Assembly: GCA_963844715.1 (NCBI GenBank)
Contig: CAWJPJ010000006.1
Location: 960,001-1,024,000, forward strand
From: an uncultured Phycisphaerales bacterium
Lineage (GTDB): Bacteria; Planctomycetota; Phycisphaerae; Tepidisphaerales; Tepidisphaeraceae
Direction of reading: 5' to 3'
DNA length: 64,000 nucleotides
The position numbers were made by a program, and so were the translations under genes. The number at the start of each line of letters is the position of its first letter. Positions within the stretch are counted from its first letter, which is position 1. Under the pieces are notes generated by a model, which saw nothing but the letters and a program-made list of their open reading frames with translations, did not search any database and had not been told where the DNA came from. Positions 1-64,000 of this stretch are shown piece by piece.

Positions 1-9
1 TTCCCTCTC

Positions 10-858
10 TTAAGCGGCCGCGGACAGGAAGGACGACTGCGTCGCGCCGGCCTGACTTGGGGCGATCGCTTCATACTGCCGCAGAATGTCCGTCAAATCC
101 AATTCAGGCCGCTGGGTGGAAAACGCATAGTGGGCGAAGAGAACCTCGCCGAATATGCAGTTGGGACGGTTCAGGGCTCTGGGCTTGGGGACGGTGAGCC
201 AGTATTCTTCCGCCCGGTCCACCCGCCCCTCGAATTGCTTGAATTCGCGCCCCAACCATGAAATGCAGTTGATGCTGACCCGTTCAAAATCGTGCAAGAC
301 CCATTTCGGAAAACGGAAGCGGTCGACGTTTCCGCATTTGAGTTGAGACAGGAACTGCGTGTGCACGTAATGCGCAAAGTCGGGGCGCTTCCAACCCAGT
401 TCGGCCATGCACGAATAGTCGGTCCGGCCGAGGGCTTGGCCGACGGCGCCCTGGCTCTGGTGGATATACGACATGACGGCGTTGTTGACGACATTGCCGA
501 TGACCAGAAAATATTGGGGATTCGCAATTCGAAATTGGATCAGCCGGTCGATCGCGGCGCGTTCAATGTAAACAATGTCGTCGTCGAGGCGGACATAGAC
601 GGTGTTGTCATCCACACATTGACGAAAAAAAACATGAATCGAACAGACCCCGTCGAAGGGAATCGGTAAGGGGCGCGTTTCGATGAAATCATATTGCTCG
701 GCCAACGATTGCATATATTCGAGGTCGCCAGCGTCCTGGGTGTTGAGCCACAAGATCCAACGGTCGAACTCGCCGGCGCTTTTCGCGCGAATCAGGTACC
801 GGAGGAGGATTTCCAAGCACGATTTCCTGCCGCCGGGCGTCACGATCCACCGCTTCAT
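10..858 (-). CDS. Putative GT-A fold glycosyltransferase-like protein
   Basis: Intact 282-aa ORF; N-terminal IVTPGGR strand and YVRLDDDIVYI (DxD-type) motif. Confidence 0.6.
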   Translation of the reverse strand: MKRWIVTPGGRKSCLEILLRYLIRAKSAGEFDRWILWLNTQDAGDLEYMQSLAEQYDFIETRPLPIPFDGVCSIHVFFRQCVDDNTVYVRLDDDIVYIERAAIDRLIQFRIANPQYFLVIGNVVNNAVMSYIHQSQGAVGQALGRTDYSCMAELGWKRPDFAHYVHTQFLSQLKCGNVDRFRFPKWVLHDFERVSINCISWLGREFKQFEGRVDRAEEYWLTVPKPRALNRPNCIFGEVLFAHYAFSTQRPELDLTDILRQYEAIAPSQAGATQSSFLSAAA

Positions 859-1119
859 AGAAGGGTATATCGGCAGGCCCGGCGAATTTTGTGCGAGTCG
901 GAGGGCGATGGAGCCCGCCGCAGCGCCCCTGCGGCATTAGCTGACGGAATGATCAATGGGGTACTCCGATCATTTTTGGTGTTTCTGGCACAAAGCCGCC
1001 GATAGTTTGAGGATACGCTGCGATTCCACCCGGCAATGCGGCGCCGCCTGGGCAGCGTATCTGGCCGCCAACGAACGCCGACGAACTGGACGAATGCCGC
1101 AAATCATGAGCAAAGCGCC

Positions 1120-1932
1120 ATGATCGTCAAACCCTACTTGCAAATGGGGATCGGCAAGCTCCGCTTCTACCTGAACCACGCGCAGATTCCGACCCGTCCG
1201 GACGACATGGCGTTAATTCGATTGAAGAACCGCCATCGGGGGCGGCGATGTTTTGTCATCGGGACCGGGCCGAGCCTGCGCATGGCCGATTTGGAGCGCC
1301 TCGCCGAGCGCGGCGAACTTTGCCTCGCGTCCAATAATATTTTTCGAGCCTTCGACGCGACGCGCTGGCGGCCAACCTACTACGCCGTAGAGGACAACGA
1401 CCTGGCGACGAAATCCCGCGAGCAGATTAACCAGCTTGTGCATTGCCCCACGTTCATCCCCAAAAACCTGCTGCCGATTCTCGGGCGCACGCGCAACCGG
1501 ACGTGCTTTCGCTTTTTGAAGCGCGTAGCGCCGCCGGGTCACCCACGATTTTCACGCAATTTGCTCCGCGGGATCAACTGCGGAGGCACGGTCACTTACA
1601 CGTTGCTCCAAGTCGCGGCTTGGATGGGTGCCGCGGAGGCATATCTGCTCGGCGTCGATTTCTCATACGATCTGGGGGAACTGACGCTCACCGGCGAAAA
1701 TCGCAAGTTTCATACCTACGTCTATGCGACGCGCACGCGTCGCAACCATTTTGTTGCGGATTATTTCAAGGACGGCCAAACGATCCCCGCGCCGGATTTG
1801 GAGTGTTCCCTTCTTGCTTATCAAACGGCGCAGGTTCAATGTCACGAGACCGGCCGGATGAAGATTTTTAATGCCACGCGCGGCGGACGCCTGGAGGTCT
1901 TCCAACGCGTTGATTTCGATTCATTGATCTAA
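1120..1932 (+). CDS. DUF115 / Maf / MptE-like family protein (sialyltransferase-like fold)
   Basis: CFVIGTGPSL, LASNNIF, GGTVTY..LQVAAWMG..YLLGVDFSY and IFNATRGGRLEVF motifs. ATG 1120 chosen as start. Confidence 0.75.
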   Translation: MIVKPYLQMGIGKLRFYLNHAQIPTRPDDMALIRLKNRHRGRRCFVIGTGPSLRMADLERLAERGELCLASNNIFRAFDATRWRPTYYAVEDNDLATKSREQINQLVHCPTFIPKNLLPILGRTRNRTCFRFLKRVAPPGHPRFSRNLLRGINCGGTVTYTLLQVAAWMGAAEAYLLGVDFSYDLGELTLTGENRKFHTYVYATRTRRNHFVADYFKDGQTIPAPDLECSLLAYQTAQVQCHETGRMKIFNATRGGRLEVFQRVDFDSLI

Positions 1933-1948
1933 GCATCCGCCCGCAACG

Positions 1949-2930
1949 ATGACCTCCCTTATTCCAAACATCGCCGTCGGAGCAACCGCCGGGATCGGCC
2001 GGCGCGGCCAGCGCCTCTCCATCATGATTCCGACGTTTAACTGCGCCGCGTATTTGCGCGCACGCTGGCCTCCCTGCTGGAACAAAACGACAATATCGCC
2101 GACGCCCAGATCGTCATTGTGGATGACGCGTCCACCCAGGACGATCCGCGCCAGGCCGCGGAGGACGTCTGGCCCGGCCGGACGGATGTCATTCGCCAAT
2201 CGCGAAACGTCGGGCTTGTCGCCAATTTCAACCATTGCCTCGAGATTGCCGAACGTCCATGGGTACATATTCTTCACGGCGATGACGTGGCGCTTCCCAG
2301 AGCGTACGAGGAATTCGACCGCGTCACGTCTCTCTATCCGCACGCGCCCGCCATCTTCGGTCGCTCGGTCTTCATGGAAGCCCGGGGATTCTGGAAAGGG
2401 ACAACGCCGATTCTGGGCGACGACGAGCGCGGCATTTTGAATTACCGCCCGCTGGATTGGATCACCTGTCCGGTCCAGTGCGCCGGCGTTCTGGTTCGGC
2501 GTGACGAAATCCGAAAGCTCGGCGGCTTCGACCCTCATTTCACGCACGCCGCCGATTGGAATCTCTGGTGGCGCATTGCCAGAACCGGCCGCGCCGCCTT
2601 CACCAACCTGTGCGTCGGCGGTTACCGAATGTTCGAAGGCAATCACTCCTCCACCCTGCGCCGCAGCGGCGCCAATCTCGCGAGGGGATCGACCAGATCA
2701 ACCGCCTCAGTCCCGATTTGCCCGCCGATTCTTCGCCGCGAGAAATTTGGCGACCAATGGTCGAGCAAATCGCCCGACAATGCCGGAGTTTTGAAAATGA
2801 CCCGCAAGCGCTGGCCCAAAATCTGGCGCTGCTCGATTTGCTGCCCCCCGAGGCGATCTCCTGGCGCATTCGCTCCCAATTGCAACGACGATATTCGCGA
2901 TCGATAGGTTCAAGAAAGCACGCCGCATAA
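1949..2930 (+). CDS. Family 2 glycosyltransferase (two apparent indels, ~2060 and ~2680)
   Basis: LSIMIPTFN, IVIVDDASTQD, HILHGDD and ADWNLWWRIA motifs spread over three frames. Confidence 0.8.
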
Positions 2931-2935
2931 TTGCC

Positions 2936-3887
2936 ATGGCGCCGACGGTTTCCATCATCCTCTGCACACGAAACCGGGCGGCGAGATTGCGCACAACTTT
3001 AGAGACAATCGGGCGATGCCGGATTCCCGCCGATTTAGCCGCGGAATTGCTCATAGTCGACAACGGTTCGACAGACGAGACTCCCCAGGTTGTCCGCCAA
3101 TTCCATCTTCCCAACATGCCCGTGCGATATGTTTGTGAACCCACGCCCGGCCAGTCGCGCGCTCGTAACCGCGGCCTGGCGGAGGGGGACGGCAGCATCC
3201 TGCTCTTTACCGACGACGACGTGCGCGTTCCGCCCGATTGGATCGACGGAATGTGCCGGCCCATTCTCGAAGGCTCGGCCGATGCCATCGCCGGCGGTGT
3301 CCGTTTCCCGCCGGAATTGGATCGACAACTCCGCATGTGCAGAAGCTGGTTTGCCTCGACGGAGGATATCCTTCCGGATCGGCCGGATCGCTTCGTCGGC
3401 GCCAACATGGCTTTCAGCCGCGACGTCCTGGATCGAGTGGCCGCCTTCGAAGTCGAACTCGGCCCCGGCGCCCTCGGCTTCGGCGACGAAACCCTCTTCA
3501 GTTTCCAGCTTCGCCAGGCGGGGTATCGCCTCGTCACTCGCTTTGACGTGGCGGTTGAACACCATTTCGATCCGGCCCGATTGACCCGGTCAAAAATGCT
3601 CGAGGCGGCCCGCCAGATGGGCCGTTCCAAAGCCTACGTCGCCTACCACTGGCATCACGCCGATTTGCCCACTCGCATAAGTTTTCGAGCGCCGGAGCTG
3701 GTACGGATTTGGCTCGGCCGCCTGGCGCAATTCGGCCAAACCCCCCGCGCGGGAAATGAAGCGGATCGAATCAATCGAATTGCGCCGGCAATTCCTCCGC
3801 GAATCCCAACGGCCGCGTAATTATGCCAAACGCGGCCTCATCAAGCTCCACGGCGACCTGCCGACCATCCAACAATTGGTCCGATAA
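2936..3887 (+). CDS. Family 2 glycosyltransferase (indel ~3780)
   Basis: SIILCTRNRA, IVDNGSTD, FTDDD, GANMAF motifs; C-terminus continues in another frame to TAA 3887. Confidence 0.85.
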
Positions 3888-3981
3888 AAATTCACGTCAC
3901 GGGGACCGCACGCCCGATGATCTGCCACAAGGCCATGGACTGCGCCCAGGCTGCGTCGTTTGTCAGCCGCGAGGAGACGAG

Positions 3982-6109
3982 TTGAATCATGTCCAATCAC
4001 AACCGTCGTGGGTGCCTCTGGCGATGCTGTGCGCCAGGCTCGACAGCAACATCGGGGCCTTGCGCCGCGCGACCCAAAACTCGCCCAGGATTTGCAATCG
4101 CACCAGCCCCGCCAGACCTATTGCATCCAAACAGCGGGCGACAATCTCGTGGTCGGCGTGCAGACGGCAGATTCCGTCCGCCCCCTCCCGCAAACGCTTC
4201 CTCCGGCCAGGGCGCTCCAGATCACGGCTCAGATTTACCCCGAGGGCCGCTACAACCAAAGCCTTTTAATCGCCGACGAAGACCTCGGCTGGCTTTGCAA
4301 TCGCGTCTATCAACTTCCCAACGAATCGTATCAAACGCACAAATGGCCCCTCTATCTCGTCTTCCGCGACCTCGAGCGGTTCTGGATGATCCTGCATATC
4401 CATGATTGGCATGAGTTGGTGACCGACCTGCGCGTCCGCCTATTTGTCGGCGAAGACGCTCCCGATCGATTTCGCCGCAGCTTGACCGAAGATCTCTCCT
4501 CCCCTTGGCCGTCGAATTCCGTCGTGGCCGATCCGACGAACTGGCCCGAGGGCGAATCGGCTGCCGAGTTGCTTCGGGCCGCCGCTGAAGATCTGGATAA
4601 AAAACAGGCCCGGCTCAAGCAGCAATCGCGCGCGATCTTCGCCGATCGCACGCCGGGATCTTTCCTCGACAAAATCAAGACCAATCAGCCGCTGAAAGTC
4701 ATGGGCGTCTGCACCCGCCATTCGGTTTTCGTTCGCTACTCGATGCGCGACTGGCTCGAGGCGTTCGAGCGCCTCGGCCATCGCACGCACCTCGTCACGG
4801 AAACCGCCGATTATCAGATCGTCAGCGCAACCGCCGTTTCCCAGGCCCTGGTCGACTTTAAGCCCGACCTGGTCCTGATGATCAATCACTACCGCGCGGA
4901 AATGGGAGTCGTTCCGGATCAGGTGCCTTTCGTCATGTGGGCGCAGGATTGGTGTGACAACATCACCTGTTCGACCGCCGGCGCAGTGCAGGGGCCGATG
5001 GATTATGTCCTCGGGCACAACCCGATGCGAATGGCCCACGCCCACGGATATCCGATCAGTCGATACCTCCCGGCGGTGGTGGCCGTCAACGACGCGCGAT
5101 TTCAACCCCGCCCGCTGACTGCCGCCGAATTGACGGAATACGCCTGCGACGTCTCCTTTGTGAGCAACGCCGGCATTCCGGCGCGGACGCTCTTGGACCA
5201 GGAAATCCGCCGCATCGGCTCCCCCGAATTCGGCCGAGCTCTGAACTTGATCTTCGCCGAACTCGAATCGGTCTATCAAAACGGCGGCTCGATCACCCAA
5301 ATCGGCGGCATCACTCCGATGCTCGTTCGCCATTTGAAAGCGGCCGGGATTGGGCTTGCGCGTGAACAGTTTCGCGCCCTGGTCGATTTCTTCTCCCATT
5401 CGATCAACAGCGCGCTCTTCCGCCACCAGGCGCTGCAATGGGTCGCCGACCTCGGCGTCGATCTGCGCATTTACGGGCGCGGCTGGGATCGCCATCCGAC
5501 GCTTTCGCGCTTTGCCCGCGGCGTCGCCGACAATCTCAACCAACTGCCTCTGATCTATCAGGCGAGCAAAATCAATCTTCAGATCAGCCCGCATGGGGTG
5601 ATGCACCAGCGCGTCATGGAGAGCCTGGCCGCCGGCGGGTTTTTTCTTTTTCGCAGTTGCTCGGGCGACCAGGTCGGCCGGCATTTTAAAGCCGTTTTGG
5701 ATTGGTGCGCCGCCAATCAGATCACCGACGACGAAATGTTGCGCAGCGCGCCCCCCAACCGATTCAGGACCATCTTTCCGAGATCGCGCGCCTGCTGCAT
5801 CGCGATCCGTTCGACAAGCAAACCTTCGGCTTCGTGCCGTACCTGCAATTCCACGCTAAACACGGCTATCTCGAACTGGCCGACCTCCTCTGGGGAGACG
5901 ACGCCCAGGCGGTCAGCTTCGATTCAGCAAGCGAACTGGCCGCCAAAGTCCGATATTTTCTTCCGAATCCGGCCGAGCGATCCCGCGGAATCGAGTCGAT
6001 GCGCCGGCCTGTCATGGACCGATATACCTATCTGGCCACCGTCCGCAGGCTGCTGAATTTCATCGCCGCCGACCTGGCCGGGCAGTCCCAAGCGAAAACG
6101 GCGGCATGA
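3982..6109 (+). CDS. Maf-like N-terminus plus CgeB/Glyco_trans_1_2-type glycosyltransferase (indels ~4070, ~5755)
   Basis: GAGGAG RBS before TTG 3982; NIGAL..RDPKLA N-terminus; C-terminal CDVSFVSN, LRIYGRGW, IYQASKINL, HQRVMESLAAGGF motifs. Confidence 0.65.
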
Positions 6110-7335
6110 AAACCTCACTCCAATCGTTCGCCGACGACGACGCCCCCCTAGTGACTTTCGTCATCGCGACCCACAATCGCCGCGCCGTGTTGTTGCAAAC
6201 CCTCCAGCGCCTTCTCTCGACCTCAGACATAAGTCAGACAAGCGAATCAACAGCCATTCGGTCCGAGATCATTCTCGTCGACAACGCCTCGACGGACGGG
6301 ACCGCCGACGCCGTCGCCGCGCGATTCCCCGCCGTTCGCATTCTCCGCCAGGCGCGCAATCGCGGCGCCTCCGCCAAAAATGCCGGAATCCCCATCGCCT
6401 GCGGACAATTCATCGTCTTTCTCGACGACGACTCCTATCCCAAGCCCAACTCCACGCGGCGGATGGTTCAGTATTTTCGCGCCCATGCCGATCTCGGCGC
6501 CGTCGTCTTCGACGTCGTCCTCAAGGACGGCTCCCACGAGTGCTCCGCCTTTCCCACCGTCTTCATCGGATGCGGCGCCGGCTTCCGCCGCGAAGCACTC
6601 GATCAGGTCGGCGGACTCCCCGACGATTTTTTCTACCAGGCCGAGGAATATGACCTCTCCCTGCGATTGCTGGAAGCCGGCTGGGACATTCAGCGCCACG
6701 ATGACCTCCAGGTGCTGCATCTTAAAACCAAAACCGGACGCTGCCCCGCGCGCACCACGCGATTGGACGTGCGCAATAACTTCACGCTCATCACCCGCTA
6801 TTTCCCGCGGCGTTGGATTCTCCCCTTTGCCATCACCTGGATGCGCCGCTATCGCTGGATCGCCCAAACCAAAAGCTGGCGGCACCGCCCGGCGTTCTGG
6901 CTCGGGCTCGCCCAGGGCATCGGCCGCTCCCTTCGCCCGGGGCATCGAAGACCCGTCTCCGAAGCCGCTTTCGAGCGCTTTGCGATGATCCGCATGATCC
7001 ACGAGCGCATGAAACAACTCACCGGCGACGGCTGCCGATCCGTTCTCTTTATCGATGTAGGAAAAAATATTTTGCCCTTTTGGCTGGCCGCGCGAGCCTG
7101 CGACCTGCGCGTCGCCGCCATCGCGGACAACACGCTCGCCAAAAAACGCCGTCGCTTCCACGGCATTCCGATCGTCGACGACGCCAGCGCCGCCCGCCTT
7201 CAATTCGACGTCGCCATCATCGCAAACGTCTCGCCCGTTCATGTCGCCCAGCGGCTGGCGGAGATGCGCGGGCTCTTGGTTCAGCCGGTCGTTGATCTAC
7301 TGGAACCGCCGAAACCCATCGCGATGGTCGCCTGA
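6106..7335 (+). CDS. Family 2 glycosyltransferase with C-terminal Rossmann-like extension
   Basis: VTFVIATHNR, VDNASTDGT, FLDDDS, AEEYDLSLR motifs; ATGA overlap with the upstream gene. Confidence 0.85.
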   Translation: MKTSLQSFADDDAPLVTFVIATHNRRAVLLQTLQRLLSTSDISQTSESTAIRSEIILVDNASTDGTADAVAARFPAVRILRQARNRGASAKNAGIPIACGQFIVFLDDDSYPKPNSTRRMVQYFRAHADLGAVVFDVVLKDGSHECSAFPTVFIGCGAGFRREALDQVGGLPDDFFYQAEEYDLSLRLLEAGWDIQRHDDLQVLHLKTKTGRCPARTTRLDVRNNFTLITRYFPRRWILPFAITWMRRYRWIAQTKSWRHRPAFWLGLAQGIGRSLRPGHRRPVSEAAFERFAMIRMIHERMKQLTGDGCRSVLFIDVGKNILPFWLAARACDLRVAAIADNTLAKKRRRFHGIPIVDDASAARLQFDVAIIANVSPVHVAQRLAEMRGLLVQPVVDLLEPPKPIAMVA

Positions 7336-7353
7336 ACCGCCGCGTGTCAGCTT

Positions 7354-7989
7354 ATGCAAACGTGCGATGCCCCCCAACCCGTTGAAGTCGCCGGGCTCAC
7401 GCTCTTCGGCCTGGGTCACACCGACGAATTGCTGATGCGCCTGCCGGTGCGAAAGCACATCGTGCCCGTTGCGCTTCACCGCCTCCCCGAGCCCGCGTGT
7501 TACGCCGAGTTTCGCTTTTTTCTGCGCCCCGTCCCGGTCACCACCGACTACGTCGGCTTCGTCTCCTGCCGCTGGTCAGAAAAATTCCCGGCCGCGACGC
7601 CGATCGATCAGCTCCATCAATTGCCCCTCTCGCCAAACTGCGTCTACGCCCCCTCCCCCACCGGCGGAATTGACTGGGTCGCGCACAGCAACCATGTCCA
7701 CCCCGGCCTGGCCGCCCTGATCCCCGAGCTAGCCGCCGCCATGGGCATCGCGCTCCTGCCCAAAGCTCCCACACTCTGGACCGGCAACTTCATTTGCCAC
7801 CGCCAAATATGGGAGTCCTACCAAACGGCATTCATCGCCGCCTCCCAATACGCCGCCCAAGGCTGGCGCACCGACCCGCCATTCAGCGTCGGCCGTTACG
7901 ATCCAACCCGCAAAGTCGCCTACCTCATGGAACGAGCCACAATGGCCTACTTCGCATCAAGGTCAGATTTGAAAATCGTGAAGATCTGA
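7354..7989 (+). CDS. Hypothetical protein, possibly glycan-related (DUF4422-like)
   Basis: 211-aa ORF in operon orientation with YAE, DYVGFVS and AYLMER segments. Confidence 0.5.
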   Translation: MQTCDAPQPVEVAGLTLFGLGHTDELLMRLPVRKHIVPVALHRLPEPACYAEFRFFLRPVPVTTDYVGFVSCRWSEKFPAATPIDQLHQLPLSPNCVYAPSPTGGIDWVAHSNHVHPGLAALIPELAAAMGIALLPKAPTLWTGNFICHRQIWESYQTAFIAASQYAAQGWRTDPPFSVGRYDPTRKVAYLMERATMAYFASRSDLKIVKI

Positions 7990-8013
7990 GCGAACCGCCA
8001 ACTGCCTGATTAC

Positions 8014-8056
8014 CCAAAATCGGAATGACAAGACACCCGTTGACCTTTCCTGCGTT
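8014..8056 (+). repeat. Left att-like repeat, copy 1
   Basis: ccaaaatcggaatgacaagacacccgttgacctttcctgcgtt; 38/43 identical to 11342-11384; begins with the antisense tRNA-Pro 3' end (aaaatcggNNtga). Confidence 0.8.
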
Positions 8057-8346
8057 TTCTAAGCGGAAACAAGGTTCGATGCGCTCCCATTTGGAATTTG
8101 ACTTCAGGCGAAATAGGCGAGTTCGACATCCCGTCACTCCCTGCCCGTCCGGGCAGTTTGGCTGCGGCTTGTTCGGTAGGTTGCCCACGTAGAGCCGCGC
8201 TCAGTTCGGCCCCGCGCCGGCAGAACCTTCGGGCTCCAGTCCAGTCCCACCCGCTCGGGAAACTCGCCGCAAGCAGGCGGAGGGGTAAGGGAATCCGGGT
8301 TATCTGAGCCGCGGGCGCGACATCCGTCCACATACAACTCGGTCCG

Positions 8347-8374
8347 TTGTCCATGCGAAGATTGGTGGTATATT
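8347..8374 (+). promoter_or_regulatory. Sigma70-type promoter for gad
   Basis: TTGTCC-16 nt-TATATT with extended -10 TG, about 60 nt upstream of ATG 8437. Confidence 0.5.
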
Positions 8375-8436
8375 GTGCCTGAAATCGCTTGGTCCGCACA
8401 AGCGCAAAATCCAACCCCCTATCAGGCAAATCAATC

Positions 8437-9819
8437 ATGGCTCTCTCGACTGCACTACCAGGCGATCACAACGAAGATATCTTCGCCTCCGAGGACTTGG
8501 CCAACCCGCTTCCGAAAAAGCATTTTCCGCGCCATCAGCGGGATCCGCGGCGAATTTACCAGGCGGTGCGCGACGAACTGCTTCTGGATGGGAACTCGCG
8601 GCAGAACCTGGCCACGTTTTGCCAAACCTGGATCGAGCCGGAGGTCCGCCAGCTTCTGGACGATTGCATTGACAAGAACATGGTCGATAAGGATGAGTAT
8701 CCGCAGACCGCGGAAATCGAGAACCGCTGCGCGCATATGTTGGCGAACCTCTGGAACTCGCCGGATGCGGCGGCTTCAGTCGGCTGCTCGACCACCGGTT
8801 CGAGCGAAGCGGCGATGCTGGGCGGCATGGCCATGAAATGGCGCTGGCGCGCGATTCGCAAGGCGGCGGGAAAACCCGCCGAACGTCCCAATCTCATCAC
8901 CGGTCCGGTGCAGATCTGCTGGCATAAATTCGCCCGTTACTGGGACGTCGAACTTCGCGAAATCCCGATGGAAGAGGGCCGGCTGCTCATGAACCCGCAG
9001 GAGGTGCTTGCCCGCTGTGATGAAAACACCATCGGCGTCGTGCCCACCCTGGGGGTCACATTCGACGGACGCTACGAACCGGTCAAGGCAGTCGCCGATG
9101 CCTTGGATGAATTTCAAAAGGAGTCGGGGCTCGATATTCCCATCCACGTGGACGCCGCCAGCGGCGGTTTTCTTGCTCCGTTCTGCGCGCCCGACCTGGT
9201 GTGGGATTTTCGCCTGCCGCGCGTGAAGTCAATCAACACTTCGGGCCATAAATACGGACTGGCTCCGCTGGGCTGCGGATGGGTTGTGTGGCGCCAGCGA
9301 AGTGATTTGCCCGAGGATCTGATCTTCAACGTCAATTATCTCGGCGGCAACATGCCGACGTTCGCCTTAAATTTCTCGCGGCCGGGCGGACAAGTCATAG
9401 CGCAGTACTACAACTTTGTACGGCTCGGGCGCGATGGATACACCCAGGTGCAGTCCGCCTGCTATCGGACCGCGCAGTATCTGGCCAAAGAGATCGCCGC
9501 CCTGGGCCCCTTCGAGATGATCTTCGACGGCGACCCCGTCGGCGGCATTCCAGCCATTTGCTGGAGGATTCCCAAAGGAATAAACCCCGGCTACACCCTT
9601 TACGATCTGGCCGAGCGGCTGACTTTGCGCGGCTGGCAGGTGCCCGCCTATTCCCTGCCGGCGAATCAGCAGGACACGGTTGTGCAGCGGATTATCATTC
9701 GCCTGGGAGTCAGCCGCGATATGGCGGGGCTGCTGGTCGACAATTTCAGGGCCGCCGTCGACTTCCTGACCACGCATCCGACCATGCGTCAGCCGGACGG
9801 CACCGCGTTTCATCACTGA
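8437..9819 (+). CDS. gadB: Glutamate decarboxylase (PLP-dependent, group II)
   Basis: [42 protein letters not shown] (PLP lysine), [14 protein letters not shown]. Confidence 0.95.
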
Positions 9820-9843
9820 TTGAAGAATGGAACCGGTTTCACA

Positions 9844-11139
9844 ATGAATCTCAAGTCAGGTTTTCTGCCTTGGTTGATCTGGGTTTTGGCGGCGGTGTTC
9901 GTGGTCTTTAACTACGTTCAACAGGTCGTCCCCAATGTCATTGCCGTTGATTTAAGTCAAGCGTTTAACGCAAGTGGGAGCACGCTGGGAAATATTGCCG
10001 CCGCTTATTTCTATGCGTACGCGCTTCTGCAAATTCCGGTTGGGCTAATCGTGGATCGCTTCGGCACGCGCTGGCCGCTGGTTATTGCAATCCTCGCGGC
10101 CGGCATCGGTACGCTTGGATTCGCCCGAGCGCATGATTCCGGCAGCGCGCAGCTTGCCCGATTGCTTATGGGCGCTAGCGCCGCTTTCTCGTTCATCGGT
10201 TGCCTGAAATTGGCGCAGGCATGGTTCCCGCCATCGAAGTTTTCCACTTTGGCTGGGATGACAAATACGGCAGGAATGCTCGGCGCCGCCAGCGGCGCGC
10301 CTGTCGCGGTGCTGGTAAAAGCAATCGGCTGGCGCGCGGCAGTGGCTTGGATGGGCGGCGCGGAGATGGTTCTGGCGATCCTTGTTTTCGCGGTGGTTCG
10401 TGATCGTCCGGCGGACAAGGGCTCATCCCCAGCCACGCATCCATCCGCAAAAACATCTGAAAGATTGCTTGGCGTGCTGGCCGATCCGCAGGTGTGGATC
10501 AATGGCATATACGCGACGACCATCAGCCTGGTGTTTGTGGCTTTTGGCGGACTTTGGGGCGCGGGCTACATCCAAAAGGTTTATGGTTTGGACACGGTGG
10601 GCGCTGCCGGCGCCGGGTCTTATCTGTTCCTTGGCGGCATCGCAGGAAGTCTGTTCTTCGGCTGGTTTTCCGACTATCTCGGGCGGCGGAAAATCCCGAT
10701 GGTTGTGGCCGGCGTTGGGGCGCTGGCCGCCATGTCCGGACTGCTTTATCTGCCAGGACTGCCGCTGGTTGAATTTAAGGCGGGGCTTTTTCTGGTGGGA
10801 TGTTTCAGCAGCGCTAACATTATTTCCTATGCGGTTGCCCGCGATCTCTATCCGAGGCTGGCCGGCTTTTCGATTGGATTCTTAAGCACCTGTTATTTCG
10901 CCGGCAGCGCGGCGTCGCAGCCGCTGGTCGGAATGCTGCTTGAGCGCGGCCACTCCAACGGCAGCGTTACGGGACTTGCCGCCTTGACCGTGGGCGACTA
11001 TCGCTTTGCCCTATCGCCGCTGGTGGGATTTATGTTTGTGGGATTAATTGCCTCGTTGCTGCTGAAGGAACCTTCAACGGAGAACATAGCCGCGACCTCG
11101 TCGGTTTCCCTAAAGACCGCGGATGTTGGCCAGTCGTAG
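9844..11139 (+). CDS. MFS transporter
   Basis: About 12 hydrophobic segments; motif A GLIVDRFGTR and GWFSDYLGRRK. Confidence 0.9.
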   Translation: MNLKSGFLPWLIWVLAAVFVVFNYVQQVVPNVIAVDLSQAFNASGSTLGNIAAAYFYAYALLQIPVGLIVDRFGTRWPLVIAILAAGIGTLGFARAHDSGSAQLARLLMGASAAFSFIGCLKLAQAWFPPSKFSTLAGMTNTAGMLGAASGAPVAVLVKAIGWRAAVAWMGGAEMVLAILVFAVVRDRPADKGSSPATHPSAKTSERLLGVLADPQVWINGIYATTISLVFVAFGGLWGAGYIQKVYGLDTVGAAGAGSYLFLGGIAGSLFFGWFSDYLGRRKIPMVVAGVGALAAMSGLLYLPGLPLVEFKAGLFLVGCFSSANIISYAVARDLYPRLAGFSIGFLSTCYFAGSAASQPLVGMLLERGHSNGSVTGLAALTVGDYRFALSPLVGFMFVGLIASLLLKEPSTENIAATSSVSLKTADVGQS

Positions 11140-11189
11140 GGAAAGACTGGAGCGCATCAATCCAAGAGGTACAGTCCCACCTGGACATT

Positions 11190-11288
11190 AGGCTCAATGG
11201 CGCAACGCTCGGTTTTGAAATGAGGAAGCCCTTCAACGCGCTGGCCAAAGGGCTCGTTGTCCCGTCAAATTGGAGTGATAGGATTTGA
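11190..11288 (+). pseudogene. Probable C-terminal relic of a tRNA-Pro-targeting large serine recombinase
   Basis: Reads RLNGATLGFEMRKPFNALAKGLVVPSNWSDRI*, with no start codon in frame before it, and ends inside the tRNA-like att sequence. Resembles recombinase C-termini recalled from planctomycetes (not verified by search). Confidence 0.55.
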
Positions 11289-11384
11289 ACCGATGACCTG
11301 TCGGCGCGGCAACCGCTCTAAAACGCGTTCCCCACGGACTTCCAAAATCGGGGTGACAAGTCACCAGTTGAACTTTCCTGCGTT
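11271..11384. repeat. Junction between the cassettes: degenerate tRNA-like copy followed by left att-like repeat copy 2
   Basis: gtgataggatttgaacc matches the tRNA T-arm; 11299-11356 aligns to 13235-13294 (~50/60); 11342-11384 aligns to 8014-8056. Confidence 0.8.
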
Positions 11385-11656
11385 CTTCGCTCAGAAATGA
11401 GGGCGTAAAGCGGCGCGGTGCATCGCCAGTTATAACGACCTCGTTCAGTTCCCGGACGGGGTATACGCCGTAGATTGCCAGCCCCTTCAGTGTTGGTTCA
11501 ACCTGAAATGGAACGAGGGCGATTCCCATTCGTGACATCGAAAGGTCCATGAGTCTGATTGAGAGCTGGCGATGTCATTTGAACGAGTCAGCCTTCCAGA
11601 ATAGGCCGGCGACGGACCAGAACATCGACACCAAACGAGGGGGAGTCGCCCAGCAT

Positions 11657-11698
11657 TATAGCACCGCTATAGACACCGACGTATAGCAGTGCTATAGT
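11657..11698 (+). promoter_or_regulatory. Two TetR-type operators overlapping a sigma70 promoter
   Basis: TATAGC-acc-GCTATA (11657-11671) and TATAGCA-g-TGCTATA (11682-11696); TAGACA-17 nt-TATAGT with extended TG. Confidence 0.75.
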
Positions 11699-11704
11699 GC
11701 TCGG

Positions 11705-12262
11705 ATGACTACGCGAGAGACGCTGGTAACAGCGGCGATAAAAATCATCGAAAGGGACGGGGCGGCGGAGTTTTCCACGCGGGCGGTCTGCACGCTCGCG
11801 AAGGTAACCGCACCGACGCTCTATCACCATTTCGGCAGTGCCGACGGCCTGCTGAGCGCCGCCATCGAGGAGGCGTTCAACCAGTTCCTTGAACGCAAAA
11901 AGGCCGTTGCGCGACAGCCCGATTCTGAGTCTGCTCTGCGGCACGGCTGGAACAACTACGTCCGCTTTGCCGCGGAGCGCCCGCGACTCTACGCGGCGAT
12001 GATTTCCCGCCTTCTTCTGGGAGCCAAGATCCCGGCTGCCGAGCAGGCGAGATTGCACTTGATGGCACGCATCAAGGCCGTCGCCGACAAGGGACGGCTC
12101 GCCATCGCCGCCGACGCCGCCGCCGATCTCGTCTGGGCCTCCTCCCACGCAGCCGCTCTTCTCTACGTCATGGGGAAACCCGATCAAGTCGTTATCGACG
12201 GCCTGCGTGACCGGGCGATGGGGATAGTCTTCAAACCAACGACAAAAGGAAAAAACAAATGA
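11705..12262 (+). CDS. TetR/AcrR family transcriptional regulator
   Basis: N-terminal HTH: STRAVCTLAKVTAPTLYHHFGSADGL. Confidence 0.9.
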   Translation: MTTRETLVTAAIKIIERDGAAEFSTRAVCTLAKVTAPTLYHHFGSADGLLSAAIEEAFNQFLERKKAVARQPDSESALRHGWNNYVRFAAERPRLYAAMISRLLLGAKIPAAEQARLHLMARIKAVADKGRLAIAADAAADLVWASSHAAALLYVMGKPDQVVIDGLRDRAMGIVFKPTTKGKNK

Positions 12263-13227
12263 AAGTCTTTGTCACCGGAGGCTCCGGCTTCCTTGGTTCG
12301 CGTATGATCAAACAGCTTGCGGCCGACGGTCACAACGTTCTTGCCCTCACCCGGTCTGAGGCGTCTGATGGGAAAATTCGTTCGCTGGGAGCGACCCCGT
12401 TGCGGGGTGACATTGAGCGGCCCGAGTCGCTATCTCTGCCCGCGATCGATGCCGTCATCCATGCGGCGGCCTACTTCCGTTTCGCAGGTCCACGTAAACC
12501 CTATTTCAACGCGAACGTGGTGGGTACCTCCGCGATCCTGAAAGCAGCGGAGCAGGCCGGAGCAAAGACCTTCATTTACGTGAGCGCCGGCGCGGTTGTC
12601 ATGGACAACCGGGGCACGGCCGTCCACAACGCCGACGAGAGTGCCCCCACATTTCCCGACAGCTTCTCGGGCTACATCGCGAGCAAGGCACGCGGTGAAG
12701 CGGCGGTGCTGGCGGCGAACAAAGCCGGCTTCCGCACGGTCGCCATTCGGCCACCTGCCATCTGGGGGCCGAACGACAGGTTCAGCCACGAACTCCCACG
12801 CGTCATTAAATCCGGCCAGTTCGCCTTCATCGATCGCGGCAACTACGCATTCGCAACTTGCCACGTCGATAACGTGATCGAGGCCGTGCAAGGTGCGCTC
12901 GATCGCGGCACCGGCGGACGGGCCTACTTCGTTGCCGACCGCGAGCCCACGAGCTTTCGCAGATTCGTCGCCACGATCGCGGAGAGGCAGGGGTTGTCCG
13001 TCGACCGGCTACGGTCCATCCCTTATCGCCTGGCGTTCACGTTGGGACGAGTCATGGAACTCGTAGCGGCCCTCAGGTTCTCCAAGACTGACCCGCCGTT
13101 GTCACGTACGATGGTGCGGATGATCGGGCGGGAATTCACAACCAACGACGCGGCCGCGCGCCGTGAGCTGGGCTACGTTGGCAAGACCTCAAGGGCTGAG
13201 GGTATGGCGACATATCGCAGCGCTTAG
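12259..13227 (+). CDS. NAD-dependent epimerase / 3-beta-HSD-like extended SDR
   Basis: VFVTGGSGFLG, VIHAAA, YIASK (YxxxK), IRPPAIWGP; ATGA overlap with tetR. Confidence 0.9.
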   Translation: MKVFVTGGSGFLGSRMIKQLAADGHNVLALTRSEASDGKIRSLGATPLRGDIERPESLSLPAIDAVIHAAAYFRFAGPRKPYFNANVVGTSAILKAAEQAGAKTFIYVSAGAVVMDNRGTAVHNADESAPTFPDSFSGYIASKARGEAAVLAANKAGFRTVAIRPPAIWGPNDRFSHELPRVIKSGQFAFIDRGNYAFATCHVDNVIEAVQGALDRGTGGRAYFVADREPTSFRRFVATIAERQGLSVDRLRSIPYRLAFTLGRVMELVAALRFSKTDPPLSRTMVRMIGREFTTNDAAARRELGYVGKTSRAEGMATYRSA

Positions 13228-13234
13228 GGCGGCA

Positions 13235-13294
13235 TGTCGCCGCGGCGACCGCTCTAAACCGAACGCCCCACGGACTACCGAAAAATCGGGGTGA
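13235..13294 (+). repeat. Right att-like arm abutting the tRNA 3' end
   Basis: Direct repeat of 11299-11356; contains the perfect 14-bp palindrome gtcgccgcggcgac. Confidence 0.75.
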
Positions 13295-13362
13295 TAGGAT
13301 TTGAACCTACGACCTCTTGGTCCCGAACCAAGTCGCTCTAAACCAAACTGAGCTACACCCCG
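13286..13362 (-). tRNA. tRNA-Pro (anticodon CGG), CCA not encoded
   Basis: CGGGGTG/CACCCCG acceptor stem, D arm GCTC..GAGC, CTTGG-TTCGGGA-CCAAG anticodon arm, GTAGG-TTCAAAT-CCTAT T arm. Confidence 0.97.
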
Positions 13363-13397
13363 GCGTTTCTGCTTTCCTGACGATCTCCGGGGCGGAA

Positions 13398-13425
13398 AGT
13401 CTATCTGATGCACCGCGGGAGGCAA
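13398..13425 (-). promoter_or_regulatory. Putative tRNA promoter
   Basis: TTGCCT-16 nt-TAGACT on the minus strand, 35 nt upstream of the tRNA. Confidence 0.45.
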
Positions 13426-13533
13426 GCGAATCGGGCCGGGCGCGAAAACAGAGGCGTTTTTCAGCGAAAGCCGACAGATAGCCATCCGTTGGTTTTTTTT
13501 GTACCTTGTCCACCCACCAACCAAAGGAGATGC

Positions 13534-14022
13534 ATGGCAAAGCAGTACCCGCAGCAGCCGGCGATGACGATCGACGCCGCCAAGAATTACACCGCGACGA
13601 TCGACACGACCAAGGGAAAGATCGTCTGCCAGTTGTTTGCCAAGGATGCGCCGGTGACCGTGAACAATTTCGTCTTCCTCGCCCGCGAGAAGTTTTACGA
13701 TGGGACGAAATTTCACCGCGTGATCGCCGACTTCATGGTTCAGGGCGGGGACCCCACCGGCACGGGAACGGGCGGGCCGGGGTACAAGTTTGCCGATGAG
13801 ACGAGGAATAATCCCAACAAGCACAAGGCCGGTTCCCTCTCAATGGCCAACGCCGGGCCGAACACCAACGGCAGCCAATTCTTCATCACCCACGTCGTCA
13901 CCGATTGGCTCGACGGCAAGCACACCGTCTTCGGCCAGGTGAAGGACAAGGCCGGCCAGGACGTGGTGAACTCAATTAAGCAAGGTGACAAGATCAACAG
14001 CGTCGAGATCAGCGAGGCGTAG
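13534..14022 (+). CDS. ppiA: Cyclophilin-type peptidyl-prolyl cis-trans isomerase
   Basis: [53 protein letters not shown]. Confidence 0.93.
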
Positions 14023-16069
14023 AATCGCGCCAAATCTGCCGAAGGGCGGATTCGAAATTCCGCGTAAACCGCTTCGCGTCCATCAGCGGGGACTTGCGCA
14101 TCCGATCGCGCAGACTCCCCCGCAGTGCGCGTAAGCGTGCCCAAATCCGCCGCCAGTGCCGCGGCGTTCTTGACGAATTGCTCGGGCGAATCCGCGACCA
14201 AATCCCCCGCGAGCCCGAGATTTTTAGATTGACTATAGCCCGCGCGCGACACGGCCGTCTGCCCGCGAAGCGTGACGATCGGCACGCCCATCCACGAAGC
14301 GTCCAGGCTGGTCGTATGCCCGTTGTACGGGAACGTATCCAACCCGATGTCGATGCGATGGTAAATCTCCAAGTATTTCCCGCGCGGCTGCGGCTGCACA
14401 AATTCAACGCGCGAGGCGTCCACGCGTAGCTTTTCGATCAGCCGCTGCCGATGTTCCCCCGCCGGCGACATGAGAATAAGCCGGGAGTCCCCCACCACCG
14501 CCAGCACCTTCCCCCAAAGCTCGAAAGTCTCCTCATTCGTCTTGACGAAATTATTCAGACACCCGAACGTGATGCTCCCGATCGACTGCGCCGGCAGCGG
14601 CGAAGGCTCGCCGGTCTCCATTAATTCCATCGCATCGAAGTCGTAGCACCAAAAGCTATCCGGGAGCCGTATCGACTTTTCCCGGTAGAATGAATCCGAT
14701 TCGCCCGGCGGATCAAGATGCGGGTCCGTCAGACGATAGTCCATCGTTTCCAAACCGGTCCCACCAGGATAACCGGCAAAAGTCATCTGCACCGGGGCCG
14801 GCTTGTAAGCAAAAAGAAGAATCCGATTGCCGCGCATATGCAGGGCGAGATCAACCAGGATGTCGATGCGATCGTGCCGAATCGATTCGGCCACATTCTC
14901 ATCGGAAACCCCTGCTATGTCGCGCCATCCGTCGGCGTATGCCTGAAACTGCTCGGTCATCGAATCGGGCCGAATCGTATTGGAATAGCAGAACACCTCG
15001 AACTGATCCGCGTTGCGATGCCGCACCAGCGGCAGTATGTTCCGCCCCACGACATGCTTACAAAAGTCGGGCGATACCAGCCCGATTCGCAGCCGCCGAT
15101 CCGGATTTCGGTCCGCATCGTGCCAGCGGCGCAGCGCTCGCAACGGCGCGGCGTGCCGATCGTTCCATTCCGCGTGCTTTCGTCGAATCAAATCCGCGTC
15201 CGCATTCGGATCAAAATGCAGGGCGTACACCAGATTGCTGTGAATGGAGGAATTCCCCGGCTGGAGTTTGACGGCCCGCGTAAAAGCATCGATCGCAGCG
15301 TGAATGTCGCCCGCCGCCTGAAACGCATTGCCCAGGGAATTCTGCACCTCGGCATCATCGTTGTTTTCCCTGGCGATTTTACGCAGCACGGATATCGATT
15401 CATCCAGATCGCCGTTCAATGCCAACGCCTGGCCAAGCAAAATCGAGGTGCGCAAGAATTGCGGTTGAAGCTGAACCGCCCGGCGAGCCGCGGGAATCGC
15501 GAGCGACGACCTGCGCGAGCCAAAAGCGCGTCCGCCAAATTGGCGAAGATCAAAGCTCCATCCGGCTGCAACTCCGTGGCACGGCTCAAACAGGCGATCG
15601 CATCATCCAGCAACCCCAACGCCCGCAGCGCACGCCCTAGATTGTTATGAGCCGCCGCATAATTCGGCCGCAGCGCCAGCGCCCGCCGCGCCGCGGCAAC
15701 CGCCTCCTCGAATTTCCCCGTCTCGCACAACGCGTCGGCCAGATTCGCGTACGCCTCCGGATAATTGGGATTCAGTTCCAGCGCCGTTTTGTATGCCGAG
15801 ACCGCTTTCTCCGGCTGATTCGATTTCGCCAGGGCGGACCCAAGATTGCACTGGTAATCAGCCGCCTGCGGCGCGGCGGCGACCGTGCGCGAAAGAAGCG
15901 CGACCCCTTCCTTCAAGTCGCCCAGTTGACACTCAACGATCCCCAGAATGTGCAGGATGGCGGCATCGTTCGGATCAGCGGCATGAGCGATCCGATATAG
16001 CGCCCGCGCGTCTTCGAGCCGGCCGGCGCGATAATGCCCCAGCGCCAAGTCGAGCGGCCGTTCGCTCAT
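14009..16069 (-). CDS. TPR + SPINDLY/O-GlcNAc transferase (GT41) family protein (indels ~15500, ~14130)
   Basis: N-terminal TPRs; [61 protein letters not shown]. Confidence 0.88.
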
Positions 16070-18032
16070 CCAGTTAAACCTTTCAGTGCGCCGGCCAACC
16101 GTTCGATCGGCACACTCCAGTCGCCGATGGTTTCCTGTCTGAAAAGCCGCATCGTGGGATACCACGGCGAGTCCGTGCGATCCAGAAGCCAACGCCAGTC
16201 CGGAACGCGCTTCAATAACGTCCAAACGCGCTTGCCCAGCGCCCGGCAAGCTGCGCGGCGGCGGTGTCGACGCTGACGATCAAATCAAGCTGATCCATCA
16301 GCGCCGCGGAATCGGCAAAATCCTTGATGTGCGACGTCGTGTCGATCATATTCATTCCGGACGGCGGATTTTTCGCCTCTGCCGCGGCGTTACCCAATTG
16401 CACGCTGTAAAACTGAATTCTCGGATCGGCCAGCGGCGCCAGCATATTCAGCGAGATCGATCGCCCCGGAGGAAGCGCGCGTCCCGCCCAGATCAGGCCC
16501 ACTTTCAATTTGCCCGCGCCCTGTGCGATCGCATCCGAAAACTTCTGCCGCAATTCGGGATCGCTCTTCAAGTACGCCCCCTCCCATGGCACATCCTGCG
16601 GACTCACCAGCCGCATTGCCAGCGGAAGACTCGGCAGCGGGCAATGAACGTCGAATTCCGGAAGCGTCTGGCCGGGGGCAATGAACTCAATGTCTGCATT
16701 CAATGTTTCCAAAAGCCGTCGCATCGGCGGCTGATAGAGGAGAAATACTTTTCCACCGCGCCGCGCCACCATTGGTATATAGCGCGCAAAGTGAATCGTA
16801 TCGCCAAACGCCTGCTCGCAGTGGAGGAGGATCCGCTTCCCCGTAAGATCGCCTCCCCCCCAGATCGGAACCGTGAATCTGGAAATTCCCGGCAAGAACG
16901 CGGGAACTCTCTTCCGCCATTCATATTCCGCCCAGCCATTTTGAAAATCGCCTTGCAGGAGCAGGATCAACCCGATGCTCCAGCGGGCCAGCGCCAAATC
17001 CGGTTGAAGCTCCAACGCGCGCCGATGCGCCGCCAGCGCGCCGGAGAAATCACCCTTCAAATGGAGCGCATTCCCGATGTTATTCTGAGCCTCCATAAAA
17101 TCCGGCCGCTGTGACAGCGCGATGAGATAGGCCTCTTCCGCGCCGGCGATCTCCTGGTTGGCCAGAAGCGCATTGCCAAGGATATTAAAAGCCTCGGGAT
17201 AATTCGGGCGCAGCGCGACGGCTTGCCGCGCCTCGGTCACCGCCCCATCGCAATCCTGTTTCGCCAGCAATGCCGCCGCCAGCGCCGCATGAAATTCGGC
17301 CGAGTCGGGCTGCTCGGCCAGCGCTTTCCGATACATCTCGATGGCTTCGTCCAATTGCGACTTCGCCAGCAGGGCGTTACCCAGGTTGCAAAACGTAATC
17401 GGCGAATTCGGCCGCAGCGCCAGCGCCCGCCGATACGAGTCGATCGCCTCATCGAATCGATGCTGCGCCGCCTGCACGTACCCCAGATTGTTATGGGCAT
17501 CCGCATAATCCGACCGCAGCGACAGGGCTTTGAAAAACGCCTCCGCCGCGCGGTCCCAATCGCTTTGGGCGGCCAGCGCATTTCCGAGATTGTTCCACAC
17601 CTCCGGCGAATCAGGCCGCAGCGCCAGCGCCTGGCGATATGTGTTCATCGCCTCTTCATATTGCCCCAGCGCTTTAAGTGCGATCCCAAGATTGTTGTAG
17701 ATATCCAGCGAGTTCGGGCTGAGCTGCATCGCCTGGCGGTAGCACGCAACCGCCTCCTGCAGTTTTCCGGTGGACGCCAGGGCCAGTCCCAGGTTGCTGT
17801 GAAAATGAGCGCGATCGGGATGCAGTTCCACCGCGCGGCGCAGGGCGTCGACGGCGGTGACGAGATGCCCCGACTGAAGCGCCACGATCCCCAGCAGATG
17901 CCAGGCCTCGCCGTTCTCCGGCTCGTGAGACAAAACATCGCGGCAGAGCCGATCCGCTTCCTGCCACTGCCCGGATTGCCGGCAATGTTCGGCCAGGTCC
18001 AACGTCTGCTGAAGAGACGACACGGTCATCAT
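16066..18032 (-). CDS. TPR-repeat protein with C-terminal GT9-like domain (indel ~16240)
   Basis: About 10 TPRs; GWAEYEWR, EQAFGDTIHFARY, KVGLIWAG, LDLIVSVDTA, then DWRW..DSPWYPTMRLFRQ in the shifted frame. Confidence 0.85.
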
Positions 18033-18089
18033 TTGAAATGATAAACGATATCCGTAAAAAGTGCTGAATGGGGATTGATGAGTGCGGAA

Positions 18090-18722
18090 TTAAATCGCTG
18101 TTTGCATCTTGCGGGATTGCAACTGATTAAGAAGCTTGCGCCAAGCTCCATCGATCGATGCCAAAATTTCGTCGGGAGACTGGCGGTGCAGTTCCATCGG
18201 CGGACCATAGATGAGGCGGACTGGATGGGACCGGAAAATCCGCCTTCCCTTCGGCCACGCCTGAAATGACCCCTCGATTGCCACCGGCACGACCGGCACC
18301 TCCGCCCGGCGGATGATCAGAGTCACCCCCTTCAATATGGAGCGGATTTCCCCCGTTTCCGAGCGGGTGCCTTCCGGGAACACATTGAGCAGATTCCCCG
18401 CGGAAAGCTGCCGAACGCATTCCTTCAGCGCCCCGATATCCGCCGAATTGCGCTCGACGGGAAACGCGTGAAACTCGCGAATCACCCGATTCAAGAATGG
18501 ATGCTCGAAAAGCGTGCTTCGAGCCATGTAGCTCACCGGACGGCGAAGATGCACGGCCACCAAGATCGGATCCAAAAAACTCTGATGATTGGAAACGAGC
18601 AGCGCCCCCCCTTTTTCCGGAACGTTGTGCTCGTCATATGTTCGCAGGTCGAACATCAACGTCGTCCAGATTCGCGCAATGCATTGGCAAAACCGCCAGC
18701 TTAGCGAACGTTCCATCTTCAA
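18090..18722 (-). CDS. plsC: 1-acyl-sn-glycerol-3-phosphate acyltransferase
   Basis: NHQSFLD and FPEGTRS motifs. Confidence 0.88.
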   Translation of the reverse strand: MKMERSLSWRFCQCIARIWTTLMFDLRTYDEHNVPEKGGALLVSNHQSFLDPILVAVHLRRPVSYMARSTLFEHPFLNRVIREFHAFPVERNSADIGALKECVRQLSAGNLLNVFPEGTRSETGEIRSILKGVTLIIRRAEVPVVPVAIEGSFQAWPKGRRIFRSHPVRLIYGPPMELHRQSPDEILASIDGAWRKLLNQLQSRKMQTAI

Positions 18723-19400
18723 TTCCTCGGCGGCTGCTGGGGCGACTCCTGGCGAACCACGTCGATGATGCGCTGCACGACCTCGTCCTGGGTCATGCCG
18801 GTCGTGTCGATCACCCGCGCATCGGCCGGACGCGTAAGCGGGCCCACGCTTCGGCGCGAATCGCGCGTGTCTCGCTCGATAATCTGCCGCTGCAATTCCA
18901 GCATATCGACCACCTCCCCGCGAGCCCGCAATTGGGCGGCGCGGCGCCGGGCACGCTCGGCGGGTGCGGCGTCCAGATAAAATTTAAATTGCGCATCCGG
19001 AAATACCACCGACCCTTGATCCCGCCCCTCGGTAACCAGATTATGCCGCTGCGCGCCTATTTGCCGCTGCTGGGCGACGAGCAGTTGCCGGACTTCGGGC
19101 ACTTGCGCCACATACGAAACCGCGCCGGTCACCTCCCCTCCACGAAGCTGGGCGGTGACGTCATGTCCGTTAAGAAGTAGATTCGGCGGCTTCCTCGTGA
19201 AATCGAAAACGATTCTCGCCGAGCGCGATCAGCGCCAGCTCGCGCTGATCTTCAAGGCTCACCTTGCGGCGCAACGCCGCCAGGGCCACGGCGCGATACA
19301 TGGCGCCGGTATCCAGAAAATCAAAGTCTAATTTTTCGGCCACGGCGTGAGCCACCGTCGACTTTCCAGTGCCCGCCGGACCGTCAATTGTGATGATCAT
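18719..19400 (-). CDS. cmk: Cytidylate kinase (indels 19140-19230)
   Basis: [43 protein letters not shown]. Confidence 0.92.
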
Positions 19401-19943
19401 GAGCCAAACAAAGTCAGATAATGCGGAAATACACTTATGTCGCAAGTGCGCTCAGATTGTGTAATCAGGCAGTTAATGACATTTAGTCCGTTTAATATGG
19501 GCAAAAGATAGCAGGAATTAGGGGTTTTTTGCCCAAATTAACTCAAAATTTGGAATCGAAACAACTTTCGAGTCGATGAACATTGCGAATGAAGCATTGG
19601 GGTAAAAAGCGGCGAGAAATTTTTTCGATAGCTCGGAATTGTTCGTTGCAAACGCCGCCACGATACGCATTGTGTGAAATACACCTTTGACGACGGCGAT
19701 TTATCGCCTGGACCACAAAGGTGGCTCACAAACGATCGCCCGCTAGATCACTGGGGGCGACCACGCCAGGACGCGATTTGTTCTGCCGTTTGTGAGGGGA
19801 GAGAAAAACACGCACCCATGCCGATCGGGGTGGAGGACTGACCCCCCAACGTCGGTAGCGGCAACACGCTTTTAGTTAGCGCTGTCGAGCGCCACACGGT
19901 TGTTCCGTGGCCAGCAGCAGCGTCGTCATCACAGGAGGCCAAG

Positions 19944-22170
19944 ATGTATCGCACGACCAGGAAATACCGCAACGCCGTCGAAAGAACACGCCAGGCCGTT
20001 TTGGAGGGTCTGGAGATGCGGCAACTGCTCAGCGTCGTTTCAGTTTCAACCAACGCCCAGCTCGCCGCCGCCGTCGCCAGCGCAACCGCTGGAACCGAAA
20101 TCGACCTCGCCGCCGGCGATTACAACGGCTTTCAACTCTACCAACAAAACGGTACCGCCTCCGATCCAATCATCATCAAAGGCACGACCGGCACCGTCAT
20201 CAACGGCACGGCCGCCGATTACAACGGCGAAATTGACATCACCAGCTGTTCTTATATCACGCTCGAAGATCTCGACGTGGAAATGAACGACAACACCTCT
20301 GTCCGCGCCGGAATCTGGGGCGGCGGGTCGGCGGGAGACAATGTCAACGGAATCACCATCGAAGATTGCACCGTTGAGCACTCCGACATGTGGAATATCC
20401 TTCTTGGATTCACCAACAATTCCGTCATCAAGGACAACACACTCAACGGCACGCTGGGTCAGCACGACCTCTATATTGGAAACTCCAGCAACGACGACAC
20501 CATCGAAGGCAATTTGCTTGAAAACGCCAATGACTGCGGCCTGGAAATCAACGAGGACGGAACCCAGGGCGGTCCCGGCACCGGCGGCGGCATGATCGTC
20601 GATGGAAATACCATCGTCGGTTGCGGCAATTCCGCCGGCGCGTCGATCAACTTCGACGGCGTGCAGGATTCCATCATCGAAAACAACCTCATCTACGCCG
20701 GACAGCGCAACGGCATCGCCCTCTATCAGATCAACGGCAACGCCCCCTCCACCGGAAACACCATCGTGAACAACACGATCTATGTGAACTCCGCGGGTCC
20801 GGCGGGCTATGCCGCCATTTCGCTGATCGACGGTTCCGCCGATACAAAGATCTATAACAACGTCCTCAGCTCCGCGGAAAATTCGCTCAGCATCTCCGCG
20901 GATTCCCAAGTCGGCTTGCAAAGCGATTACAACATATTTAGCTCCGCTGCTATCGATCCAACCGGTAACGGCGACTACACCCTGACCTCCTTCGGCGGAA
21001 CCGCCATTACGCTCTCCGCCTGGCAGGGGATGGGATACGACAAGCACTCCATCGAGGTCGACAACATCGCGGGCCTGTTCGTCAACGCCGGCAGTGGAAA
21101 CTTCCAGCTCGCCAGCGGCAGCGCTGCAATCGGCGCCGCTCTGTCGACCATGGCGCCCGTAACTGACATGCTCGGTAACGCGCGTCCCACCAACGGGTCG
21201 TACGACATCGGCGCCTACCAGTATGATGGCACGCCGTCCAGCAGTTCAGGAACCGGCTCCAGCGGATCGGGATCCAGTTCAAGCGGTTCCGGGTCCAGCG
21301 GCTCCGGTTCAAGCTCCAGCGGCTCAGGCTCAAGTTCGAGCGGATCAGGCAGCAGTTCGAGCGGGTCCGGTTCCAGCTCTAGCGGCTCAGGATCGAGTTC
21401 AAGCGGCTCAGGATCGAGTTCGAGCGGTTCGGGCAGCAGTTCCAGCGGTTCCGGGTCCAGCTCAAGCGGGTCAGGTTCCAGTTCGAGCGGCTCGGGCAGT
21501 AGTACCAGTGGTTCCGGCTCCAGTTCCAGTGGTTCCGGTTCAAGCTCCAGCGGCTCGGGCAGCAGCTCCAGCGGTTCGGGATCCAGCTCGAGCGGCTCCG
21601 GTTCGAGTTCCAGCGGCTCAGGTTCGAAGAGTTCGTCTTCTCCGCCGGTCATGGGTCCGGCCGCGCCGACCGATCTCGAAGCCCTGGCCAAGTGGACCGG
21701 GACCGTCGAACTACAGTGGTCCGACACCGGCGCCAACGTCGATCATTACGATATCGAGTCGCAGCGCCGACGGCGTCACCTACAACGTGATCGGCACCAG
21801 CACCGGTTTGTTCTACTCCGACGACACCGCGGCTGCCGGCGTGCCTTACGCCTATGAAGTGGTCGCCGTCGATTCCGCCGGGAACCTCTCAGCGGCGTCG
21901 AACGCAGTCGGCGTCACGCCCGTCGCGGGCGGCGATCCCACCGATCAGGGCAAGTTTACCAGCCAGGACTGGGACAGTGCCCCGCCGTCCGATCTGGTCA
22001 GCGCCAGTGCCGGCCCCTCGGCGGTGGTCTCGGATTCGGCCAGAACGACCAGCAAAACGACGGCCGGCAGCACCCCGGTCGCCAGCGACTCCTCCAACAA
22101 CACCCAGCCGAAGGACAAGTGGAGCCGGTGGGGCAAACGCGGCGGCGGCTGGTATTGGAAATGGTCCTAA
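19944..22170 (+). CDS. Exported right-handed beta-helix protein with Ser/Gly linker and FN3-like domain (indel 21759)
   Basis: GGAGG RBS; LEGLEMRQLL export-type motif; PbH1-like IxxNxI repeats; DMLGNARP..YDIGAYQY segment; PAAPTDL..LQWS..Y.YEVVAVDSAGN FN3 signature. Confidence 0.8.
21237..21641 (+). repeat. Coding tandem repeat, ~19 units of SSSSGSG (21 nt)
   Basis: 135 codons almost entirely Ser/Gly with mixed synonymous codons. Confidence 0.95.
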
Positions 22171-22198
22171 GCCGATTCCAATCAGGTTTCTGAAATAG

Positions 22199-22234
22199 AA
22201 AAGACGACCCCCCGAAAAGGGGTCGTCTTTTTTT
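22199..22234. terminator. Bidirectional intrinsic terminator
   Basis: aaaagacgacccc-loop-ggggtcgtctttt with flanking A/T tracts, between convergent genes. Confidence 0.9.
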
Positions 22235-22265
22235 CTTTGAAATATCTGTCGCGTGCGGCTTTGAG

Positions 22266-24780
22266 CTACCCGTTGGCTTTTTCCAGCGTGGGCAATGCCG
22301 CCGGCGCGGCGGGAGTTATCTGCTGATATCGGACCGCGACGTTGGAAATCAATTCGTAATCGCGAGCCTGGTCCACCGGCCCCTTGTATCCGTCCTCCGC
22401 CGCGCGGGCGAGGTTATACATCTCTCGAGCGGTGACATAGTGAAAATAAAAATGGCTGTCGAACATCGCGCGCGCCGCAAGGGCCGTATGAAATTTGCAG
22501 ATCGCCTCGCCGAGCAGGATCTTTCGATTCGCCTCCGGAGCGCCATGCGTGTGCAGCTTCACAAAATACCAATCCGGCCGCGTCGGAACCTGCACGCTTG
22601 CCTTGATCCACAAGTTCAACCGATCCATCGATGGCGACTGATTCGCCTGAATGCACCCATTTTCAACGCGCGGGAAGATTCCCATCTTGCGCTGCCCCCA
22701 ATTCAGCATCAGCGGGCCCTGTATCATCATCAGCCCCCCCTCGGGCCGGGGCCCGGAGCCGACGTCAACCCCGCTTTCGTGCGAACGCGGGCACCCGTCC
22801 TCCACGGCGTAATAAATGCTATTGATCTTTCGAACCTGCGTCGAATTGGGCGCGGACGGAAGCGTGAAATCGGCGTAGCAGCCCGTCTGGCGAAGCACGT
22901 CGATCTCGTCATCAACCCCGCACCAGCGCCGATCCGGGCGTGAATTATCCAGCGCCCAGTTCCCGTGAACGAAGCCGTACATGATCCCGCCATCGCGGCG
23001 GTGCGTGCAAAGCAGGCCAAATCGATCCGCCAGCATGTGCGCATAGCGGAGAAGCTGGCGGCGCAGGTTCTCGGACGTATCTCGGTCGTGGTGGAGGTGC
23101 ACCTCAACCTCGCCGTACCCCGCCCGGCAAAGCTCCGAGAGCATCGACATCTCCGCCGCGTCAAACTGCTCCAGCGGATAGAAAAACGTATGACGAGGCG
23201 GCTTGCCGTCGCTGTCGCGGTACTTGGACAGCATCAACGGGTAATCCTCGTACCACCGCCGCACCCGCTCCATCGCGCGATCCGGCGAGACGTTGCCATT
23301 CTGCGGCTCATAGTGATCCGCGATACACAACAGCACGTGAATTTCCTTCGATTTTCTGCGCGCGGGCGAAACGAGGCTACCAGATACGGCCCGATCCAGC
23401 GATGAACGTTCCGGTTGTACGCCGCCCGCAAAACCGACGCGATCCCCACCAGCCCCAGCGCCGCCGCCGCGCTGGCCCAGATCTTCCCGCTCAAATCGCT
23501 GTGTGATAGCGAATGATTCCAGTTCGGCGCCACCAGCCCCCCGGCCGTATTGTCCCCCGTGCGCTGATACGCTCCGATGGCAGGATGCTTCGCATCGATC
23601 GGCGTCTTCCCCTCGATATCCTTCGCCGGCGCGTGATCGGGCGATCCCGCGTTCTGCTCCGGGCTCGCCTCCACAAGGTGGTAATCCCCCTTGTCCAGAT
23701 TCGCGAACATTCCCTCCGGCGTCGCCAGCATCGAATGCGAGTCCTGCCCGGTCGCCTGCTGCCAGTCCTGGAGCGTCAAAGTGGAATCCCCGCCGTCCGC
23801 GCTGAATCGATCCGTCACGGCGTTAAAATCGCTGGTGAATCCCACCTTGCTGTCCCCGTCCACGCTCAACCCGCCGTTACGCTTGCTGTACGTCAGGATG
23901 ATGTTGTTCCCCACGTAAATTCCCGACGCATCGTCTTTGATGCTGATCGCCCACCGCGCGTTTTCCGCCATGACGATGGTGTTGTTGACGACGGTGTCAT
24001 CCTTCGGCGGCGCCGCCCCGTCGTGGCGATAGAGGGCAATCCCGGCGGAGTGATTGTTGTAAATGAGATTATCCTCGATGGTCGATTGCTCAACGCCGTC
24101 GAAGTTAATCGCCGCCCCCCCGCCGACTCCGTTGTTGAAGATAATGTTCCCGGATACCAGCGCTCCCGTGATGATGCCCGTCCCGCCCTGGGTGGCATCG
24201 GAATTGATCTGAATGCCGCAGTCGCGATTGTCCGCGACCACGTTGTTCCGGATGATCGGATTGGTCGCGCTGTTGCCGACATAAATGCCGTGCTGCTGGA
24301 TTGAGCCGGTGACGGTGTTGCTTTCGATGTCCACATTGGTGCTGAAACCTGTGAGGATTCCCCACACACCCGAACCATCGATGTGATTATCGAAAATGCG
24401 AACGCCCTGATCCTGCACCGCGCGGATGCCGGCGCGGGGGATTCCGGCCACGGTAAATCCCTCAATCAGCGCAAAGCTCGCCCCTTCCAGATTAATTCCA
24501 TCCGGCGTGTGGGGATTGGCGCGTTGATGACGACCCCGCTGGCCGCGGCAAAAGAGATGGGCTGGTCCGCCGTCCCGCTGGTCGAAAGCTGAAATCCGGA
24601 ATATTGCCCGGGAAGAACGGTCACCGAGTCGCCCGGCGCGACCGAATCCGCGGCGTGTTGCAACGTCGCCCAGGGCAAATCGGGCGTACCCGGGTTGGTA
24701 TCGCTCCCGGTCGGCGAGACAACATAATTGGTGAACAACCGCCGCTTCTCCAACGCTTCCGCGCAAGGCACGCTCCTCAT
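22266..24780 (-). CDS. Fusion: beta-helix domain, TM helix, polysaccharide-deacetylase-like His-rich domain (indels ~24520, ~23357)
   Basis: EALEKRRLF motif, GSDTNPGT..PWATLQHA, beta-helix repeats, hydrophobic IWASAAAALGLVGIASVL, then DHYEP, HTFFYP, EVEVHLHH, HGNWALDN, KLHTHG, HYVTAREMYN. Confidence 0.65.
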
Positions 24781-25976
24781 GCCGCCTCCGCGTGGTGAGC
24801 GGATTCGGCGCGGCGATGGGTTCGCTTCCATGTTCCCCCGCGGCGACCGAATAACCATTGCACGTATCCCGCAAAAAGTGCCGCGTTCATCCCGACGAAC
24901 ATCGCCGCCAGGCGGAGCGGTTTAAAGATTCCGATCCGCGGCGGCAGAAGCGCCGACGCGACGCTGCATAAATAAAATCCGATTTGCAGGCCCAGCATCC
25001 AGCGAAACACCGGGCGGTTCAAGAGCAAAAGATTGGTCCCAATCAACAATAGCATCAGAAACGGACAGAGCCAACGCAGGATTTTGTGTGAAAAAAAGAC
25101 CAGCGCCACCCAGCCGCGAAATGGATTCAGTAACGGCCATAACACTGCCAGAGATTGTACCCCCCCGCCGCCGATTCTGCGCGACGTGAAAATTCTGCAC
25201 CCAGATCAGGGGGAGTCAGTTCGTAAGCCGTAGCGCGATCTTCATAAATAATTTCCCCTCCGTATTTCAGCCGCGCCACCAGCGGTATCACAAAATCGTC
25301 GATTCGCGTTTCCGGAGGTATGGGAACGAACTGCTCTCGCCGCATCGCATAAATCGCGCCGTTCGACCCGAGCAATGCTCCCAAGCGCCCTTCGCTGCGC
25401 TTGAGGAACGTTTCATATTTCCAGTACATGCTGTCGGCGTTTTTTCCCGTGACCGGATCGGTGAGCAGCAATCGCCCGCAAACCGTGATGATCCCGGGAT
25501 CACTCAGCCACCCAACAAGCTGTCGGATCGCGTCGCGGGTGTAATTCGTGTTGGCGTCCGAAAGGACCACCACCGACCCGCGAAGTTGCGGTATCGAGTT
25601 GTTCAGCGCCGTGGCTTTGCCGAGATTTTCGGGATATTCGATCAGCCGGACGCCGCGACCCTCATAAGTTCGCACGATCGCGCACGTTTCGTCGCTCGAT
25701 CCGTCCGAGGCCACCGCGATTTCCAATTTCTCGCGCGGGTAATCGCTGTCCAGCGCATTGTCGATCCGCCGGGCGATCACCTCCTGCTCGTTGTGGGCGC
25801 AAATCAGCAGCGAAACCTGCGGCAATTCCGACTCCGCCGGCGTCGGGCGCTTCCCGCTTGGGCGCAAATAGCCCCGACGCGATCCGAATCAGCACCGGGT
25901 AAGCGCCGTAGCAATAAAAGACGCCGCCCAGACAACTCCAAAAGGCGGCGGCGAGCATGGTTTGCAAGGTCGTCAT
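24777..25976 (-). CDS. Membrane GT2 (cellulose synthase/IcaA-like) (indels ~25850, ~25175)
   Basis: SLLICAHNE, SDGSSD, LSDAN, YWKYE, GSNGAIYA, IDDF, FFSHKILRW plus TM helices. Confidence 0.85.
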
Positions 25977-28046
25977 GGCGCGACCGTTTCCATCGTGACT
26001 TTCGGCGCCGGTTCCGTCGGCTCGTGCGGCTCGATAGGTGGGGCCGCCTCGCGCCCCAGAACATCCACCCGGCAATACCACTGCGGCAAAAGATTCGCGT
26101 GCACGCTGCGGAATCGCAAATGGCTCAAAGCGCTATGCAACCGGTACCGCGACAGCGGCGATTGCCGCCTCAGAATCCCCAGCAGCAACTCGGAAACCCC
26201 GCCGAGAGTGAACACCACCGAGCGCGCGACCCTTAGAACTTTCGCCTCCGGCGGAAGGAGGTGCCGCAGCACTTCATTTTGCGTCGGCTGGCGATCATTG
26301 ACGAGTTGGATGATCTCGCCCGATCGAATATCCGCGGAAGCCGATTGAACGATCGCCTCAACGACGTCGTCCACATGAATCAGCGGCAGCCGCAGAGTCC
26401 CGTCCCCAAGAACCACCCAACGTCCCCCCATTTTCCGCGCCACCGCCCCCGTCAGCAGCGGCATCTTCGGCCCAAAAATCTGCCCGGGACGCAAAATCAC
26501 CGCCGGCAAACCATGATCGCGCACCGCGCGGCTCACCGCCTGCTCGGCTTCCAATTTCGCTCGCGTATAACTTCCCCGCTTATCCGGGTGTGGCTCCAGC
26601 GGCGAATCTTCATCCACCGTCTTCTCGTTCTGCCCCGCCCAGTCGATGACCGACATCGAACTGATGTGAACCAGCTTCACCACGCGATGTTTCAAACACG
26701 CGTCGATAATATTCTGTGTGCCGATCACCGTGCCCCGTTCGTGCTCCATCCACGGCCCTTTCATCGCCGCCCCCGCATGAATGACCAGGCTCGCCCCCTT
26801 CACGGCACGATCCACCGCCGCGGCATCGCCCAGATCGCCCAAGGCGACCTCCACGTTTTCAGGAACCACCGCCGGCGGGCGACGCACCAGAATTCGCACC
26901 TGCTCCCCGGACTGGAGAAGTTTCTCGACAATCGCGCTGCCTAGACCCCCGGAAGCCCCCGTCACCAGCACCGGAACTTCGTCGCTCAACGTCAATGTCG
27001 AAATGCGCTCCGCATATTCGGCGTCCGCCGCCCGGGCGATTTTCTCCGTCCATTCCACCGGCGCAATCGCCTGCCGCGGTGTCACCGGCGCCGGCTCCCC
27101 CTTTTCGATCGCTTCATAAAACGCGGCCACCAAATCCTGAAGGCCGTGGTACGGCAACGCGCGCTTCGTGATAAACGACGCGACGCCGATCGGTACGTCG
27201 ATCATCGGCTTGAGCGATTCGGACATCGCATTGAGCACGCGCTCCGCCGCCTTCGGCACCGGCAAATTCGCCCGCTTCGTCTGGTACATCGCAAAGAGAT
27301 CAACCCGCAAAATCCCCTTCGTCCCCTGGATAATCATCTGGTTCTGTAGCGGTCGGACGTTCCACGAGAGATGCACCTGCCCCACGCCGCCCTTGCAGCG
27401 CACCTGCGCTCGCCAATCGTCGTAGGCAAGATTCGGATCGCCGCCAAGGCTGCGCCAATCCGCCGTGACGTTCTCGATCTCCCCGAGAAATGCTTCCAGC
27501 AGATACAGCGCATGAATTCCCAAATCGCGGAAGGGATACCCAGCGTTGCGATATTGCGGCGGCAATGGCCCGGGCCCAAATGGCGGGTACGTCGATGCCC
27601 GGAAGATATCCACCCCAACGATTTTCCCGAGCTTGCCGCTTTTGGCGGTATTGATCGCCTTGCGAATTTGCGGATCGAACAGAAGCGAATGATTGACGCA
27701 GACGAGCTTGCCGACGGTCTCCGACGCTTCCTGAATCCGCCGGCAATCCTCCACGTCCACCGCCAGCGGCTTTTCCACCAGCACGTGCCGTCCAAGTTCC
27801 AGCGCTCGCAGCGTAATCTTCGCATGCGAATCCGGAGGCGTCAGCACGTGAATGACATCCGCCCCCGCCTGCACGGCGTCCTCCAGCGAAGCGAGTATCG
27901 GAATATCGAACTTATGAGCGATCGCCTGGCGCGCGCGATTCGTTCAGATCGCTCACGCCGACGATCTCCACGCCGATGCGCCGAAGCGCCGCGACGTGGT
28001 ATTCGCAAATGTATCCCGCCCCAACCAGAGCGGCTTTGAAATTCAT
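25973..28046 (-). CDS. Gfo/Idh/MocA oxidoreductase fused to NAD-dependent epimerase (indel ~27930)
   Basis: LVGAGYI, HVLVEKPLA, DLGIH, then in frame VLVTGASGGLG, YTRAK, ILRPGQIFG. Confidence 0.85.
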
Positions 28047-29266
28047 GTCCGACATTTTTGACCGTTGATCTCCATCACTTTAGCCGCCGTGTGGGCAACC
28101 TTCGTCGCCCAATCCTCGCCGGCCATCAAATCGCTCCGCCGCCGGCGCCCTTCGGGGGTGTCCCCAGCGATCGCTGCAGCGGCGGCACGCTCAAAGTCCT
28201 CGTAATTCTCGGCAACCACAACATTGGGAGCATACTCCCTCGCCTCGGGCAATGCCGTGCATACCACGGGCAATCCGGCGGCGAGATACTCCCGCAGCTT
28301 CAGCGGGTTCATATGAATCGTCAATTCCGTAACCTTTTGTGGGATAATGCCCACCGTCATTCCCTTGCAGTACATCGGCAGGGAATCGTGCGGTCTGACC
28401 CCCAAAAAATGCACGTTCCCCAGCCGCGAAAGCCCGGAAATATCCGTCATGGTTTTACCAATGAGGGCGATCGACCATTCCGGATGCCGTTTGGCCAAAA
28501 ACGCGATCAATTCCAGGTCCACCCAGTTCTGAATCGTCCCGTAAAACCCGAGCACAGGCTGCTGCAAACGAGCCATCTCCTCCGGCACTTTTGTCGATTC
28601 CGATAGTGCGGTGCGGAAGAGTTCGACATCCACTCCGTGGCGGGCCAAAAACGTCCGCGGATTATATTTTTTCTTCGACTCAACCAGCGACGCCGACGTT
28701 GCGAACACCACGTCCACCTTCCGGCAAAGCCGTTCTTCCGCCGCCGCCAGACGCGCCCCGTCCACGTACGAAAACTTCGACCACTCATCCACGCAATAAT
28801 AGACCGAGACCGATTCCCCCATTCGCCCAATATAATCCCCCACCGTCGGCAGAAACGACCAGAGCTGAAAATCCTTCATCCCCAATTTAAGCCGCAGGAT
28901 TTTGAGCGTCGTCCGCAAAATCATCCGATTGATCGCCGCCGCAAAACGATTATGCGGCAGCGGAATCACAATCGGCGAATAAACCCACAAATTGGGCCGA
29001 ACTTCCTTCGCCCCCCGGAAAAATCCCGCCAGCTTCCGAAACACCTTCTTGATATCGCGCCCGCTGGCAAAGTTCGGCGCACGCGTCGCCACGGAATTAA
29101 GCCACAGAACCCTGTTCCGTTTCGAGAGCGCCGCCATCACATGATTGTTGCTCGTCGGCGTTTCAAACCAATCCCGCGCGAAACAGACCACGTTCTCCCC
29201 CGCCATCTCGTGAGCGGGGGAAAATTCGGTTGGCTCCGGCATGGTTTCGTGGCGTTTAAACATCAC
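28043..29266 (-). CDS. GT4-like (TuaH-type) glycosyltransferase
   Basis: VYYCVDEWS, HGVD, GFYGTI, PLKLREYLAAGLPVV. Confidence 0.85.
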   Translation of the reverse strand: MMFKRHETMPEPTEFSPAHEMAGENVVCFARDWFETPTSNNHVMAALSKRNRVLWLNSVATRAPNFASGRDIKKVFRKLAGFFRGAKEVRPNLWVYSPIVIPLPHNRFAAAINRMILRTTLKILRLKLGMKDFQLWSFLPTVGDYIGRMGESVSVYYCVDEWSKFSYVDGARLAAAEERLCRKVDVVFATSASLVESKKKYNPRTFLARHGVDVELFRTALSESTKVPEEMARLQQPVLGFYGTIQNWVDLELIAFLAKRHPEWSIALIGKTMTDISGLSRLGNVHFLGVRPHDSLPMYCKGMTVGIIPQKVTELTIHMNPLKLREYLAAGLPVVCTALPEAREYAPNVVVAENYEDFERAAAAAIAGDTPEGRRRRSDLMAGEDWATKVAHTAAKVMEINGQKCRT

Positions 29267-30432
29267 GCGGATTTGAGCGAAGCCCCAGAGTAACCCTCCC
29301 GCTCCACGGGAGTTTTACCGAAAGATAAAATTCGCGACAGCGCTTCGGCGGATTCATCCCAATCCGGCAAATGCGCGGATGCACTCGCAGGCTTTCCCAT
29401 GGCCGCTTGCATCGCCCCGGCCAGCGCTTCGGGATCTTTCGGCGGGACCAGAAGATCCCCATCGCCGGCAATCTCGCCAATTCCGCCCACGTCCGTCGAG
29501 ATAAACCGCGTCCCGCACGCCAACGACTCACGCAGCACGTTCGGCAGTCCCTCGCTATGGCTCGTCATCACGGTGCGATCGGCAGCGCGATAATACTCCG
29601 CGATCTCCCGAGCGTTTTTTCCCCCCGCGAAGGAGACGTTTTGCGTCAATCCCAGCCGCGCCGCGCTGCTTTCCAACGCGCCTCGCAATGGCCCATCGCC
29701 AACAATGATCATGCGAAATTTGCACCCGCGATCCGCCAGAATGCGGCACGCCGCCAAAAAGATGTCGATGCCTTTCACGGGCACAAGTCTGGCCACCATA
29801 AGGAAAAGCGGATCGGACGTTTCAACCCCCAGATTCTTTCGCGCCGCCTGCTTGTCTGCCGGATGGAATATCGCCGCGTCCACCCCTTGCGACCAAACAT
29901 GCACTTTCCCCGCTTGAATACCCAGCGCTTCCACAGCCGATTTGAGCTGCCGGCTGACCGTGACAACCGCATCCGCCGCCGCAAGCGCAGCCGTTACGGC
30001 GCTTTTCCGAGATGAATCCTGAGGCAGAAGCAGCACATCCGACCCCCCGACGATGATCGCCGATGGCGCCCCCAGTTTTTTCGCAATGACATTCCCCGCC
30101 GCGCCATCAGGGTGGGCCCAGTACGAGAGCACCGCGTCAGGCCGCCAATTCTCGCACGCAGCCGCCGCCGCGCCGCGAACGGACCAGTTCATCCAGCGGT
30201 GATAAGTCGAGCGGAAGAATTTCGGGGGATAGACGTAAGTCGGCCGCCAGACCGGAAAATCGGGCGTGTCAATCGACGTGGAAGAGGCTGTCCATCGCGT
30301 CGGCCAAGCAATCGGCGCAATCACGCGCAAATCGTGCCGCCGCGAAATCGCCGCCGCAAGCGCAAGGTTGAACGGCCCGCGCGTCGGCAGTTGGGGCGAA
30401 GGAAAATCGCTGGCCAGAAAGAGAATTCGCAT
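29263..30432 (-). CDS. GT4 (TuaC-like) glycosyltransferase
   Basis: YWAHPDG, GSDV, ARLVPVKG, SHSEGLPNVLRESLACG, TDVGGI. Confidence 0.88.
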   Translation of the reverse strand: MRILFLASDFPSPQLPTRGPFNLALAAAISRRHDLRVIAPIAWPTRWTASSTSIDTPDFPVWRPTYVYPPKFFRSTYHRWMNWSVRGAAAAACENWRPDAVLSYWAHPDGAAGNVIAKKLGAPSAIIVGGSDVLLLPQDSSRKSAVTAALAAADAVVTVSRQLKSAVEALGIQAGKVHVWSQGVDAAIFHPADKQAARKNLGVETSDPLFLMVARLVPVKGIDIFLAACRILADRGCKFRMIIVGDGPLRGALESSAARLGLTQNVSFAGGKNAREIAEYYRAADRTVMTSHSEGLPNVLRESLACGTRFISTDVGGIGEIAGDGDLLVPPKDPEALAGAMQAAMGKPASASAHLPDWDESAEALSRILSFGKTPVEREGYSGASLKSA

Positions 30433-30439
30433 CGGCTCA

Positions 30440-31616
30440 TCAGCACTTTTGCGCAGGGGGGCCGCACAGGGCCCGGTATTCGTCGTCGTATCGCTGCGCG
30501 GTTCGGGCAAGACTGTATTCCGTCTCCACCCGCCGCCGCCCCTCCGCCGCCAGATCCGACGCCAGTTTATGATTCGATATCACTTCCAGCATCGCCGCCG
30601 CCAGTTCCGTTTCGTGTCCCGCCGGAACCAGAATTCCGTTGCGCCGCTGCTCGATAATCTCCGGGAGCCCCCCCACCTGAAACGCCACCACCGGCTTCCG
30701 CGCCGCCCACGCCTCCAGAACCGACAGCGGCATCCCCTCCGACGCGCTGCTCAGCGCGAACAAATCCATCGCCGCCAAGTATTTCTGCGGCTTGTCCTGA
30801 TACCCCGCAAAATGCACCGCATCCGCCAGGCCCAGTTTCCACGCGAGCTTGACCAAATCCGTCCGCCGCGGCCCGTCGCCAACCAGAAGAAGATGAACAT
30901 CCGCATTTTGACGGCGCAAGCGAGCCAATCCCCGAATCAGCACATCCTGCCGCTTCACATCGCTCAGCCGCCCCACCGTTCCAATGACCGCCGCGCCCAG
31001 CGGAATCCCCATCTCCGTTCGAACCTCCGCGGCATGCCCCGGATCGATCGCTTCCATGTCGATCCCGTTGCGCACCACGCTCAATTTTGAAGTTCCCACG
31101 ATGCGCCATCCCGCGACTTCCGCCGCGATGTCGCTGCTGACGCAAAAGAATTTCTTCGCATATCGCCCCGCCCAGCGGCCCAGCCAGCGGGTGCGGAATC
31201 GGCGGGCATAATTCTTTCCGTGCTCGGTATGAACGACCTGCCCGATCCCGGTCCGCTTCGATGCCCGCCCCGCGTAAAACAGTGCGGTCACCTGATGCGT
31301 GTGAATGATGTCGGGGCGATGCTCCTTCAGTAAAGCCGCGATCGGCTTGACGATGCTCGGATGCAAACCGGGGGCTTTATTGACGCAATAAACCTTCGCC
31401 CCCAGCTTTTCGCATTCCTCCGCCAGATCGCCCCGCCGTTCGAGGCACAGCACCGACGGAATCTGCCCCAGGCTCGCGGACCGCGAGACAAGCGCCAGCA
31501 CCACGCGCCTCCAGTCCCCCCACGTCGAGCGAAAGCACCACGTGCATGACGCGCAGCAGCTTCCCGCCGCCGCCCGGCAGAGCCGATGAATCGGGGATGG
31601 TGGGAACTGCGCTCAT
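30440..31616 (-). CDS. GT4 glycosyltransferase (indel ~31509)
   Basis: SLDVGGLE, VHTEHG, NGID, VGRL..VK, SEGMPLSVLEAWAA. Confidence 0.88.
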
Positions 31617-32482
31617 GAAGAGACGGTCTGATACATCGCCGCCGGTTCGCGCTTCGGCGCTGTCACCGGCGCGCGATCCGTGTATGCAACGAGAATCACA
31701 TTGGTAAAGATCGGCCGCAGCGGCGCGCTTTGAGTGATCTTTTTCTGCCAGCGCCGCGGAAAGAGGCCGATGATCGCTTCCAGCCCAAAAACCAGCGATT
31801 GCGGCAGCCGCATGAATCGCCCCTTCAGCCCAGTCCAAACCCTCGTAAACGCAAATCCCGATCGCTTGAAAACCGCGTCCAGCTCGCGATAGGTATATTC
31901 CTTCAGGTGGAATCCGCACGCCTCGTCGGAAAAGAATTTCGAGATGTCGTGCGGCCCGGAATATCGGTGCGGCGTGATGCAGACATAGACGCCGCCGGGA
32001 ACCAGCGTGCGGCGGATTTCCGCGATTTGCGCCGCCGCGTCCTCGGGGTGCAAGTGCTCCATGAGCTGATTGCTGTACGCGACCGTGACGGATTGCGAGG
32101 GAATCGGAATCTTCACGCCGTCGGTGATCACCCATGAGAAATTCTTAGGCGGATGGGAATCCGACGAAATAATCTCCGACACATCCACCGCATAAGCCCG
32201 CTGGGCCCGCCGCGCGACGGTGATTGCCAGATGCCCGTCCCCCGCGCCGATTTCCAGATACGCCGATTTCGGCCCGATGAATCGCGACAAAAGCTGCCAC
32301 TGCCAATGCGTGGCCGCAAGCTGCCGCTGCGGGTCGGCCTTTCGCGTATTTTGAGGATGATCCTGCACCCGCGCGAACAGCTCGTTGTACACCTCGCGAT
32401 AAAGCCCGCGCCGATCGGCGGCAGTCGCGTTCCGCAAACGATCCGCCAGTTCCTTTTCAATTTCAAAATGATTGCGAAGCAT
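31613..32482 (-). CDS. Class I SAM-dependent methyltransferase
   Basis: YLEIGAGDG, AVDVS, MEHLHP, LVPGGVY..TP. Confidence 0.85.
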   Translation of the reverse strand: MLRNHFEIEKELADRLRNATAADRRGLYREVYNELFARVQDHPQNTRKADPQRQLAATHWQWQLLSRFIGPKSAYLEIGAGDGHLAITVARRAQRAYAVDVSEIISSDSHPPKNFSWVITDGVKIPIPSQSVTVAYSNQLMEHLHPEDAAAQIAEIRRTLVPGGVYVCITPHRYSGPHDISKFFSDEACGFHLKEYTYRELDAVFKRSGFAFTRVWTGLKGRFMRLPQSLVFGLEAIIGLFPRRWQKKITQSAPLRPIFTNVILVAYTDRAPVTAPKREPAAMYQTVSS

Positions 32483-32484
32483 CG

Positions 32485-33393
32485 TCAGATCGCGATTGCC
32501 GGTCGGGGGGGGCGGCGGCGCCTGGGCCACCATCCATCCGGATTTAAAACAAACCCACCACCCTTCGGGTGAGAACGGCTCCCGCGCCAGCCGCTGCATC
32601 GCCGGCGTCATCGCGGCACGCCCCTGCCCGCGCGAGATGAGCCGCCGCCCAACCGCGGAAAACCTGCGCTTCCAATTTCCTCAGCCGCGACGGCGTAAGA
32701 AGATCCCGATGCCGTGCCAGCACGCGGATCATCGGCTCGTAACCGTGCTTCGGATCGCCCCGCGACAGCGAAGCCGGCACCAGCACCGCCGTCGCCAGCG
32801 GCTGCGAAAGAATATATCCGCCGCTCTCGCGAAGGACGGAAATCCACAAATCGCGATCCTCCGCCGGCTCAAATTCGGTCAAAAATCGCTTGTCGCCAAG
32901 CACCGTCCGGCGAACCATTACCGTCCCCGTCCAGACGTGCCATGCCATCTGCACGACATCGTCCCCCTCCGGACGAATCACGCGATCCAGCCATTCCGGC
33001 GGCGTCGATGCGGGCTCGCGCACGCTCCCCGGCATTTGCTGGAAAAATCGCGCCGCGACCAGGCCCACTTCCGGATGGTCTTCCAGAATCTTTAATTGCC
33101 GCTGGAGTCTTTCCGGCTCCCAATAATCATCGGCATCCAGGAAAGCGAGCAATTCCCCTCGCGCCGATTCGATCCCGCGATTGCGCGCGCACGCTACGCC
33201 GGCATTGGCTTGTCGAATGAGCGTCACAGCCGACCCAAATTCCGCCACCGCCCCCGCCAAATCGTCCGGGCTCCCGTCATCGATCACTAGAATCTCGTCG
33301 GGACGAACGGTTTGCGCCAGATATGCTGCGCACCGCCTGACCGATCGTATCGGCGGCCTTAAAAGCGGGAATAATGACACTGATCGTCGGCAT
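32485..33393 (-). CDS. Family 2 glycosyltransferase (several indels; 3' end uncertain)
   Basis: SVIIPAF, IDDGSPD, ARNRG, FLDADD, EDRDLW. Confidence 0.78.
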
Positions 33394-33397
33394 TTTT

Positions 33398-34912
33398 TTA
33401 TCCGAAATGGGCAAACACGCGGACGAATAAGTACATCACGATGACGAAACACACCCCATAGAAAATGCCCCACCCCGTCATCCGCCACGACAGTCGCGGC
33501 ATGCTTTGCGGGCTGTAAACCGATGCGATACTCAAATAAACGGCCGCCATCCCCCACATCAAATATGTCGGCTCCGTGTACGCGCGCGACAAAGTCAGAT
33601 ACCCGACCACGTACGACGCAAACGCCCCCAGCAAGTATGGCTGAAATCGCGCCGTCGCCACATCCGTGAAAGCCGGCGCATAGCGAGGCTGACGCGCCAG
33701 GCCCCAGATCGCGTATACAAATCCGCCCAGGAAAAGCGTCCCGCCCACAAACCCCAGCTCCGAGAAGCAGTGCACGAACGAATTATGCGCCACCAGGCCC
33801 TCCTGATTGACGAACTGGTTCATGCCGATGCCGAACAGCGGAGCGGACTTGAACATCTCCAAACCCGCGCTCCAGAGTTTGATGCGATCCTGCGCGGTCG
33901 TTTCCTGGGTGTCGATCTGAGTCGCCCGGCCCGCAAACGCAACGAAAAGCACCGGCAGAACGACCAGCACCAGTGGAATGGAACGCCTGAATCCAAATCG
34001 GGCGATGATGAAGACGGCGATACCCGTCATCAGTGCCATGAATCCGCCGCGAGAGTGCGTGCAGTAGACCGCCCAAAGGAACATGACCGCGATCGGGATC
34101 CATCGTAAGTGATAGGCGTGCCAAAAACCCGGCCGCGGGCGCCTCCCATTCGGACCCGCCTGCTGCCCGTCGTGAAACCAATAAACGCACAGCAGAAACC
34201 CGAGGCAAAGGATCATGCACAGATCGTTCGGATCGTTGAAAATCCCCATGCTGCACAACCGCGGCATGGTTCCCACCGCGCCGGTAAGGGGGTCGATCTG
34301 GTCCAGCAGGTTTTGCTGATAGGCCGCGAGGGCCGCGTAATTGATGAAGCCGTGGAATTGCAGCAATCCAAGGGCCGTCAGGGCAACGATGCAGGGCGTT
34401 ATCCATTTCAGCAGAATCCGCAGCCGCGCCGGCGTCGTGACCAGCCCGACGATCATCATGTAATAGATCACCTTTTTGGCGAAGTCGATCGTGTCGCCGC
34501 GCGCATCGTAGAAATCGGCATGCGTAATGTGCGATAGAAAAACCGTCGGCAAAAGCATCAGCACGCAAAACGTGATCGGGCACCGCATCGCGCGCGTCAC
34601 GCGCATATTCATCGCCCACGCGGCAATCGTCAGGAACATCATCCCCTGGTAGATGGGCAGATTCGCCATGCTCGGCAGCAAGTCCGACGGGCGAAGGAAC
34701 ACCACCGCGTTGGTCGCCATGAAAAGCCAGAAAGGCAGCGTGGCCCCGCTCAGGCCAACCCTCTCCGCCATCGGGCGATGGACGGGAGTAACCGGCTCGG
34801 GCTGAAGCACCGGCTCCACGGCGCGCGTGCCGGCCAGCACCGAGAGCGTCCGCTCGCGCTCCGCCCGCGTTGGCTGGCTCCAGGGAGTGCTTGTGATCGA
34901 TTCGTCCGCCAT
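33398..34912 (-). CDS. O-antigen ligase / Wzy polymerase-like membrane protein
   Basis: About 12 TMs; FNDPND, THSRGG, R..LW..G, PLFGIG, AHNSF..ELGFVG (Wzy_C signature). Confidence 0.85.
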   Translation of the reverse strand: MADESITSTPWSQPTRAERERTLSVLAGTRAVEPVLQPEPVTPVHRPMAERVGLSGATLPFWLFMATNAVVFLRPSDLLPSMANLPIYQGMMFLTIAAWAMNMRVTRAMRCPITFCVLMLLPTVFLSHITHADFYDARGDTIDFAKKVIYYMMIVGLVTTPARLRILLKWITPCIVALTALGLLQFHGFINYAALAAYQQNLLDQIDPLTGAVGTMPRLCSMGIFNDPNDLCMILCLGFLLCVYWFHDGQQAGPNGRRPRPGFWHAYHLRWIPIAVMFLWAVYCTHSRGGFMALMTGIAVFIIARFGFRRSIPLVLVVLPVLFVAFAGRATQIDTQETTAQDRIKLWSAGLEMFKSAPLFGIGMNQFVNQEGLVAHNSFVHCFSELGFVGGTLFLGGFVYAIWGLARQPRYAPAFTDVATARFQPYLLGAFASYVVGYLTLSRAYTEPTYLMWGMAAVYLSIASVYSPQSMPRLSWRMTGWGIFYGVCFVIVMYLFVRVFAHFG

Positions 34913-34987
34913 GGTCGTCACCGTCCGAAGACGGCGTTGAATTTCCCAAATATTATCGGCAAGTCTCAATACCGCGCAAAGCTCGCG

Positions 34988-35605
34988 TTATCCTATGCTC
35001 GCCGCCGCCGCGGCGTGCGCGGCACGAGCCAGTTCTATTCGCCCCGAGGGCGTCTCCAGCACGGCATAGGAAGGCCGTGGGTCGCCGTCACGCGGCTGGC
35101 CCACGCTGCCCGGGTTAACCAGCGCCACCGAGCCAATTTGTCTCAAAATCGGCCTGTGCGTGTGCCCGAGAACCACCACGTCCGCGTCGATTTCCGCGAA
35201 TCGCTCCCAGTTCCCAAAATCCGGATAGATATATTGCTCCTGCGGATTCCACGGGCTTCCGTGATACATCGCGATGCGCAATCCGTCGAGCGCAAACCGC
35301 TTTTCGCACGGCAGCGTCGAAAGAAAATCCAGGTTCTCCCGCGTGATCAGCGACCGCGTCATATCCAGTGACCGCCGCAAAATCGCATTGGCAGACGCCG
35401 GCGGATTCCTGAGATAAACGTCGTGGTTCCCCGCGATCATCTCCACGCCCCGCTCGCGCAACTCCGCGATCACTTCGTTGGGCGACTCGAAATACCCCGT
35501 GATGTCCCCCGCGCAAAAAATCGCGTCGGCATCCCGCAGCGCATCCAGAACCGCCCGCAAGGCGGGAAGATTCCCATGAATATCAGAGATCAATCCAACT
35601 CGCAT
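34988..35605 (-). CDS. Metallophosphoesterase (calcineurin-like)
   Basis: SDIHGN, GDITG, GNHD, HGSP, GHTH, NPGSVGQPRD. Confidence 0.9.
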   Translation of the reverse strand: MRVGLISDIHGNLPALRAVLDALRDADAIFCAGDITGYFESPNEVIAELRERGVEMIAGNHDVYLRNPPASANAILRRSLDMTRSLITRENLDFLSTLPCEKRFALDGLRIAMYHGSPWNPQEQYIYPDFGNWERFAEIDADVVVLGHTHRPILRQIGSVALVNPGSVGQPRDGDPRPSYAVLETPSGRIELARAAHAAAAASIG

Positions 35606-35615
35606 ATCTTTTCCG

Positions 35616-36668
35616 CTAAGCCTTCGGCACCGAAGACATATCCTTCGACGGCACAATCACGCTTGCGAAGGCGCGGATCGCCGCGACGTCCGTTTGATAA
35701 TTGACGCGCGCGAATTGCTCGCCGAATACGAAATTGCGGATGAGCGTGTCCGCCTCGTTGAAACCCACCTGGGCCCGGATCCAGCTCGTTCCCGAAAAGC
35801 GCGGGTGCACTTCAAACACATAAACCTTCCCATGATGCAGCCGCAATTGAATGTTCAGCGGCCCGCGCGCCCCCAGCTTCAGGGCCAGTTCCTCGCAGGC
35901 GCTTTGGATTTGGGGGTGCTTACGAATATGGCCCTGTGAATAGCCGGTGGAGAGCGCGTAGGTTTTGCCATTGATCTCGCGCTTCGTCCCCAGGCTCAAT
36001 CCCGACAAGATGCGATGCATGACGATCGAGTCGATGATTTTCCCTTCCCTGGAAATCATCACACCAACCGTATATTCGCTATTCATGCACCCGACGTATT
36101 CCTGGAAGAGGATTTTTTCCGCCGGAAAGGATTGCAGATAAATCTCGACTTCTTCCTCGTCGTTCAGCAGAGCGACTCCGCGCGATCCCCCGGTATCTTC
36201 CGTCGGCTTTGCCACCAGCGGATACCCGCATTCCTTTGCAAGATTCATCCATCCCTCACCCGTCGCCCCGCGCGGCGTGTAAATCGAATTGGCCTCCAGC
36301 CATTGCGCCAAAATTTCCTTTCTCTTGGCCATTTCCACGATGCCCGAAGGATTTGCTATCAAGTGACAACCCACGCCCAGAGACTCGGTATTGTGCGACA
36401 GGACGTCCACCTCCGGCTGGGTCCCCGGAAGAATCGCGACGATTCCCTCTTTCATCACGATCCGCCGCACCGCATCCAGATACTCCGGCGAATAACCCGG
36501 CGGCAAAAGGTAACGCCGCTCGACTCCATATAAGCCATAGGAGAACGCCGCCGCATCGGCTGCCACAGGCCGATACCGTTTCCCCGCCAGTTGAACGGCC
36601 TGAAGCACCTGGTGCCCCACGGAACGCCCGCCGACGCCGGTAATCAAGACTGGAATTGGTTCGCTCAT
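35616..36668 (-). CDS. ATP-grasp protein (carbamoyl-phosphate-synthase-like)
   Basis: VLITGVG, YPLVAKP..GGSRGV, FQEYV, EYTV, NIQ..FEVHPRFSG. Confidence 0.85.
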   Translation of the reverse strand: MSEPIPVLITGVGGRSVGHQVLQAVQLAGKRYRPVAADAAAFSYGLYGVERRYLLPPGYSPEYLDAVRRIVMKEGIVAILPGTQPEVDVLSHNTESLGVGCHLIANPSGIVEMAKRKEILAQWLEANSIYTPRGATGEGWMNLAKECGYPLVAKPTEDTGGSRGVALLNDEEEVEIYLQSFPAEKILFQEYVGCMNSEYTVGVMISREGKIIDSIVMHRILSGLSLGTKREINGKTYALSTGYSQGHIRKHPQIQSACEELALKLGARGPLNIQLRLHHGKVYVFEVHPRFSGTSWIRAQVGFNEADTLIRNFVFGEQFARVNYQTDVAAIRAFASVIVPSKDMSSVPKA

Positions 36669-37648
36669 ACGGTTGTGTGACTCACGTTGTTATCCGCCGC
36701 AAAAGTCGGACCTCCCGCCGGCGGATCAGGTTCGTTGCCCCGACCCAGAAGACGATTCAACAACCCAACGCATCGGCCGAAATTCCCGGTGAATAAAACC
36801 GTTTCGTGAAAGAACGCCGGGGACTGCGCCCTCCCAAGCAATCGGACGGCACGGCCTCCGGCCCGCAGAGCCCGATACCCGCAATGAAATAGCTCACTCG
36901 CATGGGCGTCGCACTCCGGCATCGCCCGAGCCGCGCTGCGATTCCCGTGGAAACAGCGCCGCCAGAACCATTTTCGCTCCAGCCGGCTGCGCGGCACCCG
37001 ATGCCCGACCACCGCGCGAGATTCATAAAATAATTTCCCGCCCGCCGCGACGACGCGCGATAGCAACTCATATTCCTCATCGCCGATCAGGCTCGTGCCG
37101 ATCCGCCCCAGGTCGGTCCGGAAGCACCCCACCCGATTCATCCAGTCGCGGCGGATGGCGAGATTCAGGCCATACAACTCGTCCGCCTGCGCCGGGCGCG
37201 GTTCATCGCCAAGTTCCACGAGAGTGAGAAACCCCTCATCGCGCGGATCAAGCCAATCCGGCCTTTTATCCGGATAGACCAGATGGGCCCGCCCGCCCAC
37301 CGCGGCATACGCCCCGTCAGAAAACGCACCCGACATCGCCGCCAGCCAATTCGCATCAACATCCACGTCGTCGTCCAGAAAGGCGATCACGTCGAACTTG
37401 GCCGCCCGGATCGCGCAGTTGCGCATGGCTCAGCCCGAGCCGATATTCCGCAATGCACCGCACCGGAATGCCGCTGGTTTTGGCGGCCTCAGCCGCCACG
37501 GACTCCGTCCCGTCCGTGCATCCGTTTGCGATCACCAGAATTTCCGCGCTCGTTCCCGGCGCGGGTTGGATGCGCCCAGGCTCGCCAGCGTCAAGGCCAG
37601 TTCGCCGGCGCGGTTGTGCGTCGCCATGGCAATGGAAATACCGGTCAT
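36665..37648 (-). CDS. Family 2 glycosyltransferase (indels ~37575, ~37421)
   Basis: IAMATHNRA, NGCTDGT, FLDDD, GLNLA, GDEE. Confidence 0.8.
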
Positions 37649-38588
37649 GATTCGCCGACCGCGGGCGAGACCAGACCGAGGCGAAAGCTGCGCCGCGTGA
37701 ATAAACGCTTTCCCGATCGCCACGAGGTTGGCGCTGGGACTGAAGCCGCAAAAGATGGAGCGGCGATAGGAGCCGAGGGCGCGGATGGGCGCGCCCTGGT
37801 GTGCCTGATAATACCCCACGTCGAAATACGCCTGCCCCACCCGGCGTCGCATTTTCTTCAGGTGATCCCCCCACTGTTCCAGCAATTTGGTATCGCCGCG
37901 GATCTGCTCGATCGCGCGAGTCAGAACGCGAATCGTCGCCTGCTCCGTTCGCTGCGCATTGGTGCTGACGGACCCCGCGTAGCGCCGATAAAACCCTCCG
38001 ACGCGCCAAACCGTCGCCAATTCACAGCCGCGCAAAGACATGCGCAGCCAAAGATCCCAGTCCTCGCAGCTCCAGACCGCCAGATCAGTATCGAACCCGC
38101 CCACATCCTCGAACATCCGCCGCGAGCACATGAACGCCAGCGGCGGGGCAAAATTATCGTAAAAAAGCCGCGGCAGCGCCGGCGTATTCCGCGGCAGCAG
38201 CCGATCCTCCCCAACCCCCGGATCAACCGAAAATTGCCGCACGCCCATCACACACAAGCGGTCCTGCCGGCCCCCCATTTCCTGCATCAGCCATTCGATC
38301 GCCTGGGGATGGAGCAGATCGTCCGCATCAAGAAACAGCAGATACTCGCCCGAGGAAGCTTTCGCCCCCGCGTTCCGCGCCGCGGATACGCCCGCGTTTT
38401 TTTGTTTGATGTAAATCGCGCCCTTCCCATCCTTGGCCATCACGTCGTCCGTGTCGTCGTCGGAGCCGTCGTTGACGACGATCACTTCCCCCGGGTTATA
38501 GCTCTGCGTGTGCCGCCGATTCCACCGCGTCCCCGAGGAATCGCCCCTGGCGATAGCACGGAATGATGATGGAGACCGTGGCGGCCAT
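37645..38588 (-). CDS. Family 2 glycosyltransferase (indel ~38510; 3' end uncertain)
   Basis: SIIIPCY, VNDGSDD, ARNAG, FLDADD, EDWDLWLR. Confidence 0.8.
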
Positions 38589-38596
38589 GAAACATC

Positions 38597-39892
38597 TCAG
38601 ACTTTCGACGCCGTTAATTTCGCCTCGTGCAGCGTCTTGCTCGCCCACGACCATTGCGCCGGCTCGTGGAAAATGCCGAACTCCGTGTTCAGCAGCGGGT
38701 CCTTCACGTGAAATTTCTTCCCGACCTGCGAGCAATACAGCTTCTCGAACGTGGAATCCCACGCCAGGAGATTCACGTTGTACGAATCGGCCACCAGCTT
38801 CATCGGCGGCGTGGTCAGTTCGATCGCCCCATCTCCCTCGACAACGCCCGTGGCAAATCCATCGGTGGCCGTCGTATAACAGCAGCAGGCGATCTCATCG
38901 CTGGCCCGCACAATCGACACGGTAAAATTCGGCGCGACGATCGGCTCGGTCGCGCGATAGTGCAGACGCAGCCGCATCCGCGCGCAAAATCGAACATCGA
39001 AGCCTCCCGCCCCGATTCGTCCAGGACTTCAACTTCGGTGAATCGGATCGGGCATTTCGTCGGGTCGTTTCCGACAGCCCCTTCCGCCCAGGCCGCCATC
39101 TGCATGCGGCTGTCGTTTTCGTATCGCTGAGTCACCTCTTCCGTGCGCCCGTCCGCAACCACCTGACCCTTGGCGACATATATCGCCCGGTCGCACATGC
39201 TCTTGATCGCGAACATGTTGTGCGACACCAGCAGAAGCGTAACGCCGCGTTCCGCCAGCCGCTTGGCGTGTTCCATGCACTTGCGCTGAAACGCCAGGTC
39301 GCCCACCGCGAGCACTTCATCGAGCAGCAAAATATCCGGCTCCAGATGCGCCGCCACCGCAAACGCCAGGCGGACATACATGCCGCTGCTGTAACGCTTC
39401 ACCGGCGTATCGATGAATTGCCGAATCTCCGAAAAATCCACGATATCGTCGAACTTCGCGGCGATTTCCTTCCGCCCCATGCCGATGATCGCCCCGTTCA
39501 GGAAAACGTTTTCCCGCCCAGTTAATTCCGGATGAAATCCCGTCCCCACTTCCAGCAGGCTCCCCACCCGCCCGCGCAGGGTCACTTCGCCGCTCGTCGG
39601 CGGCGTGATCCGGCTGAGAATCTTCAGCAGCGTCGATTTCCCCGCCCCGTTGCGCCCGATGATCCCCACCGATTCCCCACGCCGCACGTTGAACGAAACG
39701 TCCTTCAACGCCCACAGTTCCGTCGGCGACGCGCCCGCGATGCGCCCCGGCTTGGCCGTGCAAAATCCTCCGCGCCGTCCGCTTCACGCCCGTTACCAGC
39801 GCATCGCGCAGGCTGCCGTACCGCCCGTCGCGCAATTCGCCCAGGCGAAAACGCTTGCACAGATGCTCGACTTGTATCGCGTTTGGATTCAT
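38597..39892 (-). CDS. wzt: Polysaccharide ABC exporter ATPase with Wzt C-terminal domain (indels)
   Basis: GRNGAGKST, YSSGM, LLDEVLAVGD, VSH, plus C-terminal beta-rich domain. Confidence 0.92.
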
Positions 39893-41545
39893 AGTGATAC
39901 CGGATGCGGCTTCATAAATGGCCGCATCGCCCCCCGCAGCAGTGACCAGAGTTTCGGCCCGCACCGCATTTTCCATTCCAGCCGCCGATAGGCGCTGGTT
40001 TCGGCGATCGCCGGATTAATCTCCAGCGCGACCTCCAGGCCGCGCCGGCATTCAACAACGTTACCCTGCTCGAAATATTCGTTCGCAACGTAAAACGCCT
40101 CGCGGCTGAGCACCTGGATCATTTCATCGTGCAGTTTCTGCGGATCGGAGATCTTATCCGCATAAGCCTTGAGCAGAGATTCAATGGCGACGCGCCGTTC
40201 CTTCAGATCGGAGTAACTCCGATAGCGCGTGGACATGTTCTTTCCATGCAGGCGGTAATACGCCTGATGCGCCACCGTCTCGGCAATGTCGCCATGGACG
40301 GCAAAGCGCATCCACATTTCCATATCGCCCGTGTGAAGCAGTTCGCGTCGATACCCGCCAAGTTCTTTTTGCAAATGCGTGCGAAGGACGACCGTCGGCG
40401 TCTGAACCAGATTCAATCCTCCCCCGCAGAAAATCCGCACGAATTGCCGCCCCTCGACAATTTTGTATTCGTCGCTCTGATTGATCGGCTCCCTGCTCTT
40501 GTCGGGATCTTCGCAGACGATCGCCTGCCCGTGAACCAGCCCGACATTCGGATATTTGGCGAAAATCTTGGCCGCCCGTGACAGGGCCCCCGGCAGAAGA
40601 CGATCGTCCGCCGAAAGAAGCAGGAAAAAATCCCCGCCCGCCCAGGCGATTCCCTCGTTGTAGGTGGCGATGTGCCCGTGATTGATCACGTGCCGCCGGA
40701 ATTCCACGCGCCGATCGGCGCGCTCCAGCGCCGCCGCGACCTCGGGCGTGTTGTCCGGCGAGCAGTCGTCGATGATCAGAACCCGAACGTCCACGTCGCT
40801 TTGGCTCAGCACGCTCTGCACGCAATCGCTGAGATAATGCGCGTATTTGTAACAGGGAACCACGACATCCACGCGCGGCAGCTTCGGCCCGGCGGACGCG
40901 CTGTGCCGGACCAGCGGCCGCGCGGGATTGCCCACGACGACCTGCCCGGAAGAGACATTATCGATCACAACCGAGCCCATCCCGACCAGCGCGGAATCAC
41001 CGATTGTCACTCGCTGCCGAATAGCGCACCGGGCGCCCAGATAACAGGATTTGCCGATCGTTGCGCAACCGCTGACGCACACGCCAGGAGCAACCACCGT
41101 GAAGGCCCCGACGCGCGAATCATGCCCCACCGCGCACAGCGGCCACAACGCCACATGGTCCTCGATAACCGCCGTTCCACTCACGCTCACGCCGGGCCCG
41201 ACATAAACGCCGCGTCCCAGCGTCGCCAGCCGGGAAACCGTCGCGCGCGGATGGACGAGCGTCGCGAAATTATCCGCAGCCAGGCGGGTCCGCGCAACCA
41301 GGCGTTGCCGATCACGGAAACTCAAGTCGCTCCCAATCGCCAGAATAAATTTGCAATCCCCGAACGAGTCGGCTTCATCCAGCGTGCCCAGAATCTCGTA
41401 CCCCAGAAACTTCGCCCCGCGAGGTTTCGCGTCGTCCAGAAACCCGGCGATTTCCCACGTGGCGCAACATCATTGACGGCTTCGACGACTTGAACAAAGT
41501 CGTAAGCCCCCCGCCGGCGCCCAGAATGATAAGTCGCTCGCTCAT
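39889..41545 (-). CDS. PglD/NeuD-like hexapeptide acetyltransferase fused to GT2 (indels in 5' part)
   Basis: IILGAGG, GFLDD, LVHPRA, hexapeptide repeats, VGNPAR, then in frame VVVPCYKY, IDDCSPD, LSADD, GDMEMW. Confidence 0.75.
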
Positions 41546-42697
41546 GCGCCTCGGGATAAATCGCGAATCTGATCGATGACGTAAATCTGTTCTTCGTCTG
41601 TTAGCTGATGATAAAGCGGCAGCAAAATCACCGAATCGCGGGCCGCCTCGCTATGGGGCAAGTTCCATTTCTCGCCCGCGTAAGACGCTTCCTGGTGCGA
41701 ATTCATGATCCCGCGCCGGGTGCTGATTCCCCGATCCAGCAATCCCTGCATCAGTTCGTCCCGAGAAATCGGGAACCGATCCGTCACCCTGACGGCATAC
41801 GATTGAAAGTTCGATCGATAATCCGCATGCTCCAGCGGCGGGACCAGCCCCGGAAATTCCGCCAGCGCCAACCGTGTAATTCGCCGCCAGCGCCCGCCGG
41901 CGGACCAGCAGTTCCGGCAACCGCTTCAATTGCACGCGCCCCACCGCCGCCTGGATATCCGTCATCCGGTAATTGAACCCCACGTCCGGATACTGCTCAA
42001 AAACGATTTGCTTTGCCGAATGGCGAACCGTGTCCGGCACGCTCATCGCATGCTGCCGCAGCATCTTGGCGCGCTCGGCAAGCGCGGAGTCCGACGTCGT
42101 GATCATCCCGCCATCTCCCGTGGTGATGACCTTGCGGGGATGGAAACTGAAGCACGCCATCAACCCATGCGGCCGGCCGATGCGCTGCCACGTATTGTCC
42201 AGCCGGATTTCGCTCCCGCTGGCGCAGGCGGCATCTTCCACCACCGGGATTCCCCGGCGGCTGCCGATTTCCACAATCGACCGCAGATCGCACGGCAAGC
42301 CGATCTGATGCACCGGGAGAATCGCCTTCGTCTTCGCCGAAATCGCCCGCTCGATGAGGCGTGGGTCCATGTTGTACGTTGTCGGATCAATGTCCACGAA
42401 GACCGGTTTGGCCCCGCAATATCGCACGACATTCGCCGTCGCGATAAAGGAATGACTCACCGTGATCACTTCATCCCCCGGCCCGACGCCAAGAAGGTGC
42501 AAAGCCAAATGCAAAGCGGTTGTGCAATTGGAGACCGCGATGGCGTGTTTCGCGCCGACATACGCGGCGAATTCCTCCTCGAACCCCTGAACCTGCGGCC
42601 CCTGCGTAACCCAGCCGGAGAGGATCGCCAGCCGCGCGGCGGCAGCTTCCTCTTCCCCAAGAAACGGTTTGGCGACCGCGATATTCGGCCGGCTCAT
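41542..42697 (-). CDS. DegT/DnrJ/EryC1/StrS aminotransferase (indel ~41872)
   Basis: NCTTALHLAL, EDAACA, SFHPRKVITTGDGG, GFNYRM. Confidence 0.92.
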
Positions 42698-42702
42698 CGT
42701 CT

Positions 42703-43694
42703 TCACGCCATGACCTCCTGGCGAGGCATCGCGTTTTTTCTCCATTCAACCAGTTGCGCCAATCCCTGCTCCAGCGTCACTTGCGCCCTGAAGCCCAGCC
42801 CCGCCTCCGCGTTCTTCGTCTCGGCGAGCCGGCGTGGAACCGGATTCACCTTGCGCGGCGGATGAAATTCCGGCGACAAGTGATACGCCCCGCTCATCTT
42901 TTGCATCGCCTGCCAGAGCTGCAGCAAACTCGTCTCCGTCCCGCTGGCGACGTTGTACACATCGTCCACACGGTCCGACTTCATCGCAAGGATATTCGCC
43001 CGGGCGATGTCGGCGACGTTGATGAAATCCATCGACGCCGACCCGTCCCCATGAATTTGCGGGCGCATCCGCGATCGATCGCGTCCAGCCAGCGGATGAA
43101 CACCTCGGTGTACGCCCCCGTCACGTCCATGCGGGCCCCGTACGCGTTGAAATATCTCAGGCCCACCGACGCCATGCCGTACATGTCCGCGAAGCTGCGG
43201 GCGATCCCTTCGTTCATCACCTTGGCCGCCCCGTACAGCGTGCGATTGTTATAAGGATGATGCCGTTCCGTCGTCGGGAATTCATCCGCACCGCCGTAAA
43301 CGCTCGCGCTCGATGCGTAGACGATCTTCTTCACCTTCTCCGCGACCGCCGCCTCGAACACGTTGAACGTCCCCATGACCAGCACGTCCATGCACTCGCG
43401 CGGCCGTTCCGCGCAAAGCGTGATGCGAATCGCCGCCTGATGAAATACATAATCACATCCGGCGATCGCGTCGCGCACCGCCTTCGGTTCGCGTACGTCG
43501 CCTTGAATAAACCGCAGGTCCTTCCGGGCCATGGCCTCTTTGAGATTGTCCATCCGCCCGCGAACCAGGTTGTCCAGAATGCGGATTTCCCGCGCCCCCT
43601 CGTCGATCAGACGATCGACGATATGCGAGCCGATCAGGCCCGCGCCGCCCGTCACCAGGACAACCGAATCTTTCAACGAATGCTTTTCTTTCAC
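42703..43694 (-). CDS. NAD-dependent sugar epimerase/dehydratase (indel ~43068)
   Basis: TGGAGLIGS, FHQAA, SSASVYG, YGAAK, LRYFNAYG. Confidence 0.92.
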
Positions 43695-43708
43695 GTTCGA
43701 ACCTCAAT

Positions 43709-44865
43709 TCATTGACTGAGACATTCCCCCAGGGCATCCACCACGGCATTCTGCTGCTGAAGCGTCATCTCCGCAAAGAGTGGCAAACTGACGCACTGAT
43801 CGCCGATCCGCTCCGAAACAGGGAAATCCCCCTTCTTATAACCGAGGCTCTGATACGCCTCCTGTAAATGCAGCGGGACGGGATAGTGCAGCCCGGTGTG
43901 AACCCGCATCGATTCAAGCTTGCCTCGCAATTCATCGCGCTTCGGGTGCTGGATGACGAAAAGATGCCAAACATGCTTCCGATCCGGCACGGCCGTGGGG
44001 AGCTGAATCGGCAGCCCCGCCAGCAGCGACAGATACCGCTCGGCAAACCCGCAGCGCGTCTCCGTCCATCGATCCAGATGTTTGAGTTTCACGCCCAGAA
44101 CCGCCCCCTGAATGCCGTCCATGCGATAGTTGTATCCGATTTCCGCGTGATGATATCGCTGCCGCTGCGCATGATCGCGCAAGGCCCGCATGCGAGCCGC
44201 CACGGCGTCCTCGTTGGTGACGATCGCGCCCGCCTCGCCGAACGCCCCGAGATTCTTTCCCGGATAAAAGCTGAAGCATCCCGCCAAACCGGAATTCCCC
44301 ACGCCCTGGCCCCGATATTTGGCGCCATGCGCCGGGCGCAGTCTTCGATCAGCGGAATCCCCCGCCGGCGCGAAATCTCCATCAGCCCTTCCATGTCCGC
44401 CGGCTGACCGTACAGATGCACCGGAAGAATCGCCTTGGTGCGCGGCGTGATCGCCTTTTCCACCAGGGCCGGATCGATCGTGCACGTTCCCGGCTCGACA
44501 TCCACAAACACCGGCCTCGCGCCGCAGTAACTGATCGCCCAGCTCGTGGCGATAAACGTCATCGGCACCGTAATCACTTCGTCCCCGTAACCCACACCCG
44601 CGCAGATCAGCGCCAGATGCAGCGCGGACGTTCCCGAATTCACCCCAATGCAATGTTTCGAGCCGCAGTAGCGCGCAAACTCCTCCTCGAACGCCGCCGT
44701 CTTCGGCCCGAGGATGAAGCTGGCGTTTTCCAGCACCTCCCCGATCTCTTCCATCACCTGGGGAGCGATGCGCTGGTACTGCGTGCGCAGATCGGACAGC
44801 GGAACTTCGATGCGCTGGGCATCGGTTTTAGTCGCCGAATGTTTGACTTTGTCGGTGCTGATCAT
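43709..44865 (-). CDS. DegT-family aminotransferase, WbpE-like (indel ~44334)
   Basis: SGTSALHLAL, VHLYGQ, SFYPGKNLGAFGEAG, GYNYRMD. Confidence 0.92.
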
Positions 44866-44894
44866 AAAAACTGGTCTCCTACCCTTGGGTGGCT

Positions 44895-45407
44895 TTATCT
44901 CTTTCTCATGAAGCGCGCGGGACAACCGGCAACGACGGTATGCGGCTCCACATCGTGGGTAACCACGGCGCCGGCGCCGATCAAAGCCCCCTCCCCGATG
45001 GTGATTCCCCCCATAACAACCGCGCCGGAGCCAATTGAAGCGCCCCGGCACACGCGGGTTGGAATGCACTTCCAATCCGCTTCGCTCTGTAATTTTCCGT
45101 CTGTGGTCGCGCGGGGTCCAGGTCGTTGATGAACATCACGCCGTGACCGACGAACACTTCATCCTCGATCGTCACCCCTTCGCAAACGAACGTGTGGCTC
45201 GAAATCTTGCAGCGCTGCGCCAATCACCGCGTTTTTCTGAATCTCCACGAACGACCCGATGCGCGAATCGTCGCCGATGCGGCAGCCATACAAATTGACG
45301 AAGGAATATATCCCGACGTTCCGTCCTAGCTGAACATCAGGCGCGATGCGCAGAAAATTCGCCGGATCGGATCGAGGATGCCGCGGCTTTGCCGTTGCGG
45401 TTTCCAT
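44895..45407 (-). CDS. Hexapeptide N-acetyltransferase, WbpD/FdtC-like (two indels)
   Basis: NLYGCRIGD, CKISSHTFVCEGVTIED, FIND, GAGAVVTHDV..GCPA. Confidence 0.88.
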
Positions 45408-46448
45408 GGTTCTGATATCCCGAAAGCACGATTCGCCCGCCCTGACTCTTCAGGCTGCGATTGGCGGATTCGAGCATTTCGACGACCCGCAGGCCGAGCA
45501 GCCCGTCACTGATCGGCGTATGCCCGCCGCGGATGCAGTGGGCAAAATGCGCTGCCATTCCCTGCAACGCCTCGCTCGGCTCGATGTGCGGGCTCAGGCA
45601 ATCGCCGCTGCGATACTGGATCAGCATCTTCCGCCGATCCTCGTCGCGAATGGCGCCCTGCTCGGGAAGCTCGATCCCGCGGTCGTATACTTTCACCGGC
45701 TCGGTGCTGTTCAACTCGTTGAAGATGACGCTCTTCCGGCTGCCGGCGAAGATCATCTGCCGCACTTTTACCGGCGAGAGCCAGTTCACGTGGAAGCTCG
45801 CCAGCAACCGCTCGCCGAAGTCAACGTTGACGTAGGCGATGTCCTCGATCCCCGAATCGGTATGGCGCATCCGCATGCCGAGATGCTGCGCGCCTCCAAT
45901 CCGAGGACGTAATCCACGATCGACAGATCGTGCGGAACAAGGTCCCAGACCACGTTAATATCGTGCTGAAACAACCCGAGGTTTATTCGGACGCTATCCA
46001 CATAATAAATTTCGCCCAGCTCGCCCGAGTCCACGATCTGCCGAATCTTGCGGATCGCGGGGTTGAATAAATAGGTATGGTCCACCATCAGGACCCTGCC
46101 GGCCTTGGCCGCGATTTCGTTCAGGGCCTTGGCTTCCGCCACCGTCGCGGCCAGGGGCTTTTCAACCAGCACGTGCTTGCCCGCCTCCAGGCAGCGTTTG
46201 GCAAGCTCAAAATGCGTCGAAACGGGCGTGGCGATCGCCACGGCGTCCATGGGGTGCTGCAAAAATTCATCCACCGTTTTGGTGAGCTTCAAATGCGAAT
46301 ATTGCCGTCCGATTTTCGCCAGCCGCTCGGCATTGGCGTCGCAAACCGCGACCGCTTCCGTCGCCGCGCATGTCGAGAAGTTACGAATTAAATTCGGACC
46401 CCAATACCCGGCCCCGATTACCCCTATCCTCAATCTCTCATCGCTCAT
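45337..46448 (-). CDS. Gfo/Idh/MocA NDP-sugar dehydrogenase, WbpB/WlbA-like (indel ~45863)
   Basis: GAGYWGPNL, HVLVEKP, WDLVPHD, WLSPVKVR. Confidence 0.88.
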
Positions 46449-46471
46449 GACAACTTCTCCCGTCCTGTAAT

Positions 46472-47381
46472 TCAGATCTCGTCCGCAAACCGATCTTCAA
46501 TTCGTTGGAAATAGAGACATCCAATTAAAAGCAGGCAAAGTCCAAGCGCCGCGGCAGGCAGCGCGGCCGCCCAGGATATCGGACCGCCCACGCACGCCGC
46601 CCGAAACGCGCTGATCAGCCCGTTCATCGGGTTCAACGCAAGCAGCCATCCATAGTGCCCGAGTTTCGCCTGATCGACGTGCAAATAAACGCTCGGCGTC
46701 GCGAACATTCCGAATTGCAGCGCAAACTGCAGGCAGTATTTCACGTCGCGATAGCGAACCGTCAACGCCGCCGTAAACGTGCCGATGCCCGCCGCCGTCG
46801 CCGCGATCGCCAGCAGGAACAGCGGAGCCAGCACAATCTGCCCGCCGCCCCAGATCCCGTAATGGATCATCAGCAGACCCATCAAACCCATCGCCACGCA
46901 AAAATCGACCAGCGCCGTACTGATCGACGCGAGCGGAATCAGCAATCGCGGAAAATAGATCTTGGTGACCAAACGCTCCGAAGAAACGACGCTGTTCCCC
47001 GCGCTGTTGACCGCGGTGGAAAAGAACTGCCACGGCAACAACCCCGAATAAAAGAATAGCGCCGGCGGCAATTTCCCCGTGCTCGTTCCACCGATCTTCC
47101 AAAAGAAGACGGAGAACGCGAGCATCATCATCACCGGCTGCAGGATCGCCCACGCCGCGCCGAACACCGTCTGCTTATACGCGCACCTTCACGTCCCGCC
47201 AGGCGAGGAACATCAGCAGTTCGCGGCAGCGCCATACTTCCAGCAGCCGCGAGACCCGCCACCCGCTGGCGGGAACCAGGCGGAGGACTTCCCCCGTCTC
47301 CGCGCTCCGGGAGATCGGCGCGATCTCCGATGCCGGCGACGGCGCGGTGACGGTCATCGAATCGAGTTCGGCGGTTTCCAT
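46472..47381 (-). CDS. wzm: Polysaccharide ABC exporter permease (indel 47180)
   Basis: RELL..LAWRDVKVRYKQTVFGAAWAILQP, KIYFPR, RYRD, LNPM, FADEI. Confidence 0.92.
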
Positions 47382-47405
47382 TTGAATACTCCAGGTCGAT
47401 AACGA

Positions 47406-48263
47406 TCAGCTACCCGTCGCACGCAATTCGATCGTGTCGTCGTCGAGCAACTCGATATCCTCATGTTCACGTTCGGCAGCGACACCGTGAGACTTGACCA
47501 GGAGCTTGCCCGTCGCCTTCAGCGTGGCGCCGGCAATATAGAAGCAGGTTCCCAGGATGATCCGCAGATCGAGCCAGGGGCTGACCTCACGGACGTAATA
47601 AAGGTCATACATTAACTTGCGGCGGACATGGTCCAGGTCCAGATCCGCAGGATGCTGGATCTGCGCGAACCCCGTCACGCCCGGCCGAACTTCCAATCGC
47701 TCGTTGTAGCGCGGAAGCCGGCGAAGGATGTCCTTCACCAGTTGCGGCCGCTCCGGCCGCGGGCCGATCAGGCTCATCTCGCAACGCAGCACGTTCACGA
47801 GCTGCGGCAGTTCGTCCAAATGCGTATCGCGGAGGAATCGCCCCACGCGCGTCACGCGCGAGTCGTTCGGCCCCGACCAGACCGCCCCGGTCGCCGCCTC
47901 GGCGTTATGCGACATGGTTCGAATCTTGTACATGTTGAACGGTTTTCCGAACCGCCCCAGGCGCGTCTGCCGATACAGCGCCGGTCCCGGCGAAGTGAGG
48001 CGTACCAGAATCAGCATCACCGCCATCAGCGGCGCCAGCGTGAAGAACAGCACCAGCGCGATCGTCCAATCCACCGCCATTTTCGCGGGGATATACCAGA
48101 CCCGGGCCGGCCGAACCGGCTCCACGATCTCAGGACGGGAATTCCCCTTGACCGGAGACCGAGAAGACTCGTCTCCGACCCGTAAAACCGCTTCGTTTGC
48201 CGAAGCTACGGAACCCACGTCCGCGGCCAAACTGCTTTCGCTTAACATGTGTGCATCTCCCAC
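47406..48263 (-). CDS. Priming sugar-phosphate transferase (Bac_transf)
   Basis: SPGPALYRQ.R.G, YKIRTM, LDELPQL.NV...EMSLIGPRPERP, PGVTGFAQ, DLYY. Confidence 0.92.
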   Translation of the reverse strand: MGDAHMLSESSLAADVGSVASANEAVLRVGDESSRSPVKGNSRPEIVEPVRPARVWYIPAKMAVDWTIALVLFFTLAPLMAVMLILVRLTSPGPALYRQTRLGRFGKPFNMYKIRTMSHNAEAATGAVWSGPNDSRVTRVGRFLRDTHLDELPQLVNVLRCEMSLIGPRPERPQLVKDILRRLPRYNERLEVRPGVTGFAQIQHPADLDLDHVRRKLMYDLYYVREVSPWLDLRIILGTCFYIAGATLKATGKLLVKSHGVAAEREHEDIELLDDDTIELRATGS

Positions 48264-48268
48264 TCTCT

Positions 48269-48292
48269 AAAAGGTCCCCCCATCGGGGACCT
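48269..48292 (-). terminator. Intra-operon terminator-like hairpin
   Basis: Minus strand AGGTCCCC-gatgg-GGGGACCT followed by TTT, between wzc and the sugar transferase. Confidence 0.45.
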
Positions 48293-48364
48293 CGTGTCTC
48301 GGTTGGAGCCTCCGGGTCACCAACCGAAACACGAAACGTCTGTTACAAGCGGTCTGAAAACGTC

Positions 48365-50518
48365 TCAGGCCGCGCTTTGTTCTTGTTCGGGCAGCGAGGA
48401 CATGACCGACTCCACCAACGGCCCGAATCGCAACAGCCCGTCCGCGTCATCGTTGACCGGGCGGACCAGAAGATCGCGCGAGGACATGGGTCGAACCGAG
48501 CTGCCGTACGTCGACCGATGGAAATCCTTGTGCTTGGCGCGATTGAAAACAAAACCTTCGATTCGAGCGCCGATGGTTCGTAAGTAATGTGAAGTCTTTT
48601 CGACCAGTGCCGACTCTTGCCCGCGGGTAACCGTGACGATCACTCCGTCAACTTCCGGAGCGACCGTCGCCGCCTCGACGCTGCCCAGGATCGGGCCGCT
48701 GTCGATGAGCACCACGTCGAAATCCTGACGCAAACTCTGCAAAAACCGTCGAATGGACAGATGTGAAACTTTGCTTGCATAAAGAGCGTTCACGCGCCCG
48801 GCGGGAAGGAACCAGATGCCGGCGCGAGTCCGGCGGACGAACCGAAGCGGATCGCCGCCGTTCAGAGATTCGAAGAGCCCCAGTTCATCGCTCGCCCCCA
48901 GGCCGCGCGTCAGAGCCCGCCCCACCATATCAAAGTCAACCACCAGCGTGCGCGACCCCGAGGCCGCGAACGATAGCCCCAATGCCATCGTCAAACTGGT
49001 CTTGCCTTCTCCCGAGCACGAACTGGTGAGCAAATAATTTCGTGATTCGCCGCGCGCCGCCACCTGAAGCATGACCCGCATCTGGTGCACGCACTGCGCC
49101 GCCCCGGCCGCAACTTCCGGATCCTCCAGCCGCATCGGTAGCGCCGGCAAAATTCCCAAAAGCCCCGCCTGGCCCGCGATATCAACTTCCGCTTCGTCCG
49201 AATATCGATGACGCGGGCGAACGAGGCTCAAGAGCACCAACAGAGCCGTCGGAAGCGCGGCGCCGAAAATCGCGCCGGCGGCCGCGAACATCTTGCGCCG
49301 ATCGCGGAATGCTTGAAGCGGAACGTCTCCGTCGCTGATGATTTCGAGACGCGACTCGGCCGATTCCAGCTTCAAAGCCTCCGTGCGCTCGGTGGTTTCC
49401 GCCAATTCCTTGCGAACCGCCGCGGCGTCCGATTCCAGACGCTCCAATTTCAATTTCAACGCGTCATCCGAGAGAATTTCCTGGGTCTGAGTCGGCGCCG
49501 AGGGATCGCTCGAAGTGCTGTCCGGCTCGCCCGACGTCAAACCCGGCCCGCCCGCCATACCCACCGATCCGCTGAGGTCCGACGGCCCGCCGCCGGCGAC
49601 CCCGCGCAACTCACTGCACTCCTCCTGCAACTGGGCGATGATCCGTTTCAGCCGGTCCAGAGAAAACTTCACTTCCTGAACCTTCGGATGCGCCTCCATG
49701 TACCCTTCCTGGCGCAACTCATCGAGCGCGTCTTCCAGACGCGATTGCTGAACCATGTCGTCGTGCAACATCTGCTCCGCGACGCCCAGGCGATCCGAGA
49801 CCAGCAGCTTTCGCTGATCCATGTTGCTCGTCGTCGCCGAGTCGGTCAGCAGAAGCTTGTCCGCCGACGACTGAATGTCGTCGAGGCGCGACTGCAACTC
49901 GCCCGCATGCGCGTCCAGAACGGCCATGCGCGTCTCAAGCATCTTGCGATCTTCCGCGTCATATTCAGTATGGAACGCCTTCACGACCGCCTGCACGACG
50001 CTCGCCGCAGAGAGCGGATCCGTGTCGATATAAGTCACTCGCAGATGCTCATCGCCGGGGGCGTGCGTGACATCCAGATTACTGGCAACGTCCAATAATT
50101 CGTCCGACGAAACCTCCTGCCCGCCGTTGAGACTTGTCAGCGCCGCTTCAAGCACCGAGCGGCTGCTCATTCGCAGCGCTTCGGTTCGCATGTACGATTC
50201 GAACATCGCCATCGGCGCGTTCTGATCCGTTTCACTGATAATCGGGGGAAGCTGATAGGCGATCCGCACCAGCGCTTCGCTCTTGAACAGCGGCTTCTCG
50301 TAGAAATACCCCACCGCCGCGAAAACAACCGCGCAGATAATGCTGATGGTGATCACCCAACCCATTCGCCCTCGCAGCGAACGGCGAAGGACAAGCATCG
50401 GATCAAACTGCGGATCGTCTGCTTCCGGCGCCGCCGCCGCGGGACGCGCGTGCATCGGCATATCGATGACGCGATCCCGGCTGGGGACCATTGCATTTGG
50501 ATTGGGAAGCTCTCGCAT
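48365..50518 (-). CDS. wzc: Wzc-like polysaccharide co-polymerase / BY-kinase
   Basis: Two TMs flanking a coiled-coil region; Walker A SSCSGEGKT, A' VDFD, B VVLIDSGP. Confidence 0.85.
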   Translation of the reverse strand: MRELPNPNAMVPSRDRVIDMPMHARPAAAAPEADDPQFDPMLVLRRSLRGRMGWVITISIICAVVFAAVGYFYEKPLFKSEALVRIAYQLPPIISETDQNAPMAMFESYMRTEALRMSSRSVLEAALTSLNGGQEVSSDELLDVASNLDVTHAPGDEHLRVTYIDTDPLSAASVVQAVVKAFHTEYDAEDRKMLETRMAVLDAHAGELQSRLDDIQSSADKLLLTDSATTSNMDQRKLLVSDRLGVAEQMLHDDMVQQSRLEDALDELRQEGYMEAHPKVQEVKFSLDRLKRIIAQLQEECSELRGVAGGGPSDLSGSVGMAGGPGLTSGEPDSTSSDPSAPTQTQEILSDDALKLKLERLESDAAAVRKELAETTERTEALKLESAESRLEIISDGDVPLQAFRDRRKMFAAAGAIFGAALPTALLVLLSLVRPRHRYSDEAEVDIAGQAGLLGILPALPMRLEDPEVAAGAAQCVHQMRVMLQVAARGESRNYLLTSSCSGEGKTSLTMALGLSFAASGSRTLVVDFDMVGRALTRGLGASDELGLFESLNGGDPLRFVRRTRAGIWFLPAGRVNALYASKVSHLSIRRFLQSLRQDFDVVLIDSGPILGSVEAATVAPEVDGVIVTVTRGQESALVEKTSHYLRTIGARIEGFVFNRAKHKDFHRSTYGSSVRPMSSRDLLVRPVNDDADGLLRFGPLVESVMSSLPEQEQSAA

Positions 50519-50741
50519 TTCTTCTCACCCACTCAGCAGCACGATCAGCGATCGCGCTGACAATATAATACCCGACTCCAAGCCACTCGGTTGCAGCGAA
50601 TTGTTGCAGTTTTGCTCAACTCGCCACGCTACTTGTTTTATCTAGGCTCCGCCCCCTTCGACTGCACGCCAAATTACCTGCGCAGTCTATCTCCTACATC
50701 TTGCCCAGTTATACGATCGGTTCGCTGCGAGAACGGCCCTG

Positions 50742-51320
50742 TCACACCGGGTCAAGAAGCGCGGCATCTATCTCCAGTCCGACCGCTCGGGCCAACATCT
50801 CCACCTGAAGGATCAGGCGATCGGCACGAGTGCGACTTTCAATGACGCCTTGCAACCCGCGGAACGGGCCAGACCTGACTTCCACCCGCGTCCCTTCCCT
50901 GAGGAAGGGGTGCGGGGCAAGTTCCGCATCGCAACTTAACGCGGTGCGGATATTCTCCAGCTCCCACTCGATCTGTTTCTGGTTCGACACTTTAATTATG
51001 CTCACCACTCGCTTGGTCCGATCGGCGAGGTACGCATCGTCGAGCGATCCAAGCAAAAACACGTATCCAGGAAACAGCGGTAATTCCAAATTCGATTTTC
51101 GTCTGCCGTAATATCGAGTCTGTCGCATGAGCGGCAGATAGTTCACGATGCCCATTGCTGTTAAATCGTCAGACAGCTGCTTTTCTTGCCTGCTCTTTAC
51201 ATAGAGCAGGTGCCACAGCGCCCCGGCTTTTGACCGGCCTGAAAGCCGTAGCTTCCGCGCTGAAGCGCAACGTCCGCTGTCTGTGAAAACATCTCCATCC
51301 CATCCTGAGCACCGCTGCAC
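50742..51320 (-). CDS. UpxY/RfaH/LoaP-type NusG paralogue (operon antiterminator); start uncertain
   Basis: WHLLYVKSRQEK, NYLP, PLFPGYVF (NGN domain) and KOW GTRVEVRSGPFRGLQG; first gene of the polysaccharide operon. Confidence 0.88.
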   Translation of the reverse strand: MQRCSGWDGDVFTDSGRCASARKLRLSGRSKAGALWHLLYVKSRQEKQLSDDLTAMGIVNYLPLMRQTRYYGRRKSNLELPLFPGYVFLLGSLDDAYLADRTKRVVSIIKVSNQKQIEWELENIRTALSCDAELAPHPFLREGTRVEVRSGPFRGLQGVIESRTRADRLILQVEMLARAVGLEIDAALLDPV

Positions 51321-51853
51321 CGATCGACCCCCAAATTATGATCGCTGACAGCTCAGATATCGCGGCATGCTCCTTTGCCAACTGAACGCTCCTGTGACTG
51401 ACCATCTGGCAGACTAGAAATGATTCCTTCCGAACCCTAACCCACGTTGGTCCACGTACGATATTGATACACCAATTCCGGGTGACTGTCTATACCATTT
51501 TCACGCGGGAGATTATCGAACCTTACGCGTTCTGCCAAGCGGTCTCATCACCCGTGTCCAGTAATTTCTTGGACAACAAACCGCAGTCCGGGTTTGTAGC
51601 AGCCCCTTTTTCGTTTATGCCGTTGGGAGCGGATATGTCTAGCCAACTCAATTCGATCGTGATTCGCACCGCCTGGGATAGTTGGGGAATCAAAACTGCC
51701 GTTGCAAACTTTGCAGTATGGGAGGACGCCGACGCCGGGCTGTGGAAGGTACTTTGCCGGCATACTATTTCCTTCGTCACTTGCCCTGCCGAATAAATCC
51801 GCTACCTTCGCCGGACTTTAACGCACTACTAAACAAATAACTGGAGATTCTCG

Positions 51854-53021
51854 ATGTCGCTGATCGCCCCACATGGTGGAAAACTCGTTGACCGCATTCT
51901 GCCCGCCGCCGCCCGCGCCCAGGCCGAGAAGGAAGCCGCATCCCTGCCAAGCCTCACTTTGTCTGTACGCGAACAATTCGATCTGGAAATGATTTCCATC
52001 GGTGCATTCTCACCCCTTGAAGGATTTATGGGCTCTGCGGACTTTGAGTCCGTCTGCGCAAAGATGCGCCTGGTCAACGGAACCGTTTGGCCCATCCCCG
52101 TCGTTCTCTGCCCGCCGGCAGATGAGGCGCAAAAGATAAGCGCTGGTCAAAAAGCTGGCGCTCCGCGATTCCAAGGGCCGCCTCCTCGCCCTCCTCCACG
52201 TCCAGGAGAAATTTCCACACAATAAAGATTTGGAAATCCCCAACGTCTATCGTACGACGGATGAAGCGCATCCCGGCGTCGCGATCGTGAAGAAGCAGTC
52301 CGACATCTGCCTCGCCGGACCCATCGACGTGATCGCTCCGACCTACGAGCCGGAGTTTGCTGACTATCGTCTCCCCCCCGCCCAGACGCGCCAGGCCTTC
52401 GCGCAGCGCGGCTGGAGCACCGTCGCCGCTTTTCAAACTCGAAATCCCATTCACCGCTCCCACGAATATCTCACCAAATGCGCCCTCGAAATGACCGACG
52501 GCTTGCTCATTCATCCCCTCGTCGGCGAAACCAAGTCCGACGATATCCCCGCCGCCGTCCGCATGGATTGTTACAAAACGCTCATCGACGGCTATTACAA
52601 TAAAGACCGAACGATGCTCACGGTCATGCCCCTGGCCATGCGCTATGCCGGCCCGCGCGAAGCCGTCTTGCATTCCCTGATCCGCAAGAACTACGGCGTC
52701 ACCCACTTCATCGTCGGCCGAGATCACGCCGGCGTCGGAAACTATTACGGCACCTACGACGCACAAAAGATCTTCGACCAGTTCGACATGCCTCGCGATA
52801 TCGGCGTGACGATCCTCAAATTTGAGCACACCGCCTGGTGCAAAGCTTGCGCGGCGGTCGTCTCCCCAAAAACCTGCCCGCACGGCCCCGATCAGAAAAT
52901 CGCCCCCAGCGGAACCAAAGTCAGGGAGATGCTCAAAGCCGGCCAGCGTCCCCCGCCAGAATTCGCCCGCCCGGAAATCGCCGATATCCTGATCAAATGG
53001 GCCCAGTCCGCCAATAGTTAG
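51854..53021 (+). CDS. sat: Sulfate adenylyltransferase (indel ~52150)
   Basis: PHGG, GAFSPLEGFM, FQTRNPIHRSHE, MRYAGPREA, GRDHAG, SGTKVR. Confidence 0.95.
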
Positions 53022-53069
53022 CGGGCGAGCGCAGCTCGGCGTTCGCTGCGGCGCAAAAATCGTTTTACG

Positions 53070-53098
53070 TTCACGGAATTCGCGCTCTCTGGTATAGT
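53070..53098 (+). promoter_or_regulatory. Sigma70-type promoter
   Basis: TTCACG-17 nt-TATAGT with extended TG, 12 nt before ATG 53111. Confidence 0.5.
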
Positions 53099-53110
53099 CG
53101 CCCGCCACGT

Positions 53111-53650
53111 ATGAGCGGACCGATCTACTACCAGCCCAGCCCGCCCCCAAGCCGTCAAAGCTGGGCAGGCGTGCTGGTTCTCGCCTGCCTCGCCATAGGT
53201 CTTCTCGCCGCCATGCTGGAAATGGAGCGCGCCCGAGCCAATTCCGAGCGCGATTACGCCAGAGTCACCTCGACCACGTACGTCCTGCAACAAGCCCGGC
53301 TCGAGGATCTCGGGAAAAATCTTGCTGACGGAAATACCCGCATCGTTCATCTCCAATCGTCGGGAATCGCGCAATCCGCCGGCGCCGCCCTGGCCCTGAA
53401 CCAGAACCTGCATTGGGGAGCGCTATTCTACGACGGCCTGGCACCCCTGGACGGCGCAAAACCTTACGAAATCTGGGCCATCGGCGCCGGCGGAGCCGCC
53501 ACCGAACTGTCCGCCGTCGCCCCTGAATCGGGCGTCAGCGTCTACCCCTTCTCCTGGACCGGCGACCCCGGCCCCATCGGGCGGATCGAAATTAATTCCG
53601 GAGATCGCGCCGCCGGGGCTGCCTTGATATTCAACGGCTCGCTACAATAG
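53111..53650 (+). CDS. RskA-like anti-sigma C-terminal domain membrane protein
   Basis: One TM, then GL.PL..KPYEIWAI segment typical of RskA domains. Confidence 0.6.
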   Translation: MSGPIYYQPSPPPSRQSWAGVLVLACLAIGLLAAMLEMERARANSERDYARVTSTTYVLQQARLEDLGKNLADGNTRIVHLQSSGIAQSAGAALALNQNLHWGALFYDGLAPLDGAKPYEIWAIGAGGAATELSAVAPESGVSVYPFSWTGDPGPIGRIEINSGDRAAGAALIFNGSLQ

Positions 53651-53672
53651 AACTAACCAACCCGAGGCTTTT

Positions 53673-54125
53673 ATGGTCGTTGCCACCTTTACCGAAAAGC
53701 CGTACAAGAATCCGGCGGTCCCCGCCAATAAATTGCCCGATCCGATTTATTCCCGGGGTTATTACAGTTTCTATCCGACCGAAACCTGGACGCCTAACGT
53801 CAATCTGTATGAAACCGACGGGTGCTACGTCGTGTGCGTGGACCTGGCGGGCGTGGAAAAGCAAAAGATTGACTTGGAAGTCAACGACGGTCATCTGGTC
53901 CTGCGCGGAAAGCGATCGGTACCGATCCCCGCCGACCCGGCCGCGCCTTCCGACGCCTCCCAGCCGCGCGTGCGCGTCCACCTGATGGAGATCGATCACG
54001 GCGCGTTCGCACGCGACGTCGATCTACCCAAGGACGTCCTTCACGATAAAATTACCGCCCGACACGAGAATGGGCTGCTTTGGATCGAATTGCCCAAAAA
54101 TAAATCCCACCGCAGACATGGCTGA
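53673..54125 (+). CDS. Hsp20/alpha-crystallin small heat-shock protein
   Basis: WTPNVNLYE, DLAGV, LRGKR, EI..GAF.R.V.LP, A..ENGLL.IELPK. Confidence 0.92.
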   Translation: MVVATFTEKPYKNPAVPANKLPDPIYSRGYYSFYPTETWTPNVNLYETDGCYVVCVDLAGVEKQKIDLEVNDGHLVLRGKRSVPIPADPAAPSDASQPRVRVHLMEIDHGAFARDVDLPKDVLHDKITARHENGLLWIELPKNKSHRRHG

Positions 54126-56559
54126 ATCACAAATCATCGAACGCTCTCCCGCTGCGACGATCATTCGCACCGCCGGCAACGGCCAGCAATTGACCGTTCC
54201 CAATCTCCTCCCCATCCTCCCCATCCGCAACATCGTCGTCTTCCCCGGCACCGTCATGCCCCTCAACGTCGGTCGCCAAAAAAGCAAAAATCTCCTCGAC
54301 GAAGTCATGCCCGGAGAAAAGCTGATCGGCGTCGTCACCCAAAAGAACGCCGAGGTCGAAGACCCCAAGTTCGAAGACCTGCACGGCGTCGGCGTCGCCT
54401 GCATGATCCTCAAGCTCTTCAAGCTCCCCGATGGAAACCAGTCCATCATCGTCCACGGCCTGGTGCGATTCCGCCTCCTCGGCATCGAGCAAACCGAACC
54501 CTTCGCCATGGGACGCATCGAGGTCCTGGAAGACGAAGTCGAACTCGGCCCCGGTATCGACGCCCTCATGGCGTCGGTTCGCCAGCAGGCAAATCGCGTC
54601 ATCGAACTATCCCCCAACACGCCCGACGAAGCCGCCCAGGTCCTCAACAGCATCACCACGCCCTCCGCCCTGGCCGATTTCCTCGCCGCCAATCTCCCCG
54701 TCGAAAAGGGCGACATCGCCGAAAAGCAGCGCACTCCTCGACGAGCTCGACGTCGAAAAGCGACTGCGCATAATCGCCACCCGCCTGGCCACGCAGTTGG
54801 ACGTCCTGGAATTGCAAACCAAGATCCAATCGCAGGTCAAGGAAAACATCGACAAGAGCCAGCGCCGCTACTATCTGCAGGAGCAGCTCAAGGCCATCCG
54901 CAAGGAACTCGGCGAAAGCGAAGCGGCGCGGCGGCGAGCGAATTGGAAACCCTCCGCACCCGCCTCGAAGCCGCCAAGCTCCCCGAAGCCGTCATGAAGG
55001 AGGCGGTCCGCGAACTCAACCGCCTCGAGTCCATCCCCAGCGCCAGCCCCGAATACGGCGTCATCCGCACCTATCTCCAGATTCTCAGCGAACTCCCCTG
55101 GTCCATCGAGACCGTCGACAAGATCGATCTCACCGAAGCCCGCAAAATCCTCGATCGCGATCATCACGATCTGGAAAAGGTCAAACGCCGCATCATCGAA
55201 TACCTCGCCGTCCGCAAGCTCAAGCCCGACGGCGGCGGCGCGATCCTCTGCTTCGTCGGCCCGCCCGGCGTCGGCAAAACCTCGCTCGGCAAAAGCATCG
55301 CCGAGGCCATGGGCCGAAAATTCATCCGCGTCGCCCTCGGCGGCGTCCGCGACGAAGCCGACATCCGCGGCCATCGCCGCACCTACATCGGCTCCATGCC
55401 CGGCCGAATCATCGCCGAGCTCCGCAAGGCCGGCACCCGCAACCCCGTCATGATGCTCGATGAAATCGACAAACTCGGCGCCGATTTCCGCGGCGATCCC
55501 GCCTCCGCCCTCCTCGAAGTTCTCGACCCGGCGCAAAACCACACCTTCACCGATCACTACCTCGACGTCCCCTTCGATCTCTCCCACGTTCTCTTCATCG
55601 CCACCGCCAACACCATGGACACCGTCCCCGGCCCCCTGCGCGACCGCATGGAAGTCATCGAAATCCCCGGCTACACCAACAGCGACAAACTCAACATCGC
55701 CCGCAGATACCTCGTCCCGCGCCAGCTCGAAGCCAACGGCTTCTCAAAGCAAACAGGCAACCTTCACCAGCGACCCGCCCTCAAGTGGATCATCGAGGGA
55801 TACACCCGCGAAGCCGGCGTGCGAAACCTCGAGCGCACCATCGGCTCCGTCGCCCGCGCCATCGCCGCCGACATCGTCGAGGGCAAGACCGACAAAGTCG
55901 TCGTCGATCGCGAACGCGTCAGCAAAATCCTCGGCCCCCGAAGATTCGACCCCGAACTCGCCAGCCGCACCAGCGTCCCCGGCGTCGCCACCGGCATGGC
56001 CTACACCCCGTCGGCGGCGAAATCCTCTTCATCGAAGCCACCCGCATGCCCGGCAAGGGCAACATCACCCTCACCGGCCAGATCGGCGACGTCATGAAAG
56101 AATCCGCCACCGCCGCCTATAGCCTCATCCGCTCCCGCGCCAGCGCCCTCGGCATCGATGCCCAAGCTCCTCGCCGAAAGCGACATTCACATTCACGTCC
56201 CCGCCGGCGCCGTCCCCAAGGACGGCCCCAGCGCCGGCGTCGCCATGTTCACCGCCCTGGCCTCGCTCATGCTCAATCGCCCCGTCCGTCACGACGTCGC
56301 CATGACCGGCGAAATCACCCTGCGCGGCTTGGTCCTCCCCATCGGCGGCCTCAAGGAAAAAACCCTCGCCGCCAGACGCGCCGGCATCAGCCAGGTCATC
56401 GTCCCCAAACGCAACGAAAAAGACATGGTCGACATCCCCCCGGAAGTGCGCAAGACCCTCAAATTTCACTTCGTCGAGAATATCGACGAAGCTATGAAAT
56501 TTGCCCTCGGCCCCACCGCCAAAATAAAGAAATCGCCCAAGCGACCGCAGAAAGTCTGA
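54118..56559 (+). CDS. lon: ATP-dependent Lon protease (several indels)
   Basis: [56 protein letters not shown]. Confidence 0.95.
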
Positions 56560-56567
56560 ATAAGGAT

Positions 56568-56928
56568 ATGGCTTCGGATTACCTCATCACGCGCATCGAC
56601 AAAGCGACGATCGTCGAGTTTCAAATCCCGTCCCTCATGGACCCCCCTCAATTGGAACTCATCAACTCGCGGCTAAGCACCCTCGTCGACGAAATGGACC
56701 GGCGACTGCTCATCCTCGACTTTTCCAGAGTGCAATACCTCTCCAGCCAGGCGATCGGCATCGTCATCACCCTGCATCGCAAGCTCAGCGCCCTGCCGCA
56801 CAGCAAACTGATTCTCTGCGGCGTCAATTCCAAGCTCGCCGAATTGCTCCGCATCACGCCGCCTTGATCGCGTCCTGACCGTCAAACCCACGCAATCCGA
56901 AGCCGTAAAAGCCACCGTCCTGGTTTAG
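56568..56928 (+). CDS. STAS-domain anti-sigma-factor antagonist (indel ~56859)
   Basis: [31 protein letters not shown]. Confidence 0.85.
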
Positions 56929-56952
56929 AAACCATTCACGCGGGAGGACCCC

Positions 56953-57404
56953 ATGTCCAACGTCCGCACGGCCACTCAATTCAGCGTATTCCTGGTCAAC
57001 AAGCCCGGCGTCCTCGCTCAAGTCACCGGGGCCCTGGCTCACGACAAAATTAACATCGCCGCCATGACCCTGGTCGACTCCCAGGAGCACGGCGTCCTCC
57101 GCATGGTGGTCGAAAACCCGGCCGCCGCCGAGCCGTCCTCAAGGATCTGAATCTCCCAGTAACCGAAACCGATGTGTTGTGCCTCGAATTATCAAACAAC
57201 CCCGGCGCCCTCTCCGACGTAGCCACCCTATTAGGCGAAAATCATATCAACATTAATTATGCATATGCCACCGGCGGCGCTCCCGGCGGCAAAACCACCG
57301 GAATCTTCAAAGTCGCCGACCCCGCCAAAGCCCAGCGCGTCCTCCCCAAAAAGGATTCCAAACACAAAGAACCCGACCTCCACCGCGGCCGCCGCACTCG
57401 ATAG
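56953..57404 (+). CDS. Double ACT-domain protein (indel ~57130)
   Basis: QFSVFLVNKPGVL..INI and NNPGAL..ININYAYA. Confidence 0.85.
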
Positions 57405-57426
57405 TCGACGGCTCTCCGCTCTTACC

Positions 57427-57544
57427 CCCTCTCCATGTACTCAGGGAGAGGGCAGGGGTGAGGGTGGTTTTTCATTCGACTCAAGAATTTCGTCGCCGGC
57501 GAAGAACCCTCACCCTATCCCTCTCCCTGAGTACATGGAGAGGG
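57427..57544. repeat. Palindromic MITE/REP-like element, 39-bp inverted arms, 40-bp spacer
   Basis: 57427-57465 matches the reverse complement of 57506-57544 at 36/39; each arm has an internal CCCTCTCC..GGAGAGGG hairpin. Confidence 0.85.
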
Positions 57545-57574
57545 AACCAGAACAAAAGGAACAACAAGCCGTAA

Positions 57575-57603
57575 TTGACGCCCCCAATCCCCCCGCGTAG
57601 AGT
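57575..57603 (+). promoter_or_regulatory. Sigma70-type promoter of the ABC operon
   Basis: TTGACG-17 nt-TAGAGT, 9 nt before ATG 57613. Confidence 0.6.
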
Positions 57604-57612
57604 CGATCTACA

Positions 57613-60054
57613 ATGCGCCGGCTCTGGGCGGGGCTGATTCTTTTGCTTTTTCCATCCGCGGCTTTGGCACAAGTCCAGGGTCAGGTTCTCTTTATTGGTT
57701 TCAACAATCATTACCGTCCCGATTGTTGGACCCCCATGCTCGTCCAGCTCTCCGGACAAAGCGATTCCTCCACCACCTACCAGATTCAGATCGTTCAGGA
57801 CGATCTCGACCGCGATCGCGTCATTTTTACTCAGGACGTAAACTTCGGCGGCACCAGCGAAGGCAAGACCAACGCCGCCGAAAACTTCTGGGTCTATTTC
57901 AAACCAAAGCCCACCGATGAGGGCCTCCCCGACGCGACCAACCTCGCCACCAATCTCAACACCCTCAACGACGAACTAAAAGTCTTCCTCTGCGACAAAG
58001 ACGGCAAGCAGCTTACGCACCTCCCGATCACGTCGACCATCCTCAACGACGACCCCGTCCGCGGTCTGGGCGACACCACGCGCAGGCAGAAAACTCGTTC
58101 TCTTCGTCACCGACGGCGCCGATCGCCCCATCATCCCGGATTATTCCCAGCTCGCAGGCGTAATGGAGGACGTCGACGCCGTAATCGTTCACCCCTCGGA
58201 CCTACCCACCAGCGTCCTCGGCTACGACGCCGTCGATGCGATCGTCTGGATGGACGCCGATGCCAACTTCCTCATCTCCGGCACCCGAACCCCCGCCCTC
58301 GAGGCCATCGTCCAGTGGATTCATCAAGGCGGACACCTCGTCGTCTGCCAACCCGCCGAGGTAAACAAGGTAAAACCCTTCGCCGATCTTCTCCCCGTCG
58401 GCGAAATGGACGGCGACCGCTGGACAATTCCCGTAACCGACCGATCCGATCCCCAGGCCCTCCTGAACATTCTGGAATACAAGCAATCGAACGCCTGGGC
58501 CGATGGTCTCCCGCCGCTGAAAGTAGCCCGAGTCCTCGCCCGCCCCGATGCCAAAATCGACCAGTGGATGACTTGGAAAGACGGCAACCCAAGCCCAACC
58601 CCCTGGCTGGCCCGCCGCGGCGTCGGACTCGGCGGTATGTCACCTGGGTCGCCCAGGATTTGGGAAACGTGGCCCTTACCGATCATCTCCGCCACGGCTG
58701 GCGCATATCTGGGATCGCGTCTTCGCCTGGAACAACGCGCAAGACGTCCCCGAGGATTACAAACCCCCCACCGACACCGACGACCCCTGGAAACCCAGCG
58801 AAGGCCTCGACCTCGGCAGAACCCTCCTCCAAGGCATGGACATGACCGGAAAAGCCGCCGCCTACGTCTTCATCGCCGTCTTCTTCTTTTTTATCTACTG
58901 GCTCGTCGCCGCCCTCGGCCTGCACCTCTACCTCGAAGTTCGCGGCAAAACTGAACTGAGCTGGTTCCTCTTCGCCGCCAGCGCGCCTGGGCGGAACGGT
59001 CGTAACCATTCTATTGGTAAAATTGCTCCTCCGCGGCCCCCCCGAACTCAAGCATATCAGCGTCGTTCGCGATGCCGCCGACGATCCCGTCGCAGTCATC
59101 GACTCGCGACTTCGGCCTCTACATCCCCCAGGACGGCGACAAAAAAATCGATCTTCTCGACACCGCCGAGGGCCAAACCAGCACCATCACTCCCTTTGCG
59201 ATCAATCCGCAATACGTCCAAAACGAGGACATCCTCCCCGCTTACCTCGAGTATGAAATCCCCGTCGGCCAGCCGCTCGACGCCGATTCCGTCTCCATCA
59301 CCGTTCCCTATCGCAGCAGCTCCAAGAAACTCCAAACCCACTGGATCGGAAAGATCGACAACCCCATCTGCGTCCCCGCCGGCATGCCCGACATCAAACT
59401 CGTCCCCCCCGGCGACGGCGGTTATATCGACGGAAATCTCGTCAACCTCACCGGCTTTGATTTACGCGGCGTCTATCTCGCATTCTTGGAACCGCCCGGC
59501 GGTAACTACGACGCAATGAGTTCCCAGGACCAAACCTGGATAATTTTTGTCCCCGCCTGGCCAAAAGGCGCCAACTCAATCTCAAAACTCTGACCGCCAA
59601 AAGCAATATCATGCGCCTCGACGATCCCAACGGCCGCCACCCCGGCGGGTCCAGCCCGGTTTTCGGTCGACTCGAACGAGGCGTCGATTGGGCCCGCTAT
59701 TGGCAGAACGAGCAGGATTCCCTCAAAGACCATCCCGAAATGGCCATCCCCATGATGGCCTTCTTCGAGCAAATCCCTCCCTGGCGTTTCAGCGAAGATG
59801 AGCACGCGCGATTCGAACTCTACCGCCGCGGCGGCCGCGGACTCGATCTTTCCGCCGCCCTGGCCGCCGGCCGCCTCATCGTCTGCGGCACCGAAGAAGT
59901 CGACGGCGACACCACCAAGACCCCCCTGCCCGTCCCCCTGCTTGTCTCGGATGTCCCCGTGCAGGGAAATGGAACGACGATCGTAATGTATGTTCTCCCC
60001 CTGGATCGCTCTGCCGTTACGGCTCCCCCAACAACCGAGCCGTCGAATCAGTAG
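57613..60054 (+). CDS. Large exported/membrane accessory protein of ABC-2 operon (~810 aa, ~6 indels)
   Basis: Signal peptide (..SAALA), GFNNHYRPDCWTP, GATase-like LPTSVLGYDAVDAIVW..QWIHQGGHLVV, two TMs; coding signal continues across frames. Confidence 0.65.
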
Positions 60055-60066
60055 AATTGGAACCCC

Positions 60067-61005
60067 ATGGCCGCAGTCGTCATCAAAACGGTCAATCTCA
60101 CCAAGCGTTACGGAACCCTCGTCGCGCTCTCCAATCTCAATCTCGAGATCAGCGAGGGAGACTGCTTCGGTTTCATCGGCCCCAACGGCGCCGGAAAACA
60201 ACGACCATCAAAATTCTCGCCACTCTTCTCCAGCCGACCTGGGGAGAAGCACGAGTCTGCGACTATGTTGTCGGCTATCAATCCCGATCCATCCGCCCAC
60301 TGATCGGCTACGTCCCCGATTACTTCGGCGCATACGAAGACATGGTCGTGCAGGAATATCTCGAATTCTTCGCCGCCGCCTACAACATCAACGGCGCCCA
60401 GCCGCACCAAGATCGTCAACGACGTACTGGAACTCACCGATCTCGGCTACAAGCGCGACGCCGCCGTCGACGGCCTCTCGCGCGGAATGAAGCAGCGCCT
60501 CTCCATCGCCCGCGTCCTCGTCCACGATCCCAAAGTCCTCCTCCTCGACGAGCCCGCCGGAAATCTCGACCCCCGCGCCCGCATCGAAATGCGCGAGCTT
60601 CTCAAGGAACTCCGCCGCATGGGAAAAACGATCCTCATCTCATCCCACATCCTCCCCGAACTGGCGGACCTGTGTAACACCGTCGGCATCATCGAACAGG
60701 GCGAACTGCTCTACAGCGGCCCCGTCGCCGAAATCGTCCGCAAGGCCAGCAGCGGCACGATCGTCCTCGTCGGCGTCACCCGCGCCCCGGAACAAGCCGC
60801 CGCCATCCTCTTGAAAAATCCCAATATCGATTCCGTCGCCGCCCAAAATGGATTTTTGAAAGTGAGCCTCAAATCCGGCGTCTCCGATTTTAGCTTCATC
60901 CCCGCCCAGCTCATCGCCGCGGGATTTGCGGTCAATCTCCTCAAGGAAGAAGAAGTGAATCTCGAAACCGCCTTCATGCGCCTCACCAAAGGGATCGTGC
61001 AGTAA
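60067..61005 (+). CDS. ABC transporter ATP-binding protein (two indels)
   Basis: GPNGAGKTT, LSRGMKQR, LLLDEP, SSH. Confidence 0.92.
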
Positions 61006-61009
61006 CACC

Positions 61010-63098
61010 ATGCTCGGCATCACCGATTATTTCTGGCGCCTCCTGCCCGGAAACCCCATCCTGCTCCGCGTCGTGCAGTCCGGCGGGAAAAAACGCCGCG
61101 ACGCTTTCATCCGCTGCGGATACCTCGGCCTCCTCGTCATTCTCGTCACCTACATTCTCTCCACCAGCGGCACCTCCTACGGCTCCAGCGACATGGCGGC
61201 CCTCACCAAGGACTCCGCCCAAATCTTCCAGTACATGTCCTATCTCCAACTCGCCCTCGTCGCCCTTCTCTCCCCCGTCTTCACCGCCGGCGCAATCACT
61301 CAGGAGCACGACAGCCAAACCTACGATATTCTCCTCGCCACCCCCCTCACCAACGGCCAGATCGTCCTCGGCTCACTCCTCAGCCGCGTCTTCTTCGTCG
61401 TCGCCCTCCTTGTCAGCGGCATCCCCATCTTTTCCATCACCCAAATCTTCGGCGGCGTCGCCATCAAGAGCATCATCTACAGCTTCCTCATCGCCGCCAG
61501 CACCGCCCTCGTCACCGGCGCCATGGCCATGGCGATCGCCACCCTCAAGGTAGGCACCCGCAGAACCATCTTCAGCTTCTACCTCTTCATCGTGATCTAT
61601 CTCGTCGGCCTCTACCTCCTGGACAAAGTCGATTTCCTGCATCTGCACTATGTAGATTCCGCCGGCAACGCCCACACCACGCAAACCAGTTGGATCACCG
61701 GCCTCCACCCCTTCCTGGCCCTGCGCGTCATCTTCAACGACGCCCAATACCTGCCCCCAAATCTCGCCGACCTTCCCCCGCAATGGCAAAGCTGGCCCTG
61801 GGGTTGGTACTGGACCAGCCCCGCCACTTTCTATTTTTCCTTCATGATCTTCGCCAGCATCGCCCTCGTCCTCCCGTCGATTCTGCTCCTCCGCCGCCTG
61901 GCTCAATCCACCTCCGGCTTCAAATCCTGGGCCTGGCAAAAAATCCGCCAATCCGTGGGTGCGTCCGCCGTCGCGGCCCGAAAGCCCCGCTCCGTCTGGT
62001 TTAACCCCATCGCCTGGCGCGAGGCGCACACCAAATCCTCCGTCGCCCGCGCCACCTTCCTCCGCTACGGCTTCATTCTTCTCGGAATGACCGGCGCCAT
62101 CGTCCTCCTCGTCCTCCACTCCACCGAAGGCACTCCCCATCAATTCATCAACAACGGCTTTGACCCCGCGCAACACCCTCTTCATCGACGGCGACACCAA
62201 ACAAGACCTCCCCATCAGCAACAGCGTCATCATAAAAATCGGCGACCGCGACGGCTCCCCCGACGATCTCAGCGGCAAATACGAAGTCAAAGACATCTCC
62301 CAAGGCGCCAACAACGTCATCACCCAGATCGACCTGAAAGAATTCCCGAGAGAATTGGATTCCGATCAAACCCGCAAATGGCTCCTCGGAATCACCATCC
62401 TCGAATTCTCGGTCATTCTCCTCATCATCACCAACGCCGCCGCCAGCACCGTCACCCGCGAAAAAGAGGACGGCACCCTCGATCTCCTCCTCAGCACCCC
62501 CATCACCAGCCGCTATTACATCTGGGGCAAACTCCGCGGCCTGGTCAGCTTCGTCCTACCCCTCCTGGCCGTCCCCGTCTTCGGCTGCTTCCTCTTCATC
62601 TCCCACGATCTCCTGCGCTGGCTCGCCGAGGGCGATTCAAAATTCCAATGGATCGTCTTCCCCGAGGCCCTGCTGATGATGCCGTCGATGCTCATCATCG
62701 TGTGCGCCTTCGCGGCCATCTTGGGAATGCAAATGTCCCTCCGCTGCCGCACCACCGTCCGCGCCGTAATGAGCAGCGTAGGAATCATCGTCGGCGCCTG
62801 CGCCCTCATGGGCTGGTGCGGCGACGGCCTCCTCAACAGCCGAGCCGCCGTCCCGGAAATGAGCGTCGCCGCCGCCGTCTTCAGCCCCTTCACCATGATT
62901 ACCCTTTTGATCGACCCATACGATTTCGGCGGCCGCGCCTTCGACCCCCTCATCGCCGACGCCGACCCCACCGGCGCGAGAGTCACCGCCTTCATCATGT
63001 GCATCGCCGCCATCGCCGCCTACGCGCTGCTGGTCTGGTCCATGTACCGATCCATGGTCAAGAATTTCGACATGACCATCCGCAAACAAGCCAGATGA
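61010..63098 (+). CDS. ABC-2 type permease with two tandem membrane domains (indel ~62170)
   Basis: AITQEHDSQTYDILLATP and TVTREKEDGTLDLLLSTP motifs, NPI motifs, many TMs. Confidence 0.85.
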
Positions 63099-63212
63099 TC
63101 CGGCTTACACCTCTTACCCCCGGCCCCTCCGATAGTTCCGGCACGGCCGGCCAGGGTTAGCGGCCGCCGCGAAAATCAACTGCGATCCGCATAAAGTCAC
63201 GGACAGGCGATT

Positions 63213-63321
63213 GACCTAATGACCTCTAAAGGGGACCTCTAAGGACCTCTTCTTCTAAAGGGAACGCACCTTTTTCGCGAAACCTACTAAAAACCCTAAT
63301 AAAGGGGACGTACCTCTTTTT
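63213..63321. repeat. Intergenic stutter repeats and two AAAGGG..ACCT..TTTT hairpins
   Basis: GACCT(CTAA) four times; aaagggaacgcaccttttt and aaaggggacgtacctcttttt. Confidence 0.55.
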
Positions 63322-63431
63322 GCAACTTCAGTCTCCTCGCGACGCCCGGCCGTCACGAATATCGTCACCGATAAGCAATTAAAAATGCATCGATCAGCAA
63401 AACGATTACAACGCAAATCAAGAGCCCTCCC

Positions 63432-64000
63432 CTATCGCCGCAGCCCATCCGTCTCCGCGGCCAGCAGCAGCGTCGCCAGCGCCATGGATGACAAGCTGAT
63501 GATCAGCCCGATCTTCAGCCACGATCTGAAATAGATCGTCCCGTGTCCCCGTTTGTCCGCCATCCCGCAGGCAATGATATTGCATGTCGACCCGATGCTC
63601 GTCATGTTCCCCATGAACGTCGCCCCAAAGAGCATGAGCCAATAAACCGCGTCCGGGCACACCGCCCCGTGCGCTTTCAGATCCGCCACGATCGGGATAA
63701 ACGCCGCGATAGCCAGCAAATTCGCCACGAACGCGCTCAGCAAGCCTGTGGACCACCCCACCGCCAGCACCAGCGCCGCCGGGCGCCCGCCCGATGTCCG
63801 CAGCAGTTGCCGGGCGATGACCGCCGTCACGCCCGATGCCTGCATCGCCCCCACGACGATGAACAGCGCCGTGAAAAATGCCAGCGTCCCCCAGTCGATG
63901 CGGTGCCGCAGGACCGCCTTGGCGTCCGAGCCCGACATGACCAGCGCGATCAACCCGGCCCCCACCGACGCCGCCAGGAGCACCATATCCGCCGGCAAAC
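63432..64000 (-). CDS. ArsB/NhaD/SLC13 (IT superfamily) permease, 3' part
   Basis: IDWGTLAFF..LFIVVG, LSAFVAN, FGATFMGNMTSIGS..NII; runs off the window edge. Confidence 0.85.
   Translation of the reverse strand, partial: LPADMVLLAASVGAGLIALVMSGSDAKAVLRHRIDWGTLAFFTALFIVVGAMQASGVTAVIARQLLRTSGGRPAALVLAVGWSTGLLSAFVANLLAIAAFIPIVADLKAHGAVCPDAVYWLMLFGATFMGNMTSIGSTCNIIACGMADKRGHGTIYFRSWLKIGLIISLSSMALATLLLAAETDGLRR

Follow-up and report, generated by a model that had tools for sequence, protein, structure and literature searches.

Two recombinase-less gene units stacked behind a tRNA-Pro(CGG) gene in a planctomycete genome

Introduction

The window, i.e., the whole stretch of 64,000 nucleotides of DNA analyzed here (contig CAWJPJ010000006.1 of an uncultured Phycisphaerales bacterium), contains four protein-coding genes that lie between repeated tRNA-like sequences behind the 3′ end of a tRNA-Pro gene. 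This poses the question of how these genes came to be collected at this site, by which enzyme, and whether they are still able to move. Our results show that positions 8014–13362 hold two gene units without a recombinase, stacked behind tRNA-Pro(CGG) at its 3′ end, and indicate that the copy of the stack analyzed here is likely a decayed one. The model that we favor, and consider well probable as a whole, is that both units were inserted successively by a large serine recombinase (LSR), now reduced to a stub, and that decay followed. Enzyme, target, and likely crossover can herewith be named for a gene-collecting hotspot that occurs in 62 out of 141 genomes of a little-studied family of soil bacteria.

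Organization of the locus

The stack ends, as had been annotated initially, on an intact tRNA-Pro(CGG) gene (13286–13362, minus strand; CG core at 13287–13288 in plus-strand coordinates), of which the last bases form the predicted B′ half-site; tRNA was the only match in an Rfam search. At the other end, junction 1 is composed of a CG core (8021–8022) and a repeat designated arm A (8021–8056, plus strand), a predicted P-type half-site that represents the split-off 3′ tail of an LSR gene and in which the predicted zinc-domain motif is altered in two places. The cargo of unit 1 consists of a gene for a GadB-like glutamate decarboxylase (gadB; 8437–9819, plus strand; PF00282; TIGR01788, 635 bits vs. 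a cut-off of 380) and one for an MFS transporter (9844–11139, plus strand; PF07690, E = 6.5e-40). These are followed by the last 29–35 codons of the gene of the cognate LSR (11181–11288, plus strand), which carry the predicted left (P′) half-site, and by a decayed copy of tRNA-Pro with its spacer (copy 1; 11271–11348, minus strand), in which a palindrome replaces the anticodon arm. Junction 2, again a CG core (11349–11350) with arm A (11349–11400, plus strand), opens unit 2, which carries genes for a TetR-family regulator (11705–12262, plus strand; PF00440) and an oxidoreductase of the NAD-dependent epimerase/3-beta-HSD family (12259–13227, plus strand; PF01073, PF01370) and has a truncated tRNA-Pro copy with spacer as its right end (copy 2; 13235–13286, minus strand).

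Junction 1 is crossed by metagenome contigs of runs X1 (possibly the source sample) and X2 and junction 2 by one contig of X1; therefore, the junctions are not assembly errors. Both units indeed are without a recombinase, as claimed before: their contents are restricted to the four cargo genes plus the LSR stub, and genes for an integrase or for transfer are absent. The attachment (att) ends are recognizable yet altered; unit 1 has TG in the place of CG as its right core, and unit 2 is without an element-type right arm. Unit 1 had been thought to end at the second repeat, arm B, but its true end lies 78 bases earlier, at 11270, where the LSR stub is joined to the tRNA-like copy. A sigma70-like site (10/12) is located at 11670–11698, ahead of the TetR gene, with three sites found vs. 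1.8 expected in shuffles; terminator-like sites are at chance level.

A foreign origin of the cargo, relative to the planctomycete family, is supported by protein searches: in the 140 other genomes of the family no match was obtained for GadB (E ≤ 1e-60) or the unit 2 oxidoreductase (E ≤ 1e-50). Close relatives of GadB (95–97%) are present in metagenomes, two of them, with 95–96% identity, on contigs P0003 and P0004. A close protein copy of the cargo, be it with or without the arms, is absent from these 140 genomes, and a DNA search for the cargo in relatives, in which only two candidates per genome were scored, recovered the arms alone. The combination in unit 1 of an acid-resistance-type decarboxylase and a transporter (a function inferred from the protein families) was found in no other family genome searched.

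Half-sites and crossover

The two copies of arm A (8014–8056 and 11342–11384) are identical in 38 out of 43 positions and form a real repeat pair, in agreement with the initial annotation. Its sequence identifies arm A as an LSR P half-site. It prolongs the LSR reading frame and repeats the 3′ end of tRNA-Pro around the central CG, about which the half-sites are symmetric, with the distal motif displaced 5 bp outward, so that bases 16–24 of arm A correspond to bases 11–19 of the tRNA (7/9 identical). This register equals that of the phage integrase LI/A118, for which the zinc-domain motif is placed at 16–24 in attP and at 11–19 in attB (Rutherford et al., 2013; PMC3783163). With at most two mismatches allowed, 62 of the 141 genomes of the family matched the arm A pattern and none matched its reversed control; the arm A repeats are therefore not a product of chance.

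All junctions had been described as switching at the same point, “..tga|”. This does not hold: in 12 out of 18 loci the outermost arm A and the resident tRNA already disagree at positions +2 to +5 beyond the CG, and in only one do they agree at both +2 to +5 and +8 to +10; the crossover likely took place at or next to the central CG. The left half of the junctions is almost unconserved: an LSR-coding left flank occurs in only 8 out of 163 arm A junctions, and the consensus, which is inflated by the search patterns from +6 outward and in one subset of loci from −1 outward, fades beyond −5. A third copy of the spacer may be present at junction 1 but is weakly supported, because the left flank of this junction resembles the present flank of the tRNA (a score reached by 0 out of 161 controls) and does not resemble that of junction 2 (reached by 34 out of 161).

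The arm B pair (11299–11356 and 13235–13294) is real as well, with 52 of about 60 bases aligned identically in a gapped alignment. It had been regarded as an arm of the foreign element, but by its base pattern arm B is a decayed, host-side copy derived from tRNA-Pro, in which a 14-bp palindrome replaces the anticodon arm and the 5′ part that comes next is decayed. The 3′ end of copy 1 corresponds to a predicted B-type half-site with the TG core, copy 2 holds a perfect palindrome at 13236–13249, and the folding of the tRNA copies was not better than that of shuffles. The order of LSR stub, palindrome-bearing tRNA copy, and tRNA-Pro was found again in genome G128. Elsewhere, palindrome-bearing tRNA copies flank genes with a GIY-YIG domain (PF01541), which adjoin the hairpin at loci L002 and L007; beside arm B in this window no nuclease gene is left.

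The recombinase

The stub gave a tblastn match of 62% over 29 amino acids (E = 1e-5) and is the sole match in this genome of profile A1, an alignment of the cognate enzyme (E = 9.9e-4); its frame runs through the core and stops inside the tRNA-like copy. Its intact relatives share a C-terminal motif and have a reading frame that passes the CG core into the 3′ end of tRNA-Pro. Half of a hand-picked set of recombinase ORFs (11/22), and 6 out of 8 further hand-picked ones, end at tRNA-Pro, a Pro-type half-site, or arm A. Both enzymes tested (L111, an intact one at 8339–9871, and L118) possess the Resolvase (PF00239), Recombinase (PF07508), and Zn-ribbon (PF13408) domains, all above the cut-off. 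The enzyme of the stack was likely an LSR of the phage type. The matching enzyme clade was also found at tRNA-Ser and tRNA-Ala, and at several loci a second serine recombinase lies beside the intact enzyme. An intact cognate enzyme was looked for elsewhere in this genome (85% complete) by domain and profile A1 searches and was not found, nor did a crude motif scan of 24 loci yield a credible recombinase. Two PF07508 matches (C6:399k and C6:702k) were rejected as the cognate enzyme; they belong to other elements and are not located at Pro sites.

Proposed mechanism and mobility

In the favored model, a circle with an attP (element end, CG, and arm A) would recombine with an attB composed of any flank, CG, and the 3′ end of the tRNA. 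Integration would keep the tRNA whole and remake a usable target, so that each new arrival would be added to the stack on the side next to the tRNA. The earlier idea of hybrid att junctions left by successive integrations behind tRNA-Pro is retained here, but not the tRNA itself as the target of unit 1, which is likely a tRNA-derived copy instead. For unit 1 (gadB and MFS), the point of entry was likely a tRNA copy with a palindrome, acting as a decoy attB, and the recombinase of the unit was likely lost afterwards by internal deletion. Unit 2 (TetR and oxidoreductase) sits between two related pieces of tRNA copy plus spacer; it may have integrated into another tandem copy, a second one, with later loss of its right end, or may have arrived as an already recombinase-less circle with the spacer as its left arm. 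Present-day movement would depend on an enzyme supplied by another source, and with TG as its right core unit 1 is probably immobile on its own.

The mobilization in trans that had been suggested was not observed: in the contigs of four runs, which are of low depth, neither a circle nor an empty-site joint was found at this locus, and no circles were seen at a second locus (L001). A 346-base skip within gadB was rejected as an excision, its source being repeats or a different organism. The loose end seen at 13286, LSR-end-like and joined at the core, is probably that of another organism, and a 1766-base skip onto the tRNA at L001, of which the short side is just 21 bases, was left uncounted. 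The relatives G001 and G002 did not reveal an exact empty site; in G001 a cyclophilin gene abuts the downstream side of the tRNA and the arrangement is different, and in G002 the contig stops in a repeat.

Units across the family and alternative explanations

In the 62 genomes with arm A, stacks reach eight junctions. The arm A units shorter than 8 kb (n = 85) have a median length of 1656 bp, none containing a full LSR and seven containing stubs; most units measure 0.6–3 kb and hold one or two genes each. Where a unit terminates in an intact tRNA (21 units), this is always a tRNA-Pro, with all three isoacceptors being used, and for four long stacks (G144, G150, G151, and G154) no tRNA-Pro was found within the 11–20 kb fetched beyond.

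End modules of three types were recognized 66 times (42 R2, 11 R3, and 13 R4). They have a sharp left edge, begin at a T-loop-like 7-mer, and, where a core was found, lie at a distance from the next CG of 145–150 (R2), 60–65 (R3), or 54 bases (R4). Such modules occur on unrelated cargo in 20 out of 141 family genomes; all but one of the 43 traceable units bearing them start with arm A, and these 43 units gave no match with 23 recombinase queries. A methyltransferase cassette of 1.2 kb (79% identity, 1041 bases) is common to contig C8 of G000 and the stack of G150, in different genera and different contexts, and one cargo (95.7% over 697 bases) has R2 in L056 and R3 in L161, with the switch at the inverted half-site. 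An autonomous element with an R2 end was absent from viral contigs and family loci, and 400 other genomes of the phylum yielded one chance-like match only. The window itself holds a remnant of an R4-type module (inverted B-type half-site plus hairpin; 8121–8175, plus strand), which had been overlooked in the initial annotation; it lies only 100 bases past junction 1, its own junction is eroded, and its folding was not better than that of shuffles.

What these units are today can be read in two ways. They may all be random leftovers of once-autonomous islands, trimmed by deletion and immobile, a reading to which we assign somewhat less than an even chance. It agrees with the many lengths of the LSR stubs (about 20 LSR matches retain the C-terminal part only, in a series of decay), with the transposases and the four-helix-bundle gene that have landed within units, and with the state of the window, where both arm A copies show changes at otherwise near-invariant positions, one core is TG, and the R4 module is eroded. 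Random deletion, however, fails to explain fixed-length non-coding ends on unrelated cargo in 20 out of 141 genomes or a whole 1.2-kb unit common to two genera.

These same observations, together with the sharp left edges, the almost constant start with arm A, the lack of recombinase matches, and the cargo found with either R2 or R3, would fit a live, dedicated system in which passengers (arm A, cargo, and R2, R3, or R4) are excised and re-inserted by a visiting LSR and the inverted half-site is the point of cargo capture or swap. We regard this as doubtful. Neither unit of the window ends in an intact module and unit 1 ends in an LSR stub; furthermore, 52 out of 91 unit ends are singletons, only three cargoes are shared at the DNA level among about 90 units, no circles were seen, and the cargo ORFs lie in both orientations (73 forward vs. 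79 reverse; 152 ORFs of at least 85 amino acids, some of which may be spurious). Equally tentative is the extension that the LSR would be a travelling integron integrase: R2, R3, and R4 would make one or two genes passengers for any visiting enzyme, stacked behind all three tRNA-Pro genes or decoys, with capture or exchange at the inverted half-site and with a free left half-site that would leave the target reusable without a directionality factor.

It is improbable that a tyrosine recombinase built the stack, using inverted repeats around an 8-bp spacer or the T-loop as overlap, with the LSR stub being incidental. Tyrosine recombinases have 38 matches in this genome, the core resembles 10+8+10 inverted repeats, and the modules start at the T-loop-like 7-mer, but the spacer mismatches at +2 to +5 favor a core of 2 bp over an extended homologous overlap, LSR genes cross the very junction, and the 5-bp shift is an LSR signature (PMC3783163); tyrosine recombinase matches occur near arm A in two loci only (L195 and L294) and inside none of the 43 end-module units. 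A dispersed repeat without relation to tRNA-Pro integration is highly improbable and for arm A largely refuted, the palindrome alone fitting with 13 exact copies in this genome: two of the six arm A copies of this genome lie a long way from every tRNA-Pro (the one at C8:388553 and that at C5:185134, which is weak), but the other four lie within 5.3 kb behind one, all 21 units with an intact tRNA end on tRNA-Pro, and arm A continues the LSR frame.

Comparison with known systems

Systems of this general kind have been described before, the closest ones being the ssrA islands of Dehalococcoides and CIMEs; unusual in this bacterial family are the many very small units and the ends drawn from three fixed-length modules. 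A literature search of titles and abstract openings, covering few subscription journals, gave no account of this tRNA-Pro system. The islands of Dehalococcoides are arranged in tandem and use the CcrB-like serine recombinase DsiB, the gene of which overlaps att with its 3′ end; 15 of them have no integration module, a set of six genes that includes those for DsiA, ParB, and Mom, and were proposed to be cis-mobilizable (McMurdie et al., 2011; PMC3146451). Both systems have tandem islands behind a structural RNA gene, at its 3′ end, a recombinase 3′ end over att, and many recombinase-less members. However, the target there is ssrA and here tRNA-Pro in all three isoacceptors (the tmRNA gene of this genome is on another contig than the stack), the host here is a planctomycete family with units of mostly 0.6–3 kb, and P- and B-type half-sites around CG are found here in contrast to a 20-bp direct repeat there. 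The text consulted on the Dehalococcoides islands (PMC3146451) describes neither end modules that have a fixed length and an inverted half-site nor decoy targets derived from tRNA copies, as found or proposed here.

CIMEs have lost the genes for integration and transfer and kept att, and new elements enter the remade site beside the target gene (PMC5704250, summarizing Pavlovic 2004 and Bellanger 2011); the units described here likewise are without such genes, whereas their att ends are altered, and no autonomous element lies next to them in this window. The tRNA example in that source is an IME/ICE tandem, and a legend in it links gene-end targets to tyrosine and within-gene targets to serine recombinases, whereas here an LSR would use the end of a tRNA and the units are much smaller. 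For arm B only, there is a likeness to the Ssn nucleases with their SRM hairpins, where a palindromic repeat lies next to a small GIY-YIG gene (Chenal et al., 2025; PMC11893778). However, the palindrome of arm B, judged by eye, does not fit the SRM pattern, and tRNA has zero occurrences in the main text of that paper. With the large serine integrases of phages such as LI/A118 the enzymes share the domain set and the central dinucleotide, but those integrases work one way without a directionality factor (Rutherford et al., 2013; PMC3783163), whereas in the present system almost any left half-site occurs and the site was apparently reused many times. The reuse of its own product site by a serine integrase, normally a one-way enzyme, is hereby made testable. 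Gene stacking would profit from an enzyme for which the tRNA half of the target suffices and which tolerates repeated insertion.

The staphylococcal SCC elements include composite and ccr-less members. They resemble the stack as tandem composites built by LSRs at the 3′ end of a gene, with recombinase-less members, but the target here is not rlmH and the best CcrB score of the enzyme is 98 bits vs. a cut-off of 900. Integrons, in which attC hairpin sites are recombined as single strands, consist of a row of short recombinase-less gene units that grows at one end, and in this respect they resemble the stack. However, no IntI-type match (PF00589) occurs in or beside this stretch or inside the 43 end-module units, and the chemistry is that of a serine and not a tyrosine recombinase. 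Furthermore, cargo lies in both orientations, and a promoter-like site belongs to at least one of the units. The stack is not an integron, and the term “integron-like” used in the initial annotation holds as an analogy only: cargo points both ways (73 vs. 79), the end-module units gave no recombinase match (0/43), and mobilization in trans was not observed.

The tRNA-Pro stack and its assembly

Behind the 3' end of the only tRNA gene in the window, tRNA-Pro(CGG) (13286-13362, minus strand), lie two units of cargo, encoding glutamate decarboxylase and an MFS transporter (unit 1, 8437-11139) and a TetR regulator and an NAD-dependent oxidoreductase (unit 2, 11705-13227). Both repeats reported in the initial annotation are indeed present: the copies of arm A (8014-8056 and 11342-11384) are identical at 38 of 43 positions and those of arm B (11299-11356 and 13235-13294) align over 52 bases. 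Contigs of two metagenome runs (X1 and X2) span the arm A junction at ~8021 (junction 1), and one contig of X1, possibly the source sample, spans that at ~11349 (junction 2). The stack is real and its copy in the window looks decayed. None of the 140 other family genomes holds a close match to the decarboxylase or the oxidoreductase.

A 211-aa ORF directly left of junction 1 (7354-7989) has no Pfam or NCBIfam match, and the 24 tRNA genes clustered 4-7 kb upstream of the window (G000:C6:952626-956065, in the same genome) include a second tRNA-Pro(CGG). Several glycosyltransferase ORFs (1921-6109) appear frameshifted, and indels of 1-2 bases separate the window from short-read contigs at 8401, 11343 and 13333, which suggests long-read errors in the assembly.

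Arm A as a family-wide att half-site

Arm A is an att half-site that occurs family-wide. A 22-base pattern (≤2 mismatches) matched in 62 of 141 family genomes, the reversed control in none of the 141. With a stricter pattern, 104 stretches were obtained from the named genome collection; of the 80 that were listed, 75 are titled as planctomycetes (many as Tepidisphaeraceae or Phycisphaerales) and five are not. Arm A occurs in rows, with eight junctions in locus L055 and seven each in L056 and L057. The 85 distinct units shorter than 8 kb that start with arm A have a median length of 1656 bases; none contains a full recombinase, seven contain stubs, and 21 end directly at an intact tRNA, which is always tRNA-Pro, with all three anticodons represented. 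Beyond the long rows tRNA-Pro was found in genomes G153 and G073 and not, within the 11-20 kb fetched, in G144, G150, G151 and G154.

Head-to-head pairs of arm A and inverted arm A occur at the core (L131:440-480, L301:427-480), as would be expected if the symmetric CG permits both orientations. Two opposed copies lie 300 bases apart in L300:3479-3783, and three or four copies ~100 bases apart without cargo in L060:9367-9584 (genome G024), which we read as empty or duplicated scaffolds.

A CG is the centre of inversion between arm A and the left arm on the enzyme side. Counted from this CG, bases 16-24 of arm A match tRNA bases 11-19 at seven of nine positions, the same positions as those given for the zinc-domain motif of the LI serine integrase (16-24 in attP, 11-19 in attB; PMC3783163). 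The crossover is not where it was initially proposed, after 'tga': at 12 of 18 loci, the outermost arm A and the resident tRNA already disagree at +2 to +5. The left half of the site is nearly free. An enzyme-coding left flank was found at just 8 of 163 arm A junctions (another two look frameshifted by eye), and the left-half consensus weakens beyond -5 (that of the right side is inflated by the search patterns).

The recombinase

Among 22 PF07508 ORFs from 20 loci, chosen by position and match shape and thus not a random sample, 11 terminate at tRNA-Pro, a Pro-type half-site or arm A; these have a common C-terminal motif and a reading frame that crosses the junction. The remainder lie at tRNA-Ser or tRNA-Ala (one at an Ala-like fragment) or represent a second, longer recombinase. 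Eight further top matches include five ending at tRNA-Pro and one at a Pro-type half-site. Both proteins tested contain resolvase, recombinase and zinc-ribbon domains and score far under the CcrB and XisF cut-offs. Profile A1, built from nine such proteins, has matches at E ≤ 1e-40 in 56 of 141 genomes, sister clades included; 34 matches exceed 500 bits and in ~20 only the C-terminal part is left, some at contig edges. (The genome tallies for A1 and for end module R2, plus one end-module locus, L250, include the unpublished genome G004, on which no conclusion hangs.) Profile A1 detected no intact cognate enzyme in the window's own genome (85% complete); its sole match is a stub at 11181-11285, with 62% identity over 29 residues to an intact enzyme. 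Relatives of the enzyme also occur on eight viral contigs, once at tRNA-Pro.

At six loci (L108:9694-11409, L110:10252-12255, L116, L123, L356, L360) the tRNA-targeting enzyme has the longer serine recombinase (570-700 aa) as a neighbour a few kb away, a pairing reminiscent of two-recombinase modules; in L285 the longer one occurs alone. Close relatives of the enzyme have switched target to tRNA-Ser (L112, L113, L361) or to tRNA-Ala or Ala-like ends (L114, L121, L359) and are of use in specificity mapping; a more distant clade occurs at tRNA-Ser (L115, L119, L124-L126).

End modules and shared cargo

The unit ends cluster into a class of enzyme stubs (n = 10, unit 1 among them) and three apparently non-coding classes, R2, R3 and R4, whose members open with an inverted B-type half-site, the distance from there to the next CG being fixed. 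All fetched loci together contain 42 R2, 11 R3 and 13 R4 modules, with core distances of 145-150, 60-65 and 54 bases, respectively, where a core was found (it was not for 9 R2, 1 R3 and 3 R4). Conservation of R2 sets in abruptly at the half-site. Arm A starts 42 of the 43 units with a traceable left end, none of which matches any of 23 recombinase queries. R2 occurs in 20 and R3 in 9 of the 141 family genomes, and R2 has one chance-like match in 400 other genomes of the phylum.

An orphan cassette consisting of arm A, a methyltransferase and R2 (G000:C8:387320-388560; L264:1380-2620), distant from any tRNA-Pro and with an R2-type end immediately upstream, recurs in the stack of G150, a different genus, with 79% identity over 1041 bases, a stretch that starts just inside arm A and extends into R2. 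An RNase H cargo of G151 recurs at 84% identity in a second row of the window's genome, two units at tRNA-Pro(TGG) on contig C4 (L001:4840-8075; G000:C4:88840-92075). There, the R2 end of the RNase H unit is cut off by a gene with short tandem repeats, which we take to be four-helix-bundle-like, and the next unit carries DUF4326/DUF488 cargo and an R3 end; run X2 carries a variant of it (35 differences in 543 bases). A single cargo is joined to R2 in L056 and to R3 in L161, the switch point being the inverted half-site. The recurrent modules might be taken for a dedicated cassette system; however, 52 of 91 unit ends are singletons, few cargoes are in common, and the window retains only an eroded R4 (8121-8175).

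The cargo scan covered 142 of the 152 ORFs called at ≥85 aa, which are oriented in both directions (73 vs. 79). Matches are mostly to small enzymes and regulators (methyl- and acetyltransferases, SDRs, TetR, DinB, beta-lactamase-fold proteins), whereas defence-type genes and transposases are few; many ORFs fall into no family.

tRNA copies and the history of the stack

Arm B is not a foreign element arm but a copy of tRNA-Pro that has a 14-base palindrome in the place of its anticodon arm. Copies of this kind were detected in 9 of 141 genomes; most lie next to tRNA-Pro, and a small GIY-YIG gene is a frequent companion. G128 shows the arrangement seen in the window, with an enzyme stub joined to one of these copies immediately behind the tRNA. 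Unit 1 thus ends not at arm B but at 11270, within a probable decoy target, the core of which has become TG. The copies in each genome match that genome's own tRNA, and the palindrome swap, therefore, seems to recur independently.

At L002:3830-4600 (G000:C6:558830-559600) 289-base units are repeated in tandem after tRNA-Pro(GGG), each consisting of a palindrome-bearing tRNA copy and a small GIY-YIG gene; in front of this tRNA lies a 5'-half copy that bears the palindrome as well. The palindrome is also a dispersed repeat, at 13 places in this genome, often in short tandem-repeat tracts beside tRNA-Ser ends.

From the anatomy of the stack we infer how integration would proceed: an element circle would recombine at the last bases of the tRNA, leaving the gene whole and remaking the target, so that elements would stack at the tRNA-proximal end and lose the recombinase later. 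Both tRNA copies in the window have a 25-base spacer in common. Unit 2 may have entered the second copy of a tandem pair and then lost its right end, or it may have arrived as a recombinase-less circle with the spacer serving as left arm. Against 161 controls, junction 1 has a left flank similar to the present flank of the tRNA (0 of 161 as high) but not to the flank of junction 2 (34 of 161). Neither excision nor a circle was seen in the metagenome contigs compared with the window and L001. Unit 1 on its own is probably fixed. An incoming enzyme could in principle excise unit 2, or both units together, between arm A and the tRNA.

Comparison with known systems

We found no paper on such a tRNA-Pro system in the open-access literature (main texts), where we also could not find a description of fixed-length end modules with an inverted half-site or of tRNA copies as decoy targets. 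The main text of the Ssn nuclease paper (PMC11893778) makes no mention of tRNA, and a 2026 preprint on proteobacterial islands puts serine integrases at <1% (10.64898/2026.01.13.699239). By membership tests, the window stack is not an ssrA island, SCC or integron. It works like the ssrA islands of Dehalococcoides, which are described as tandem, with a serine recombinase overlapping its own att site and 15 islands lacking the integration module (PMC3146451), and like the accretion of CIMEs, elements that keep att ends without integration or transfer genes, for which an equivalent life cycle has been described (PMC5704250).
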